Shown: piece after piece, positions 1 to 64,000 of the stretch
How positions within the stretch are numbered: position 1 is the first letter of the stretch
Layout of the letters: each line of letters opens with the position of its first letter
NCBI GenBank assembly: GCA_000708835.1
Contig: DF237321.1
Coordinates: 26,334-90,333 of the forward strand
Source of the DNA: Klebsormidium nitens
Taxonomy: Eukaryota > Plantae > Klebsormidiophyceae
Direction: 5' to 3'
DNA length: 64,000 nt
The notes under the pieces: generated by a model
Databases searched by the model: none
The model's input: only the letters and a program-made list of their open reading frames with translations
Told to the model about the DNA's origin: nothing
Translations under genes and position numbers: made by a program

Positions 1-466
1 GGACTCAGGCCTTCAAGCGACAGATGGCATTTGCAGAACAGATGCATCTGGTTGCAACTAACCAACTCGCAGTCATGAAGAATGGGGTCATGTCCAAAAA
101 GTAGAGAACCCATGTTTGGGGATTGATGGCATTGACAAGACGATAGAATGTGCTAGATCAGAAAGAAAAGCCCTGGAACGCCTACATAGATCTCAACGGT
201 TTGGTGGTGCGCCTGATTGAAGCCGTCTTACGAATCTTCCTTTACTCGAAGATGCGCAGACTCTCTATGTTTGCATGGAGGGAAATTGCGTCCAGCTATA
301 ACGCAAGTTGCTTTTAGCAGCTTTATGCAGGCTTCACACCACCCTGCACTTTCTGCCATATGTCAACCTCGTCTCATTCCTTTCATGCTTTTGTTCTTTC
401 TTTCTGAGATTTGCAAAGTTGCCACAGTGCAATGAATCAAGGAGGCCGCGGGAAAGAAAAGCTTGC

Positions 467-834
467 CTGAGCTGCCTTCAATGGGTCATATTCGAGCTGC
501 GCAAGCATGCTCTGCAGAACCTCTTTTATTACGCTCCGGACCTTGGAAGACTGGAAGACTTGGTCCTGCAGAGAGGCGGACAAAGCTCACGGAACTGGCT
601 GTCTCCATCAAGAGAGGGTTTGAATTGGCAGGTAGCCATCACAAGTGGTCAAGAGTGCATTCATTTCTTGGATTGCATGTCTGTTTATAACCTGAACCAT
701 CATCTCGCACAATAGCACGTTTCTTATTGGAGTCCATCGCAGATTTTGCTACGTCTTACCTTTCCATATCCTTCCGGGCTTGTGATGTATGTATTCTCAT
801 ATACCAACTCCTTTGGCGGTCCTAGGTCACCCAT
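467..834 (-). CDS. Tctex-1 family dynein light chain (TCTEX1D2-like), 5' part; remaining exons lie off the left edge or were not resolved
   Basis: Exon 834-760 reads MGDLGPPKELVYENTYITSPEGYGK (donor GTAAGA). Exon 565-467 reads DQVFQSSKVRSVIKEVLQSMLAQLEYDPLKAAQ (GC donor GCAAGC). The 'ENTY...P...F...V...I..VL...L....Y' pattern matches Tctex-1 (PF03645). A 5' UTR exon boundary is visible at 1268/945. Confidence 0.75.
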
Positions 835-1359
835 CGCCCTCTTCCTCTTACATCAGCTATGGTTCTGCGTCTTCCTGTTACTTTGCTGTTGCAAGGCTTT
901 AAACTCGCAAACGGGCTTTCCAACGAGCTCAACCACTGGGGATAGCTGCAAGACTTAATTACCCAGCAAAAGTGTCCTCCAACAGGATCAACTGCAGCTC
1001 AAGCTAGATGCCTACAACTGTTGCAACTCTGTAGTTTTGGCTGTAAATCAAGCAGGTTGAGTAAAGCAGCACCAAAAAGGGCCGATGTGATCCCTTTCTA
1101 CTTCAAGCAATGGAGATACGCCCGGAGGTGATTTGCTCCTCCCAGCTAGAGGCCTTCCAGCAGGCCACTGTTGACACCAGGAGCAGATAAAGAGATGCTC
1201 AAGACCTGTTCTACCAGCTACGCGCTATCCTAGCTCCCCTTCCGATATAATGGTATTCATACCTTACCTGTTGCTTTCTTCTGAATTTGCAGGGCCAGGG
1301 CAGGGCAACCAGACAGTTTTCTCCATCATGTCCCCTCTGTCGAAGTCGCGCTAAGACTA

Positions 1360-1600
1360 CCTAGTAAGTGTTTTGGGTGCGCGCGCTCCTCAAGAAGTCG
1401 CCCATTCCGGCCGTCGGATGGACAGGTGCCAGTATTGGACGGCTGACAAAGCTTGGCCAAGAAAAGCCGGCCCCTGACGTCACTTCGCAATGGTCATGCC
1501 ACGCTGGCATCATACGCGAGCCTGCGCGCACCAAAAGCTGCCAGCTGGCCATGGTGTCCTGCCTTCGGAGCGTGGTACCTGTGTCTTGCAATCCATCAAA
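1360..1600. promoter_or_regulatory. Divergent promoter region between the Tctex-1 gene (-) and KASII (+)
   Basis: Short interval between head-to-head transcription units. Contains ATTGG (reverse CCAAT, ~1434) and the palindrome TGACGTCA (1475-1482). Function is inferred from position only. Confidence 0.35.
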
Positions 1601-1838
1601 TGCATTGCATTTGTCTTCAGACACTGACGTAGGAAGTGCAGGCGAGAGGGAGAATGCTTGGCGATTTCAGGTCATAAGGTGGCGTTTGAACTTGTACGCG
1701 GTTGCATTGGATGGTTGCGACAATGCAGCGTTAAGTTGGTACGTGGCGGCATTGCGGAAAAGCATGCTGAGACTGGAATGCATTGTAGGTCTTCTGCTTT
1801 GATCATAAGAGAGCTCTTCGCTTGTTGACTCCTTTCAG

Positions 1839-4800
1839 ATGGCTGCCACGAGCGTTAGGTTACTGACACGAAATCTAGAAGGTCTTGCGACTGATCGCGC
1901 AGGTTGGAGACAGGGCGATGCGAGCAACAGGAAATGCTGTAGACAAGCCTGTCAACAAGCCCTAACAACTCAAGTGGTTGGGAAAGCTGGGTCGCGCAAT
2001 CTGCTTTGTCGAGACAAAGGGGATCTTCATAGAAAGGGCTGGCTTCAGGGGGAGCATGTGTTTGGATCCGAAGTAGAGCAGCCCGAAAGGCAAAGGCGAC
2101 TAGCTCTTTCAAGCAGAAGCGCAAGTGAGGACTGGTTCGTCATATAGGCCTGATTGCATTCAGTGCACCCATTCTTCCTTGGCTCACTTTCCGAACCCAC
2201 TATCTGGGCTATTGTTGACTGGCTCCGGCTTCTTTCAGATTTCAAGAAGAGCATTTTTATTCAGTTCTGATACTGTCAGACAATCGCAAAAAGACCATAC
2301 GTTACAAATCTGCAAATCGTGCTCATGAATAGTTGGAGCACCTTTGATGGAAGCGTCGCCCTTGGGCATGATGAAGAACACATTCTTTGCAGACACAAGT
2401 TTAAGGTGCAGGTCACCGGGATTCTGACAGGCTTTTAAGTCCCCTACTGCCGCTAAGCTTGGAATGTAGCTTTATGAAGTACAACATGTATCAGTTGGCC
2501 GTTATCTGTTGAATCCAACCACTGATGTCCATGGCCGGCCATTCTTGAGCAGATCAAATCTAAGCGTACGATAAAAGATTGGCAAAACAGCATTCACCAT
2601 GTTTCGCATTAGCCCCGTCCTTTGTCTTGTCTAGGGTTGGCTAACCGATAAGTCATCTCAATCTGCATCAGTTTAGGTCACTCAGCTACAGCTCAGAAAG
2701 GAGGCTTGTGCTCAAACATCCTAGTACTGCAATCGATCTTACTGTGGCAAATCGTACATGGATCAATGCAGTGCGCCCACCACTTGCTTCTTCATAACAG
2801 CGACTGCGGTAGATCCTAGCCAACCTTCATGGCCGTTCCGATCTGGACTCCTTGCAAAAATCTGTTGTTCCACATGTGCGAAGTCTGCAGAAGCGCCCCC
2901 AAGATTGCCAAAAACCTCACGGACGACTTTTTCATGTACTATTCTGCAGGAAAGGTGGGTTGCCGAGCTTCAGCCGGCGTCGCACCTGGGGAGAAGAAAA
3001 GGATTGTGGTCACAGGCCTCGGGGTGGTATCCTGCTATGGCACTGATGTCAACCACTTCTATGATCAGCTGCTGGCGGGCAAGAGTGGGATCACGCACCT
3101 TGAGAACTTTGATGCTGCAGCATACCCCACGGTGCGTCTCCAGTTACTTGGGGGGTTTGATGGGTCAGCAAGTCATTTTTGGCTGGTGTGTCTCGGTGCA
3201 ACTGACAAGCAGAAACTGCAAGGAGATTGTCTCTATTTTGACATCATGGTGGTGCCACGATGCTGTCCTCAAGTGCCGCTGTACTTCTTCCTTCATCATG
3301 CAACCTTTTCAACGATGATCAAGTTGGCAACTTGGGTTGGGTATACATGTCGGAAATGCCAAAGGCTTTGCTCAATCAGTGGTGGTAGCTCCTGTCTGAA
3401 TTGATACAGTTTCTCAGGCTTTCTCAGGGTTTAAGAAAGGGGTTAGTGTGCGTGACCACAAGCTGTCCACAAACGACAGAAGAAAGAAAGAGAGAAGAAA
3501 GACAAAAAGAATATTGGTTTAAGCTGACCTATAATAACTTTGGAGGGATTCATCATGTGACCAGAGTATGAAGATACTGGCAGTGGAAACACATGCTGAG
3601 ACCGCGGACTTTAGCAATTCTCCTTTCGAGGAAAGCCAGCCTGGACGGAGATTTTCGTTGCTCAGACTGCAGCTGCTCTGTATCTCAAACATTGTCTCGT
3701 CTGCTGGTTCAGAAAATCGGTGGAGAAATCAAACGGGATGACTTTGAGACTGGCGACTACATCAATCCCAAGATGGCCCGGCGGATGGACAACTACATCC
3801 GGTATCTGATGGTGGCGGGGAAGAAGTCGCTGGAGGATGCGGGGCTTAGCACGGAGGTCATGGAGTCATTGGACAAGGCCCGGTGCGGGATCCTCATTGG
3901 ATCCGCCATGGGGGGGATGCAGGTGAGATGCAAAATCGAAACCCCCCCCCTGCTCCTGATGCTCTGCTCTTTGAATGCTTTCTGGACTCTGCCTCCTTCC
4001 CACAAACACTTTCTCGTTCCTTTTAGAGACCGCTCGTGGTGGCCTCTGACGGGGCTACAAAATGAGTATGTTAAGGGTTGCGGGGTGGTTGTGAGACTCC
4101 TGCAATTTGAAGCGCACCAGTTTGACAGTGGTTATGTCTCAAACAGAGAACTCCATACAAAGCCTGTGGTCCCAAGCTGTGTGCTCATGTGACACACCTT
4201 TGCTGCTGCTTGGTTTCATGAACTGTGGCTGCTGTGTGACTCCTCAATATCGAAGAGTCCTGCTGCCCCAGTGCTCAGAGGAACGTACATTCGTGGTACT
4301 CCAGAGTATTTTCGCGAATTGTGCAGAGCGTTTGCTTATCCCCCTGAGATGGTGAGCATTGATCGAAATATATCAGAGGTATTTTGGTGATCATCGCACC
4401 ATGTGCTGCAGATCTTCACGGATGCCATCGAGGCGCTCAACACCAACTTCAAGCGGATGAACCCGTTCTGCATCCCGTTCGTGTGTTCGAACATGGGAAG
4501 CGCCATGCTGGCAATGGACCTGGTAAGGTTTTGCAAGCACCGTTTCAATATGAGATACTGGAGACTTTCCTCGATCGAAAGGCAAACGGATTCGCAGCCT
4601 GTGTCAAGGCTAATCTAAGCATGTCAGGCAGCAATTGGGATGGGGACGTTCGAGGTTGTCTTGGCGTCAAAACTTCTGTACGCCGCACTCACGTGATCTG
4701 CTATAACGTCTTACAGTGGTCATCCTCCAAAGAGCATTGCTTTCGAAGATTGAGATGTCTTGGTGAAGGAATACGCCTGCGTTGATAGCCTACGCAGACA

Positions 4801-7800
4801 GAACATCGATTCATGCCTGGTTCGAGCTTTTTATTTTGGAGAATTTTTGTCATCCAGAAGCCAGTAAGTTGATCTTCGTCGAGATCGGTTTTGGGGGCCG
4901 TGAGAAAAAATTCTCACCAGTGCCAACTCACGCGTTCTGCATGATGCAGGGCTTCATGGGCCCAAATTACTCGATCGCGACGGCCTGCGCTACAGGAAAC
5001 TATTGCATCCTCAGTGCGGCAAACCACATCTGGAACGGAGAGGCGGTAAGTGGACCTTCTTTCCTCACAAAGGCAGGGCTGCTAAGAAGCTGGCTATTGC
5101 ATGGAAAGTTACAGATACAGGGGTTTGAAACGTACTTGAGGTGGATGCTCTCAACGGGTCCTCTCGGTCTTCTTGCAGCCTTGACCAAAAGGCTCTCTCT
5201 CTTTTAACCGAGAGAACCGAAGGCCTTCAAGGGTGGGTTCATTTTTGGGGGCGGCATGCTAATCGATGCGAGAAAGTCCGAGGCATCAGAATATTCAATT
5301 GGAATTTGTTCCAATAGTATTTTTGTCAGAAACGAACTCTGTTTCGAAGCTGTACAATCTGCGTGTTCTGTCACATTTGACACCAAAAAACACGATGAAA
5401 TCTGTGACTGGGCTGTGAATTGCTAGAAGTGCTTAAGGCACGAAGTACATATGACATTCCCGAAGCATCGAGCTGGCGAGAAAGGCTCAGTGGATTGCAC
5501 CGTTGTTTGCCGTTCTCAATCTCGCTCCTTAATCTTACTTCCAGGACCTGATGCTCTGCGGGGGATCAGATGCGGCCATCCTTCCTATCGGTAAGGCCAC
5601 GGCCAGCTCTTCTCTTATTCAAGGTCCTGTTATAGTCCAGCGTGATTTGCATTTATAGGAGACGTTGGCCTTCAATCTGGCCATGTGCCGAAGGGACGTG
5701 CAAGGGAGGTGTTTGGTCGTTGCTCGGGTATTCTCGTTCAGATCAGAGACCCAACCATTTCCAGGCGTTATTCTTCTTTTCGCTTTCCAATCTTGACAAT
5801 GGTAGGATCTTCTGATTCGTGTGTCTTATCCTGTAAGGCAGAGGTTTGCACATTGGTAGTCAACAAATGCAACGGAATTGCAGAAAAGCAAAATACTGCT
5901 GTTTTACAGGGTTGGGTGGCTTCGTGGCTTGTAAAGCTCTGTCAAAGAGGAATGACGCGCCGGAGAAGGCCTCTCGGCCGTGGGACACGGTAAGCAGGCT
6001 CAACTGACCTTTTTGACAAGTGGCTTGGCAAGGGCATCACGCTGTTCTTTACAAAATCTGCACGTCACCGATTTCGGTCATACATTAACCCATTGACGAA
6101 ATAGGATGTCTGACAAAGGTGCTGACAGAATTCAAGCACTCGCACTTTCTCGACTCACAGAGGCATCGTCTGCCACATGATGGGAACACTGAGCAAGGTC
6201 CGCAATCAGGCTCCTAAACGACGAATGTCGCAGCTTCCTGATAATGGTTCGACGTCTTCTTAAGTGTTCTGCTTCGAACGTTTTAGAGCGAGTCGTGAAG
6301 TGCTGAGAAAAGCGGAGAAAGTGACGAAGGCGTCAACAAGCCTGGATTCGCTTGTGCAGGATCGGGACGGTTTTGTAATGGGGGAGGGCGCAGGCGTGTT
6401 GATACTTGAGGAGTTGGAGCATGCAAAGGTAAGATCTTCCGCATAACCAGGAGAATGCAAGTATCGAACTTTTCCTCGTCTATCAGTTTGCAACGTTGTA
6501 CAGCGAAGCCTACACAAAGGATTGCAAACGCTTCCCGCCCAAAAATACGGTTGGAGGAAACACAAACTGTTCCTGCGAACCCAGATTGTCGCGTTTGGAA
6601 TGGTGTCGTGAAAAGGCTTCTCTCGTCGTGTGTGTAGCGAAGAGGGGCGAAAATCTACTGCGAGTTTTTGGGGGGCAGCTTTACATCTGACGCACACCAC
6701 ATGACAGACCCCCACCCCGAAGGTGAGGTGTTCCGACCTCTCTAGAAATGTCCTTTTGCCGGAAAGTTCTTGCTCTTCAGTCAGTTGCTTACTTATCGTT
6801 CACGTTTCTTTCTTCGTCCAAGTGCTTCGGGGTGCCCGAGTTCAAGACTCCGGACCGCCGTTTTACGACCAGTCGTGGCGACCGAGAAGCCCGTGCCCCT
6901 TCTTTGTGGTCGCCGATCGGCTCCGATAGTGAGTGCTTTCAGCAGAGTCATCGTCGAAGACGCGTCTTTCAAAAGCCACTGGTAACAATCAAACCTGACG
7001 CCCTCTTTGGCCACGTGTCTTACGTCGAATCACTTCTTGCATTGCTTCGTAACAGGCGCGGGTGTCGAGATGTGTTTGCAAAGGGCGTTGGAGAGCAGCG
7101 GGGTGGCGGCAGAGGACGTCAACTACGTCAATGCACATGCGACGTCGACCCTGGCGGGGGACCTCCAAGAGTACAAGGCCCTGCACAGGGCCTTTGGAAG
7201 CAACGCTGACGTGAGCATGACTCCTTTGCGTATCCCGTTTGGAAGATGCGGTGGGGGGGCGCTGCAGTGCCTGCGCTCTTAGGACACCTGTGTGTCCGAC
7301 GAAATGTTCAGCGTGCCCCCAGTTTTGGATCTGTTTTGGCTCTTTTCAGGGAGCGGGCAGCGAGGCACTTCGTGGTCAGACAGTCGCGGAAGCGAAGCGT
7401 AAGAGCAGGCCTCAGTGTTGGGCTGCCATTGGCATGCTTTCACGAAGATCGTTCATTTCGCTGAATTCGTTTTGCTGAAGTTTGGTCACCTGGATTTTAA
7501 AGGTCGACACGACTTCAAGCCTCCATTTTCAACTTTCCCTGCGTTTTCGGATGACTCGCTTCGCGCCTCGTCCTTAGTCATCGTTACCGCCACCTTGTGC
7601 TGTCTGACCTGTGAGCTGATCTTTCAACAGCGACGTAGCTGTTCTGGAGGCAGGCACTTTGCTGTCAAGCAAAGGATGGGAAGAGGAAATCACCGCACAA
7701 TTGCAACCGGAAAAAGGCATTCCGACCGCGTTTTTGAACTCCAGCATCAGCCAATCACTTTCCTAAGCATTGTCTGGAGCAATCCCTTTCCGTGACCTTG

Positions 7801-8726
7801 TTGCAGCTGAAGATGAACTCCACCAAGTCTCTCATCGGTCACTTGCTGGGGGCGGCGGGGGCGGTCGAGGCCGTTGCAACCGTTAAGTTAAGCAAGACTA
7901 ACCACGCCGTCTCTCTGCCTAATATCTGCCTAGCATGCCAGCCAGTTGCGGATTCTTTTATCTGCCAAGAGTGCGAAATGTCTTTGATTTTCAATCAACA
8001 TGGACACTTATGCCGCTCGGTTCACGTCTCATGGTTCGCTAGACATTTAGGAGCAAATATCTGGCCTCTTTTTTGTACTTTGCTCCGAGTCTCGTTGCTG
8101 ACGACAATACGCCTTCTCTCACTTAAGTGTTGCATCAACAGGATACGAAGAGAATGTGTTTGCTATTGACATGATTCTTGAGATAATTTTGTTCCCACTG
8201 TAGCCTGTCCGTCTGTCTGTGCAGGCGCTCGAGACAGGCTGGGTACATCCAAATCTGAATCTAGAAAACCCGGAACCCCTCGTGGTGAGTATTACACGCA
8301 CTACCTAGCCGTAGCAATCTCGATGTAAGAAAGTGCATAAGGTTGCATGTGCTTGGTATGCGGCTTGGTGCTGTTAGCAGTTACTGGACGTAGACATTGG
8401 ACGAAAATTTCATAGATGCGAAAATCCCCATCATTGTGACGGGATTGCTGGCTGTGTTTCCTTCAGTCCAATCATCCACTGCAGCTTTGGCTTGTGGGGG
8501 TTGGCATGGTTTTTGGAGCTAAGTGTCAGTACGCAGCCAAAGCATTATTCCAGCACATCCTCGAGGACCCCTTTTGGAGGCTGATTCGTCTTCCGACCGC
8601 GTGCAGGACAACAACGTTTTGGTCGGTGGTCAAAAAGAAAAGCTTGACATCAAGGTTGCTCTGTCCAATTCATTTGGCTTTGGAGGCCACAACTCCAGCA
8701 TACTCTTTGGTCCCTACAAGGCTTGA
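1839..8726 (+). CDS. FAB1: Plastid 3-oxoacyl-[ACP] synthase II (KASII/FabF)
   Basis: Exons 1839-2124 (transit-peptide-like), 2950-3131, 3713-3922, 4412-4522, 4950-5045, 5545-5590, 5910-5989, 6360-6428, 6638-6722, 7056-7210, 7807-7887, 8225-8284, 8607-8726 join in frame. Motifs: [22 protein letters not shown] (catalytic Cys), NAHATST (His), [12 protein letters not shown] (His), [12 protein letters not shown]. The sequence tracks plant KASII. One donor (7888) is non-canonical. Confidence 0.95.
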
Positions 8727-10273
8727 TCAACAAGGAGGAGACACTGACAGTAGAGAACCTTGGGCATGGGCAGCAAGCTGCTTCGCTTGAACATGGTGCT
8801 CGTGCCCTCAGAAGATCCTTAGTTTTTTGGGTTGTAAGGAGCTCATTTTGCTCCATTCGTGTTGCCATTGGACACGAGTACTAAGGTACTTGCTATAACT
8901 CGAGCTCGTCTATCCTTAGAGGTTCTGCAATGCAACTACGTATTCGTGCGCGGTCAACTCCCGGCCTCATTTCCAGTGCATAAGATAGACAAGTTGACTT
9001 CCTCAGCGTGTTCGGTCGATCAGGCCCGGACGTGTTGAGCCTGCGAAAAGGACACAAATATCTGACAGTTTTGAGGCTTTGCCGTCTGCCAAGCTTTGCA
9101 AGCCTCCGTGATTTTCACAGATAACCCTGCTGAAGCATGGCTGGTAAGCAGGCACAAAGACGATTCAAGGTGGCCGCGCCTTGCCTTTTCATCTGGTGGA
9201 ACGGTATAGGCAATAGTAGGACACATCGTCCCATGCAAACGGAACCTGTAGCCTCTGGCTGTGATTCGACAACCGGAAATTGTGATAGAACTCCAGTAAC
9301 CAGCCTTTATTGTATCCCACGATAATCCCACATGCATGCTCGCGTGCTATTATATAAAAGGTGCAAAATGTTGCCAATTTGAGTTAAGTTGCATAGCCAG
9401 CTTGGCGTATGCACGCAATTCAGCTGTGGCCTGTGCATACTAACCAGCGCGACGGTATGCAGCGCTCGCGGCCCATGCATGGATTTGCTTGCACACGTTT
9501 CAGCTAACAACCCATAGTTGCCCCATGGTGCGCGCTGCATGTGGCATACATGAGCTGCGGGCAACAAGCCGCTGCAACCGTTAAGCATCTTGGCCTACCG
9601 GGTGTGCGTGCGGCCATAGGCCCACGTTTGCAAGGCAGTCACGGTCCACGGATACACGTTTTCTTTCAAACTGTCATGATTGCACATCATAACATCAGCA
9701 AAAAGCCATGAAGCAATGCATTATGATTAGCATCTCTCAAGGGTCCGCAAGCCGTGAGATCCTATGGTGATGCGAGTTGCATTGTGCTAAAGAGTAAGCG
9801 CAAAGCAGCTTTGCAGACCCTCAGCTGTTTAGACGTCGTGTCGCCTGATTGAGTCTGGCCGCTTTCTTAGCATGGGCCATCTGCAGAGTCCAAGCCATCC
9901 ACTGCATGCATCTGGTTGATCGCACGGCTTCGGTTACGGTAATTCGGGCTGCATCTCTGCAGATCCGTGCCCTCGTGCCCGCGGACTAGCATAACAGGTT
10001 GGCAACATCCTGAAAGTTAACCTTATACAGGGGACGTCCTGCGCTGCGGTGTCAAGATCAAGTCATAACAGATCGCCCTGGACCGCCCGTGTGCATCGAC
10101 GTTGAAAACTGCAAGAAGCGAAAAGAATCTTACTTCCAGAAGGACCCTGTTCCGTTGATTCGAGGAAATAATCCTACAACCTGGGTCCAAAACGTTTGCA
10201 TTTTTGGCCAGATGGCCTATACGCTGCTCCATCTGACGGTCTTCTGATTGCAAGAGATCCTTCGAGCGGGAGC

Positions 10274-13200
10274 ATGGATCTTCAACGGCAATTTGAAGAA
10301 CGCATCAGCGAAAGCTTTGACCTCTCAGCATCTTTTGAGGCAAGTTCCGAGACGGATCGGGCATCATAGAAAAATCAAATGGTTCCTGTCAATGCCAGAC
10401 GCTTCATTCGCTTCTAGGGAGAAACTGCTCATAGAACAAACACTTCAGCTATGCAATGCATTGAAGCTAGAAGTGGTTTACCTAGGCTCTCTTTGACCAG
10501 GAAAGTCCAACAATTTGCTCTGTCTCTGAATCTGCAGACAGAAGGATTCGTAATGCTCTGTGCTTGTGTGCAGGAGATTGAGAGCTCTGCAATCTTTGAT
10601 GGAGCCCAAGACGACGATGCAGACGTCAAGCAAGACCCTTTCTCAAAACTCAGACCTTTTCTCCGAGAAGAGGTATGGCAATCGTTGCTGACACTGGAAA
10701 GGCGTCAAGCGATGGCGACTTGCAGAACTCTCAGAACAATGCTTGTCTTAATCTTGATCTAAGCTACCCTTCATTTCGAATGTATTCACCGACATCAAGA
10801 CGAGTGTCTGCTCCTCAGCCTTTGAATATGATTGAAGGCTTCCTTGAAGAGGTTGGTTCCATTAAAAAGAATGAAGTCCCCAGATGCTGCTCACGCCTAG
10901 GACGAAGGAACAAGGTTCCCTGCAACGTTGTGAAACGCCTGTTACTTTGCAGACTCGCGACCAAGCTTTCAACTTCAGCTCGAGGGCCTTCATCCAGGTA
11001 GGGCGTGCGTCTGCCTCCCTGTGGCCACTGATAGTCAAAGTTGAAGATCAAGCTGCGGTCTCCGTTGAGGCTCCCGCAAGAGCTTTTTTTGATGCCGAGA
11101 GCTATCTATTCGCTTTAGCGTGGAAGAGTAGATCCAGAGAATAACAGCTATTCAGTCACCTGACCCAATCCATTGATTGACGGTGTCGTGGCTCTTCGAA
11201 TTGAGGCAGGTTCTGTCGTCATGCTATACAATTTGTCCAAATCGCAACGAAGCACATGCAGCAAATCAAACCTATATTGCTCTTCAGGTTGCCTATTATG
11301 CCGTCAAGCGAGCAGCAAGCGAAGGCCGGTGGCCAGAAAAAATGGAGGCGGGACTCATGAAGGCACTGATAAGACGGGGAAAGAAGGCACTGGGTGAAGG
11401 ATGCAATGTGAAACAGCCCGGGAGACGAATGGTTTGTCAGGAAGGTTCGTCATTCTTCATCCTCCTTTTGTATCCTTGAGCCAGCAGTCGAGCTGTTCAT
11501 CCCGTATCTGATTGGTAGTGAGTCTTGGAATCTTTCTTGGTGCAGAAAGTAATCAGATACTCTGTCTCTACAGAACTACGCGTCTGCATCTTCTTCATCT
11601 GCCATCTCGTGAAGATTACGGACGCCAGCCTAGCCTCCGGGAAGGAGGACAAGGACACCAGTGGTAGACGAGATTGGCTCGGTGAGTTCGTTGCGCCTTT
11701 CAAAAGATGGACAGCCCTTGATATATCCTGGACTATTGATGTAAGTTCTCACTGACTGCAAGTCGTCAATGCATTCTTGAGTCAAACTAAGTGGATCTGT
11801 ACAAAGAAGCCTTCATTCAGCCCACGATACTCTGTGGAGAACTCTACATTCAATCCAACGCAGATACGAAAGCTTCGGCGGTGAGTTTTCTTAGCAGCGT
11901 CAGCGCCTCACTGACGAAAGTGTTCAGCAAGGGTCGTGACATTGAAGAAGCTGCGGAGCTTGTGGAAAGAAGCGCGCTAGACATCGTCATTGGTCAGAAC
12001 TGGGTGAGGGATCCGACTAGGAGTGCATCAGGAGTGTCTGTTGATGCGTAGAGGAAACGGATGAGGGATAAAAGGCTTTTTTCATCATGCGCAAATCTGC
12101 CATATCAACATTATTCAATTCCCACTTTTTCCTAACTGCTTCGGAAGCTTGGGTGCTCTTATGAAGCTTACTCACACCAGCAATCCAACTTGTGTCTGTA
12201 GCAGGCGAGGACTGCGCAAGCCAAGTTGACCTTGCAAACGCTGCGGCAGTCAATTGTGCAAATCCTTGCTCAACCATTCCTTCACGCTGTGAAACGGCCC
12301 AAACACGCTTTGGATCTCTTCGACGCTTTAGCTTCTCTCTGGGTTGAAAAGCAACAGCTGATTGAAGCTATGGTAAGCCTCAAGCGTCCATCATTCTTCT
12401 AGGTTTTAGCCGCAATGCTTTATAAGAGTGATAATGCATCTCTTCAACCAATTTGAAAGTCCGACAGGAGCCCTTGGCATTTTCGAAACCACTTTTGGTG
12501 TTAAAAAATTCTGCTCGCTCATCATTCAGGCACTCCAGTTTCGAATTATTTCACACTCACTCATCATTCAGGCCGAGGTGCTACACGTCGTAGTGGACTC
12601 GGAACCAAAGTGTGGTGTCTCACTCCTGGTAAGTGGACAACGTTTCAGCTCGAGATTACAGCAGATGTAGTGTGCTACCATGTTTGCGACGACTGGTGGA
12701 AACCATTGAGGCTGCTACCTAGTACGCTGGGCCTGAGAATTGCAGAAGGCTTTCTACTTAAACCTTCTCTGTTATTTTCGTATGCAGTCCCGTGTCGTGG
12801 ACGTCGTAATTTGTAAAACGAACGCGGCAAAAACAGACAAAATGGCACTTCTTCAAGATCATATAGGTAAGATTATCTTGATGTCGCCCCGATAGATGGG
12901 GGACACGTCAAATCTATCATTGAATTGATTGAAATCTTCTTGCACAGCTCAAGGCACGGGCTCGTACTCCAAATGCGGGGCTAGTACTGCTTGGAGGACT
13001 TTTTGTGTACTGTTACTAGCCAGATACCGACACTGACTTTGACGAGCTGCCCTAAACCCTTTTCCGTCCAATTCTACGTCTGCAGAAGCAGGCATGGCAG
13101 TGCTCACCAAGTACGCTGACCGAGAGTCGGGCGCCCAAATCCTGGCTGCGTTTCTAGGTAAGCGTTTTGATGGCTAGTATGATTAAGCTTAGCGGACGTT

Positions 13201-16200
13201 TGTTGGGCTATTTTGTATTCAAGAATCTTGATGGCGGTAGAAGAGGCGCTATATGTATGTTGGATCTCCTCATATCCCTTACAACCGCTTGCGCACGTTC
13301 CATAATCTGTAATTTGCAATACACCCGCTTCGACTACGAGGCAGCTTCTGACTGCAGACCTTCGATTGCATGCAGGCTCGCTCTCGCCCGTCGTTTTTAA
13401 TGAGCGCTCAGGAATCCGCAAGTCCTTCTTGGACATCGTCTGCTCTTGTCTAGCATGTAGCAGGTTGTCACGCGCTGACGGCAACGCTCTTCTGAAGATC
13501 AATTCGCTTTTCTTGACCGACAAGGACGCCAACGTCAGACTCCGCGTTCTCTCTTCAATCAGCAAGGGTCCGCAATGCCTTGGCTTGCTGACAGCTTCAG
13601 ATTCATTTCCCATCGTAGAAGCTATAATCAAGCGCCTCCTTGATAAGAGCAAGATCGTCCGTTTGAAAGCCCTCCAAACAATGGAACGCATTCTGGGCTA
13701 CCTTACAGATTCAAGACAGAAGCATTATGCAGCCGAAGAAGATGAAAGCTCTGGCACGGATCTCTTACGAACAAAGACGCAGATCCAGACCTCGCTCTTT
13801 CCTATGCTCGCAAGGATGCTCACCATCCCGCAAGATTCTCCATACTTTTGCAAAGAGTCTCTTCTCGGAGCAGCGCGACTCCTCTCGATGCCTTGCCAAA
13901 TCGGGGTTATTCAGCCTTACCTCGAGTCTCTGATTGCAATGAATCACTCACCTGACAGCCAAGCCCTTACAATAGAGGTACTGCAAGCGCACCTGGACTC
14001 CTACCAGGCCTGGAGCTCCTTCTTATGCTCCTCAAGTGACAGGGCACTAGTAAAACTGGACAGTTTTCTGAAGGAAGCTTCTGCGTCCTCTTCATCAGGA
14101 GGTTACGACGGAAACAAGATCGAACATTCAGGTAAAAATCTTCGTGAGCCATATTAACACTGTGTTCTCGTCCCCAATTTGAATCTCGTAATTTTTCTGG
14201 AGACTGCCCCTCAGACTAAGGTCATCTCTATATTGATCAAGGAAGCTTCTATCCACGTTGAAAGCCCAACGTCAGCCAACTATGGACTTTTGCAGGCGCT
14301 CCGCAGCAAAGATTTCCAAGCGAGAAGCACCAGAAGCTCGTTCTACAGGCTTTCAACATCATTTCACAGTTGCAAAGCAGGGAGCTTACGAAAGCAGAGG
14401 TTTTGGGTGCGCTCAAGGTCATCGTATTCCTCATGGCTCCACAAACTCCTGTCAGCACCAGGATGGGAGACCAGTTGCATTCTCTGGTGCTGTCTGTACG
14501 GTGGTCAGCGCAACTGCACGGATCGGTCGAGGAAAATGAGAGCACGTTAGACGGAAACGACTGCCTCAAGTGGAGCCTGAAGGTAAGCCTACAGAAGTAA
14601 CCTGAAGTGCAGCTCATTATTCCGTCTACAGTTAGATGTGCTCATGCTTGCTCTTAAGCTGCAGCTTTACCTACCGTTGATATATGAGCGTGTCCGTGCG
14701 AAGAAAGCATCATCTTTGCAAAGTAACGTGATCACATATGCATAACTAGATCCTGTAGATTCGAAATCTGGATATATCCCAACCTCTTGTGCAGACTTGT
14801 GCGACCGTGTCCAGAAAGCTGAATATCAAAACCTGGACCGAAGCAGAGGATTTGCTGCGGCTTCACTTCGTCTCCCTGTACCCCTCTCACAAAGAGGAGG
14901 TAATAGAGCTTCTCTACAGCATGGGAGATCCGCTCAGACTTTCTGAGGAGATTTTGAGGTGAGAACATGTGGTCGATACGACAGTCAGCACTTAAATTTT
15001 TCACGGCTCATCGAGATTCTCGAAGCACTACCTGACAGCTTGTATGATACAGATGCCTTAGTATTTCCAAGAGATGCTGACACCCGGTGCAGAAACGCAG
15101 CGATGGTTGACGGCACAGGTCTATTTCTGCGAGCTTCGGGAAGCTTTGTGTCTGCAGAGATCTCATAAACAATATCCCTGAGTTGCAGAGCATACGTAGA
15201 GGCTGGGGTGTTCACCAGTCCCCAGCATCTCGGGACTCTCGTCCACTTCGTTCAGTGGATTGGCGATATGTCTAGGAACTACAAGACTGCGGAGACGCTT
15301 TTCTTGAGCCAAATGAGAGACTCTCGGCACGTGAAGGAAAGAAGGACCTCCCGACTCGAAGATGGATTCGATTACATGGACGAAGAAGACGAGAAAGCAA
15401 ATGAGGAAGGCGAGTCTCCTCTAAACCGACATATTTGGAGGTTTCCGTTCAAGAACCCACAGCGCACGTCTGGATCTCGTCTAACTTCCTTTGATGAGAT
15501 AGTAGGAACCAGGTCTTCTTGTCAAAGAAAAATTTGACTCTGTCTCGTCAGCAGAAAAGGTTTCACACAGCTTGCGAGCAGATTGGTGACACTTGAGAGG
15601 GAGGAAAGTGCGATACATCGGTCCTTTCTCGTCGTGCAGATGCAGTGCAACACTTCGCGGCCTCTCTGCTCGCCGGGGACTCGGTCCCGGGCTGCTACGT
15701 CCCTGTTCTGGCCCACCTCGCTTCCAACCGCGAACTTCCTACCCTCCTGCGAACAGCAGCTGTGACAAGCCTCGGAAGCTTCTTGCTTCTCTCCCCCGAC
15801 CTTGCAAAGCAGCACAAGCATTTGGTGCAGGATCTCTTGAGAGAAGGGGCTCCGGAGATGAAACTCGCAGCACTTGAAGTCGCTTCTAAGCTAGTTCTGC
15901 AAGCCCCAAACGAGTATACGCCGGTCTTCGAGACCATCCAGCAGCTGTTGCTAAACTCCGACGTCAAAGAGACGGCCTACTGCGTCTTCGCGGAACTCCT
16001 TCTACAGCAGGTCCGTTCAATTGCTTCCAGAAAAAAATTCTGCTCTCCTGCAGTTTTTCGGTAAGAAGTAAGTCGCACTTACTGTCTGGTTGCTTTGGTC
16101 TGAAGCTCACTTAACGAAGCAGCGATGAAACCCGTCTTGCATCTGGTCATTCTTTATATCTTGCTTTATCTTGCAATTCCGTCTCAAGATCGTCCTTTTT

Positions 16201-17411
16201 CCTGCAACAGAAGCTGAGAGCTCACGTGTATCTGGGGGCCATTACCGCTGGCTTGGTGGACAGCTCTGCCAGGATCCAAAGCCTCATGGTCTTTGTGCTT
16301 CAAAGGCTCCTTGAAGACTCGGGGCGTGCAAGGTGAGACGGGGTGTAGTGGGACTTGTGCTTAATTGTCAAGAAGAAGCGTGTCTACGTTCAAGAGAACT
16401 TGGGTCTGTGCACTGAAACCGTTTCTTCGCTTCCTAAAGTCCTCGAGTTTCGCGCCTTAAGTAGAATTCCGTCAACGTAATGTTGAACGAAACCAGATTA
16501 AACTGCAAACTTCGGCTTTTCGTTGTACCTTTTGACGTGACGTGACTCTTTGCACAAGCAGATTGTTGGCTTTTTCCCCTCAGGTACAAGATCGTGGTCG
16601 ACGCATACAAGCAGAGCGCGCCGGAAGTCAGGACGGGCCTGCTGGAAACCTTGTTGGACGGCTTCCTGGACGAGAAGGATCTGAAAGCGGACGACTTGGC
16701 GAGCCACGTTCTGCAGCTGCTGGTGCTCGGAACTGAAGGGGCTGCAGAGTTTGCCGCGCACTTGAGCCCTTCCGCAAAGGTTCTGCAACAGTTGGACGCC
16801 CACGTCCAGGTCAGTGGCATCCGTCTTCGACATAATGACAAAGCTACAGCAACAAAAGGAAAACAACTTTGCTCGCCTTTCCGGCAAACCTTACTTCCAT
16901 CTTACGCTACCGAAGAGATTGTTGCAGCCATATTTCAGACTTTTGCGCTGTTCGCCAACGAAACAGCGCCGGTTAGCCTTCATTCGTAAAATCTTGTTTC
17001 GTTTGTTTTGATCAAGTCAGGCAGCTGGTGGACGTATCGATGTTACAGCACATGCTTCAGGACCTGTCCTCGGGTTTCGCCTCTTTCTGACCCTCTTTGC
17101 ACACCACGCTGCCGCAGGCCTGCCCTCCTCGGATCTCTCTCTCGAACGACCCGGAATCCGTCGAAGCCCTCTGCAAGTTTGTCGCAAACCACCGGAAGCA
17201 TTCTTCCGCAACGACCGCAAGCAAGGATCTTGTGAACAGGCTGCTCGACCACTTCCAGAAAAAGACTCGGAGGCGCAAACGACGTGCGGAGATTAGCACT
17301 GCGCCAGAAAGCTCGTCTTTGGGAGCTATTGAAGAGTACGCTAGAGCGGTCGACGCTTTCAACGAGAAGGCCGATGCGAGCAGCATATATGAGATTATTG
17401 GTGATGGATAG
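10274..17411 (+). CDS. Divergent condensin non-SMC HEAT subunit, CAP-D2/Cnd1-like
   Basis: The exon within ORF 13366-14157 has ERSGIRKSFLDIV / FLTDKDANVRLRVL / RLLDKSKIVRLKALQ, aligning by eye to CAP-D2 ESYSLRNALVGVL / RCRDVSAYTRSRVL / RLEDKSAIVRKSAL. C-terminal exons (~15640-16010, 16211-16332, 16584-16809, 17118-17411) follow the Cnd1 domain order. The start (10274, GC donor at 10340) and the exons between 10.7 and 15.6 kb are only partly resolved. Confidence 0.7.
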
Positions 17412-18412
17412 CCTGTACGTGAGTCCGATGGTGGCCTGGCGATGTCTGGCGCTAAGTGCTTTGGTAAACCAGAGAAACAGAGTGTTCACAAGGAAGCCTC
17501 TCATGCAAAGAAAGGGACAAATTTGATCTGGTCGGGGGACGCGCACGCGCTTCAAGGGGTACAGTTGCCGTCCTTGTAAAAGTATGTCTCAGGGCGCAAT
17601 CGGTTCTTCGCGGATCGCTCGGCGAATCAAGGCGTCAGAAAGGCGGTTCGCTTTCCCGGGCCCTGGAGGCCCCGATTGAGGATTAATATACCGTAAGAGA
17701 ATGTTGAAAACGTACTGCCACCGGATGTAATTGATGGATCGGAGATGGATTACTGTAGGAGAAAAAGCTTGGCCGACTGAGCATCCAACTAAGCATGCTG
17801 GAGTACACCCACAAATATATCATGCAGTGGCATACATGCATGCTGCCTTGTCTGGCCGGACTCAATCGCATCGCCCTTTTTGCGGCGTGCCAACATGCAT
17901 GATCAAGTCACGCGTCGGAGGGGCTTAATTTAGCCGCGGATGCCTTGTAAACGCCTTAATGCCATGATGCGCCTTGTGAACGTACTAGCCGGGCCCGTGT
18001 GACCTCCGACATAGCTGCACTCACACGCATCACTCACCATGATGCAGCCGCGCTAAGTAGGCTAGTATGGCAGGATACCTAGCCATACTCAGCGGTGCAT
18101 ACATAACCATTGAATCGCAAGACTCGGCAGGAATGCATCAGATGCATATTAAGGATATCAATTTAAGGAATAGCCTAGGTGCTCCGGTTAAGAGAACAAC
18201 TGCGTACCCATAGATGCAGCTGCGCGCAACCACTGTAGCGGGCCTCAATAACCCATTCCCCAGGCTCCATCAAGGATTGACGCATGTTCCGCAACGAAAG
18301 GCTGTGGAGCTGTTCGATTCAAGAACACTCCGACTTTTTGCGTCTTTAAAGCACGGTACCACGTGTGTTCGAACAAGCACCTCGCTTCCAGATCATGATT
18401 ACCACAGGCTCG

Positions 18413-21400
18413 CTATAGAAGTTTGAGATGACCCGTTACGTCGTCAACTAGTTTCGCCGGACCTGCAAAGAATTGAAATGAGAGTAAGGGTATGGCAGCA
18501 AACAGGACGAAATCCTGCTTCAAAGTTCCCCGCATTGAGGTAGTGTGAACGAGGAAGGCGCGAGGATAAGGATCAAGAGCGAGCAATCGAGTATGGTGAC
18601 ATCCGAGCCTCTTATACGGCGAATCCAAAGTATGCTCACCTACGATCGCCATGACAGTCCGAGAGTCTGCAAATCGACAGGGGCGTCAGTAGATACCGGG
18701 ATAGACGGATAAAAGTCTTTCTAAGCGTTCCAATCCGATATTGCGAGGAGATCAAACTAGATTGCTGAAGTGCTAAGGCACCCATGTAGTGATATCTGAC
18801 GGTTCGTAGTACTACAGCATTGCTGCTCAATCGCCTTCTGTTTCGTGATTCCAATCTGCTTGGACGACCTCTTCCTTACGAGCAAAAGTGGACGACCAGC
18901 GCCGAGTCAACCGTGCGGTGCCGGTCATCGCGGACTACCGTAAGCAACCTTTGCGTGCTCAACTGTCATCATCAGACTCACGTAGATGCAGATTTCTCCG
19001 CAATAAGACATTTGTCACTTACTTGGAGCAATCTGCGTGCGTCCCGCATCTATGGTGATATGGGTCGGCAAACCGACCGCCCTAGCTTGACTCTGCAAGA
19101 ACGGAAGTCGAATGAGACAAAGTCGGGCAAGCCACAGAGCCTCCTGCTCGTGCCCATCTTGATTTTGCTGCTTCGTTTCTCCACTTAACTGCCTCATTGA
19201 CTTTATCTACGCGTCGGATTAATACGCCTATGCCAAGCCTGCCGCAGATTTCTTCTTGATTCGAACGGGTCATTTTTTGTCTATCGGTAAGCAAGATGGT
19301 TTGTAATCAGTGCTGACGTTTCCCGTCAAGTTGTTTTTGACCCTCAGCGGAATCATGCCCCGGCGAATCTGCACGCTTCCGTCTCCTTTATGCCAACGAA
19401 CCACCTCAAGATTTAAGCCTCAACTCTGCGTAACATGCAACACGATGACATCCTGACAAATTGCGGTCCTGATGTAACGGCGCTCCGAACCACGTAATCT
19501 GCGGAAGTATCCGCCGTTGACTCGTAGCATTCTGATTCCAAAGCATGCTTACCTGCAAAGCGAGAATGTCGGCTTCCGTCTCGGCCTTGACAACGACCTT
19601 CACTTGGGCGCAGTACTCCCATCTGCGAGCGAACCAAGACGGACGCGTTCATCAAAGTTGTGGCGACTGCAATGTCCGTAATGCAACACCTTTGGTCGCC
19701 TGTCAATTTCAAAGCAGGCCTTACGACGTCTCAAATTCTACTCACATGATCAAAACTTTGAGACATTAATCTCGTCTCCAGATTTGAGGGCGACCGCATA
19801 CAGTACGAAAAAGACCTGCAAATTGCTGGTGACATCAACCCTCGCAGGCGAACAGCCCCGAAACCAGTCATCCTCACCTCCGAAGTATTGAGGGCCCTCG
19901 TCTCAGAAGGTGCTTATATACCCCCAATGTTGCGTGGCTGCACAACAAACGCCGTTTTCAGGAAGCTGTCACCAAACAACGAGGACAAAGGCAGAGACGA
20001 CTCCTTCTGAATCTGCACAAATTGCTCTAGAGTTGCCACAGGCGAGAGTTGGCAAGGGCACTGGCTGTGCACACCAGAGTCTGCTTTAGGCCTGCCACCC
20101 ACATGGTTGATCTTTTGAACAGTCATTCAAAATCGTCCAGATCCTCTGAGATCAGTAGGGAAAGGGGTCTCTCACAGGTGGATTCGTCGGACCGCATTGC
20201 TTGCTTCCAAGAGCAAACAGTCACTTGCATCACGATACCAGAATATGAGAAGCAATTGCCATGCATTCCGGAACCCACCTGCACTGAGCAGCGATTTTGC
20301 CCTTCCCCATCTTCAGGTCGTTCCGAACCACCAGCACCTGAGCGACAGCATTAGTGTGATGTCAGCAAGACAATCATTGAGGATGGTTGTCAAGGCATGA
20401 ATGGGTTAGACCATTGCTTTACGGTATCGGAGCTGAAGGGGGGAATCAAAGGGGCAAACACCGGCAAATTGAAACCTGAGAAGTTGGAGTTGATGAACGT
20501 CTAATGTGTGATCAAGCAGTCCAACTGAGGTGGGACCGAGGATTCTACTCAAAGAATCTGCATCGGTCCCGGTGCCTGTTCAGATTGGCCTCTAGTCCTG
20601 AGCTCCTGCTGATATGTAACAAACGGATGACCTACTTTCTGAAGAAACCCCCATACATTCCGATGTCAATTCGTCCAGGTAGACCGTCTAACCCACAGAA
20701 CTCACTTGCAGGACAATCAAACTCTGGAGGTGACCAGAAGGTGGAAGCGCGCCCCACGCAGAAAGCTGACGGTTTCAAGCATTAAGCCTGGTCAAATGAA
20801 CCTACTAGGACCTCGATGTCGTATGAAAGCACCCTTCAACAACTTGGTAAGCCTTCAAGACAAAGTCGGCTCCTACAATCCCATTTCATCTCTCATAAAG
20901 GAAAAAAGTTGAAGACACGGTACGCACCATCTTAAAGTCCTCGTACTTCTTCGCCAGCTCCTCATACTCATCAACGCCAGAGTTCGCAGATGGCATGTCC
21001 TCTTCTGCATCGCTCTCATCTTCTTCCTCCTCTCCATCGACTTCCTCTTCCTCCTCTAATTCTGTGCTTTGTGGAAGTTTTGGGTACTGCAGCGTCACCC
21101 CCAGGTACCAACCTGCATCAACAATTGAGGCGCAGTTGTTGTGTGAACAATGAGGCCATCAATTTGCAGAGGAAGGTCACAGACCATCACATTCTGATGG
21201 TCTACTGTATTGCATTGCTACCTTACACAACATCATTGAAACTGACACAGCCTCAATGAGTGTGTTGCAAGTGCAAATCCAAGCTACGTGTTCTATATGC
21301 CTCTCCAAGACATTGTAAGATCAGTTTGGGATTGGATTGGCAGCCCCATCAATCCCCTCGGTGCACTTGCAAGGGCAATCACCACTTATAAGCTGCAACG

Positions 21401-21519
21401 GTTTAAGGGCCTCCCGCTTTAAGCTGCACAGAGAACATTCTGTTGAGCTCACCAAGGAACAATGCACCAGCAGCGACTCCCAGAAACTGATACAGAGACG
21501 CCACTTGCGCTGCCGCCAT
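18413..21519 (-). CDS. PTH2: Peptidyl-tRNA hydrolase 2 with N-terminal membrane anchor and acidic linker
   Basis: Exons 21519-21453, 21112-20928, 20337-20279, 19937-19878, 19622-19553, 19092-19023, 18666-18640, 18462-18413 are all phase-compatible. Motifs: [68 protein letters not shown]. Confidence 0.95.
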
Positions 21520-23295
21520 GGTAGCAGGATGTACCGTAGCGAGAGCTTTCTGAAGAAGCTTTGAGAAGCGCAATGGACCGGCCTGCAATGGAATACTACT
21601 TTTAAGTTAAAAGACGAGCGAAGAGGAAGAGGTGGATGGACGCCCATGCACTACAAATAAGATGGAGGCTTTTCATTGGCTTGCCTTTCAAAGGGAACCC
21701 GTAGGAATTGATCACGAACGAATGATTGGCGGAACATTCAGACCGCAATCGTAGACTGGCCGTTGGCTTAGCCAGATTTCGATGCGGAAGGTTTGGTGCC
21801 GATCGTCCTGGCCGGACTTTGCCAAATGATTATCATGCATGGCGCGACATGCATGACACTATCTTTTAAAATCGAAACGAAGCTCCGCATTATCCGGCAT
21901 AATAAGGGACCGCCAGACTATATTAACGTGCTTCGTCGGGTTCACCTGCTTCGGCAGCTGGTATCTTTGGGTTACTTATCGGGTTTAGTGTTGATGGCCA
22001 TCTTTGGTGCTATGCGGGTTAATGTGGGTTAAGTTATCGAGAGAAGGCGCATGGCCAGTATGGTCTGGGCGCTGTGCGCGGCATGGGGCGCCGGCCTCTG
22101 CGCGCAACTTTAGACTGTCCGATTACGAGAAGGAAGAGATCGGACGGCTCAAACTCAGCAAGCACACAAAGGCAAGCCACGGTTCCCCGCAGGGGAACCA
22201 TTCGGGTCACCGCTCGTTCCTCAAAGCACAAAATTCTGGCGAACCCTGGGAAATGCAGGCGATGACCCGCATGACGGTTTTGGTGCCCGGCGTGACGGTG
22301 GCGACACCTTGACCCTGAGGGTGACGCGACTTACCGGCAACTCAAGACCGTTGCCGGTGCCGGTCTCAGGAAGACCAAACGGTAATGGTACTCAAACCGT
22401 GCACGGTGAAAGCATCTGTGGAGAGCATTGATCAGTTGTCACTATTTCAAAAATGTCGAAAACTTGTAAAACCCTCTGCCTTGGCCATTGGCATGGGTGC
22501 TGGGATTTGGGCATCACAAGGGCGGGTTGGAAGGGCCTGCGATTTGCAAGTACCAGTGCTGAGCAGGTTGTCTGTCTAACTAAGGCATCTGGTGAGCGCC
22601 AAAGGATTATTGAGGTTGCTGCTGATTGCGCAGCGCATAGTCAGATGATGCGGCGCTTATGGCGACCAGCTTGCTCGCAACCTACGGGCCGCACAGGCTC
22701 CTACGAACAGGCGTTTTGAGCAAGCAAGATTCAAGGGGCTCTTTCCGACACACGGCGTCTCAAGGTGTGTCATCTGCACCATAAGCACTGTCTGTGATGC
22801 TGGATTCTCTTTTGCATGCAAAGAGGAAGAAATTGTTCTTGTCCCGTCATGATCTTCCTATGTTCCAGCGAGCCACTTCGGCGCTCAACTTGTTGCCCTC
22901 TATGCCTCTTTGTAGCAAGGTTGATCTGCAAGGAGGCACCAGATGTGGCCCACTCAAGTATGTCTATGTTTCTCATAGCCCCTATCTTTTTGGCCAGTAT
23001 CGCGAATTCCTGCGGGAGTCTCTGCCACCACCACTGGAAAGCGCTGTCTCTCGTCTTCAAACTCCTATGAGGATTTTGCGTGCTGCCGCTCGTTAAGAAG
23101 CGATTCAATCGTGTCACATCAAAGCTCCACTTCAAGGCCCCAAGGCACACTCCACCGGATTTGAAGTGTGCCGGTGGTAAACTTTTGCCACCACTGCTGA
23201 AAAGTCTACATATGTGTCCGTTCGCAGGGAGCTCGTGCACAGCCACCTGTCAAGTAGGACGCCAGGTGACGGACACTTTCTTACAACGGAGAACC

Positions 23296-26200
23296 ATGTT
23301 CCATCTTCAGAGAGCAGCAGGTGAGACGCTTCCGCGCAATAGATGACTACTGACCTTGAGCAAGTTCTCAGACCACAGTAACAGAAGCAGCGGTTTACCT
23401 TTTGTTTGAAGTTCCCTTGGCGAAAGGTTTGCTCAGCTTGTTAGCTGCCAACTAAAGAACTCTTTAGGCAGTTGACGGTGTTTTGCGCCATCGAAGCGTG
23501 AGAAACCTGTAGTTTGTCTGCCGCTTGTTTCAAGTTTCATAGATTTGTACCCCTGTGTCATTCCCTTGTCCTTCTTCATCCACCGCCTCCACCTTAAACC
23601 GTTTCGAAGCCTGCACAAGTAACCAGTCAGTCACACCTCTCTCGCGCTCTACAAAGAACCATTCATCCTGAATCGGACTTTATCATCTCCCCTCTTCCAG
23701 GTGCCCGCCGCCGTTGCGCCCCCCGCTATCTTTCGACTTTTGCTCGAGCGTTCGCAAGCCCCAATCCGCAAGCCCCCGGCGAGTCTCAAGCTCGGCCTCC
23801 GTTCCCACCACTCAGAAGCCGCCACCCTGCGGAAGCGAATTCAACCCCCGATCACTCCCATAATGGCAGTGACGGAAACGGCTTCCGGGGTCCTTTGTCG
23901 CTGGAAGATACTAGAAGTGAAGCCCCAGGGGGGGGCGATTTGACACCGGAAAAGAGACCCCCGGTGGCTGCTGTGTTGGCTGAGATGCGCCAGAGGTTGA
24001 AGAGAGCCAACGGGAAGCGAGCGGGAACTGCCGGTGCAGCAACGGGGCCTTCAGACGGGCGGGCAGAGTCGTCTAAGAGGCAAGCTGCTATTATGGATGT
24101 TACGAGGAATAGAGAGCGGCCTCATCTCCCCGCTTTCAAGCACGCCCCCCCAATCGCGGTGCTATCTGCGCAGGCAGCGCAAAGTGCGGTGGAGCCCATT
24201 GCGAATGAACTGCTGACGCTTGAAGCGCCTTCCCTCAACACAGAAGTGTACCAAAGCACTCCTTCAGAAGTAGCGGGCAACGGCCAGTATAAGGCTACAG
24301 AACTGCACGACCGGTCTGGGTTTGACGACGAAATTAGCAGTTCCGTCGCCGGAGACTTGCTGTCGTTTCGTCAAAGTCCCCCCCAGAGCCTTCAAACGCA
24401 ACCTCCCCGGACCCCTCCTTCGGTGATATCTTCCTGGAGTCTTCCCCCGAGTCTTTTCCCTGGTCAAAAACCCTCCAAGAATTCTCCAGTTGAGGTGAGG
24501 CCAGAAAATCCCGATGCAGCCAGCAGTAGCGCCCCGCCAGACTCCCCAAACGGCCCAACTTCTCTGCGGAGGTTGCCTCCGATGAAGCTGCGGAGTCGCA
24601 GCCTGTTCAGACGGAAAGTGGGACTGGGCGGGGAGCGATCGGAAGACGGAGCCGGTTCGAGTGGTCGTGCGGACGAGGGCAGCCGTACGTTAAGCGACCG
24701 AAGCGCTTCGAGTGGGGAAAACGTTTCTAGAACCGCGGAGCCGAGTAGTGGGGAAACGGGAGGAGTTGGATGGAGCGCGACTGAGCGGAACGGAAGTAGT
24801 CTTGACGAGTCACAAGCAGCGGGAAGAGAAAGGCCCCTCGAGGGCGCGTTGAAAGGAGAACTTGAGGGGGCCATTCCGCTAACTGAGTGGATGCACGCTG
24901 CTAGAGCGTCGGAGCCGCTGCGCACTTCTGCAGATTCTAGGGGGTCACAGCCATTGAGTGTCCTAGAAAACGCGGAAGAGATTAGTTGTATAGAAAGCGC
25001 AGACTTGGATGTACAGAGGCTGTCTTTAGATGCAGACGACGATGCGCTCTTGACAGAGTGGTTAGGACCCTCTAACAGGTTTAGCGGAGCTCCGGAGAGC
25101 GAAGGGTTAGACCTAGATTCTTCCGGGTCATCAAGCTCTAGTCAGCAAACGGAAATAAGTCAAACGGAAGTCGAGAACGGCAGCCAGACAGCGGCGGGCA
25201 TTTTAGAAGCGGAGTTAAGGGGCGGAGGGGGGGAAGCGACGCCCCTAACCGAGTGGTTGACACCGTCGGGGGACGATACAGCGGTTCTTAGCCTAGACGA
25301 ATCCCCTGTGTCATCTTCCCAGGCGCCGCTCACAGAATGGCGGCCAGAAACAGGGCGGGACGGAGTTGGCGGCGCTAGTCGAGCTTCTTCAGAAACGAGA
25401 TTCCGGCTTCCGATTCCGTTGGTCGAACCAACTTCGAGCGTCCGGACTGGGCAGCGGGCCCAGTTTCGAAAGTTTTTGCCGAAGGTTTCGGACCGGCTCG
25501 CGTTTCGAGGTGAACTGCTTCCGAAAATGTCGCCGACCGTCGAGCAGGCCAATCGGACGTCGGATAATGCGAACGGTACAAACGCTTTAGGGCGTTCAGG
25601 AGCTTTAGATGATTCAGACAGTTCTGGGCGCTTTTCGGACGGGGCTCAAAGCATCTCAGACGCCTTTCATAGCAAACCCCAGAGCGGACCCCCTAGCCAA
25701 TCAAATGGCGCCCCCAGGGGTTCGGACAGCGCCTCAAGCGTTTCGGACGGGCCTCAAAGCTTTTCGGACGTTGCTGGTAGCCTTTCGGACGCGTCCCGGA
25801 GCCTTTCGGACGGCTCACAAGCAGTATCAGTCGTCTCAAAAAGCCTCTCGGACGCTTTTTCGCTCGCTTCGGACGGTCCCAAGACCGCGCCGGACGGTCC
25901 AAAGAGCGCTTCGGACGGTCCGGACGAGCAGCGGACGCCCGAGTGGTACGCGCTGCGGCGGTGGCGGCTGACTGCGAGCGCATTCGCGAGCGCGGTCGGG
26001 TTCTTCCCGGAGCAGCGGCTGCGACTGTGGGAGGAGAAACTAGAGCTGCGGGAGCCGTTCCGCGGGAACCAGGCGACCGTTTGGGGCACAAAACAGGTGG
26101 GTTACAGCTTGGGTTAAGGGGTAAAGCAGTTTAGATCCTCTGTTTTGAGTCTCTTCTGAGCAAGTAAGTTCAGATTCTTGGGATGAGAAATTGGAGTTAC

Positions 26201-28017
26201 GGGAACCATTCTGGGGGAACCAGGCCAGCATCAAACAGGTGGCTTAAGAAATTGAATTACGGGCGTAAGCAAGTTCTCTGTGCCGAAATTGCTTGTGTAG
26301 TTTGAATCGTGGAGCGTTGGCTTTGCGTGTCTCCCTCCAGTAGCCCTGCTATTACCTGGGCAGAATGGCCTCATCATAACTCAGACGCTTCGTAGTCTCT
26401 TGTTCTCTTGTCGTCTGGTGTTTCGTTCGTTGGCCTCAGACACCCGGAACTTTGTGAGACCAGATTACTTTGCAGTTCTCAACAGAACAACGAATCACCC
26501 AAACTCTGAAACCTCAATGAGCAGACTACTGACGCTGCTTTTTCCACCCTCAGGAAACGCCCGCCCTCGAGCAATACGCCCGCATCACTGGCAACCAAGT
26601 CACCCACCAGTCGTTCCAAGTCTATAAGGATCCCGACGACGTATATACGTGGCTGGGCGCCTCCCCCGACGGCCTCATGGCGTATGACTCCGCGGGGCTG
26701 GGACAAGGCCCCGGGGTGCTGGAGGTGAAGTGTCCGTTTGGACGGGAGGGGCCGGAGATTGTGCAGCCGTATCCGAGCGTGCCGTTCTACTACATCCCGC
26801 AAGTACAAGGTACGCATAGAGAAACAATCCCCTCCATTGTACTGTACTTGGTTCTTTCCACTCTTGTCGCTTGGTTGGAAGTGATGGGCGATGTTGGATG
26901 TGAAAATTCAGCTTTGGGTTGCCAGTGGTGTTTAGGGACAGATTCTACGAAGTACAGGATACGGTCGCAGATTGCCTACTCTTAGCGCAATCTTTTACGG
27001 ACATCCCTTTTACGATGTGATGTAGCGCAGGGCTGCTGGGGATGTCCACCTACTTTCCGTGGTCTCTCAACTCAGTCGTTCCTGGCCTTGAGTCTAGCGT
27101 CTGGGCACTTTGCTCAAAGTTTTTATGGTGTAACTTGCGCAGGGTTGCTTGAGATCTTTGACCGGCAGTGGGCCGACTTCTTCGTGTGGACGGTCAACGG
27201 CAGCGTCGTGTTCCGCGTGGAGCGAGACCCCGCCTATTGGGCGCTGCTCTTCCCCGTGCTCAGCCATTTCTGGTGGCAGGTGAGCCCTAAAGAAACTGAT
27301 CCTACACTTAAGTTGTCATGCTTCTTGTGGTTCTCTTGATTTAGAAGTAGAGTCCAGGTTATGTTTCAATTGCAGCACTGTGGTGGGCAGGTGGCCGTGA
27401 ATTTTGTGTGCTCGGTAAGGGCTTACTGTCATCAAAAGAATCATAATGTTGACGGGGATCGGGACGGGATCCGTGCCCTTTTCGTTGGTTCGTCGTTAAC
27501 TCCTTCTTCAGTTTTTGAACCGTTGAAATGCCATACGGGATCATTGTGGGGACTTTCCAAGGGACTATTGGATCGGCCTAAAGTTTCCCGACTGTTTTGA
27601 GTCAGAGCGGCAAAGCGAACGCTTTTACCGGTGCAAAAGAGCAAATAGGATTGGCTTTCACATCTTGAAGCTTCGCTTGGGGACTCCTTTGTTTGTCGCT
27701 GCCACTCCACCCGTTGGTCTGTAGCACGTGGTTCACTGCTAATACTGGAGAATGGTAAACTGCATCACATGCAAGGGCTCATCTCAGAGGGTTCCGCTTT
27801 CCGCCGCTGATGTTCCGTCCGTTCGCAGCACGTGGTTCCGGCGAAGCACGAGTTGGTCCACGGGCGGAAGGATCCGGACTACCTCCGGACCAGATTCGAG
27901 CCGCAGCCGAAGGACGTCCGCACGGAGCTGATCATTGCGGAGAGCAAGCGGCTGTCCGCAAGGTCACCCGCGATCTGGACGGATTCCGGCCGAGTGCGGA
28001 ACGGAAACTACGGATGA
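23296..28017 (+). CDS. YqaJ-like (lambda-exonuclease fold) nuclease with organellar presequence-like N-terminus and long disordered region
   Basis: Exons 23296-23320, 23701-26096, 26554-26809, 27143-27279, 27829-28017 join in frame. Domain motifs: EQRTPEWYALRRWRLTAS, WGTKQE, WLGASPDGL, VLEVKCP, YYIPQVQG (PF09588-type). The N-terminus MFHLQRAAGARRRCAPRYLSTFARAFAS is Arg/Ala-rich. The first exon is inferred. Confidence 0.88.
25630..25925 (+). repeat. Coding 21-nt (7-aa) degenerate tandem repeat, TCGGACG core
   Basis: Translates as SDGPQSF-SDVAGSL-SDASRSL-SDGSQAV-SVVSKSL-SDAFSLA-SDGPKTA-PDGPKSA-SDGPDEQ immediately before the YqaJ domain. Confidence 0.85.
26179..26244 (+). repeat. Intronic partial copy of the preceding exon's 3' end and donor (YqaJ gene)
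   Basis: TGGGATGAGAAATTGGAGTTACGGGAACCATTCTGGGGGAACCAGGCC...AAACAGGTGG mirrors the exon end at 26028-26100. Confidence 0.8.
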
Positions 28018-29249
28018 GCGGAATGTAGAAGCAGGTGTTATTGAATATGCAGGTCATAAGGCGAGTCTGGGGACCAAAGTCGAGCCAGGTGATACGATCG
28101 AAAGGGCAGACGACAGCTTTCACATTGAAAAGTTGAAGAGCTGGATTGATAGATATACAGCACGCATGTTCGGCAGATTATGCTCAGCAACAAGATTGGT
28201 ACTGATTTTCATGACACGTGAGAGACTCAACAAACTAACACAACAACTCATTCGCGTTTTGTTTACGGTCATCGACCCTGGATGACCACTGCACGAAGCG
28301 GGCGCATGATTGAACTTGCCATCCTAGCTGGCTGATGGCAAGTCAGCCTGTCGATATGCTTGTTCGGTACTACGTCTTTCAATGACTTAGGTCCTACTGC
28401 GTGTCGGCGATTAAAGTAGTTCTGTTGAGACTTTGACAGAAAGCCATGACTTCATACAATGGTGCATTGATCGACGCAGCTGCGAAGCAGTCATGCGCAT
28501 TTAAGAGTCAATAGACGAAGTTACACGTCCTTCTGGTCTTCTATGCATCTATTTGGGCGCGCATGTGCTCCGATCGTCCGTACCGTCGTGCACGTCACCG
28601 TGTCGTGTAACTTGACGTCGTTGTTTGCAGTAATGCGCGCACTCAGTCGCTTGCATGCCACAAACCACGGCTTGCATGAGAAGTCAACCGGAATACTTCC
28701 ATATGCATATCGCGCACTCAGAGCGAAAGCGGATTACCATGCAAAGTCAGGACGTGAGTCCAATCTTGCTGCGCCGCGCAATTGCTGGAATCATGATCTG
28801 ATTCACCGTGTCACTAACGGCGGCTGATTGATGCCTATATGATCTAGAAGAAGGATCCATATGCATGGCTGCACTTACATACGAATCGTGTTACTTTACA
28901 CGTCTACCAAGCTTGGTGGTCAGATCAAATAATCTGTGCACGCAGGCCGCCACAAAAACTGTCTACGCCTCCAATATAGACAGTACGTAAGCCCATGGAA
29001 TGCTTGTAATATAGCCCCCAAAGCACAGATTGACTCCCACTAGCCGCAAACACATATATATGGAGGTCAAGGTCAGTGATGACCTTAATTATGCAGCTTT
29101 TTAGATTGTTACAGATCGTTTTAGGAGTCTTTTCCGTCTTGGAAAAAAGCGCTTCAATGGGATTGTTACATTCTAAAAGCTCAAAACTAAGCTTGCATCG
29201 ACCTATGACTGATAGTGGCCTAGCCAACTTTCCTACTCGGTTCCCTAGC

Positions 29250-29908
29250 TCAGCCGCGCCACTCCTTAATCGCCCGACTGAGACTCTCCACCGGCAGGAC
29301 GTCCTTCTTCTGGAGCTTCTTGCTCCGTTCGATGGGACACGTGTCGTGCGTTGCCAGCCACTCTTCGATGGCCGCTCTCTCGAACGTCTTCCCTGTCTCC
29401 ACCAGCATGACCGGGTCACTCATGAGCGCCTTGGTTATCGGGCACACAAAAGCGTCCGGGTGGGAGAGCTTATGGCGCTTTGCCGCCCGGTTTTCCAGGT
29501 CTGCCGCGCGCTCCTTCAGCTGAACTTCTCTTTCTTTCAACTGCATCTCCCGCTCCTTGAGCTGTAACTCCCTCTCTTTGTACTCCATAAAGTAACTTCC
29601 ACTCAGCAGATCAGACGGCTTTTCGACCTTGTGCGCAGCCAGGGGGTGGTCGCAAGATGCGCAGATGCTTTGGACCCCCCCACTGCGGGGAGTTCGCATG
29701 GGCAGAACTGCCCGAGCATGTCACAGTGCTCCTCAGGGTGAACGTACCCGCCAGAATCGTTGCCACCACTATCCTTCAAGTGCGCCGCGCACATGCAACT
29801 GTTTAAGTTCTTTCCAGAGGTGCAGGGACACCTCATCACCTTTTTGCAGACCAGGCCGAATTTCGCGAAACCCGGGTCCATAACCCACAGAGAGTAACCT
29901 CTGTCCAT
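29250..29908 (-). CDS. U-box E3 ligase-like protein: Cys/His-rich N-terminus, heptad coiled coil, C-terminal U-box; apparent frameshift at the G7 run 29675-29681
   Basis: U-box HPDAFVCPITKALMSDPVMLVETGKTFERAAIEEWLATHDTCP...LSRAIKEWR* in ORF 29250-29699. Heptads KERELQL/KEREMQL/KEREVQL/KERAADL. The upstream Cys-rich frame (ORF 29603-29965) is offset by one base. The U-box is secure; the start at 29908 is tentative. Confidence 0.75.
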
Positions 29909-31045
29909 TTCTCCGGATGCAGGGTGGAACGTGGAGGATCTGAAAGAAACCTGGTCTGCTGACAAGGATCACGGCTTTGGAACTGCGCGGAAAACGAAGT
30001 AGCGAGTCAAGCTGGTTGGGTGATGGAGCAAAAGGCACGCAAGAGGTGACGGATGAGCTGCCAAGGCACACGAGTTGAACAAAGCTTTGCTGCAATTGAA
30101 CTTTAAACACGTGCAGAAACCTTGGACCAGTGACGTTGTGTCCGACTTCAAAGCTTCCAGGTTATTCTCTTATGGATTCCATCTCGACTGCTTGGAGTGA
30201 ACATTCAAGATGTCTGCCACTTGAGTTGCTCACACAAACCAATTTACCCTTCCGGGCACATACAGCCTGTTGTTTTGGCCTTAGCAGATCAAGACTTTGA
30301 GTAGTACTGAGACTGCAAGTATGCATAAGGACACAGTAAGATGGCGAACGCAAGCGCTAATCGGTCCAACAAAGAGAACAAAATTTCCCCAGAATAGCCT
30401 GCTGGTTTCCACCGGGATGTCTCGAACATAAACTTGCTTGGCTGATGTAAAAGAATAAAGTGATCAAAAGTAAGAAGCTGAGGGTCGCGATAGCTTTTGG
30501 AGCTTCATCGACAGGGCGCTAACTGTCGGGGCGGGGCCGGGGCGGCCACTGCTGATTGCTTGCCGCCTGCTTGCTTACCTGCAATATGTGGCTCCCGTGA
30601 ATCTTGCACTTTGAAGGGCCGCCTGTCCACACATATCAGTATGAGGATGACCTTTGACATACGCTTTGCTCATGCGCTTTGACGCTTTTCTGAAACGTCA
30701 AAGCGGCGCGCGCGGCCGGTGGCCCGCGGGTGCGTTTGTGGCGGCCGGCCGGAAAACCTCGGAAACAGGGTTTTCGTTCCGTTGACTTTGCTTCCGCCGC
30801 GGATCCGTTCGGCGACAGAGATTGTCCTGGCCCCCTGGCCGGCCTGCTCATTTGCAAGCTGCAGCTGATTGCGCAGGGCTTCAGTTGCGCCTAAGCCTGT
30901 TAGGGCCAGGGTCCGGGCCAGGCGACAGGAAGGGCCGGGCTTTTCCAGTAAATGATCTAGAGCTGCTTGTGTAGCTGATTGAGCAGGACGTCTTCGGGAG
31001 AAGGAGAACTGCACCAAAGATCCTGCGCGCTCCAATCAACCAAAG

Positions 31046-34000
31046 ATGATCGGGCCAGAAGATCAGGTGCCGAAACCTCCTGAGGAACGGCGGGACGGGA
31101 GGAAAGCAGATGCATTCAACAATGCTTCTCCAATTTCGGTTGTCTTGGGGTACTGGAAAGGTATGTGGCATGATTGAGAACGTGTTGTCAGGGGTGGCAG
31201 AATGTCGCCTGTCGTTTCAAAAGGGTTTCCTAAAATCAGCTCACTGGCAGGCAGCCATGATGAGAAACTGGAAAAGCTTACACAGCGTACACTAATTGGA
31301 GTATTTAGGATTGGGCAACAGAAGCCCCACCGTACATGTAGACTCTGCATATCAGCTTTTGGGGGACATTGGTGTTTCTGTAAGTGTCATCTATTTGTGA
31401 ATTATGCACGGACATCATTGACTATTTTTGAGGGCCTGCCTCCACAAGAAGTGGTGAGCATCACTGGTTTTGCACTTGCTCGCTTGGGCCTTGTTAAACG
31501 CCCCAGACGATGGAGGTAATCCCAGGCTTCCCTTGGCTCGAAGATCCGCAATGCAAAGAAGGCAGTCCGAATGAACCAAGAGAATGTCACCACTTCTGAT
31601 TGCAGAATTTGACCTGGAGAATGCACGGGGCAAACTGGACGAGCAAGGCCTGCGGATTGCAGAGCACCAGGAGCAGAGTATGACAAACAGGAGGAAGTTG
31701 GCAGAATCCACAAGGGGTAAGTGCTTTGGAAAACGACCTTTGACAAGGTGGTCAATGCCCCATTCTGTTTACGTTCAACAGAGACAGTGCAGACTACAGT
31801 CAACTTCGGCTTGATTGATACATCTTGGGGAAGTGCCAGGGTCCTCGATGCTTCAGGCCTGTTCCTTTTGGCGGTTGACCTGCTTAGCCAGGTCAGAAGA
31901 AAATCATGTTTGGGTTTGCTGACCTAGTCTGCTCCAATCAGGTTGCGATACTGCACTACGTCGAGATTTTGAAGCATGTACTCGCTACCTCAGCTTTTGC
32001 TTGTCATGTAGGTACGGCCTGATTTGCTGCGATTCATGGGATGTGTTGTCTTTGGCAATTGCAGTTGGCCCCTGTGTCTCATGGCCAGAACCAGGCCTGC
32101 TTTTGCTTTTCCTTGCGGCAGGATCCTAGACAACCTGTAATTCCGCGATAATCACATGTATTAGCGATACCCCTTTCCTGCAGATTTCAAGAAGGCCGAT
32201 ACCGAGGAGAAAGTTAAGCTGTTTGGGCCCCTCTTGAAGGCCTATCAGGAGGAGGTGGACAACCTGACGAAGCGGGCCAAGTTTGGAGAGAATGCGTTCC
32301 TCAATGTCTACCAGAAGCTGTATGAAGCACCAGACCCTGTTTCGTGCTTGGCATCAGCTTCGGTGAGACTGGTTGTGCTCAGTCTGGATTTCTGTTACTC
32401 AGGAGTATCTTTTTGACTGATTAGTAACCTCTTATATTTCTTGAATTTTGTACTATGGGGGCTGCAAGTGAAGGATAATTGATGGACTGGGAAAGTGATC
32501 TAACTGGTTCTTCCTTCCATTGTATCAAAGGAGGACACAGGACACCATTGTGACCCATCTCGCTTTGTTGCTATCCAGGTTCAAGGGTTTAGAAACACAA
32601 GAAGCAATCGAAGATGAGAAGATCTGATGGGAAGTGTCCAACATTTGAAGCTCACACCTTTACACTGTACAGGAGACCGCGGCGCGCGTCGCAGAACTAG
32701 AGGCGGAGAACCGGCGATTCCGTCAGGAGCTGGAGGAGTACCGAGCAGAGGCGTCCAATCTCAAGAACCAGCAGGTACTGCGCGACTTCACGGGCCATGA
32801 TTGTGGAATAACCTAAAAAGAGGTCGTTGTAGAAGTGGAAAACCATTAGAGTAGCACAAGTGGGATTCGTAAGTGGTCAGGGTTTCTGAAAAAACCGACA
32901 TAGTGTGCTTCGGCGTTTGTTTGCTCAGGCAGGATACGTGATTGCAAGATTCCGGCTTCGTTGTACTCTCCTCAATTGCAAACATTGGATCCCTTACTGC
33001 ACAATGGGCTGTTCTCAGGTGCACAGTCTTCAGGGGACACGTCTTCGAATTCTGTTCTCGTGATCGTGTATCCCTGATCCTGTTTCAATCTGCGTTCTCT
33101 TCGCGCGCAGGTGACGGTACGGCGGCTGGAGGAGCGCAACCGGCAGCTGGAGCAGCAGATGGAGGAAAAAGTGCGCGAGATTGTTGAGATGAAGCAACGG
33201 TCCCTCGCGGAAGAAAATCAGAAGAGCCTCGAGGTCCTCAAGTCCAGGTGCGTATCTATAAAACGTTGTGAAGGGTCTTGCGTTATTTTGTTCCTACTCC
33301 CCGGTGAGACAACATCGTGACGATGACGCAGGCCTGTTTACGGACAAGAATCAGAAATAAGAGTTTTGAGGCCCCCAAGTCCACTCGCGTAGATTCTGAA
33401 TATTGTGAGATTTCTTGTGGTGCTGTGTCGCCGCTTGAGCGGGGAGCAAGCGAAGATGGCTCGAGCAATTGAGTGTCTATGGCGAGGGAGCAAAAGAGCT
33501 TGGAGGCGCTCGAGTCTAGACCCAGACAACGAAGATGGTCATTTCATCAAGATGGAACCGTCTTGACAGGACAAGTATGAGAGTGTCCCACTTTGAGTAC
33601 TGAGGGAAGTAAGCGATGGTCAAAGCCAACTATTTGAGCCGTTACAAGATTCCGTTCCGCCCTGGAATGGGTTCCTGCTCCGCAGGGAAGACCATCTTCG
33701 AGAGCAGCTGCAGGCCGCGCACGACCAGCTTTTCAAGATGCAAAAGCTGTACGGTTTCTCGAAAGAAATTGCTTCGTTCCGCCGTGAGATTCATTGTGTT
33801 CCTTCCGCCCAGCAAGGGTAGCCGTCACAGAACTCCGTTTCGTCCTAAATCTTGATTCGCATCCGTTTCGCAGGGAAGACCACCTTTAAGAGCAGCTGCG
33901 CACTACGCTGAGCGGCATGCAAAAGCTACACGATTACGGGCAGAGCCAGTTCTTCACAATCTTACTTCATTCCCGCAAAAAACTTCTTCTTAGACCATCT

Positions 34001-37000
34001 CCGAGACCAGCTGCGCACTGTGCGCAATACGATGAGCATTCGAAGCTGCACATATTTGGAAAATTCCTCTACTTGTTTCCGCCACTAAAATTGGCATCCT
34101 ACTCCGTTTGCAGGGAAGACCATCTGCAAGAGCAGCTGCGCACGGCACGCGACACGTTGAGCAACATGCAGAAGCTGCACGAGTACGGGCAGAGCCAGCT
34201 GTTCGAGCTGCGGACGCAGTCGGAGGAGGAGCGCGCCGTGCGCCACTCGGAGCTGACGCTGCTCACGGACGAAGTGGAGCGGGCGCAGGCGCGGCTGATG
34301 CAGCTGGAGAAAGAGAAGGTGGGAAGTTTGAAAACTTTATGGCGGCCTTGATCTGCGAGGGCGGGTGTGGAGAATAGCGTACAGAATTTGATCTCAGGTT
34401 CCGGATCTCAGGACATTCCGGATCTGAGGAAACGACCGCCGGGGGTTCAGTTCTCTCCTATTCTGCAACCCCTCTTACAATGTCTGCGAATTTCACGCGG
34501 CCGCCCGGTGAAAGTGAGGAATACGATCAGCGCCGTTCGATGCAAATTCTTGCAAACCGAAGGGCCTAGATTCTTTGTCCGCGACCGGCGGACTCCGGAG
34601 TCGTACGATACATACTACAGGTGTCGCCGGTCCCGAGATCGGGAAAGGACCTGAGGTTAGGAATTTTGTGCGCTATTCTCCACACCCGCCCTCTCTAGAG
34701 ACTCCGAGGGCCAGTGCGTGAGGCGATGTTCGTATAGCAAGAGAATGGCGGGGCCGTTGAGCAGCGCTTTACTTTCTAGTGATCGACATCTGAAACCGCT
34801 ACAGAGTGTGAGCTTAGCTCGGTCGATGAAGTGCTTTTGTACGTTCACTTCGAGGATTTGGGGTAAACTTTATTTCTGAGGTTTTTGAAACCTTCACAAC
34901 TTTGGACGGCGGTCGAAGGGCATCCTGCACATCGAAAGACTGCGAAGTCAGGTGCGAGAGCTGCAACCAAGGTCGAGTGTAGACGTGACCGATGGATGGT
35001 ATCTCAGCTGTTTGCTCTAGATACCCGCGAAGCTTAAGCCCAAAGAATTTACAGTATTGACGAGTATACAGAAATGGAAAAGGTCACAGGAGACCTATGA
35101 GCCAGGTCCAGACGTTTGACTTGGATCAGATTTAATCTCGATTGGTCGTACGCGATCTATTGTTCGAAAGAGATTTTTTTGTGCAGAATTGAGGGCCGAA
35201 AATTTGGGACCTTACTTCGTTCTAAATACAGCAAGAGCGTTGCATTTTCTGCGAGCACATGAGCACCTAAATCCTCCTGTGAACCTGCTTCAGCGCTTGT
35301 ACGTTGGGTTTGCCGCACCTCACAATCCGCGTAAGTATTCTGCAAATTTTGACGTACACACTTCCAGACAACTCAAATACGTCGCCTTCCTGCGGGCACA
35401 GGAAGACTTGCGGAGCCAGGTCCAGACATCCAACGAGGGCGGGGGCGTTCGGACGTCCGAGCCGCACCTTATTGAATCACTCTCTTTGCGATGCTGACCA
35501 AGAGGTGGAATTTGAGACTCCAGACAGCGCGCGAATGCTGCCTTTTTGCGTGAGCAGGAGGACTTGCGGGGCCAAGTCCAGGCGTCCAACGAGGGCGGGG
35601 GCGTGCGGACGTCCGAGCCGCCCTTTCTGATAAAGAACTGCTCTGCGATGCTGACTAAGAGCTGGAGATTGAGACTCCAGACAGCGCGCGAATGCTGCCT
35701 TTTTGCGTGAGCAGGAGGACCTGCGGGGCCAGGTTCAAGCGTCCAACGAGGGCGGGGGTGTCCGGACGTCCGACCCGTATGACGACAGCCACCTGGAGGC
35801 GGCGCTGCTGGCGAAGGAGAAAGTGATCAGCGAACTGCACGCGGAGCTGCACAAACTAGAGACGGCACTTGCGGGGGAGAAGGAGGAGCGGCTGGCGGAG
35901 ATTAAGAAGCTGCACGTGGCACTCGACGAGAAGGTGGGGCTCCGGATTTTAGGAAACTACATTGATCAAGGTTTGGAAGACTTCGGTATAAACGAGGAAA
36001 GCATGGCAGAACCAGACATGGATTCGTGCTTTCCAAAGTGCTCCAATGCTTCCTGTGCGTGTATCTTTGTTCATGTTGATCCACGAGCGCTGGCTGATTG
36101 AGAAGTCATAGGAAGCCGTCGACGATAAGTTGACTTGGAGGGGTTTACCTCTTTCTTTATCTTTGCCTTCAAGGAGTGGTCCTAACCATAAGCACACCGT
36201 CATAGTCGCTTCACCATCTTCACAAACCTGTCTGGTAGCCGATGTCAACAGCTCGAAGCGGATTGCTGCAGGGCCGCTGCAAAGCAGGGTCGACGGTCTG
36301 TGCAAGCAGCTGACGACCAAAGCTGTGGCGCAAAGATGCAGCGTTGAAAGCGCGCATTCACCCCTCCTGATCTCTTTTTGCAGGTTGCTGAAGTTCAAAA
36401 CCTTCAAGCCGAGCTCCTTCAGCAGCAAGCCGACGTTGAAACAGGCCAAAATGCTGTGAAAGCAGGTGCAAGAGAAGGATGTCGAGGCGCTTTCAAGCCG
36501 CGCTCTTGAAATTGCTTTTCAAGCTCCCGTGTCTTGCTCCACAGGTTTCTGAAGTTGAAAGCCTCAACGCCGAGCTCCTCAGCCGCCGACATCGAAGCAC
36601 TTGGACGTTTTGCGCAAGCGGGTGAAGACATAGTCAGCCAAAGCAGTCTTTGATATGCTCGCTTCTTGAAGCATTCTAATCTCTGTTCACAGGTTTCTGA
36701 AGTTGAGAGCCTCAAAGCCGAGCTTCTCCAGCGGCCGACTTCGAAGCAGGTGGATGATCTGCGCAAGCAGGTGAAGATCCTGCAGGCGGTGGGGTACAAC
36801 TCGGTGGAGGCGGAGGACTGGGAGATTGCGACACGTGGCGACGACATCGGCAAGCTGGAGACGCTGCTGCTGGACAAGAACCGGCGGCTCGAGCACGAGC
36901 TGACGCAAGCAAAGGTGGGCGGGGCTGAAATGGGAGAAGTGCTTGATTAGAGTGGTTGCTAATGGTCCGCAAATGTGATCAAACTGAAGTAGCTTTAGCT

Positions 37001-40000
37001 ATCGAGCACGAGCTGTCGCAAGCAAAGGTGGGCGGGGCAGGAATGGGAGAAGTGCTTAACTAGAGTGGTCGAAAACTTGTCTGCCTATGTGATCAAAACC
37101 GAAGTCGCGCTATCTTTCGAGCACGAGCTTTTATCTTTCGAGCACGAGCACGAGCAAGCAAAGGTGGGCGCGCTGAAAACGGTATTGAGGTTCGATATTT
37201 CTCGTGATAATTCGGATGAATCAGTTGTATGCGGCTGGTCAAAACAGGCGGCTCGAGCGAAAGCCTCCAGAAATGGAGGTGCGCCGTTGAGCACAGGCCC
37301 GTAATCCTGGGGCTTTTGAATATCCAAACCAGATGCTGAATGCCTGGAGCGCTCCTTCATCTCCTTCTCGACTGATTCAGGAAATCGACCACTCTGAAGC
37401 AGGTACTACAATCCATCTGTGCCAAGCCTTTCATTGGGAGCTTGCGACGTCGGCGAGCATTTTTTCGGGGCCATCAGCTCCTTCAATGCTCGCTTCAGAG
37501 CTGCCTACTGTTTTGAATCCTACATAGAAACAAATGCCGAATTGAGCCACCTCTTCGCAGGTGCAACTGTCAGAGCGGAGTGCGGAGGCTGAGAAAGCCC
37601 TCCAAAAAGTAAAGGAGCTATCGGCCAAGATCGAGGAGCAACGGGACCTCATCGTGCGGCTGGAAGAGGACATACAAAAGGTGGGCCGTCGTTGCGGTTT
37701 CCCTATACTTGGCAGATTGTGCGTGCTCTGCTGCTTTCTTAGCGCAGCTGACTTTTCGTTCTTAAAGAAAACGGTTGTAGGTTACATGGCTGGGGGTCCG
37801 ACTTGCTCTGGACTCTTCCCCTGTTTTGAGCATCAGCTTCGCTGCTCGCGGTTGAAACCACCGGAATGCAACACTCCTTTGTGACCCTTCTACAGACCTG
37901 GTGTCATAGACTTTCTCTGTCGGTGGCACCTTTGTACGGGTAAAGAGGCAACGAGCCTCTGAGATGCGGCTCTTTTAAGGTGGCAGTGTCTCGCTTGAAG
38001 ATTGCCCGGTCGATGTAATCCACAGGCCGGAGGCAGCAGTCTTACTCCTGCTTTCCATTCTCGCAGGGCTTCTCAGCGGAGCGGCGGTCGAGCAGGGAGG
38101 AGCCGTGGGGAGAGCCGGCGCAGGAGCGAGGCGTGACGGCTCTGCTTCAGGTGCGACCTGCCACGTTTCAAGCACGCACTTGAATCACCCGCCCTTGAGT
38201 ATATCAGACTTTGACATCGCTTGATCAACTCTCAACTTGTTGTTATCGGTGTGCACGGCCCTGAATGTAACGACGACGCTGGCGGGCCAGCGCGTTCAGT
38301 TCAAGCAGCGCATGAGCCAGCTGAACCTTTTCAGCTCAAACTTCCGGAATTACGTCATTCTTTTGCAAGGCTCCAATTCTTCCGCCCACGTCTCGTTCCC
38401 CGGGCAGGAAAAATTGAGGGCGAAACGACAGCATGCGGTCATCGGTCATTGAGGGCCCGTGGCACCGGTCTCCGTCCATATTGTGTCCCAATCCTCTCAA
38501 AATTCTCATTTACGGGCTCTCATAAGCCCCTCTATCTCTCTAGGCCGGCAAGAGCGAGGGCGAGAATCAGAGCATGCTGGCTGTTATTGCGGGCCAGCGC
38601 GAACGGTTCAAGCAGCGCATAATCCGCTGAAGCCTTGAACTCTGAATTATTTGAGAACGTCTTAGCGCTGCACGATCCTGAACGACCCCCCTTCCAATTA
38701 TGTCGTAACTCTACCCGGGTTGGCGAGCGCCTTTCTTTCCTTTTAAGTCCCAATCTAGTAAGTCCCAATCTAGTATTGTCTGATCTTAGATCCTCACTTG
38801 ATGCTCGATTGTTCCCCGATTCATTACTCTCTGCTCCCTGACTTCTCAGGCCGGAAAAAGCGAGGGCGAGGATCACAGCATGCTGGCGGTGATTGCTGGG
38901 CAGCGTGACCGCTCCAAGCAGCGCATGAACCAGCTGGCACAAATGAGCTGAAAGTTTTAAACCTGCAAATTTCTAGCACTTCACAACTGGCGACTCAGAT
39001 TCGCTTCTCTCGGCAGGCCGGCAAAAACGAGGGCGAGGATAACAGCATGCTGACTGCAATCGGGGGCTGCGTGACCGCTTCCAGCTGAGTATGAACCAGC
39101 CCCAAAATTTCGAGCTCTGAACTCCTAGGACTGCCTCATCTAACTATGATTTTCCTTCTTACCTGTCTCGTTCGTTCTCCCAGGCCGGCAAAAGCGAGGG
39201 CGAAGACCACAGCATGCTGGCTGTTATCGCGGGCCAGCGCGACCGGTTCAAGCAGCGCATGAACCAGCTGGACGAGGAGCTGCGGACGGCCAAAGACCGT
39301 ATCCGGACGCTGACGGTGGACCTGGAGCGGATCAAGGCGGACAACGTGGCGCTGTACGAGAAGATGCGCTTCGTGCAGGACTATCAGAAGGGGGACGTCA
39401 CCGCACGGGGCAATCGGAAGGTGAGCCGCTGGGAGTCGCTTTGGGGATCGCAGTGGTCGATCGTGGATCTAGATGCTTTTCTTGTACGAGGCTTGCGCTT
39501 CAAGCAGGAAAATCAGAAGGTGACGTGCGTAAGGTAAGCCGCTCTGATTTGTTCCAGGAATTGTTTTAGTTGAGGTCTGAGCTGAATGCATGTTTTGTAC
39601 GAGAAGATGCGCTTCGTGCACCAGTATAGAAGGGGGACGTTACCGCGTGGGGCAATCAAAAGGTGGGCCCTTAGGATAAACGTCATATTGTGTGGGTCGG
39701 CCTTGCAATTCTGTTGAAACGGATGCGCTATAGTAGCGGGAGCAACAGAAGGAAGTCGTTTCGCTGGCGAGCAGGATAAGTAGAAATATATCCTTGATTT
39801 GGATTTTGGTGGTCATCCGGCCGATCTTGGATGATCTCATTGGACGCATCTTCTGTACAAAGACGATGCCGTCTTGCAGAACTAATGGAAGGGTGATGTC
39901 ACCACCAAGACCGGGCGGAAAGTGGGCCGCTTGGGTAGTGCTTACACATATTTCGGCTGCACTTGGTTTGCTACGAGGAGAACTTGCTCTGGTCAAGAAA

Positions 40001-42365
40001 GAAGGGGGGACGTCAAGGCTCAGGACGGGCAAACTGGGGCACGACTGAACATTGGTTTCAGGGACATAACATTGTGGAGACCGGATCGCCCCGACCAAAG
40101 TCAGCGTTTAACAGTCTGCTCTTTATGTACCGGACCAGCTTTTAATCTCGTTATTAATCAAATGATTATCTGGGCTGCAAATGGTTTTCTTCGATGACGA
40201 AAAGGTCGAAAATTATTTTGGCGCGGTAAAGGCTGATAGTGGTCACTTTTAACGGAACTCTGCTACTTTGACGAATTGTCGGGACCCTCCGCCAAAATGT
40301 CTGATGGATTGAAATGAATTATTTGGCACCCGAACCGACGAAATCAAATGCTGGTACGGTCGTAGCCGTTTTAGACAAAGTTTGAGCTCCTTCGGTTTGT
40401 TCGTGCAGGGCGCGGTGGACTTGGAAGCCGGTGCTGACGTGGAGGGCCGCTACAAGAAGCTGTACGAGGAGAATATCGACCCCTTCAAGGAGTTCTCTCG
40501 AAAGGTGAGAAAGTGTAACGGGGAAAACATCATCACCAAGCTTTGTTGCCGCCTGTCGGGTTTGCCTGTGACGCACAGGCAGAACGGAAGGCCGACGCAG
40601 GGACCGAGGGACTATGCTTTTCATACCCCGGATTGGCATTCAAAGCGAATGCGTGACAACCTCTAACACCCATCCGGAAGGTGAGGAAGCGTCAGAAGGA
40701 AAACGGTTGTTCCAAACGCGTAATGCCTCCTGAATCTGCTTAGGTTGGTTGATGCCCGGCTTTGTAATCAAATAGGATCGACAGATCTCTGTTGTCAAGT
40801 AAGTTGAGCAGGCCCGGACAGCTTTGGGCTTGGGTCGGCCCCCGGTTGCAAAGCTTTCGGTAGAGAGCAGGACTTGCTAACCTGGCAAACTCTCTTAGTC
40901 ACAAGCGATCTCAGGAGCTTACTGCCATAACTGCAGTCAGAGAATGGAAACGGTGCTGAGAGAGCGCGAACCTTACCTGGCCCATGATTTCGATATCACT
41001 CGGGCATCTCAAATCAAAGGGACAGCGATTTGAAGGAAGAGCGGCGATTCGCAGTCTAATACCATCGAAACACTCAGACCCTTTTGCTCGGTTTTTATGC
41101 AGGAACGAGATCAGCGCTACAAAGAGCTAGGGCTGCGGGACAAGATTGCGCTCACAAGTGGTCGTTTCCTTATGGCCAACAAGTGAGTCACAAGTGATCA
41201 AAGCCATCTTGCGTCCCTTTGCTGTGCGAGGAGTTAAGCTCTGTAAAGGTCCTCTGACCGCCCGCCAGAGTCTGGCGGAAAAAACCTCGTTCCCTCCTTG
41301 TATCGCCAACGACCATTTTGTCAACGTGTTTCCCGCAGATGCACCATCAAGTCAAATGTTTCGAAGCTTCAGGTTTTAACAGATTGCTAGAACGTTCACA
41401 GATTGATCGAGTGTCAATGAAATGGACGGGTGAACAAGAGCGCTTGATAAGTCACCTGACGTCTTGCTCCAAATTGCCCGGACGTTCGTCTTCTTCTACC
41501 GGTTGTAAAGTCGAGGCTACTCTTGAGGTTTGTGAAGCTTTAGGATCTGGTATCAAGAGTTACAGGTATATCAAAGTGGGTGACGTCATCCTACACTTAG
41601 CTCCTGACTATAAAGTCGAGGCTAATCTTGAGGTTTGTGAGACCTTAGGATTTCGTATCAAGAGTCACAGGTATTTCAAAGTGGGTGACGTCATCCTGCA
41701 GATTTGCCCGGACGTTCGTCTTCTTCTACTCGGTTGCGCTGCACCTGCTGGTCTGGTTCACCATGTACCGGCTCAGTATGCAGAACGTGGAGCACATCAA
41801 GGACTGCAACAACGCAGCGCAGGTGAGACGGGCTGGCAGGGCTGGTTCAAGTGTGCAGCGTCCTCTTTTCCGTTTGTTTCCTTCAGATACGGTGGAGTAT
41901 ATTTGTTTCTGATTCATCAACTGGAGACAAAGAGTATCATAAGGTTGTTCCTCAAGCTGCAAAGACGGCAACAATGAGCGCAGGTGAGACGGGCTGGCAA
42001 GGCAACCTAGACGCTGTAGCGTCCTCTCTGTTGCCTTTCTCCGGTTTGTAAGGGCCTACCGTCTTGAATATTGGAGACGAGCGACAAACCTCCGTTATGC
42101 TTCGCTAGCAAAAAGGGAATTTCTTGTTACCGCACTGGCCCACTTGCTTATGCTTGGAGCTTCCGTTTCAGAATCGCGAGTTACGGTGATGTATTACTCT
42201 CCTTTTGATGGGCACGTATGTGTGGCGCAAGTTCTGAAAACTTGGTGATGTCACTTTTCCATTAGTCCTGGTCTTAGAACCTTCAAAGAATGCCCGGTTG
42301 AACATATTTTGCTTTCCGTGCAGATTGCGTTTGAGACGCGCGGTCAAGGGACCAACCTTTTGTAA
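31046..42365 (+). CDS. CASP: Golgin CASP (CCAAT-displacement protein alternatively spliced product homologue)
   Basis: Exons 31046-31160, 31606-31716, 32184-32362, 32673-32774, 33111-33247, 34114-34318, 35715-35933, 36693-36914, 37561-37680, 38067-38150, 39184-39420, 40409-40504, 41103-41182, 41702-41822, 42324-42365 join in frame. Motifs: WKEFDLE...LDEQGLRIAEHQEQS...RRKLAESTRDFKK, AYQEEVDNLTKRAKFGENAFL, QRDRFKQR, IKADNVALYEKMRFVQDY, and a C-terminal TM FVFFYSVALHLLVWFTMY with the conserved Tyr/His. Confidence 0.95.
33686..34113 (+). repeat. Three degenerate acceptor+exon-start copies upstream of CASP exon 34114
   Basis: CAG|GGAAGACCA..GAGCAGCTG.. at 33686 and 33874, and a GACCATCTCCGAGACCAGCTGCGC copy at ~33993; the true exon starts at 34114. 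Confidence 0.85.
34357..34693. mobile_element. MITE-like element with ~40-bp imperfect terminal inverted repeats in a CASP intron
   Basis: Left arm GAGGGCGGGTGTGGAGAATAGCGTACAGAATT (34357-) is near-perfectly complementary to right arm AATTTTGTGCGCTATTCTCCACACCCGCCCTC (-34693). About 337 bp, no transposase-like ORF, no clear TSD. Confidence 0.6.
35402..35780 (+). repeat. ~157-bp tandem units (intron end + acceptor + exon start) at CASP exon 35715
   Basis: Exon-start copies at 35402, 35558 and the true one at 35715. The intronic GAGACTCCAGACAGCGCGCGAATGCTGCCTTTTTGCGTGAGCAG is identical in the last two units. Confidence 0.9.
36240..37175 (+). repeat. Acceptor-side (36240, 36384, 36545) and donor-side (~37002-37069, ~37138-37170) partial copies flanking CASP exon 36693-36914
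   Basis: CAG|GTT(T/G)CTGAAGTT..AAGCCGAGCT recurs before the exon; GAGCACGAGC..GCAAGCAAAG|GTGGGCG recurs after it. Confidence 0.85.
38272..39270 (+). repeat. Four partial copies of the start of CASP exon 39184
   Basis: AG|GCCGG(C/A)AA..GAGGGCGA..AGCATGCTG.. at 38544, 38850 and 39017, a partial copy at ~38282, and the true exon at 39184. Confidence 0.92.
41455..42035 (+). repeat. Acceptor-side tandem units (~105-124 bp) and a donor-side copy around CASP TM exon 41702-41822
   Basis: TGACGTC.. units at 41457, 41581 and 41686; an exon-start copy ATTGCCCGGACGTTCGTCTTCTTCTAC at ~41473 with the acceptor mutated to CAA; a donor copy GCGCAGGTGAGACGGGCTGGCA at ~41978. Confidence 0.85.
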
Positions 42366-43231
42366 ATGTGCATGAAGTCAAGACTGCCATTGAATATGTG
42401 TCTGTAAATTGTCGGTCTTTCTGGTTTGCATTGACAAATTGCGGTCATCGTAACGATTATCCACCTGTATCATCCTGCAACCATTGTCGGCTTCATTGAT
42501 TGCATAAGAGGGTTCCAGCTTGCTTTGCCACTTGTCGGCCTGGTCCTTGTTACACTTGTGCAAGGCCACCTTAGTGAAAGGATGTTCTGATTGCTGTCTA
42601 AAGCGCTTTTTCAACAGATTCGTGGGATGAGGCAATAGAAAGTTCGTGGGATAATGCACATGCAATTGCTGCCGCTATCAGTCTTCCTGGGCGAGAAGTA
42701 GCACTGTGATAATCGGAAAAACATTTCATTTCTGCACACAATGCAGCATGCGTGGCTGATCGCAATTACTCAACCTCCTATGTCTGCTGCGCACGAGGAT
42801 CGACAGGGCCGCCACTGAGCGCACATACAGTGTATGAAAAAATGCATGGCCAAAGAGGAGTGTGAGTACGCGCTAATGCATGAGGCTTCGGCACATTTCT
42901 TACTCTGGAAAAAGGGGTTCACATGGGCACTGAGGCGCAGGCATGCAAGATGAGGATTATTGTCCGGCTGGTCGCACAAGTCCGTTTGGAGATGCAGCGC
43001 TTTGTCAAGCAAGCTGCCCAATGCCAGGATGCTGAGGACCATCGAGCAGATCTTGTGCCAATTCTCTGTAAAATACCTTCACCTTTTTCCAGCCAGAAAC
43101 TGCTCAAAGTACCCCTTCAAGAAGGGCATGCAAGAAGAGCTTCTGAAGAGCATGTTCCAACGAGTTGTGGCTACATCTATATTTGTATGCTGTTCTGCCC
43201 CATCCGATGATGTTCCCTTCCGCTCTTCCGC

Positions 43232-45776
43232 TTATACCAACTCGATCACCGCCATCGGCGCGTTGTCCCCCCGCCGCGACTGAGTCCTCATGATCCTCGT
43301 GAACCCGCACGTCCTCTCCTTATACCTTTCGGGCGCTTCCGCGAATAGCGCAGCGACGACCTGCTTATCGTAAATGAAAGCAAGCGCTTGTCTCCTCTGG
43401 TGCAGGCTGTTCCCGCGCGCCAGCGTAATAATCTTATCGACGTACTTAGGGAGAGCGCGGGCGCGGGCCCTCGTGGTCTTGATCTTTCCGTGCCGAAGGA
43501 GCTCGGTGGTCAGCCCCCGAAGAAGCGCTTTCCGCTGGTCGGCGGGGCGGCCCAACCGGTGGATCCGCTTTCCGTGCCGCATAGCGAAGACGCGCGCGCC
43601 GTTGCTGGGGTTGGTGAGTGTCCACCCGACTTGCCTCTCTGCAAGTTCGCGGTGGTTGCATTAGGAGAGTGTTTACCGGACCTTATCAAGAGCAAGGATG
43701 ACGCCTTGGTGTAACAAAGTGAGGTCGGGACATGAAGAATTCGCACAGAGCTTGCAATAACTTTGCGTCGAATCTGATGCAAAGATCCAACGAGGGGGAA
43801 GAAATCCAAGCATCAGGCTGTCGAATGTAACCCCGAGCTCAATCAAGAAAGCAAGCAAGGCTGGGAAGTCACATCCAAACCCCTCTCCCTCTATGAAAGT
43901 GTCTGGTAAGAGAATGGGGACGGGAAAGAGATGCAAGAAACAGGACATCATAGAAGTTAGGTAAACAGTCCACAAGTGACCCCAAGCAGCAAAGGGACTT
44001 CAGAACCGCACATAATTGACAGCCCCAACACCTTCCTGAAAAGAGGATTTGCTTGAAGCATAAACAGAATGGACGAGAATTAGCACCAGGATGGTTAAAA
44101 AGTCCCCTGCCAAGGTAGTTCTTCACTCTTAGCATCACAAGAATCCAGCTGCAAGATTTGATTTGGACAGCGCGAAAAACATCTGGAGGTCATTCTTTGT
44201 TCCGAAAAGGCATTTACTCGCCATATGCGTTTGCCAAAACATTCAGATGGCCACAGGGAGCTCAAACTGCATTAGCAAGCATTCGGCACCGGATACTGTT
44301 GGTACGAGTCCACTTCCAGACAGTCGAACTGCTTCTGCACAGCGCCAATGCCGTACATATTGACTTTGTTCACCCGAGGAAATCCTGATCAAAGCCCTCT
44401 GCGTCTTCGGTTCAACTCCTGTCAAGTCGGGAGGGTCTCAAAAACCACAATGTATTCTAGCCTGATTCAAAGCTGCAGCTTCGCAATACTGTCCACTCCG
44501 ACCAGCCAGGATACGAAAGATTGAAAACAGCTGGGGTCAGTCACGACATGGAGCATCACCACCGAAACCCAGATTCAAGGGCGTCAAATCACAGGAGAAC
44601 ACCACCAACAAATTAAAGTATCTTGGTTATCCGAAGGCCCTGCTAAGTACACTTGCACTGCACCGCCGTTGTTATGGGCATGGAAAAAGCTGCGGAGACT
44701 TTCCAAGCGGGGCAGGCAGTCAGAATGTCCAGCATCTGTTCTTCACTCCGCCTTTGCCTCAAAAAGCACGACGTGGTGCCACAGAATTGTGTTGCTGCAA
44801 TCAAAATCTCAAACACCATACAATGAACAGCGTGCCAATAAGGCAAGTGGCCCTAAAAGCTGTGCACCAGGACAAATTGCACGCGCAAGCGAGACCAAAA
44901 CGCTGGAAGTCACAATGAGAAAATCTGAAGAGAACGCTGCATTGGACAATCTTCTGTCTCCATTGTTGTTCCCACCATAAATAGACCCAAAAAACCATCC
45001 TTCAACCATCGAAATTCTTGGAAGACAATGCGCTACTGCGCCACTGACTAAACCATACCACATCAATCACAAGATACCAGGGTTCCTTAGGTAGAACAGA
45101 GATACACCATCACAGTTTCCCCTGCCATGGACACTGATGCCACAACGGCACCCGAGTTTCTCAATGACAACGACGGGCAAACACTGATGTGCAGAGGATG
45201 TTCACGGAAGGATAAGAAACCGTTACCAGGAGAACGATCGCTTGGGCTGCCATCAACATTGATACGAACTTGCAGAAAAAATCATCCCCAAAGAAGCAGA
45301 AACACATTCCGCTAACACATATCGGCTGTGCAACTTACTTTCAAACGGTACAGAAGAACATATGAAGGAACAATACAAAGACGAGAAGCCCGTAACATTG
45401 GCCGAACGACAAGACAAGTGAAAAAACCAACCCGCTGGATAGGCCATGAGAGGTGCGATGACAGGAGTAAAATGGCTCTTTTCAATGCACGGACACAGAG
45501 CAGAGAAGATGTGTCCCATTTCGGTTTAGGAACTGAAGTCTGACGAAGCATCGACCAAACCGACAAGCAAAGCGCATTACCACAACATTCAGAATGTAGG
45601 CACGTACCTGAGCTCAACCCAAGAGCATTCGCCCTCTGCAACCCCGAGAATGCTGGCAGAGCGCACATGCTCCTGCAAGCAACTGGTCTCCTAGGAGTGC
45701 ACACTCTTTGTGCGGGGCGTAGCCCGATTGAGGGGAGGGCTGCCTGGAGAGACGCCATGCAGAAAGACGAAGCCAT
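43232..45776 (-). CDS. rpl17: Plastid 50S ribosomal protein L17 precursor
   Basis: Exon 45776-45608 (Ser/Ala/Arg-rich transit peptide, donor GTACGT) joins in phase 1 to exon 43638-43232, which encodes ...[44 protein letters not shown]...[14 protein letters not shown]. Confidence 0.95.
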
Positions 45777-46434
45777 GGCTTCCAAACCCTAGAATGAACC
45801 TCTCCTGTCGCTCTCTATATGTTACGATGCAAAGTCACCAGTGATCTTTGATGCAGCTCTATCACATTACCTAACCGCAACCCGGAAAATCCACCCGTCA
45901 GAGTCGGCCACCAGAATGCCACCAGAAAGGGCAGCCGCAGAGCTTCTTCCCCTGCCTTCACCAACGCTCAAACATAGTGCTTTTCTCTCACGATGTCAAC
46001 AGCTCGTCGTTGCATTACTCCCTCCTTCCTGCTTTGTGTAACCGCGTGCTAACCTCGTTCTTGGATTGTCCGCGAAAGAAGCTGAAGTGTCAAAGCTCTG
46101 GTTTCGAAAACCGAATTCAGACTCCCTTCGACGACGTGTCGTGAGTTTTCGATCTAGAAGGCCCCAGAAGCATTGACACCATTCCGTGGGGTTTCGGACT
46201 GTTGACATAACCTTCAGTATAACCCTGGAGTTAGGTACCTAGTAGGTTTTGCTGAGGCACAAGGAAGCTCCCCCTTCCTGAGGCTGCAGATATCAGGGAC
46301 TGGATTTGAAGAGGAAAAGGGGCCAGGGAGGGCGCCAGCGTCAGCCGTCTGTTCAAACATATAAATCCAGGAGGTTGCTTCTTTCAAGGACAATTTTGAA
46401 AGGAGCAAGCGGGGTTGTCTGAAAGTTAGCAGCC

Positions 46435-49117
46435 ATGGCTGAGCATTTGGCTTCCATCTTCGGGACAGAGAAGGATCGCGTCAATTGCCCTTTCTACTTC
46501 AAGATCGGGGCGTGCCGGCATGGAGACCGGTGTTCAAGGCTGCATAACAAGCCCACAGCCAGTCAGACACTGCTTCTCTCCAACATGTATCAAAGTCCTG
46601 AAGCAGCTTACCAAGCGAACGGAGGAATCGGGCCTGACGGAAGGCCCCTACCACAGCTGGATCCAAGGAGGCTACAGGAGCATTACGAGGTACCTACTGG
46701 CTTGTCGCTCAATTTCTGTTGTTCAAGAATGTCTTTGTTGCAGGAAGGCAGTGGTCAAATCCAGCAGTTTTGATTGGGTAAGAATGCCTTTGTTGTAGAA
46801 ATGCAGTGGGTAAATCGTCTCGATTGCTGTACGAAGCAGCTTGAATCTGCACACTTTGGGTCTGATATATTGCCTGAGTCTTTGCCTGCTTTTGTGCTCA
46901 AGTTACGTATGTATCGTACGGAATGAAAAAGATGATAAAGATGCTTTTTGAATCTTGTCGCTGCCTGTGAGTGACTAGCTGGTAATGGTGCTCAGCATGT
47001 GCCTATGCTTCAGAGGAAGTACACCTAGTGTATGCTTGTGATGTACCCGCATGAAGATAGTTGTTCTACCTTGATTTTCTTGTGGTATTTGACATGTGCA
47101 TCTCATGCCTCTGTTGCTGATACTTGCGTGTTTGTATCAGGATTTCTATGAGGACATCTTCTACGAGCTGGGCAAATTTGGGGAGATAGACAATCTGGTT
47201 GTCTGTGCAAACATGGCAGATCATATGGTAAGTCTGGTGCGGTCACCCGGTGGCTTCACTGTGTGCAGGATTTCTATGAGGACATCTTCTACGAACTTAG
47301 CAAGTATGGAGAGATCGACAACCTCGTGGTGTGCGCTAACATGGCCGACCACATGGTACGTGAGGTAGCACTAAGAAGGATCGGTCACAGAGCAAACTCC
47401 ATCGCAATTGCTTCGAAGTTGATTTGACAATCTCGTATATTTGAATCGTTTTTCTTGTACCTTAATGCTTTGGCTTGCATTACGCAAATTCAAACTGCTT
47501 CGCTGTGGACGAAGTTGCCCGAGTTAATTTCCATAACTTATCGTGCCATCCTAGCAGTTGTCTCTTGCAGCCCTGGATGTTCTTGCTCCCCTGGTCCAGG
47601 CTCACTAACAGAGAGGTTTTCGCCAGGTTGGCAACGTGTATGTGAAGTTCAAGGAGGAGGAGCAGGCGGCTGCTGCTTTGGCTGCCCTTTCTGGCCGCTT
47701 CTATGGAGGTGAGGATTTAGAGTCCCTGTCATTGCCCCTGTAGTTTATTTTATTCAGTCCGCTGCATCCAAAACTTCGCTACCTCTTCTTATCAGAATCT
47801 TCGCTACCTCTTCTTACTCTGCTCTTCGGTATGTCAGCATAGTCAGGCGCGATTCTAGCTTCGTTCACGATCAAGTGTGCCTGGCTGGCTGTGTTGTCTA
47901 GCTTTTGATCATCTGAAGCTGCTTATGTCACAGGATTCCTTTAATGGTGAGCTCTTTTACTAATCGGCTCAATGCTGTCCCTTTGCAGGACGCCCTATCC
48001 TTGTCGACTTCTCCCCTGTCACAGACTTCCGTGAGGCCACCTGCCGGCAGCACGAGGAGACTGTGTGCAACCGCGGCACCTACTGCAACTTCATGCACGT
48101 CAGGAAGATCAGCAGGTCAGTGATTATGCTCTGCGAGAGCCCTTTTCTATTGTGCTTGAATGGTATACTGTTAAGACTTCATTGTGTTGCCACTTTGCTT
48201 CAATGCCTTGTGAAGAAGTCTAAGTACACTTGCCTGGGCTTTTTGACTTTTTGCTTTGTTCTTATTGTCTCGTCTGTACGTACTGGGAAGCTGACACTAG
48301 AATCTCTCGTGTGTGCAGAGAACTGAGGAAGAAGCTGTTTGGCAGCTATGAGAGGAGGCGCAGTCCAAGCCCTGTTGGACGGTAAGTCTTATTCACATCT
48401 GGTATCTGTACTTGTCATTACGATGTTCGTTGTTTAGTGTAGCGGTCTTCGAAACATGCCTGGCTTTCCGTTTATCCCATTTGTTACCTTAGATTAAGAT
48501 CCTGGAAAAAGAGACTCGAGTAAATCATCTGATTTTCTCGCAAGGTTTTGCGCTTACTCAGTCAGCAAGAATCCATCATCAGCGCTTTCGTTCTGAATGC
48601 TCAGGTATATCTCATGCCACTCGATTTGTTTCTTCGCAGAATCTCCTCAAACTGTTGGTCTAGGCCATTGCTACTGTCATCCTCGCCAGTCGTGTTCGTT
48701 GCCGCTTACTAATTGTTGATCATTTCTGTATGCAGGCGTGGCGGCTCTGACCGATACGACGATCGCCGAGGCCGCGGCGGGGGCGGCGGCGGCGGGGGCG
48801 GGGGTTACGACCGATACGACGATCGTCGAGGATACGGCGGTCGGGGGGGTGGCCGCGGGTATGACGACCGGCGGGGGGGTTACGATGACAGGCGTGGTGG
48901 CGGTGGGGGGTATGATCGCAGAGATGACAGGGGCCCCCCGCGAAGAGAGAGGGAGAGGAGCATTAGCCCGGTTCGGCGGAGATCACCCAGCCCTGTGCGT
49001 GAAGGAAGCGCGGAGCGTAGGGCCAAGATTGAGCAGTGGAATAGGGAGAGGGAGGAGAGGGATGCAGCGGCGGCGGGGGGTGCTCCGAAGACTGAGGGGG
49101 CGCCGGGGACGCAGTAG
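46435..49117 (+). CDS. U2AF35: Splicing factor U2AF small subunit (U2AF35)
   Basis: Exons 46435-46689, [47141-47227 or 47269-47355], 47627-47708, 47989-48115, 48319-48381, 48736-49117. Motifs: [40 protein letters not shown] (ZnF1), UHM with [28 protein letters not shown] (ZnF2), Arg/Gly/Asp-rich tail. Confidence 0.97.
47141..47355 (+). other. Tandem duplicated 87-nt coding exons, putative mutually exclusive pair
   Basis: [29 protein letters not shown] versus [29 protein letters not shown]. Both have CAG acceptors and GT donors and are separated by 41 nt. Confidence 0.88.
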
Positions 49118-51381
49118 AGGGGATCCCCTGGTTCGTGGACTGCGGGCCTTTTCTCTGTTCTTTTGCAGATGTCTCGCGGAGCGCTTAAGAGGATGACGAA
49201 GGCACATGATTCTGTCAATGAGTCTTGATAGTGGAGAATTGCAGATGACTAGGGCGACATGCACAGGGTCTTGCTTGTTCAGGTTGCAGGGAGTTGCAGT
49301 TACTTGCCATGCAGGTCTGCAGGATAAGTGTACGAGAATTCACTATCAGGGCCTTTCCAGCCACCGTCATTGCAGGTCTGCAGCTTAAAGAGATCAAGGA
49401 GTTAGCTCTTCCGCCTTCTAATCCAAGTACATAGGTCTGCTCCACTTTCAGAACATGTTGAATTTTTTTTTCAGCTTGCACGGCTTCGACTCTTGTTGCT
49501 GTTTCTGCATCGTAGGCTAGGGACAGGTGTTGACCCAACGTTGCTCTGCAGGTGGTCAGTTTGAGCAGGGCGCAGGAGGAGGCGCAGGTGCACAGGTGGA
49601 CTAGCAAGTGGCTGACGGTTTGGTTAGCGTGCAGGGATTGCACTGCAGGGAAAGTTGGAAGGGTTGCCTTATGCATGCAGGTTGCAGGTAGTAAGGGCAC
49701 ACGTGCAACTGCGAGTCGCTTGTCAGAAGAGTGCAAGGTATCTTGTGGATCTGCGTCTAAGATTGTCCCAGCTTGATTCGTGCATCAGACCAAGAACTCT
49801 CAAGCAATGCTAGAGCACTTGGCTTTTCTTGTCCAAAACGTTTGTTGCTGCATTATCCGGGTGTAATGGCTGAGCATAATTAGTGACCAGAGTCTGGCTT
49901 CTTCTTTTAATGCTGCAACGGTGTTGCATCGGGTGATGCATCTAGATGGAGTGTGGTGTCTTCAATGCATAAAGGGTTCATTGTTGCAGCTGGATCTAAC
50001 AGCGGAGTGCAAGAATTTTACAAAAGTATAGTAGGAGTTGCTCTACTTTTGGGGCAACTATTGTATATGTACGATGTACGATCACAGTGCTCCATTGCTC
50101 ATGAGATGTTGTTCAAGGTCCAATTCATGGTGATATATGGATTGAGATGATTATTTGTGTGAGACACTTTGGACATGCGACGTTTGCATCATGCATGGCA
50201 AGTGCTTCAAGTTGGACTTGTGTTTGTGTTGTCTTGGATCCATCAGGCGCGGCCGGTTCTTGGTGAATTCCTCTCTTTTGACAATCCGGGGTGGCTGCCG
50301 ATAAACTTCAAATGTGCCATCATGGCATGATGTGGATGTGGACAGTTCAGATGTCTTTAGAAGAGATTGATTATCATGGTCGAACTTCCTTGTTCGGGGG
50401 CACAAAACCCTGTTGCCCAATGCAAAATTCATGAATCAATTTGAAATCGAGTCATTGAGACATCTTCATTCAATGATACATCAGATATCATATCTCAAGC
50501 TTCCCGTTGTCCGTTGAGAATATCGTCTTATGCATGTTTGCAAGGACAAATGGAGCGCCATGCATCCATAGAGCTCTAGTCGGCAGAAATTTGAGCCCCT
50601 CTATTCTACATGCCGTGACATGCTCAAAACATGCTTCTCTAGGCGGTTTGGAGCAGCCGCGCGGGCATGCTTTAATTCAAGCACATGACCAATCTGGGAC
50701 CAAAAGTCTTCGAAAGAGCAAGGGGGAAACTTGATAGCGACCAGTGGAAACCTATTTGGGGGGGATAATGAATGACTAAAAATTTTCATGCATATAACCA
50801 AATTCATCATGACATATATAATATTAACGCTTGGCCGATCCACATGTGATCATGTTCACTTAAGCGACGTCAATCGAACGCCGACCTCATATAGCACGAA
50901 TGGAACATGCATTTCTCAGCAAAGCTTGAGGGAGAAGTTTTCAATGGGCATGCGCCATTACTATTTGACAAAACGGCAAAGAAAAGCATCGAACTCAAGA
51001 CCTTGAAAGGTTTGCATAATGTACGGATACAACAGGCACGAGCGGCCATAACAAAACAGAGGATCAAAGCAGAGCTGAGAGGACATTGTATCATGCCGCC
51101 TCTTGAGTGGGACCACAATGACATTCCTCTTAACAAGTCGGAAATACGTCCAACTCATAGTCTACCCTTCTTAGCTTAGACGTACAACGACATCTGTCCA
51201 AAGACCTCTACTTTTGGAATAAGAGTGTATCTCTGTTCTATCTGAAAAGTCCTTTCTTGTAAAAGCGGTATAACCAATGTATAACCAGCCGGCCCAGACA
51301 ACATGGAAGGGGCCAATTGGCTGGAGCAACTGCCGATTTTTTTGTCGACATTGATTATATACCAGCCGGCCGGTCAGGCCG

Positions 51382-52475
51382 TCACGTATATAGATCTTCT
51401 ACCACAGTGGGTGATCCTGCTCTAATTCGAAAATATCGTGCAAGAACGCCTCTGAATACAAACCCGCGCTTGTCATCTGTAAGGGGACATAGTACTGAAA
51501 AAACCAACATCAAAACAGTCCACCCTGCCGAGATTTCAGCAAAGAGGGTAAAGTAACTGATTGGCCAGACCTGTACAAGTTTCGTTTCTCCTCGTGGATC
51601 TAGCACGATCCGAGCCCGGGGTCGACCGTAAGGCCAACATGGTGGATTGCATTCACCAAAGTTAGGCCAGGAGTCCACCTTTGCAAAAGCTGCGCTTGTT
51701 GTCTTGGACCCATTCAAAAATACGCGGGTTGTCATACCAACCTCATATGCCCCATTGCTGTAATCATCGTAGTAACTCAGGTACCCTCTCCCAAGCAAGA
51801 GTGTCTCGTTCTCATAACTGGCTTGAATGCTTGCAAAGGAATTTACATTTGGCAGGCCAAATGCAGTCATCTGACACATCAATGTAATTCCATATTGATA
51901 CTTCTCATCTTTACCAACAACCATTTGCGAGTCCACAAAAACGCAGATGGAAGGATCATCTGTAACCCAGGTGTTATAATCTCCAGCATACTTGAAAAGA
52001 TAGGCCCTGGAAAACAGATTCGGGGTGTCGACAATCAATGGTATCCTCCGAGATCCTCCATTCAAACCGGTGCTTGCATATACTAGGCCTTGACCAGAAC
52101 TTACTGCGCCACTCCCCGCGCCAGTAGTCGCAGCTGTCTCCAACACACTGATGGCTCCCAGTGGGTTTGTCAAGGTGCACGTAAGCGAGATATTCACCAC
52201 TCTGTCAAGATAAGGTGACACTGGATTGGACCCCAGTCTACAGTGGCCGGCGCGCTATTAGTGTTGGTGACCAGACGCTGGCATATAGTAAACCCTGGAA
52301 ACACGGTTTTGGTTGTCGATATCGACACTGATGTGGGAGGATTTTCACTGCACTGATATGCAATCACAAACGCCATAGTGATAAACGGGACATATCCAAG
52401 GAGCAGAAGTCCAAAGATTAACCAAGCACATCTCCGTTGTGACTTTTCCACCGCTTGAGGGACTAGTACAGCCAT
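51382..52475 (-). CDS. Compact DEG/ENaC-like two-transmembrane protein; reading frame interrupted near 52200-52260
   Basis: ATG at 52475; TM1 AWLIFGLLLLGYVPFITMAFVIAY; then ENPPTSVSISTTKTVFPGFTIC (compare the DEG/ENaC 'FPAVTIC' signature). Cys-containing ectodomain, then ETKLVQVWPISYFTLFAEISAGWTVLMLVFSVL (compare the pre-TM2/TM2 'E..EQV.AY....LL.DIGG.LG'). Two overlapping frames (52194-52511 and 51382-52221). Confidence 0.6.
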
Positions 52476-52856
52476 CGTGATCCAGCTAGCAAGCGCAACC
52501 CCTGCCCACACCGCCTATACAGGCAAAGTTGGTGAATCAGCTAGTGGAACACCTCCCTTTTCAGCTGCTTGTGAGTGGTAGCTACTATGTATGGTTAGCT
52601 GTAAGGAACCTGAATATGAGTCGTTGATCTGCATAATGTGCACAGTATGATGACATCAATGCAGTCACGGCCAGTGCACAATCGCAATGCCTCACATTGG
52701 ACTTTCCGGAATAGATTATCCTCCTTCGAAAACACGGAGTTCCTGCAGTGACGGAAGCACACGTCATAGTCCGGAACGCGCTTTGCCAACGGTCAATGTT
52801 ACGAACCTCAAAAATCTTTCGGCATCGAAGATCGGTCCAAAAGGTCCTCGATAAAT

Positions 52857-52905
52857 CATGTTTTTGAAAGGCGGCGGCGGTCGGCGACCGCCTTTCGAAA
52901 ACATG
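52857..52905. repeat. 18-bp-arm inverted repeat
   Basis: CATGTTTTTGAAAGGCGG (52857-74) pairs with CCGCCTTTCGAAAACATG (52888-905), one mismatch. Confidence 0.8.
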
Positions 52906-53600
52906 TTTTACGATCATGACGTCCGATCCGCGATCGAGCGGCTCAGATTCACCTTCCGCGCGGTTCGGCCGAAAGTTATGACGTCAAAGTGTACCAAGTG
53001 TACCAGTTTGTACATCCACGTGGTCTCCGCCGAAACTGGCGATGCATTCGACAGCGGTTTTCCCAATGTGAACCCAGCTTCGGAACTCGTTGGTACAACG
53101 TCATCACACGTCATCTGGGTACAACTAAAAACAAAGCGAAAGTTGATCGAAAGCCCAATGTGAACCCTCTCCAGCTTTCTCCCAAATTTTTGCCTCCCTT
53201 ATTGACATGTCAACATGTTCCAAAAACGGTAAGGCATTTTTATTCGTGATCCTATTGGCCGAAACCCTTACCGGGTTGACCGGGTTGACCGAGATCGAAA
53301 TTCGAGCGACTAACCCCCTACTAACCCTAACAGATTCCCTGCTTCGAATACAAGAAACCCTTATAAACTCCACACGTAACCCTTCATCGCAAAATTTCTA
53401 AGGGGGAGGACATTCTAGTTCTTCCAGGGCGCTGAAATTCAGTGGGGGGCGCAAACTAATAAAGCGGTACAGGGGGGAAGGTTTCTTAGCTCGGACGGGT
53501 TACTTGTTAACCCAAGATCTTTGATACGCACGGGCAGACGGCAGGATCTTTTGCCAACGAATGGTGGCGGTCGATATTACCGTAATCGGCGGTCGCATAT

Positions 53601-54424
53601 GATTTGCCGACGAGTGGACTGCGGTCAAAAACTAGGACGACACAATCCGCCTTCGGCGGATTTAGCAGCTCGCCTCTTTATAGAAAGCATTATAAAATAG
53701 AAAAGCTTCAATGAGGGTGGGTGGGAGGGCGCCCCGATTCGCTTGCGTGGGGCGGGTGGGAGGGCAAGATTGATTCCCGTGCGGGCCCCGGTACAATATT
53801 GAGCATTTTAGGTTGCACTAAAACCAAAGATCTGAAGAGTTTCTAGTCACATCATATGAGACTCTTGCGTTTGGGTGGGTGGGAGGGCGCCCCGGTCTAA
53901 AGTATGATAGCAATTTTCATCTCAGAGCTGACCGGAGCAATACCCCACGCAGCAGTTTCCGATGTACTGCTAAAATCAGGCCAAACGCGGCCAAACGGAA
54001 ATTGTCGTGCGTCCCGGCACCGCCGGGAAAAATGGGTTAAACTGGCGCGTTAGACCTTAACACGATTCAAAGGTGAAAAAAGGAGCTTAAGGAAAAATCT
54101 CAAGTTGGTTTGCCCTTTCCCGAAAAAACCGCAAAAACACGGCGTTGGATTATGTCGTATGACGAGGAACGGCCCATTAGATCTTTTGGTTCTCGTTGGT
54201 AGGATTTTGCTGTACATTAAGGCCTTACTCACAGTGGATTTCACAGAATCCTAAACTTTTCGAAAATACACAGTATGACGCCACCGGCGAATTTAACCAC
54301 CTGACACGGTGACGTCGTACAGCGAAATAAAATGCCAGACGGACCCCACATCCGGATGACCGCTACAGCTCGCCCCATATAAGTATGGGCGAGCTAAAAA
54401 AAAAAAAAAAGATTTGCCGACGAG
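53601..54424 (+). mobile_element. Non-autonomous non-LTR retroposon (SINE-like or 5'-truncated LINE 3' UTR), 796 bp
   Basis: Exact 14-bp direct repeat GATTTGCCGACGAG at 53601-53614 and 54411-54424; A15 tail at 54396-54410 abutting the right copy; stem-loop AGCTCGCCC-CATA-TAAG-TATG-GGCGAGCT just before the tail; no recognisable protein ORF. Confidence 0.88.
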
Positions 54425-56638
54425 AGCCCGGGGCTAGGCCTCGGGGGACGATCTCTCAGTCGAGTCCGAACGGCGATTAAACTCCTGAGGCTGCAGGGTA
54501 TGTGGCTGCCGTCACGGTTGGGCCGGGGCGCTGTGATTCTGACCGGTAGGATGAATCCCCGAGAGTGATATGGCAAGTCATGGGACCATCGACGAGACAA
54601 GCCGCGGTTGTTTCTTTGGCCCTGTTACTGTTTACAGGCGCAGCGCTCTCGCCAGGGTCTCGCCACCGCTATGGCTTATAGTAATATCTCAATACCTATC
54701 TCAGTTTCAGTTGTTGCATGTAGGCCCTGCCCCGAAACGTCGCTGTAAGCGCTTGTCCTAGGGCACAAAGGTCAAAAAAGACACCTGTATTCCGTTAGTG
54801 CACCAAGTATTGTCCTGTGCACGGAATCCAGGCACGGAATGTCTTGTAATCATGTAAGTTAGATTTTCTAAATTTGCTCTGCATCTACAGACTACATAAA
54901 TACGAAAGCTTGTAACAACAAGATTTCCACTCGCATACGAGCGATGAGTAACAGTATCTGCATTTCCGACTCACAAATTGGAGCTGATAAGTTCGTGTTT
55001 GAAGTGTCGCCGTCATTGCGTTTGACAGGGTGGTAATCAAGAGGGCTGACAAGAGGAGACCCGCATTGCCTTGGCCGAAATTAGACAGCACTCTGCAATC
55101 AGTATTGCAGCTACATACAAGTACAGACGTAGTGAGAACCAATCTGCGGCAGCCCCGATTGTGGGTCAAGCCGGTGAGCATTGCATCTGCATGCACGAGG
55201 TCGAAGGAGATGGAACGGCTGGGGCTTTAATGATAGCTGGGACTGATGCTTGGTGCAAAATGTGGCCATTAGAGTGCCGGCGTGTTCTGAGAGGTGATCT
55301 ACCATGAAGATTGAGCTCAGGTTAGAATGCTGGTAAGTTGCTGAGGTAACCAACCTACCCATGCCCTTTCCAGGCTCCTGAGTCTTTCAGGCCGGAAGCG
55401 GGTGAGAGAAGTGTGCTCAATTTTCAGCTGACTACAAGAACCTGATTACAGCCCTGAGCCGACCAAAATGGACCAGCTCTGTGTGGCACATGATACCAGG
55501 GCCCTTATCAACAGCCCTTGATATGGCATCTTGTGAAAGTTTCTCTATGATCCTACAGAAAACCACCTGAACTACCGCTTCAGAACTATTGCAGCCAGGC
55601 GTTGCTCTTTTGTGGTTGCACCAACGGTGAACTTTTGGTCAACATTGCATGTTTCGTTGAGAAACAATTTAGCTGCTAAGATCCAATACCTCAGAAGTGT
55701 AGCTCCGAAATCAAAAGTTGCTTGACGCCTAAGAGCTGCGGGACGTGACACTGGACGGGAGCACTAATCTGAGGTGCAGGTAATCACAAGATTTAGTCTC
55801 AGGCCGAAATCTTGCTCTGATTCCACCAGGTAGAAAATGTTGATGATTAGCGGACTACCGCAAGCAGGACGAAAGTGACGTTTCTGGATCATCAACCAGG
55901 CGCTGGGGACAAGGTAAGATGCAAAAGTGCTGTGCATCAATCCGCTTTCTGTGCCAGAATCTTTTGGAGCATCACAGACAATGGCACTTTCGCTGTCAGT
56001 AGTTCTCAATCAAGAATTAAATGTGGGATTGAAGAAGTTAGCTACTTGCCTAACCCCTTCCCTCAAAGACAATGGCATTCAAGACTATGTCTGCATACTC
56101 TCACATAACAGTAATACTCGTTCAGAAAGCCCTACGATTGTATGCTTACTGCAACAAAACAAGCACTGTGACAGCAAACAGGAGTACCTGGTCAAGAGCC
56201 TGAGACGACAACGAAGCTACGCCAAAGAGAATCCCAGATTCACATCTCAATCCTCAATGTCCCGCCCTCCACTTGTTCAAGCACCCCGTGATTTTGAACC
56301 ATCTTTCACCTAGTATCATGCTGCATAGTAAATCACAGGATCCCTAACTCACCACTTTCAAATTCTTCAATATCCTCTGACAGAAATAAGGTTCGGACCC
56401 CACACTGATTCTCAGAAGTGAAAGTAGGAGCAAAAGATCAATCTTCGAGTTCCTACAGAGTTCACATCACAAGCAAACGCTCTTCAGACCATTCTTATTA
56501 TCCCCAAGCTCTTTATGCATTCTTTGCCTCGTCCGAATGCTTCAGTTCGTCAAAAGATTGAGACCCGAAAGCTGCCTCACAGTCTTAGTCTGAACAACAG
56601 CTCAATTGACGACACTTGGAATCCCTCAACTTTGCAGC

Positions 56639-59600
56639 ATGGAGCATCAGGCCGCCCTCGAATCCCTCCTCGAAGTCTACGAGGCCCTACGCAAGGCCGT
56701 TCGTGCGCAACTAGACGGGACCGGCTCTCACGCGGTGCACCGCGGCCGGGCGGATCTCCAGGCCCGTGCCATCCGCGAAGCTCTACAAGTTCTCGCGGCG
56801 GAAACGAGCGCTCTCGAGGGGGGGCCGCAGGACGGGGGCAGAACGCCCCCCCCTGGCGAGAAGGAAACGAAACTGTTGCAGGGGCACGTGCAGGTTTTCC
56901 AGGCGCTGTGGGAACACATTTCGGGGGAGCTGGTCCTGTGTCTCGGCCAGGCGGATCTGCCGGAAGTCGCGGGGTTGCTGCAGTGCGCGCAGGAGAGCCA
57001 CTCCGACTTTCTGAAGAGAGTCAGCTGGCCGGCCGCGGTTCCCGCGACCCCGCCCCCCCAGAACGATTTGCGCGAAAGCGCGGGGAAGGAGCAGATACAG
57101 GTCCTCGTGTTGGAGAACCAGAGGTTGCAGAGGACGATCCAAGAGCTTGCGGGGTGGGGGAACCCTGGGCCACTGGAAAAGCCCCCTCCGCTAGTTATCC
57201 CCCCCACCCCAGCAACTCCGGGGGGCAGCGTTGACCCGGGGTCGTTCTCGCCCTCGCCCCAGAACCCCAACCCCCGGAAAAGCGAAGCGCTCGCCGCGCC
57301 GCTGCTTTTGCAGAGGCCCCGCGCGCGCACCGAGGACATGACTCTGCTTCAGGGGGATAGCGGGGTGCCGAAGAGGCCTTCGCCCAAGGCGTTTCTACCC
57401 CCCGGGAACGGAGTCGAACGAGCGCCCGCCGATCAAGATAGGGCGGGCGCAAGCGGTAGAGAAGCCTCGGAAGGCCTGCACAGGGCCCGCACGCTCGGCG
57501 CTGACGTCAGCGACAAGCACGCCGACGTCAGCAACCGCCTGCAACGGAGCGCGTCCACGCGGGTCACACCCAATGCTGACGTCAGCGGGGCGGGGGGAGG
57601 GGGGGAGGCACGTGCCTCCAAGGCCGGGAGGAAATCGGCGACTGCCGCCGCTTTGCGAGCGAGCGCGGAGCAAATGTTGGGATCGTTCCGGAGGATGTTG
57701 CACACGTCGGGGGGGGCGGGGGGCGGTTCGGACCTTCCGGGGGGGGAGGTAGTGGAAGCGGCGAAGACAAAAGCGCTGGGTTCGATTATGCGAGGAAACT
57801 CGTGGTTCGGCAAGGAGGGCAACGGGCGGCTGAAATCGAGACAAGACGGCGCGATCGGACGGACGAGATCGAACACGGTGGCGGGGTACAAAACGTCGCC
57901 CCGAAGGACACCTTCCGGACGGATAACGCCACGGACGACCCCCCCAGAACAAGCACAGCACCCGACGTTTTCTCTGTCAAGGGGGGTTGCGCGGCAGTCA
58001 ATGTCAAGCCCTGTCCCACCCCCCGAGACAGCGAATCCTGCCGCCAGTCCGCGGTTTGACTTCTCCCCCCCACTCAGTCCGAGCCAAGCAGACATTCCTG
58101 ACGGCTGGGAACGCTTCGCCGAGGTGTCGATCCCTTCCACCCCACGAGGGGAAGTGGGGATCTGGAGTATCGCGCCAACCCCCACCGCTGCGAGGGCGGC
58201 GCTTATCGCCGCAACGGGGGGCTCCGCGGCCCTGCTAGAAAGGGGGGGGGGCGCCAATCTGCCGCTTGGGGAACAGCCCACCAACGTTTCTCCGGGGGGA
58301 AAGGTCGCGGTTCTCATTCCGGGCCCTTTTCGGTCGGAAAAGCCGTTGCAAAACTTCCCCTCCGAAAGTGCACGGGAGGACGCTCCGGGGGGAGCCGAGC
58401 AGAGCGAGCCACAGCCCGGATTTACCCCCCCTGGACCCGGTTTTTCGTCATCCGGAAACGGCTTCACCCCCCCAGGACAGGGGTCGACGATCGGCATGAT
58501 CAGCGAACCACCAGTCCAATGGGAAATGCAAGACGCGGCTGAACACGATCTGAGAAACATTCCAGAGACAGAAAATGACGAGGCGGCGAATCTGGGGGAG
58601 GGGAGTGCTGAGCCCGCGGCCATCGACAGCGAGTACTTCTCTCATCCCGAAGATGACGTCAGCGCCGCAAACGGAGGCGAGCACGATAATTCAGAGACGG
58701 GGGTCTCCCCCTGCTCCGAAAGAATCCTAGCGCTGCGAGACCGGTTGTTAGGCGACCAGGAAAGCCTTCCAAAGCTCAGCCAGTCGCCGCAGAACCGGCT
58801 CAGCGGCCGCGGCTCGTCCTCAGAGCGACACGTGTCCTCCGACGAGCGCGAGAACAAGGACCCGTTTGAAGGAAGCAGCCAGCGGATGGCGAAAAATGGG
58901 GGGGCGCTGGAGAGGGGAAGAAGTGCCCCCCAGCAAAAGCTGGCTCCAGGGGGCGGGTTCATGAGGCGGATGTCGCTCAAGGAGCTGAAGGTTCTGATCG
59001 AAGAAGTGTACGCTTCCAAGGTGGGCTATCCATCTTTGCTGGCTGTCTGAGAGGTAGCGCTTTCTCTTCGTCTCTCGTCTGTTCTCTTTCCTTGTCAAGT
59101 CTGCTGTGAGAACGCTGGTCGCACAGTAAGTCTAACCACACTATGTCCAGATGAACATTCGCTTTGTCAGGTGTCATTCGGAACGCGCTATCCGTGGGAA
59201 CTCGGGAACATTGACTCAAGGTCAACGGCTTCGGAGTACAAAAGCAGCCGACTTCGGAGTAGAAAAGCAGCCGCTAATGAAGTACTGATTGTTGGAGCTA
59301 GTCAATTACTGCTAAAAAATTTACTTTGAGTGAATTATTACATTGATGGTCAGAGAAACTCATCAGGAAGTGCCTCCTTGATAGTGAAGCCCGCATCGTG
59401 GTCCGTCGCGTGCGGCCTGCCAAAGAAATGGAGTGGGGCCCGGAATGCTCTCAAAAGCTAGAACGTAGGGTTCGCGCGACCTTTCTCGCCTCTTCAAACG
59501 CCCGTACAAAAGGTTACAAAGCCTCACTGAAAGGCGTCCCGAGTTGTTACCAGGAGAAACGCGACACGTAGTGCCTCGCTTGCGGTCTGCCCAAACACAG

Positions 59601-62600
59601 CCCCATCTTAGAACAGCTGAAGGCCCTAAGCAGGTCAACACTCTTGTCACAGATTTCGAAAAGCTCCCGAGAGATTCACCAGATGCAATATGCCGGTCCA
59701 GATGAAGCCCGACGCGCGGTGCCTGGTGTGCGAAGACCAAGGAGCCTCCAAAACGAGCATCCGGAAACGGCTCAAGGAAACAGCTGAAACGAGTTCATGT
59801 AGTTTAGACCAGAACACATGCAATGACGTGAGATGAAAAACTCTGGAAAAGCTCTTAAAATCAAGATTCGTGCTTCCAGGAGAAGCGCGACGCGCGGTGC
59901 ATAGCGTGCGGGCTGCCCAAGGGGGTGCTGGAGGCGCATATAGAACCTTCCAAGAAACCGTCCGCCCAAACCATAGCATATCTCGCAACTTTGAGAGTGC
60001 TAGAAAAGACGCTGGATCTACCTATCGATATCTAAACGGCAAGGTGACGTTATAGAATAATCATTTATAAATCCTTTTTATAGGAGAAGCGCGACGCGCG
60101 GTGCCTGGCGGGCGGGCTGCCCAAGGAGACGCTGGAGCAACAAGTCTGAGGAGAACTCTTAGAACAACTATGAGAGGCGTGTGTACGAAATGTTCTCCCA
60201 GGAAAGCAAATTGTGTGAAAAGAAAGCTGTTCCCTTGTTCTCCAGGAGAAGCGCGACGCGCGGTGCCTCGCTTGTGGCCTACCCAAGGAGACGCTGGAGC
60301 AGCACCTGCTGAGCTTCCTCACGCAGAAGTTCGGCCTGCGCGCGCTCATCGCGGAGTGGCTCGCGGCCGCACTGACCGCGGTCGCGGCGTTCAGCCCCGC
60401 CGACGCGCAGGTGGACGTCTTCGGGAAGATCCTGCTGAACGAGCTGGACGAAGCGGCCAGGTACGTGGATTGTTGCGAAAGGGCCACGTGGAGCGTATTT
60501 AGTTCGTTCTTGAACCTGTCTTCCCTAATCTAGTCTCTTACGGTATACATTCTGCTGGACGAGCTGGACGAGGCCGCTAAACACGTGGACGGCCGATGGA
60601 AGTGCCACTTGAAGCACAATGGATTCCTTCTTGTACTTTCATTCCTCTAGTGTCGCTTTCGCGAAAATACTGTGAAAGTTCTGGGTGATCCCGCGAGGTT
60701 CGAGGGCGTTCAAAATCTGCCAAGTGCAGCAGCTCCTGATCTCGCTTAAGTGACGTGTCCGTGTACTTGGCGGCCTCGTCTAGTTCGTTCACTGCCACTT
60801 GGAGCGTTTGGCGTTCTTTCTCAGGTTTTAACTTTTATGTCTAAAATTGTAATTGGTTGGATGAGGCATGCGGACACATGCGGACGTTCGGCAAAAGTGC
60901 CACGGGAATGAAAATGAAAATCAGTATCTAAAGCACTGCTTGAGAGGTCTTTTGTCGAACTCTATGATTGGAGCCTTCTGACTCAAATGTTTCTCGAATC
61001 CTCGGAACATGATGCAGATTGTTACGTACAATAACAAGTGTTGAAGTTCATCTATTTGAAGCCGTCTTTCCCTGCTTTCCGCTTCGACAGTAGAAGAAGT
61101 AGACCGGAATTCAACGTGACATCCACGTTGTTGCAGTCTGTCGTACGAGCACCTGCGCAAAAGCCTGGAGCACGCGGTCGCGGAGCAGATGCGCGCCAAG
61201 CATCCGGTGAGCCGCTCCTTGCGCCGGAATGGAACTCGAGCGGAATCCTCATGAGACAGACCCCAGCAATGAGGCGCAGCCCAAATGGGCAATGTGGTTT
61301 TGCTCGCGTGCTCGCTGAAACTGCGAAGCAGCGCTTTTGATGTCGCTCCAGCTTTTTCATCAACATTCCGTACCTTCGTCAGCGCGCGCTCTCACGTGGG
61401 CCGCATCACCTTGGACACGTGTCAGGTCCTCGTCACCCTGTGCGTAGCCACCTTCAGATCTGATTGGTTGATGACCCCAACACGCGGGAGGATGACAAGC
61501 AGCAGAAAGGAAAAAAATCAAGGAATAGAGCAAATCGAAAATTTTAACTGCGCCAAAATCTCGAACTGATTGACTTATTTCTGGTCGTCGTTTCGATGTC
61601 TCAGTACGCCCCGGTCGACGACATCGCGGCAATTGTGAACGCGGCGATGCGCGGCGCGGTCGGGATGCAAGACGCGGCCGCGCTCGCGCACGCGCTGTTT
61701 GCGTCGCCCGACAGCGACGTTATCATCCGGAAGGTGCGCGGGACAGTGTCCTGAGAATACTAAATGTGGGAATTTCAGCGCCCCGGAATGTGTCGGAAAA
61801 ATTAGTGCGTCGCGCGGGCCGATACTTGTTAGCTCTATTAAATAGACAACGACTTCCCGAGGTCTCTTGCTGGGTTGTCTGTAAGAGACATGAGATGACG
61901 TTTTTATTAATCCTCTGTTGTGTTCATGTTAACAACGTTCCTTTTGCAGGTACTGTCTGAAATTTGATGCCGCCGTCTTTGTTCATGATCAATTGCTGAG
62001 TAAACAGTGCCTCAAATCTTCAAAAACTTGCGATCGGCCTTTTCGTACGACACTCTCGTGCAACAGCAATTGAGCTCCATTTTTCTTCCGCAGTCCCAAT
62101 CAATTCGCTGTGGGTTGCTTCCGACCCTTTTTGCCTGGCTCGTGCTCCAACTCAAAAGGTCATGGCCTTTTTTCTGAACAGATTGAAGAACACTGTCAAG
62201 AGACAGCCCGGCGGTTCGCCCCGGTTGCGAAAGGCCCCGCTTCGTCCTCTCGGGTTACGCGGAGGCGGTCGTACGCCCGGATCCGAAGCGCGCCGTCCAA
62301 AGTCGCGATAAGTGACCTGCTCCAGGTGAGACGAGCCTTTTAAACGGTTCCTTCGACAGATCTTGCGAGCCGTCAAGCTTTCGTTAGCTCACTCGATGAG
62401 AAACGGCCACATACGTGGTCGTCGAACTCAGGCGTACGTTTCTTTGTTACATTGTGGAGTCAGAGCGGGACCCACTTTGTACTCTAGAGGTACGGAAGGG
62501 TCCTAAGAACCGGTAGCGATAGAATCAGGGGAGAGCTTAACCGGGCTGATCGTGTTTGTCTCAGATCATAGCCGTTGCGCTGAAAGTTGCTTGAACGGCT

Positions 62601-62977
62601 CGTTATGTCAAAGTTTTCAAACCAGATTTGTGGTTGTGCGATCAAACCATCTTTAGTAAATACTTAGACGTCGGCAACTTTGACCTTTCTCCCAGATTCT
62701 TCTCCGCTACCATTCGGACGTCCGGTGGCTCGCCCTCCGTCCGCTCGTCCGCGCGTTCCCGTCGTACAGCGGCGGCGGCCCCGCCCTATGTTCGGACGCC
62801 GATCTTGTCGCCCTTTTTGGTTTGTTTCACCCGGACCTAACGGAAGCGGACGTCCGGAGGCTGCTCCGCTGGGCGCAAGAAGTGTCCGGAGAGGGCCCGG
62901 TGACATTCTCGGACACTGTGGTGCTGCTCACGAAAGCGGCTGGGGAGTTTGGGATGGAGCAGAGAGCGAGCAGCTAA
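56639..62977 (+). CDS. TSNAXIP1-like / uncharacterised flagellate-type protein: N-terminal helical domain, long disordered linker, conserved C-terminal domain with EF-hand-like end
   Basis: Exons 56639-59020, 60246-60460, 61137-61206, 61605-61733, 62182-62325, 62696-62977 join in frame. C-terminal LKELKVLIEEVYASKEKRDARC...PKETLEQHLLSFLTQKFGLRALIAEW...DVFGKILLNELDE and final GPVTFSDTVVLL resemble from memory TSNAXIP1-like proteins of ciliated eukaryotes. The gene model is well supported; the family name and start are tentative. Confidence 0.65.
59390..60305 (+). repeat. Five graded copies of acceptor+exon start upstream of exon 60246
   Basis: AG|GAGAAGCGCGACGCGCGGTGC..GG.CT.CCCAAG-like units at ~59392, 59554, 59702, 59880 and 60084, spaced 148-204 bp; true exon at 60246. 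Confidence 0.9.
60549..60796. repeat. One direct (60549-60589) and one inverted (60754-60796) copy of the 3' end of exon 60246-60460
   Basis: Direct copy ATTCTGCTGGACGAGCTGGACGAGGCCGCTAAACACGTGGA; inverted copy reads GTGAACGAACTAGACGAGGCCGCCAAGTACACGGAC on the minus strand; true exon end is ATCCTGCTGAACGAGCTGGACGAAGCGGCCAG|GTACGTGGA. Confidence 0.8.
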
Positions 62978-64000
62978 CTATGGCACAAGAACGGGTGGCG
63001 AAACCAGTGAAGTCACGGGAGTGCACTCCTAGCTTCACGAAGTAATGTCAAGTAGATCGAGGTCGAGGTAATTATATTCTTATCAAATGCATGCGCCGAA
63101 TGTTTCATATTAGCGTCCCTATCTATACTATCACAAACTTTACGATGGTACGCGCGTAGCGCATGGACCCTCCCATCTTGTTGGAGACTGCAAGTACATG
63201 ACAGTGTGCGCGGCCGGTCAGCTTCGAGTCAGTTGAGTGTCGCCCGCGGCCGCCTACATGCTGCGCTCAGCTCCAGTGGCTAGGAACACATATGCACACA
63301 CACAAATACTGCATGCAATATTTGTGTGCAACTATATTGAAACCATGTCTTGCAGTATAAGCTAGGAGATGGAGGACGGCTTAGTCCAGCTAGCTTACGC
63401 TGATTAGACCATGACATGCTAATGTACGAGCTAGTGACACTCGCACAATTGCTTGCCACCCAGTCTTACAGCCCATGCCGGGTTACTCCTTGACTCACTT
63501 AAAACATGAACCTCACCACTGTAAGGCAACCATGGGTATGAGTCTCGTAGTCACAAGGACCTCAATTCGAAAACGGTCAGGGTGAATTGTACGGCGGGCT
63601 TTCATTGACCAGCCCTTGCCGCAAAAGTCATGTTGACCGGATGTCCTATGCCAAAATAAGAAAATGTTTCTGACTCATCCGTTGCATGATGCTCTAACGG
63701 ATCACCTCGGGTTCTTCTACATGTTCCAAATCGGTCTGCCTTAGCCCTTAAGCGCGTTTTACCATTACAAGCGAACGGGCTGTCGCCCAAAGGAAAGTGC
63801 TTCCGCCAATCTCGATCTATTTTTCAGACGGAGTGATGTGTTGATCTGTGGGCATTACCCGCTTGGCATCCACTGTTTTGCTTCTCCAGAAAGTCATTTA
63901 CAAAATTGCATCTTCTTCAGGTATGGCCTTATATACATACATATTGGCAATTGGGTCGGATGGGGGAAACTCTTAATTACTGATCTGTTATATTCTCTTC

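Follow-up and report, generated by a model that had tools for sequence, protein, structure and literature searches.

A tandem pair of exon 2 copies in the U2AF35 gene of the alga Klebsormidium nitens is probably spliced one at a time

The gene for the small subunit of the splicing factor U2AF in Klebsormidium nitens contains two very similar versions of one exon, which lie side by side and are separated by a spacer of only 41 nt. This arrangement raises the question of whether the two exons replace each other in the mRNA, are joined in one and the same transcript, or include a copy that is not used at all. We examined the locus in a stretch of 64,000 nt from contig DF237321.1 (here called the window), where the six-exon U2AF35 gene occupies positions 46435-49117 of the plus strand. 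We think it probable that the 87-nt exon 2 underwent an old, lineage-specific tandem duplication, and that transcripts use one or the other of the resulting exons in a mutually exclusive manner that is most likely enforced sterically. The gene is laid out as follows, where X1, X5, X7 and X13 denote four sequencing runs from which RNA contigs were available.

46435-46689, plus strand: exon 1 (E1), constitutive; from its translation it holds the start codon, zinc finger 1 and the start of the UHM.
46690-47140, plus strand: intron 1, 451 nt, GT..AG, with the joint of 46689 to 47141 in X1, X7 and X13.
47141-47227, plus strand: exon 2a (A), 87 nt, phase 0, encoding ...ELGKFGE...; the default and publicly annotated copy.
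47228-47268, plus strand: spacer, 41 nt, GT..AG, with the donor of A and the putative branch, pyrimidine and acceptor signals of B.
47269-47355, plus strand: exon 2b (B), 87 nt, phase 0, encoding ...ELSKYGE...; the alternative, unannotated copy.
47356-47626, plus strand: intron after B, 271 nt, with the joint of 47355 to 47627 in X5; retained together with B in some RNA.
47627-47708, plus strand: exon 3 (E3), constitutive, encoding VGNVYVKF... with RNP1 of the UHM; joints in four of four runs.
47989-48115, plus strand: exon 4, end of the UHM and zinc finger 2; joint of 47708 to 47989 in four of four runs.
48319-48381, plus strand: exon 5, placed from the sequence, in agreement with the loose-end letters of an RNA contig and with the model of GAQ87722.1.
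48736-49117, plus strand: exon 6, RGG/RS-like tail, with the stop codon at 49115-49117.

The encoded protein has the features of a U2AF small subunit, namely two Pfam zf-CCCH domains and one RRM_1 domain in the layout CCCH-UHM-CCCH-RS/RG tail, and it matches the PDB entries of U2AF23 (4YH8 and 7C06) and of human U2AF35 (1JMT). The translation of E1 is identical to residues 1-85 of GAQ87722.1, and RNA contigs show spliced joints that start from its end at 46689. At the other side of the UHM, the loose end of an RNA contig at 48115 runs into the letters of exon 5 and thereby marks the donor of the fourth intron. The introns of the gene other than the spacer measure 451, 271, 280, 203 and 354 nt, the first three being confirmed by RNA contigs. 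When exon A is used, the six-exon model encodes 331 amino acids that are identical to GAQ87722.1 (splicing factor U2AF 35 kDa subunit). The protein made with exon B would differ from it by G96S and F98Y, and this isoform has no annotation entry. The protein cluster at 90% identity consists of three members only, which are GAQ87722.1 and the exon-1 ORFs of two related contigs (L001 and L087, see below). Isoform B would cluster with GAQ87722.1 at this threshold, and yet is absent; the public annotation holds isoform A only. A word-based search of proteins, with the complete K. nitens sequence as query, likewise retrieved no B isoform and no other protein from the Klebsormidiophyceae.

At the DNA level exons A and B differ at 16 nt, which corresponds to 82% nucleotide and 93% amino acid identity. 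The differences comprise 14 synonymous codons, every one of them changed at the third position, and two replacements that convert GKF in A to SKY in B (G11S and F13Y in exon numbering). Third positions thus account for 14 of the 16 changes, when one third would be expected, which is far from chance. The first 26 nt of both copies are identical. The acceptors read ...TATCAG (A) and ...GTGCAG (B), while the donors read GTAAGT (A) and GTACGT (B). The unit of the direct repeat is 128 nt long and takes in, beyond the exon itself, 3 nt on the upstream side and 11 nt on the downstream side, and no third copy of the exon is found within the 64-kb window. A and B are therefore adjacent, homologous exons of equal length and phase with intact splice sites, that is, a tandem exon duplication. 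An earlier note on this DNA had described two 87-nt phase-0 exons with 14 synonymous and two replacement codons (GKF/SKY), an identical start of 26 nt, two intact pairs of splice sites, and a spacer far shorter than the other introns; our comparison agrees with this description in all points, the other introns of the gene being 203-451 nt long. The splicing signals of the two copies are not of equal strength. A motif scan places a CTGAT branch-like motif 21 nt upstream of exon A in intron 1, and an ACTAAC-type branch motif 19 nt upstream of E3 in the 271-nt intron. The signals of exon B are weaker, with a GT-rich acceptor region, no conserved canonical branch motif and the GTACGT donor, which would fit with B being a regulated or minor choice.

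We then turn to the use of the two exons in RNA. The gene is present in 20 public runs, and the contigs from four of these (X1, X5, X7 and X13), belonging to four studies, were compared over positions 46400-48150. That the runs are RNA is a guess as far as their label goes, and the GT..AG joints show that they contain spliced RNA. The evidence consists of assembled contigs, the depths of which are rough and from which rare variants are dropped by the assembly. The joint of A to E3 is present in four of four runs, and that of E1 to A is listed in X1, X7 and X13. In X5, a unitig specific for B (47267-47357) has a depth of 441, and the joint of B to E3 a depth of 498; this is the one study out of four with productive B mRNA, meaning B joined to E3. 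Ahead of the AG, the B unitig starts with two letters that find no match; a continuation from the end of exon 1 would look like this. The unitig of A has a depth of 305 in the same run, where one E1 junction contig, with a depth of 726, is shared and can be placed at A as well as at B. The joint of E1 to B rests on the logic of the assembly graph, since the two exons cannot be told apart over their first 26 nt. The depths of A and B add up to 746, as compared with 744-888 for the constitutive exons (888 for E1 and 744 for E3-E4), which is the arithmetic expected if each transcript carries one exon or the other. Neither a joint of A to B (47227 to 47269) nor a skip from E1 to E3 (46689 to 47627) occurs in the contigs of the four runs, even at min_share 1; low levels of either form could escape an assembly that drops rare variants.

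Exon B is picked in some conditions or studies, where it reaches up to about 60% of the transcripts, and A is the default. The proposal of probable mutually exclusive splicing made in the earlier note is supported by these contigs, as A is found in all four runs, B joined to E3 in X5, and the joints of co-inclusion and skipping in none. Among the junctions it had named for inspection, 46689-47141, 47227-47627 and 47355-47627 were seen at the contig level and 47227-47269 was not, whereas 46689-47269 is supported only through graph logic. The two outcomes it had named as contrary to its proposal, use of a single exon only and co-inclusion of the pair, are not what the contigs show: both exons are used, and no joint of A to B was found in them.

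Evidence on the age of the pair and on selection comes from a close cluster found with the exon-1 ORF as query, the contigs L001 and L087 (one JGI sample). These two contigs are ~90% identical to each other, and both are syntenic with the window, including the ribosomal L17 gene upstream. Their silent divergence from K. nitens is considerable, with a dS of ~1 in exon 1. Nevertheless, L001 and L087 retain A, B, all four splice sites and a spacer of 43 nt, which is ~80% identical to the 41-nt spacer of the window. A, spacer and B align as a single stretch of 224 nt, while the other introns of the gene do not align. The neighbouring introns have diverged too far to be aligned, and the persistence of a short, alignable spacer among them agrees with selection on the arrangement. 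In the comparison of orthologs, exon A has a pN of 0.042 and a pS of 0.44, and exon B a pN of 0.028 and a pS of 0.61, so that pN is 10-20 times below pS for both. Judged by these substitution rates, both exons are under strong purifying selection. When A is compared with B, the silent sites are saturated in the 3' 60 nt. Given this saturation and the occurrence of both copies in all three genomes, the duplication is much older than the split of the species. Of the differences between A and B, only one holds in every one of these genomes, namely Phe (A) versus Tyr (B) at exon position 13.

The 5' part of the exon has a somewhat different history. In the relatives, the first 26 nt contain three and two differences. 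Their four copies have a TAC codon in common, and the two copies of L001 also share ATT, where both copies of the window read ATC TTC. This pattern points to gene conversion in the 5' part as the simpler reading, and such conversion would explain the identical 26 nt in K. nitens. The idea that the identical 26 nt represent a functional RNA element was set aside, since the relatives differ there and the copies share changes.

The alternative that survives best is that the switch is mainly regulatory. According to this reading, choosing B would mostly lead to retention of the 271-nt intron and to a stop at codon 138, with the B protein as a minor by-product; the switch would then tune the output of U2AF35, possibly as feedback. 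Acceptors with a weak tract depend most on U2AF35, which is the basis for the feedback idea. In both X1 and X7, B is present only in a 389-nt contig (47267-47655) that continues into the unspliced downstream intron, with a depth of 114 as compared with 1368 for A in X1 (8%), and of 11.5 as compared with 94 in X7 (12%). Intron 1 reaches a level of only 0.8% in X1 and 5.7% in X7. The 41-nt spacer has no contig coverage in either run, the depth of its bin being wholly explained by the contigs of A and B, so the left side of B is not simply unspliced pre-mRNA. We read this contig as a transcript in which E1 is joined to B and the downstream intron is retained, which brings in the stop at codon 138. 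The conservative nature of the residue differences between A and B also favours a regulatory role. However, the amino acids encoded by B are strongly constrained, as seen from its pN and pS given above, and such constraint would be needless for a purely unproductive exon. Moreover, the splicing of B to E3 is efficient in X5, where A and B together reach constitutive depth, and in X5 and X13 the downstream intron and intron 1 show an equal background. We hence consider a mainly regulatory switch unlikely, and return to a mutually exclusive choice between two coding exons as the preferred reading.

How the exclusive choice is enforced can be narrowed down by the reading frame. Co-inclusion of both exons would give 360 amino acids and double skipping 302, in frame in either case and with no internal stop. 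Since both exons are a multiple of three in length, NMD cannot remove the double or null products, and exclusivity is therefore most likely steric; the frame shift upon double inclusion or skipping that marks the NMD-policed class does not arise with 87 nt. The spacer of 41-43 nt would hold the donor of A and the predicted branch site of B no more than 31 nt apart. According to a motif scan, this limit applies to any branch adenosine within the spacer, the adenosine of its sole YTNAY motif being 31 nt away from the donor of A. Just one branch motif of canonical appearance, TTCAC, occurs in the spacer, and the relatives do not conserve it. With a donor and a branch site that close, the spliceosome would be unable to assemble across the spacer, and the spacer would not be removed. 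A spacer of 41-43 nt with a donor-to-branch distance of at most 31 nt falls within the steric class as delimited in human surveys by a distance of <50 bp (PMC5740500), a human threshold that may not be that of the alga. For K. nitens, the main text of Hori et al. 2014 (PMC4052687) offers no statistics on introns.

Other routes to exclusivity were also considered. The donors involved are GTACCT, GTAAGT and GTACGT, all with AG acceptors, and do not offer the incompatibility of U2- and U12-type sites. A U12-type donor reads (A/G)TATCC. Folding of the segment that runs from the end of A through the spacer into the start of B revealed no stable or covarying RNA structure (z +1.08; 0 compensatory pairs), and a docking/selector mechanism, which calls for conserved competing base-pairing around the exons, is not supported. 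An inverted repeat (46832-46850 and 47484-47502) flanks the pair. In the window it lies above every one of 200 shuffles, but L001 and L087 have nothing comparable, so it was not kept as a conserved mechanism. As the routes through frame, U12-type splicing and RNA structure lack support, the spacer remains as the likely guard. Both its role as the enforcing mechanism and its branch site are what we infer from this arrangement.

It is very improbable that the pair is not mutually exclusive, with the spacer being removed and both exons co-included, or with the pair acting as a skippable cassette. The spacer does end in GT..AG, both outcomes would be in frame, and contigs can miss rare forms. Against this stand the absence of the diagnostic joints from all four runs, the sum of A and B in X5 that equals constitutive depth, and the length of the spacer, which has stayed at 41-43 nt in a gene with other introns of 203-451 nt; co-inclusion would furthermore duplicate 29 residues within the UHM fold. 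Least probable is that exon B (or A) is a non-functional tandem copy of an exon edge, unused and decaying in the intron, as the 128-nt unit found here and the lack of productively spliced B mRNA in three of four runs could suggest: a neutral copy, like the introns around it, would no longer be alignable or keep its frame, whereas two complete exons with intact splice sites persist in three genomes at a dS of ~1 with the low pN of both copies, the joint of B to E3 has a high depth in X5, and conservation of both copies under selection since the duplication excludes decay. Tandem copying of an exon edge may well be the origin of the pair, though not of its present state.

The earlier note had recommended a survey of U2AF35 in other streptophyte algae. 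Among the 84 green-lineage loci that we examined, the pair is found only in K. nitens and the two Klebsormidium-like relatives; the other 81 loci have a single copy of the exon, many of them with the same exon borders. This single-copy background comes partly from an 85-residue query, which retrieved 80 loci of at most 76% identity. A lineage-specific tandem exon duplication is the best reading of this distribution, as far as the loci sampled suggest. A degenerate DNA pattern (MADHM, then GT...AG, then DFYEDI, with a spacer of 29-59 nt) gave no match in metagenome contigs, in a set without the known positive L001. P0123 from Quercus suber was rejected as a parallel case, for it became a top match through a perfect internal repeat of 54 residues and is probably an artefact of assembly or annotation.

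In vertebrates, the U2AF1 gene carries the tandem exons 3 and Ab of 67 nt each, which encode the stretch from RNP2 to where helix A begins and whose exclusive use is guarded by NMD (PMC5224494). The algal pair resembles these exons (isoforms U2AF35a/U2AF35b) in belonging to the same gene family, in lying in the UHM, and in consisting of tandem homologous exons used singly, the isoforms in each case differing by few residues in or around helix A (PMC5224494). Unlike the vertebrate exons, however, the algal ones are 87 nt long and cover the end of helix A and the next strand. The safeguard also differs: double inclusion or exclusion causes a frame shift and NMD in vertebrates, while in the alga both outcomes are in frame and the 41-nt spacer probably takes over this task. 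It had been claimed before that the algal exons arose independently of the vertebrate ones, through duplication of a different UHM segment; the other segment, the other length and the absence of the pair from 81 green-lineage loci support this. The algal and vertebrate U2AF35 pairs are a clean case of convergent evolution. In the literature searched, we found no report of a U2AF35 exon pair outside vertebrates, nor of mutually exclusive exons in Klebsormidium. To our knowledge, mutually exclusive exons are common in animals and have seldom been documented in the green lineage or in streptophyte algae.

The closest parallels in terms of mechanism are found among animal genes. In tropomyosin and in pairs of 3n exons of Caenorhabditis elegans, the intervening introns are too short to be excised (PMC4165533). 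The algal pair shares homologous 3n exons and a too-short intron with exons 2/3 of alpha-tropomyosin and with egl-15, let-2, bet-2, gly-5 and gly-6 of C. elegans. It differs from these animal steric cases in that it occurs in a streptophyte, that its branch site is predicted, and that the threshold of <50 applied to it is not the alga's own. With this pair, nature offers a way to test the "too-short intron" rule beyond animals. Its location adds to its significance, for this is a conserved and expressed pair in the factor that reads the AG of the 3' splice site, and the same gene has evolved a pair independently in vertebrates. A further possibility, which we rate as rather unlikely, is that the A/B switch is part of a wider change of isoforms, through which the splice-site recognition machinery of Klebsormidium would respond to conditions in a coordinated way. 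If this were true, the choice of both 3' and 5' splice sites would be re-tuned genome-wide.

At the protein level, the segment contributed by exon 2 runs from the end of UHM helix A through the next strand, as seen from the matches to 4YH8, 7C06 and 1JMT. In the Pfam RRM_1 alignment, residues 89-145 correspond to profile positions 13-69, which places residues 96-99 at the end of RRM helix 1. We take these four residues to be the RRM "s-k-f-G" motif, in the consensus letters of the Pfam model. Exon positions 11 and 13 are the two most variable ones among 33 distinct green-lineage peptides. Since the A and B proteins differ only at these two positions, the functional difference between them should be subtle, if there is any. 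The two isoforms probably adopt near-equivalent folds with a subtle difference in tuning, as far as such alignments can indicate; one could only speculate about a difference in stability, or about modification at the two added hydroxyl groups. Position 13 takes F, Y and H among the green-lineage peptides, and the solved homologues have SKYGE or EKYGE at this place, with KY in both Schizosaccharomyces pombe and human.

The alternative exons A (47141-47227) and B (47269-47355) have lineage-specific residues in common. In all three Klebsormidium-type genomes, namely the window and the syntenic contigs L001 and L087 of Klebsormidium-like relatives, both exons carry VCAN at exon position 23 (window 47205-47210 and 47333-47338), a place where Asp is invariant (VCDN) among the 33 other peptides from the green lineage. 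Y8, D17, V20 and M25 are further residues of this type found in A as well as B. L001 and L087, each orthologous to the window U2AF35 locus, come from a single sample (JGI 3300060285) and are ~90% identical to one another over 3.5 kb, introns included; the pair could stem from two Klebsormidium-like strains or species that are related to each other, or else from haplotypes or subgenomes that have diverged.

A perfect internal tandem repeat of 54 residues is present in the annotated U2AF35 of Quercus suber (P0123, 372 aa; NCBI/UniRef), spanning the same region, with ...RPDMITPG...CDNLADHM occurring two times. The repeat resembles an error of assembly or annotation more than a real pair of exons.

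The U2AF35 gene (plus strand, 46435-49117) contains the following repeats:

Repeats within the U2AF35 gene
46710-46816, intron 1: two tandem copies of 52-55 nt, 75% identity
46832-46850 (intron 1) and 47484-47502 (intron after exon B): arms of a 19-nt inverted repeat, 89% complementary
47766-47815, intron separating exons 3 and 4: 25-nt tandem repeat, 88% identity
48732-48851, RGG-rich tail in exon 6: 60-nt direct repeat, 73% identity

The arms of the inverted repeat enclose both alternative exons, and 200/200 shuffles were weaker than this repeat of the window; no counterpart of it was found in L001 or L087. Each of the tandem copies in intron 1 is terminated by an acceptor-like TTGTTGCAG or TTGTTGTAG, and these copies may be a small decoy-acceptor echo. 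The direct repeat in exon 6 gives rise to the repeated DRYDDRRG units of the tail.

Among the assembled RNA contigs, one of 670 nt from run X13 (depth 59) matches exon 1 over 30 nt of its zinc-finger portion (46481-46510) and continues beyond the loose end at 46510 into unrelated sequence. Possible sources of this contig are a transcript of a CCCH paralogue and a chimeric assembly.

Follow-up and report, generated by a model that had tools for sequence, protein, structure and literature searches.

A probable frame-broken paralogue of the orphan protein KFL_003130010 in Klebsormidium nitens and its restricted likeness to DEG/ENaC channels

The minus-strand locus at 52475–51382 of a 64-kb stretch of Klebsormidium nitens DNA (the window, meaning the whole stretch that was analyzed) is coding sequence, as shown by its match to a second K. 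nitens protein, KFL_003130010. Judged from the alignments, the locus is probably a paralogue of KFL_003130010 that is unannotated, intron-free as assembled, and interrupted by one frame break. An earlier note on this DNA had read it as an essentially intronless gene for a minimal DEG/ENaC-like channel of ∼360 amino acids. The locus is not demonstrable as a member of the DEG/ENaC family, and the ENaC likeness of the Klebsormidium family does not extend beyond helix 1 and the strand that follows it. With the locus, an orphan family restricted to Klebsormidium gains a second copy, which is broken and lacks an annotation.

The locus and its paralogue

The locus spans 1094 nt, which is no multiple of three, and its coding content is divided between two open frames. 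ORF A contains the short basic N terminus, the first predicted transmembrane helix (TM1), and the strand after it; ORF B contains the bulk of the ectodomain, the second helix (TM2), and a basic C-terminal tail that ends in DLYT. To obtain the single protein of the earlier note, one has to disregard the frame break, because the codons of that protein (93 + 279) lie in two frames. The features of the locus are as follows.

52197–52475, minus strand: ORF A, ATG at 52475, 93 codons, then TGA at 52196–52194
51385–52221, minus strand: ORF B, 279 codons in another frame, stop TGA at 51384–51382
52197–52254, minus strand: interval in which the frame must change, by a lack of 1 nt or an excess of 2 nt
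52353–52427, minus strand: predicted TM1, AWLIFGLLLLGYVPFITMAFVIAYQ, hydropathy above 1.6 in 19-residue windows
52281–52343, minus strand: post-TM1 motif NPPTSVSISTTKTVFPGFTIC, the sole DEG/ENaC-like part
51802–51810, minus strand: sequon NET, which is NGT in KFL_003130010, inside ASYENxT
51706–51714, minus strand: sequon NGS, which is NGT in KFL_003130010
51520–51588, minus strand: pre-TM2 motif ETKLVQVWPISYFTLFAEISAGW, with the family-conserved core RGETxxxQxWPxS...AxW
51484–51552, minus strand: predicted TM2, FTLFAEISAGWTVLMLVFSVLCP, with no G/S-x-S triplet

The frame of ORF B is open already from 52254, and the chance of a 289-codon open frame at the local composition is P ∼2e-7. This value and the match to KFL_003130010 led us to reject a chance ORF. 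The third codon positions are AT-richer than in the neighboring sequence, as the earlier note had observed: GC3 is 0.48 in ORF A and 0.44 in ORF B, compared with 0.71 in the KFL_003130010 coding sequence and 0.72 in the neighboring large ORF. The noncoding DNA flanking the locus has a GC content of 0.42–0.50, equal to the GC3 of the locus. Three protein-database searches with pieces of the locus returned no self-match, and the exact ORF pieces were not found in a 15-billion-entry collection. Exact look-ups of ten ATG ORFs from the window likewise gave no match in that collection. Because the public protein sets searched hold neither piece, we regard the locus as unannotated.

KFL_003130010 (GAQ86813.1; A0A1Y1I8F4_KLENI) is a K. 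nitens hypothetical protein of 338 residues. By BLASTP, ORF A aligns with its residues 1–69 (36% identity, E 1e-10) and ORF B with its residues 137–338 (30% identity, E 1e-28). Since both ORFs align to the one protein, and in order, they are parts of one gene. The profile search gave E 1.1e-59 for this KFL_003130010-like family. The two proteins are collinear from Met-1 to the C-terminal DLYT. Common to both are RRxAW before TM1, PTSxSI...FPGxTxCxR, RGETxxxQxWPxS, the sequons in ASYENxT and NG[ST], and the TM2 pattern AxW...LxF..LxP. KFL_003130010 differs in having two introns (438 and 514 nt), neither of which is present at the locus, whereas the locus has ∼30 more residues in the early outer domain and an extra CNPPC loop. 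Identity between the two is only 30–36%, GC3 is ∼0.45 at the locus as against 0.71, and the locus lacks an annotation. The gene for KFL_003130010 (L002, 8001–9969) consists of three exons with GT[AG]AGC donors and T-rich acceptors. We found no literature that names KFL_003130010.

Both peptides quoted by the earlier note are real, NPPTSVSISTTKTVFPGFTIC at 52343–52281 and ETKLVQVWPISYFTLFAEISAGW at 51588–51520 of the minus strand. Its two transmembrane segments are likewise present as hydrophobic helices (52427–52353 and 51552–51484), and its short termini were confirmed and proved to be basic. The N terminus before TM1 has 16 residues (MAVLVPQAVEKSQRRC), and the flanks on the presumed cytoplasmic side carry three Lys/Arg before TM1 and six after TM2. 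The loop between the helices contains three N-x-S/T sequons, two of them shared with KFL_003130010. On the strength of hydropathy, the basic flanks, and the two conserved loop sequons, the protein is predicted to span the membrane twice with both termini in the cytoplasm. Four ectodomain Cys are common to the locus and KFL_003130010.

From these features, an intact member of the family would comprise ∼340–365 residues. A short basic N terminus would be followed by helix 1 and a strand with PTSxSI...FPGxTxC, then by an N-glycosylated outer domain rich in beta sheet, in which four Cys are conserved, and finally by an RGETxxxQxWPxS strand leading into helix 2 and a basic tail with DLYT. Such a protein might, tentatively, be a two-pass glycoprotein of the cell surface or the endomembranes.

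ORF A and ORF B were searched as separate pieces, and ORF B was folded alone. A phmmer search with ORF B against 1.84 billion representatives gave one real match, P0001 (E 3.5e-8), a C-terminal fragment of 106 residues encoded on an ENA metagenome contig of 565 nt, and a profile of ORF B and P0001 was the route to KFL_003130010. The second phmmer match, P0002, was judged spurious, being a 469-residue tandem-repeat protein aligned in six short stretches. ORF B by itself gave no match in a word-indexed protein search, and a protein search with KFL_003130010 as the query returned only itself. A metagenome scan gave 97 pattern matches and 0 relatives. Within the 64-kb window, no further copy of the family was found, nor any DNA shared with the contig of KFL_003130010. 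Within reach of the searches used, the family thus appears to be tiny and has been seen only in Klebsormidium-type sequences.

The contig from ENA ERZ23789742 (1–565) holds an environmental orthologue of the last exon of KFL_003130010, 87–88% identical. Its frame closes just upstream of ETVASW, where the K. nitens gene has intron 2; therefore, a second Klebsormidium-like organism has the gene, with an intron at the same position.

Nature of the frame break

We aligned KFL_003130010 to the DNA of the locus with a dynamic programme that allowed either frameshifts or GT-AG introns of 40–400 nt. The best path contained one 2-nt skip at 52199/52198 and scored 337. It reads '...ILTE/VNISLTC' (the slash marks the break) against 'FLTE-TDVRFRC' in KFL_003130010, and it pairs four of the four ectodomain Cys of that protein. 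The best intron-only path removed 104 nt (52241 to 52138) and scored 319. Intron paths drop SLTC, which pairs with RFRC of KFL_003130010, and none of the candidate acceptors at the locus has a pyrimidine tract, unlike those of the KFL_003130010 introns. The alignment to KFL_003130010 therefore favors a single frame break over an intron.

The only homopolymer in 52254–52197 is a run of four G at 52234–52231. Moving the break to this run costs ∼8 score units and gives six ectodomain Cys, compared with seven when the break is placed at 52199/52198. The six Cys reported in the earlier note are thus recovered with the break at the G run and become seven with the break at the best-scoring site. The low cost and the six Cys together make an undercalled G in the assembly plausible.

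We consider it somewhat more probable than otherwise that the locus is a young pseudogene. In the assembly, the break falls within the initial fifth of the outer domain, and translation from the ATG ends after 93 residues. The alternative, that the gene is intact in the organism because the break is either an assembly indel (e.g. an undercalled G at 52234–52231) or a short intron that joins the frames, is a serious but less probable explanation. The 1094 nt contain a single lesion, and the start, the stop, and all of the family motifs are kept. The G run lies inside the permissive interval, where a break is cheap and leaves an even number of Cys, and several GT-AG pairs leave the frame open. 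Against an intact gene, the best alignment sets the break outside any homopolymer, and the intron solutions score lower, delete a conserved Cys, and lack pyrimidine tracts. In addition, there is no public gene model at the locus, and its GC3 is that of DNA without codon-usage pressure. Taken by their parts, an intact gene with an assembly indel, such as one at the G run, seems rather unlikely, and a short intron or something else at the frame change is a little less likely again.

DEG/ENaC likeness, fold, and possible function

DEG/ENaC and PAC channels are considered to have arisen in animals, with a handful of exceptions among protists (PMC10507113). Outside animals, Deg/ENaC homologues are reported only from heterokonts and in a filasterean relative (PMC10507113); for land plants, a PF00858-based survey states that there are none (PMC12806904). 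A streptophyte relative, if true, would alter current views on the origin of this channel design and would provide a new class of candidate plant ion channels; the locus does not establish that.

Profile comparisons were read against the curated cut-offs, which are 23.6 bits for Pfam ASC (PF00858) and 428 bits for TIGR00859. ASC is the top Pfam match of ORF A (residues 11–67 on profile positions 17–75) at E 0.0096 and 15.4 bits, below the cut-off. It is also the top Pfam match of residues 1–100 of KFL_003130010 (residues 19–71 on profile positions 22–78), at E 0.0029 and a similarly subthreshold 17.2 bits. The TIGR00859 ENaC profile gave E 0.0031 and 16.1 bits for ORF A and E 0.07 and 11.6 bits for KFL_003130010, far under its cut-off. 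When the family profile was compared with 177,635 distinct PDB sequences, the sole match was human ENaC beta (9blr_B), at E 1.2; the ORF pieces used singly against PDB sequences gave no match at E up to 10. All of the ASC and ENaC matches cover the same ∼55 residues, namely helix 1 and the FPGxTxC strand. That strand (β1, FPxxTxC) is present as FPGFTIC at the locus and as FPGITTC in KFL_003130010, and it aligns with FPAVTIC of 9blr_B. Of the DEG/ENaC landmarks named in the earlier note, the FPAVTIC-like strand is therefore real, whereas the proposed likeness of the pre-TM2/TM2 region (LLxDIGG) has no profile support: the other three-quarters of the protein, this region included, gave no match to ASC, to PDB sequences, or to another profile at E up to 10. 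SBF, an unrelated transmembrane family, scores like ASC on ORF A (E 0.011), indicating that the helix drives part of the ASC score.

Members of the DEG/ENaC family have an HG gating motif in the N terminus before TM1, and their TM2 carries a G/S-x-S selectivity filter preceded by a GxxGLxxG stretch. The ectodomain of ASIC has about 14 conserved Cys, and that of ASIC/ENaC comprises roughly 370 residues or more. The locus shares with these channels two transmembrane segments with cytoplasmic ends, as predicted here, and FPGFTIC ∼15 residues after TM1. It differs from them in lacking HG, GxxGLxxGxS, G/S-x-S, and a cysteine-rich thumb, and its profile match stops at residue 70. The HG motif is absent before TM1 from both the locus and KFL_003130010, and neither the filter nor GxxGLxxG occurs in TM2 of the locus (FTLFAEISAGWTVLMLVFSVLCP) or of KFL_003130010 (IISQVLAAWASIALAFGLLFP), in agreement with the earlier remark that TM2 has no obvious G/S-x-S filter. 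A cysteine-rich ectodomain is likewise absent (6–7 Cys at the locus versus about 14 in ASIC), and the ectodomain of the locus has ∼265 residues versus ∼370 or more in ASIC/ENaC. Because several defining features were looked for and found missing, we do not file the locus under DEG/ENaC. The minimal DEG/ENaC relative proposed in the earlier note is not borne out by the scores of 15.4 and 17.2 bits or by the missing HG motif, filter, and cysteine-rich domain.

That the locus encodes a true but highly reduced DEG/ENaC member, forming a cation channel of three subunits with a changed TM2, is accordingly improbable. In its favor, ASC is the best Pfam match of two N-terminal pieces that are 36% identical, and it meets both at the same profile positions. 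TIGR00859 is found with both pieces (E 0.0031 and 0.07), and ENaC beta is the only PDB match, with FPGxTxC lying on FPAVTIC. On the other side, every one of these scores is under its cut-off (15.4 and 17.2 versus 23.6 bits; 16.1 versus 428 bits) and the PDB match has an E of 1.2. SBF does as well on ORF A, the remaining 75% of the protein has no ASC match at E up to 10, and HG, G/S-x-S, and the expected number of ectodomain Cys (6–7, not about 14) are wanting. The structure and feature neighbors listed include neither an ASIC/ENaC chain nor an ASC cluster. A wider version of this reading, in which an assembly error accounts for the break in an intact, expressed gene, and the locus and KFL_003130010 are the first Archaeplastida instances of the trimeric ENaC/ASIC-PAC design, is a similarly long shot. 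If it were true, the kinship would be ancient, and TM1 with the FPxxTxC strand would be its last sequence trace, perhaps common to the Mucoromycota and ciliate families described below.

The earlier note had also raised a horizontal acquisition; such a transfer, e.g. from an animal or a protist, we consider highly improbable. In its favor, the locus has no introns, and it is richer in AT at third positions than KFL_003130010 and the neighboring ORF. The only relatives detected, however, are the K. nitens gene for KFL_003130010, which has two spliceosomal introns and a host-like GC3, and the environmental orthologue of that gene, and the search of the 1.84 billion representatives yielded no candidate donor-lineage sequence. 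The GC3 of the locus equals the local noncoding GC, as expected without codon-usage selection. With relatives of Klebsormidium type only, and a low GC3 that matches the local background, we rejected horizontal transfer.

Structural models were of low confidence. AlphaFold2 (AF2) modeled ORF B alone with a pLDDT of 34.6 and KFL_003130010, with a four-row alignment, with a pLDDT of 41.3 and a pTM of 0.31, so that the order of secondary structure alone is usable. In the latter model this order is TM1, a long FPGITTC strand, a mainly beta domain, and a strand into TM2. Foldseek of this pLDDT 41 model against the PDB gave no match at E 0.001 or better. PAC/ASOR chains took ranks 1, 2, 5, 8, and 10 at E 0.05–0.1 and TM 0.14–0.17, and a VIA re-alignment placed PAC chains at ranks 1–8, in both cases as nonsignificant matches of the same low-confidence model. 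No ASIC/ENaC chain was listed in the Foldseek or VIA results from it. A VIA search of 48,161 chains, carried out independently of Foldseek, returned helical hairpins only. As the AF2 models are too poor for a fold assignment, we do not count the Foldseek and VIA results as evidence.

The ESM Atlas model of KFL_003130010 has a pLDDT of 0.57 and a pTM of 0.47. Its structural neighbors include uncharacterized Mucoromycota proteins (TM 0.51/0.60), ERGIC/Erv41-type proteins (TM 0.48/0.54), TMEM206 (TM 0.46/0.43 over 227 residues), and ciliate Y80K_N. Among its feature neighbors, the TMEM206 cluster is found only at rank 20 (0.86). An ASC cluster is absent from both the structural and the feature neighbor lists of KFL_003130010.

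Neither the ORF pieces nor KFL_003130010 matched PF15122 (PAC/TMEM206) at E up to 10, and there was no profile match to PF13850/PF07970 (Erv41/ERGIC) at E up to 10. The P2X profile (PF00864) gave no match either, and we therefore rejected P2X membership, which the earlier note had offered as a possible kinship.

The family resembles PAC/TMEM206/ASOR (PF15122; 7jna, 7sqg, 7ji3) in its ∼350 residues, two transmembrane segments, and predicted sheet-rich glycosylated ectodomain; PAC ranks first among solved structures, but nonsignificantly and from a model with pLDDT 41, and similarity in sequence and profile is nil. Erv41/Erv46/ERGIC proteins (PF13850 ERGIC_N and PF07970 COPIIcoated_ERV) have two terminal transmembrane segments around a beta-sandwich lumenal domain, an arrangement that the family may share. 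This putative likeness comes from Atlas TM values of 0.48–0.54 between low-confidence models, and the motifs of the Erv41/ERGIC proteins are other ones. Going by these models, a PAC/ASIC-like design and an Erv41-like, nonchannel design are equally possible.

An oligomeric pore of PAC/ASIC design, with TM2 lining the pore, would be the single most likely mechanism, although we put it forward tentatively, at well under an even chance. The more specific proposal, that the family shares the PAC (TMEM206)/ASIC superfold and forms an oligomeric channel while belonging by sequence to neither family, is possible but doubtful. It would account for the PAC-like size class and topology, for the top ranks that both Foldseek and the VIA re-alignment give to PAC/ASOR, and for the nearness of TMEM206 to KFL_003130010 in the Atlas (0.86 in features; TM 0.46/0.43 over 227 residues). 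It is weakened by the poor model behind those ranks (pLDDT 41; E 0.05, TM 0.14–0.17, and an rmsd of 18 Å or an overlap of two helices only), by the missing PF15122 match, and by the helical hairpins that the VIA search of 48,161 chains returned. A nonchannel two-pass glycoprotein, such as a receptor that, like Erv41/ERGIC, handles cargo early in the secretory pathway, or a protein for sensing or adhesion at the cell surface, is unlikely, and slightly more so than the shared superfold. The ERGIC_N/COPII-coated-ERV clusters come as near as PAC does (TM 0.48/0.54 and 0.51/0.38), and the best feature neighbors (0.93–0.95, Mucoromycota and Y80K_N) include no known channel; the profiles PF13850 and PF07970, on the other hand, find no match at E up to 10, and the Atlas model is of low confidence (pTM 0.47). 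In the part of the literature on TMEM206 in algae that was seen, no report of such an algal protein was apparent.

The nearest feature neighbors in the Atlas (0.93–0.95) are three uncharacterized Mucoromycota transmembrane clusters, followed by ciliate Y80K_N (PF27811). These neighbors hint that a broader family of two-pass proteins may exist in eukaryotes, one whose members are not connected by sequence searches.

The practical value of the locus is small. It supplies a missing annotation, of a gene or a pseudogene, and one more sequence for the alignment of the family, on which a decisive fold prediction would depend.

Further features of the window

An Rfam scan of the 64-kb window returned no match, and a scan of it for bacterial-type promoters and terminators gave results at chance level only.

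Within the locus, a 27-nt internal echo (52005–52031 and 52293–52319; 74% identity, 288 nt apart) pairs the codons of TTKTVFPG, after TM1, with those of DTPNLFSR in the ectodomain; it is probably due to chance. A near-perfect inverted repeat at 52852–52910, with 23-nt arms that are 91% complementary and a 13-nt spacer, lies ∼380–435 nt upstream of the start codon of ORF A. At 53715–53894, a G-rich 22-nt unit (GGGTGGGTGGGAGGGCGCCCCG) occurs twice with 100% identity (at 53715 and 53873), and a third, 16-nt copy is found at 53750; the composition of the unit is G-quadruplex-like.

Two large open frames occur on the plus strand of the window. One, at 23895–26117, has 740 codons, no Pfam match, and a flat GC content across the codon positions (0.61/0.58/0.58). 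The other, at 56606–59050, is a GC-rich, low-complexity frame of 814 codons with a GC3 of 0.72 and no Pfam match. It ends at a splice-donor-like AAG/GTAGGT (the slash marks the putative exon end) and, because of this donor-like end, probably represents a single large exon belonging to an orphan gene.
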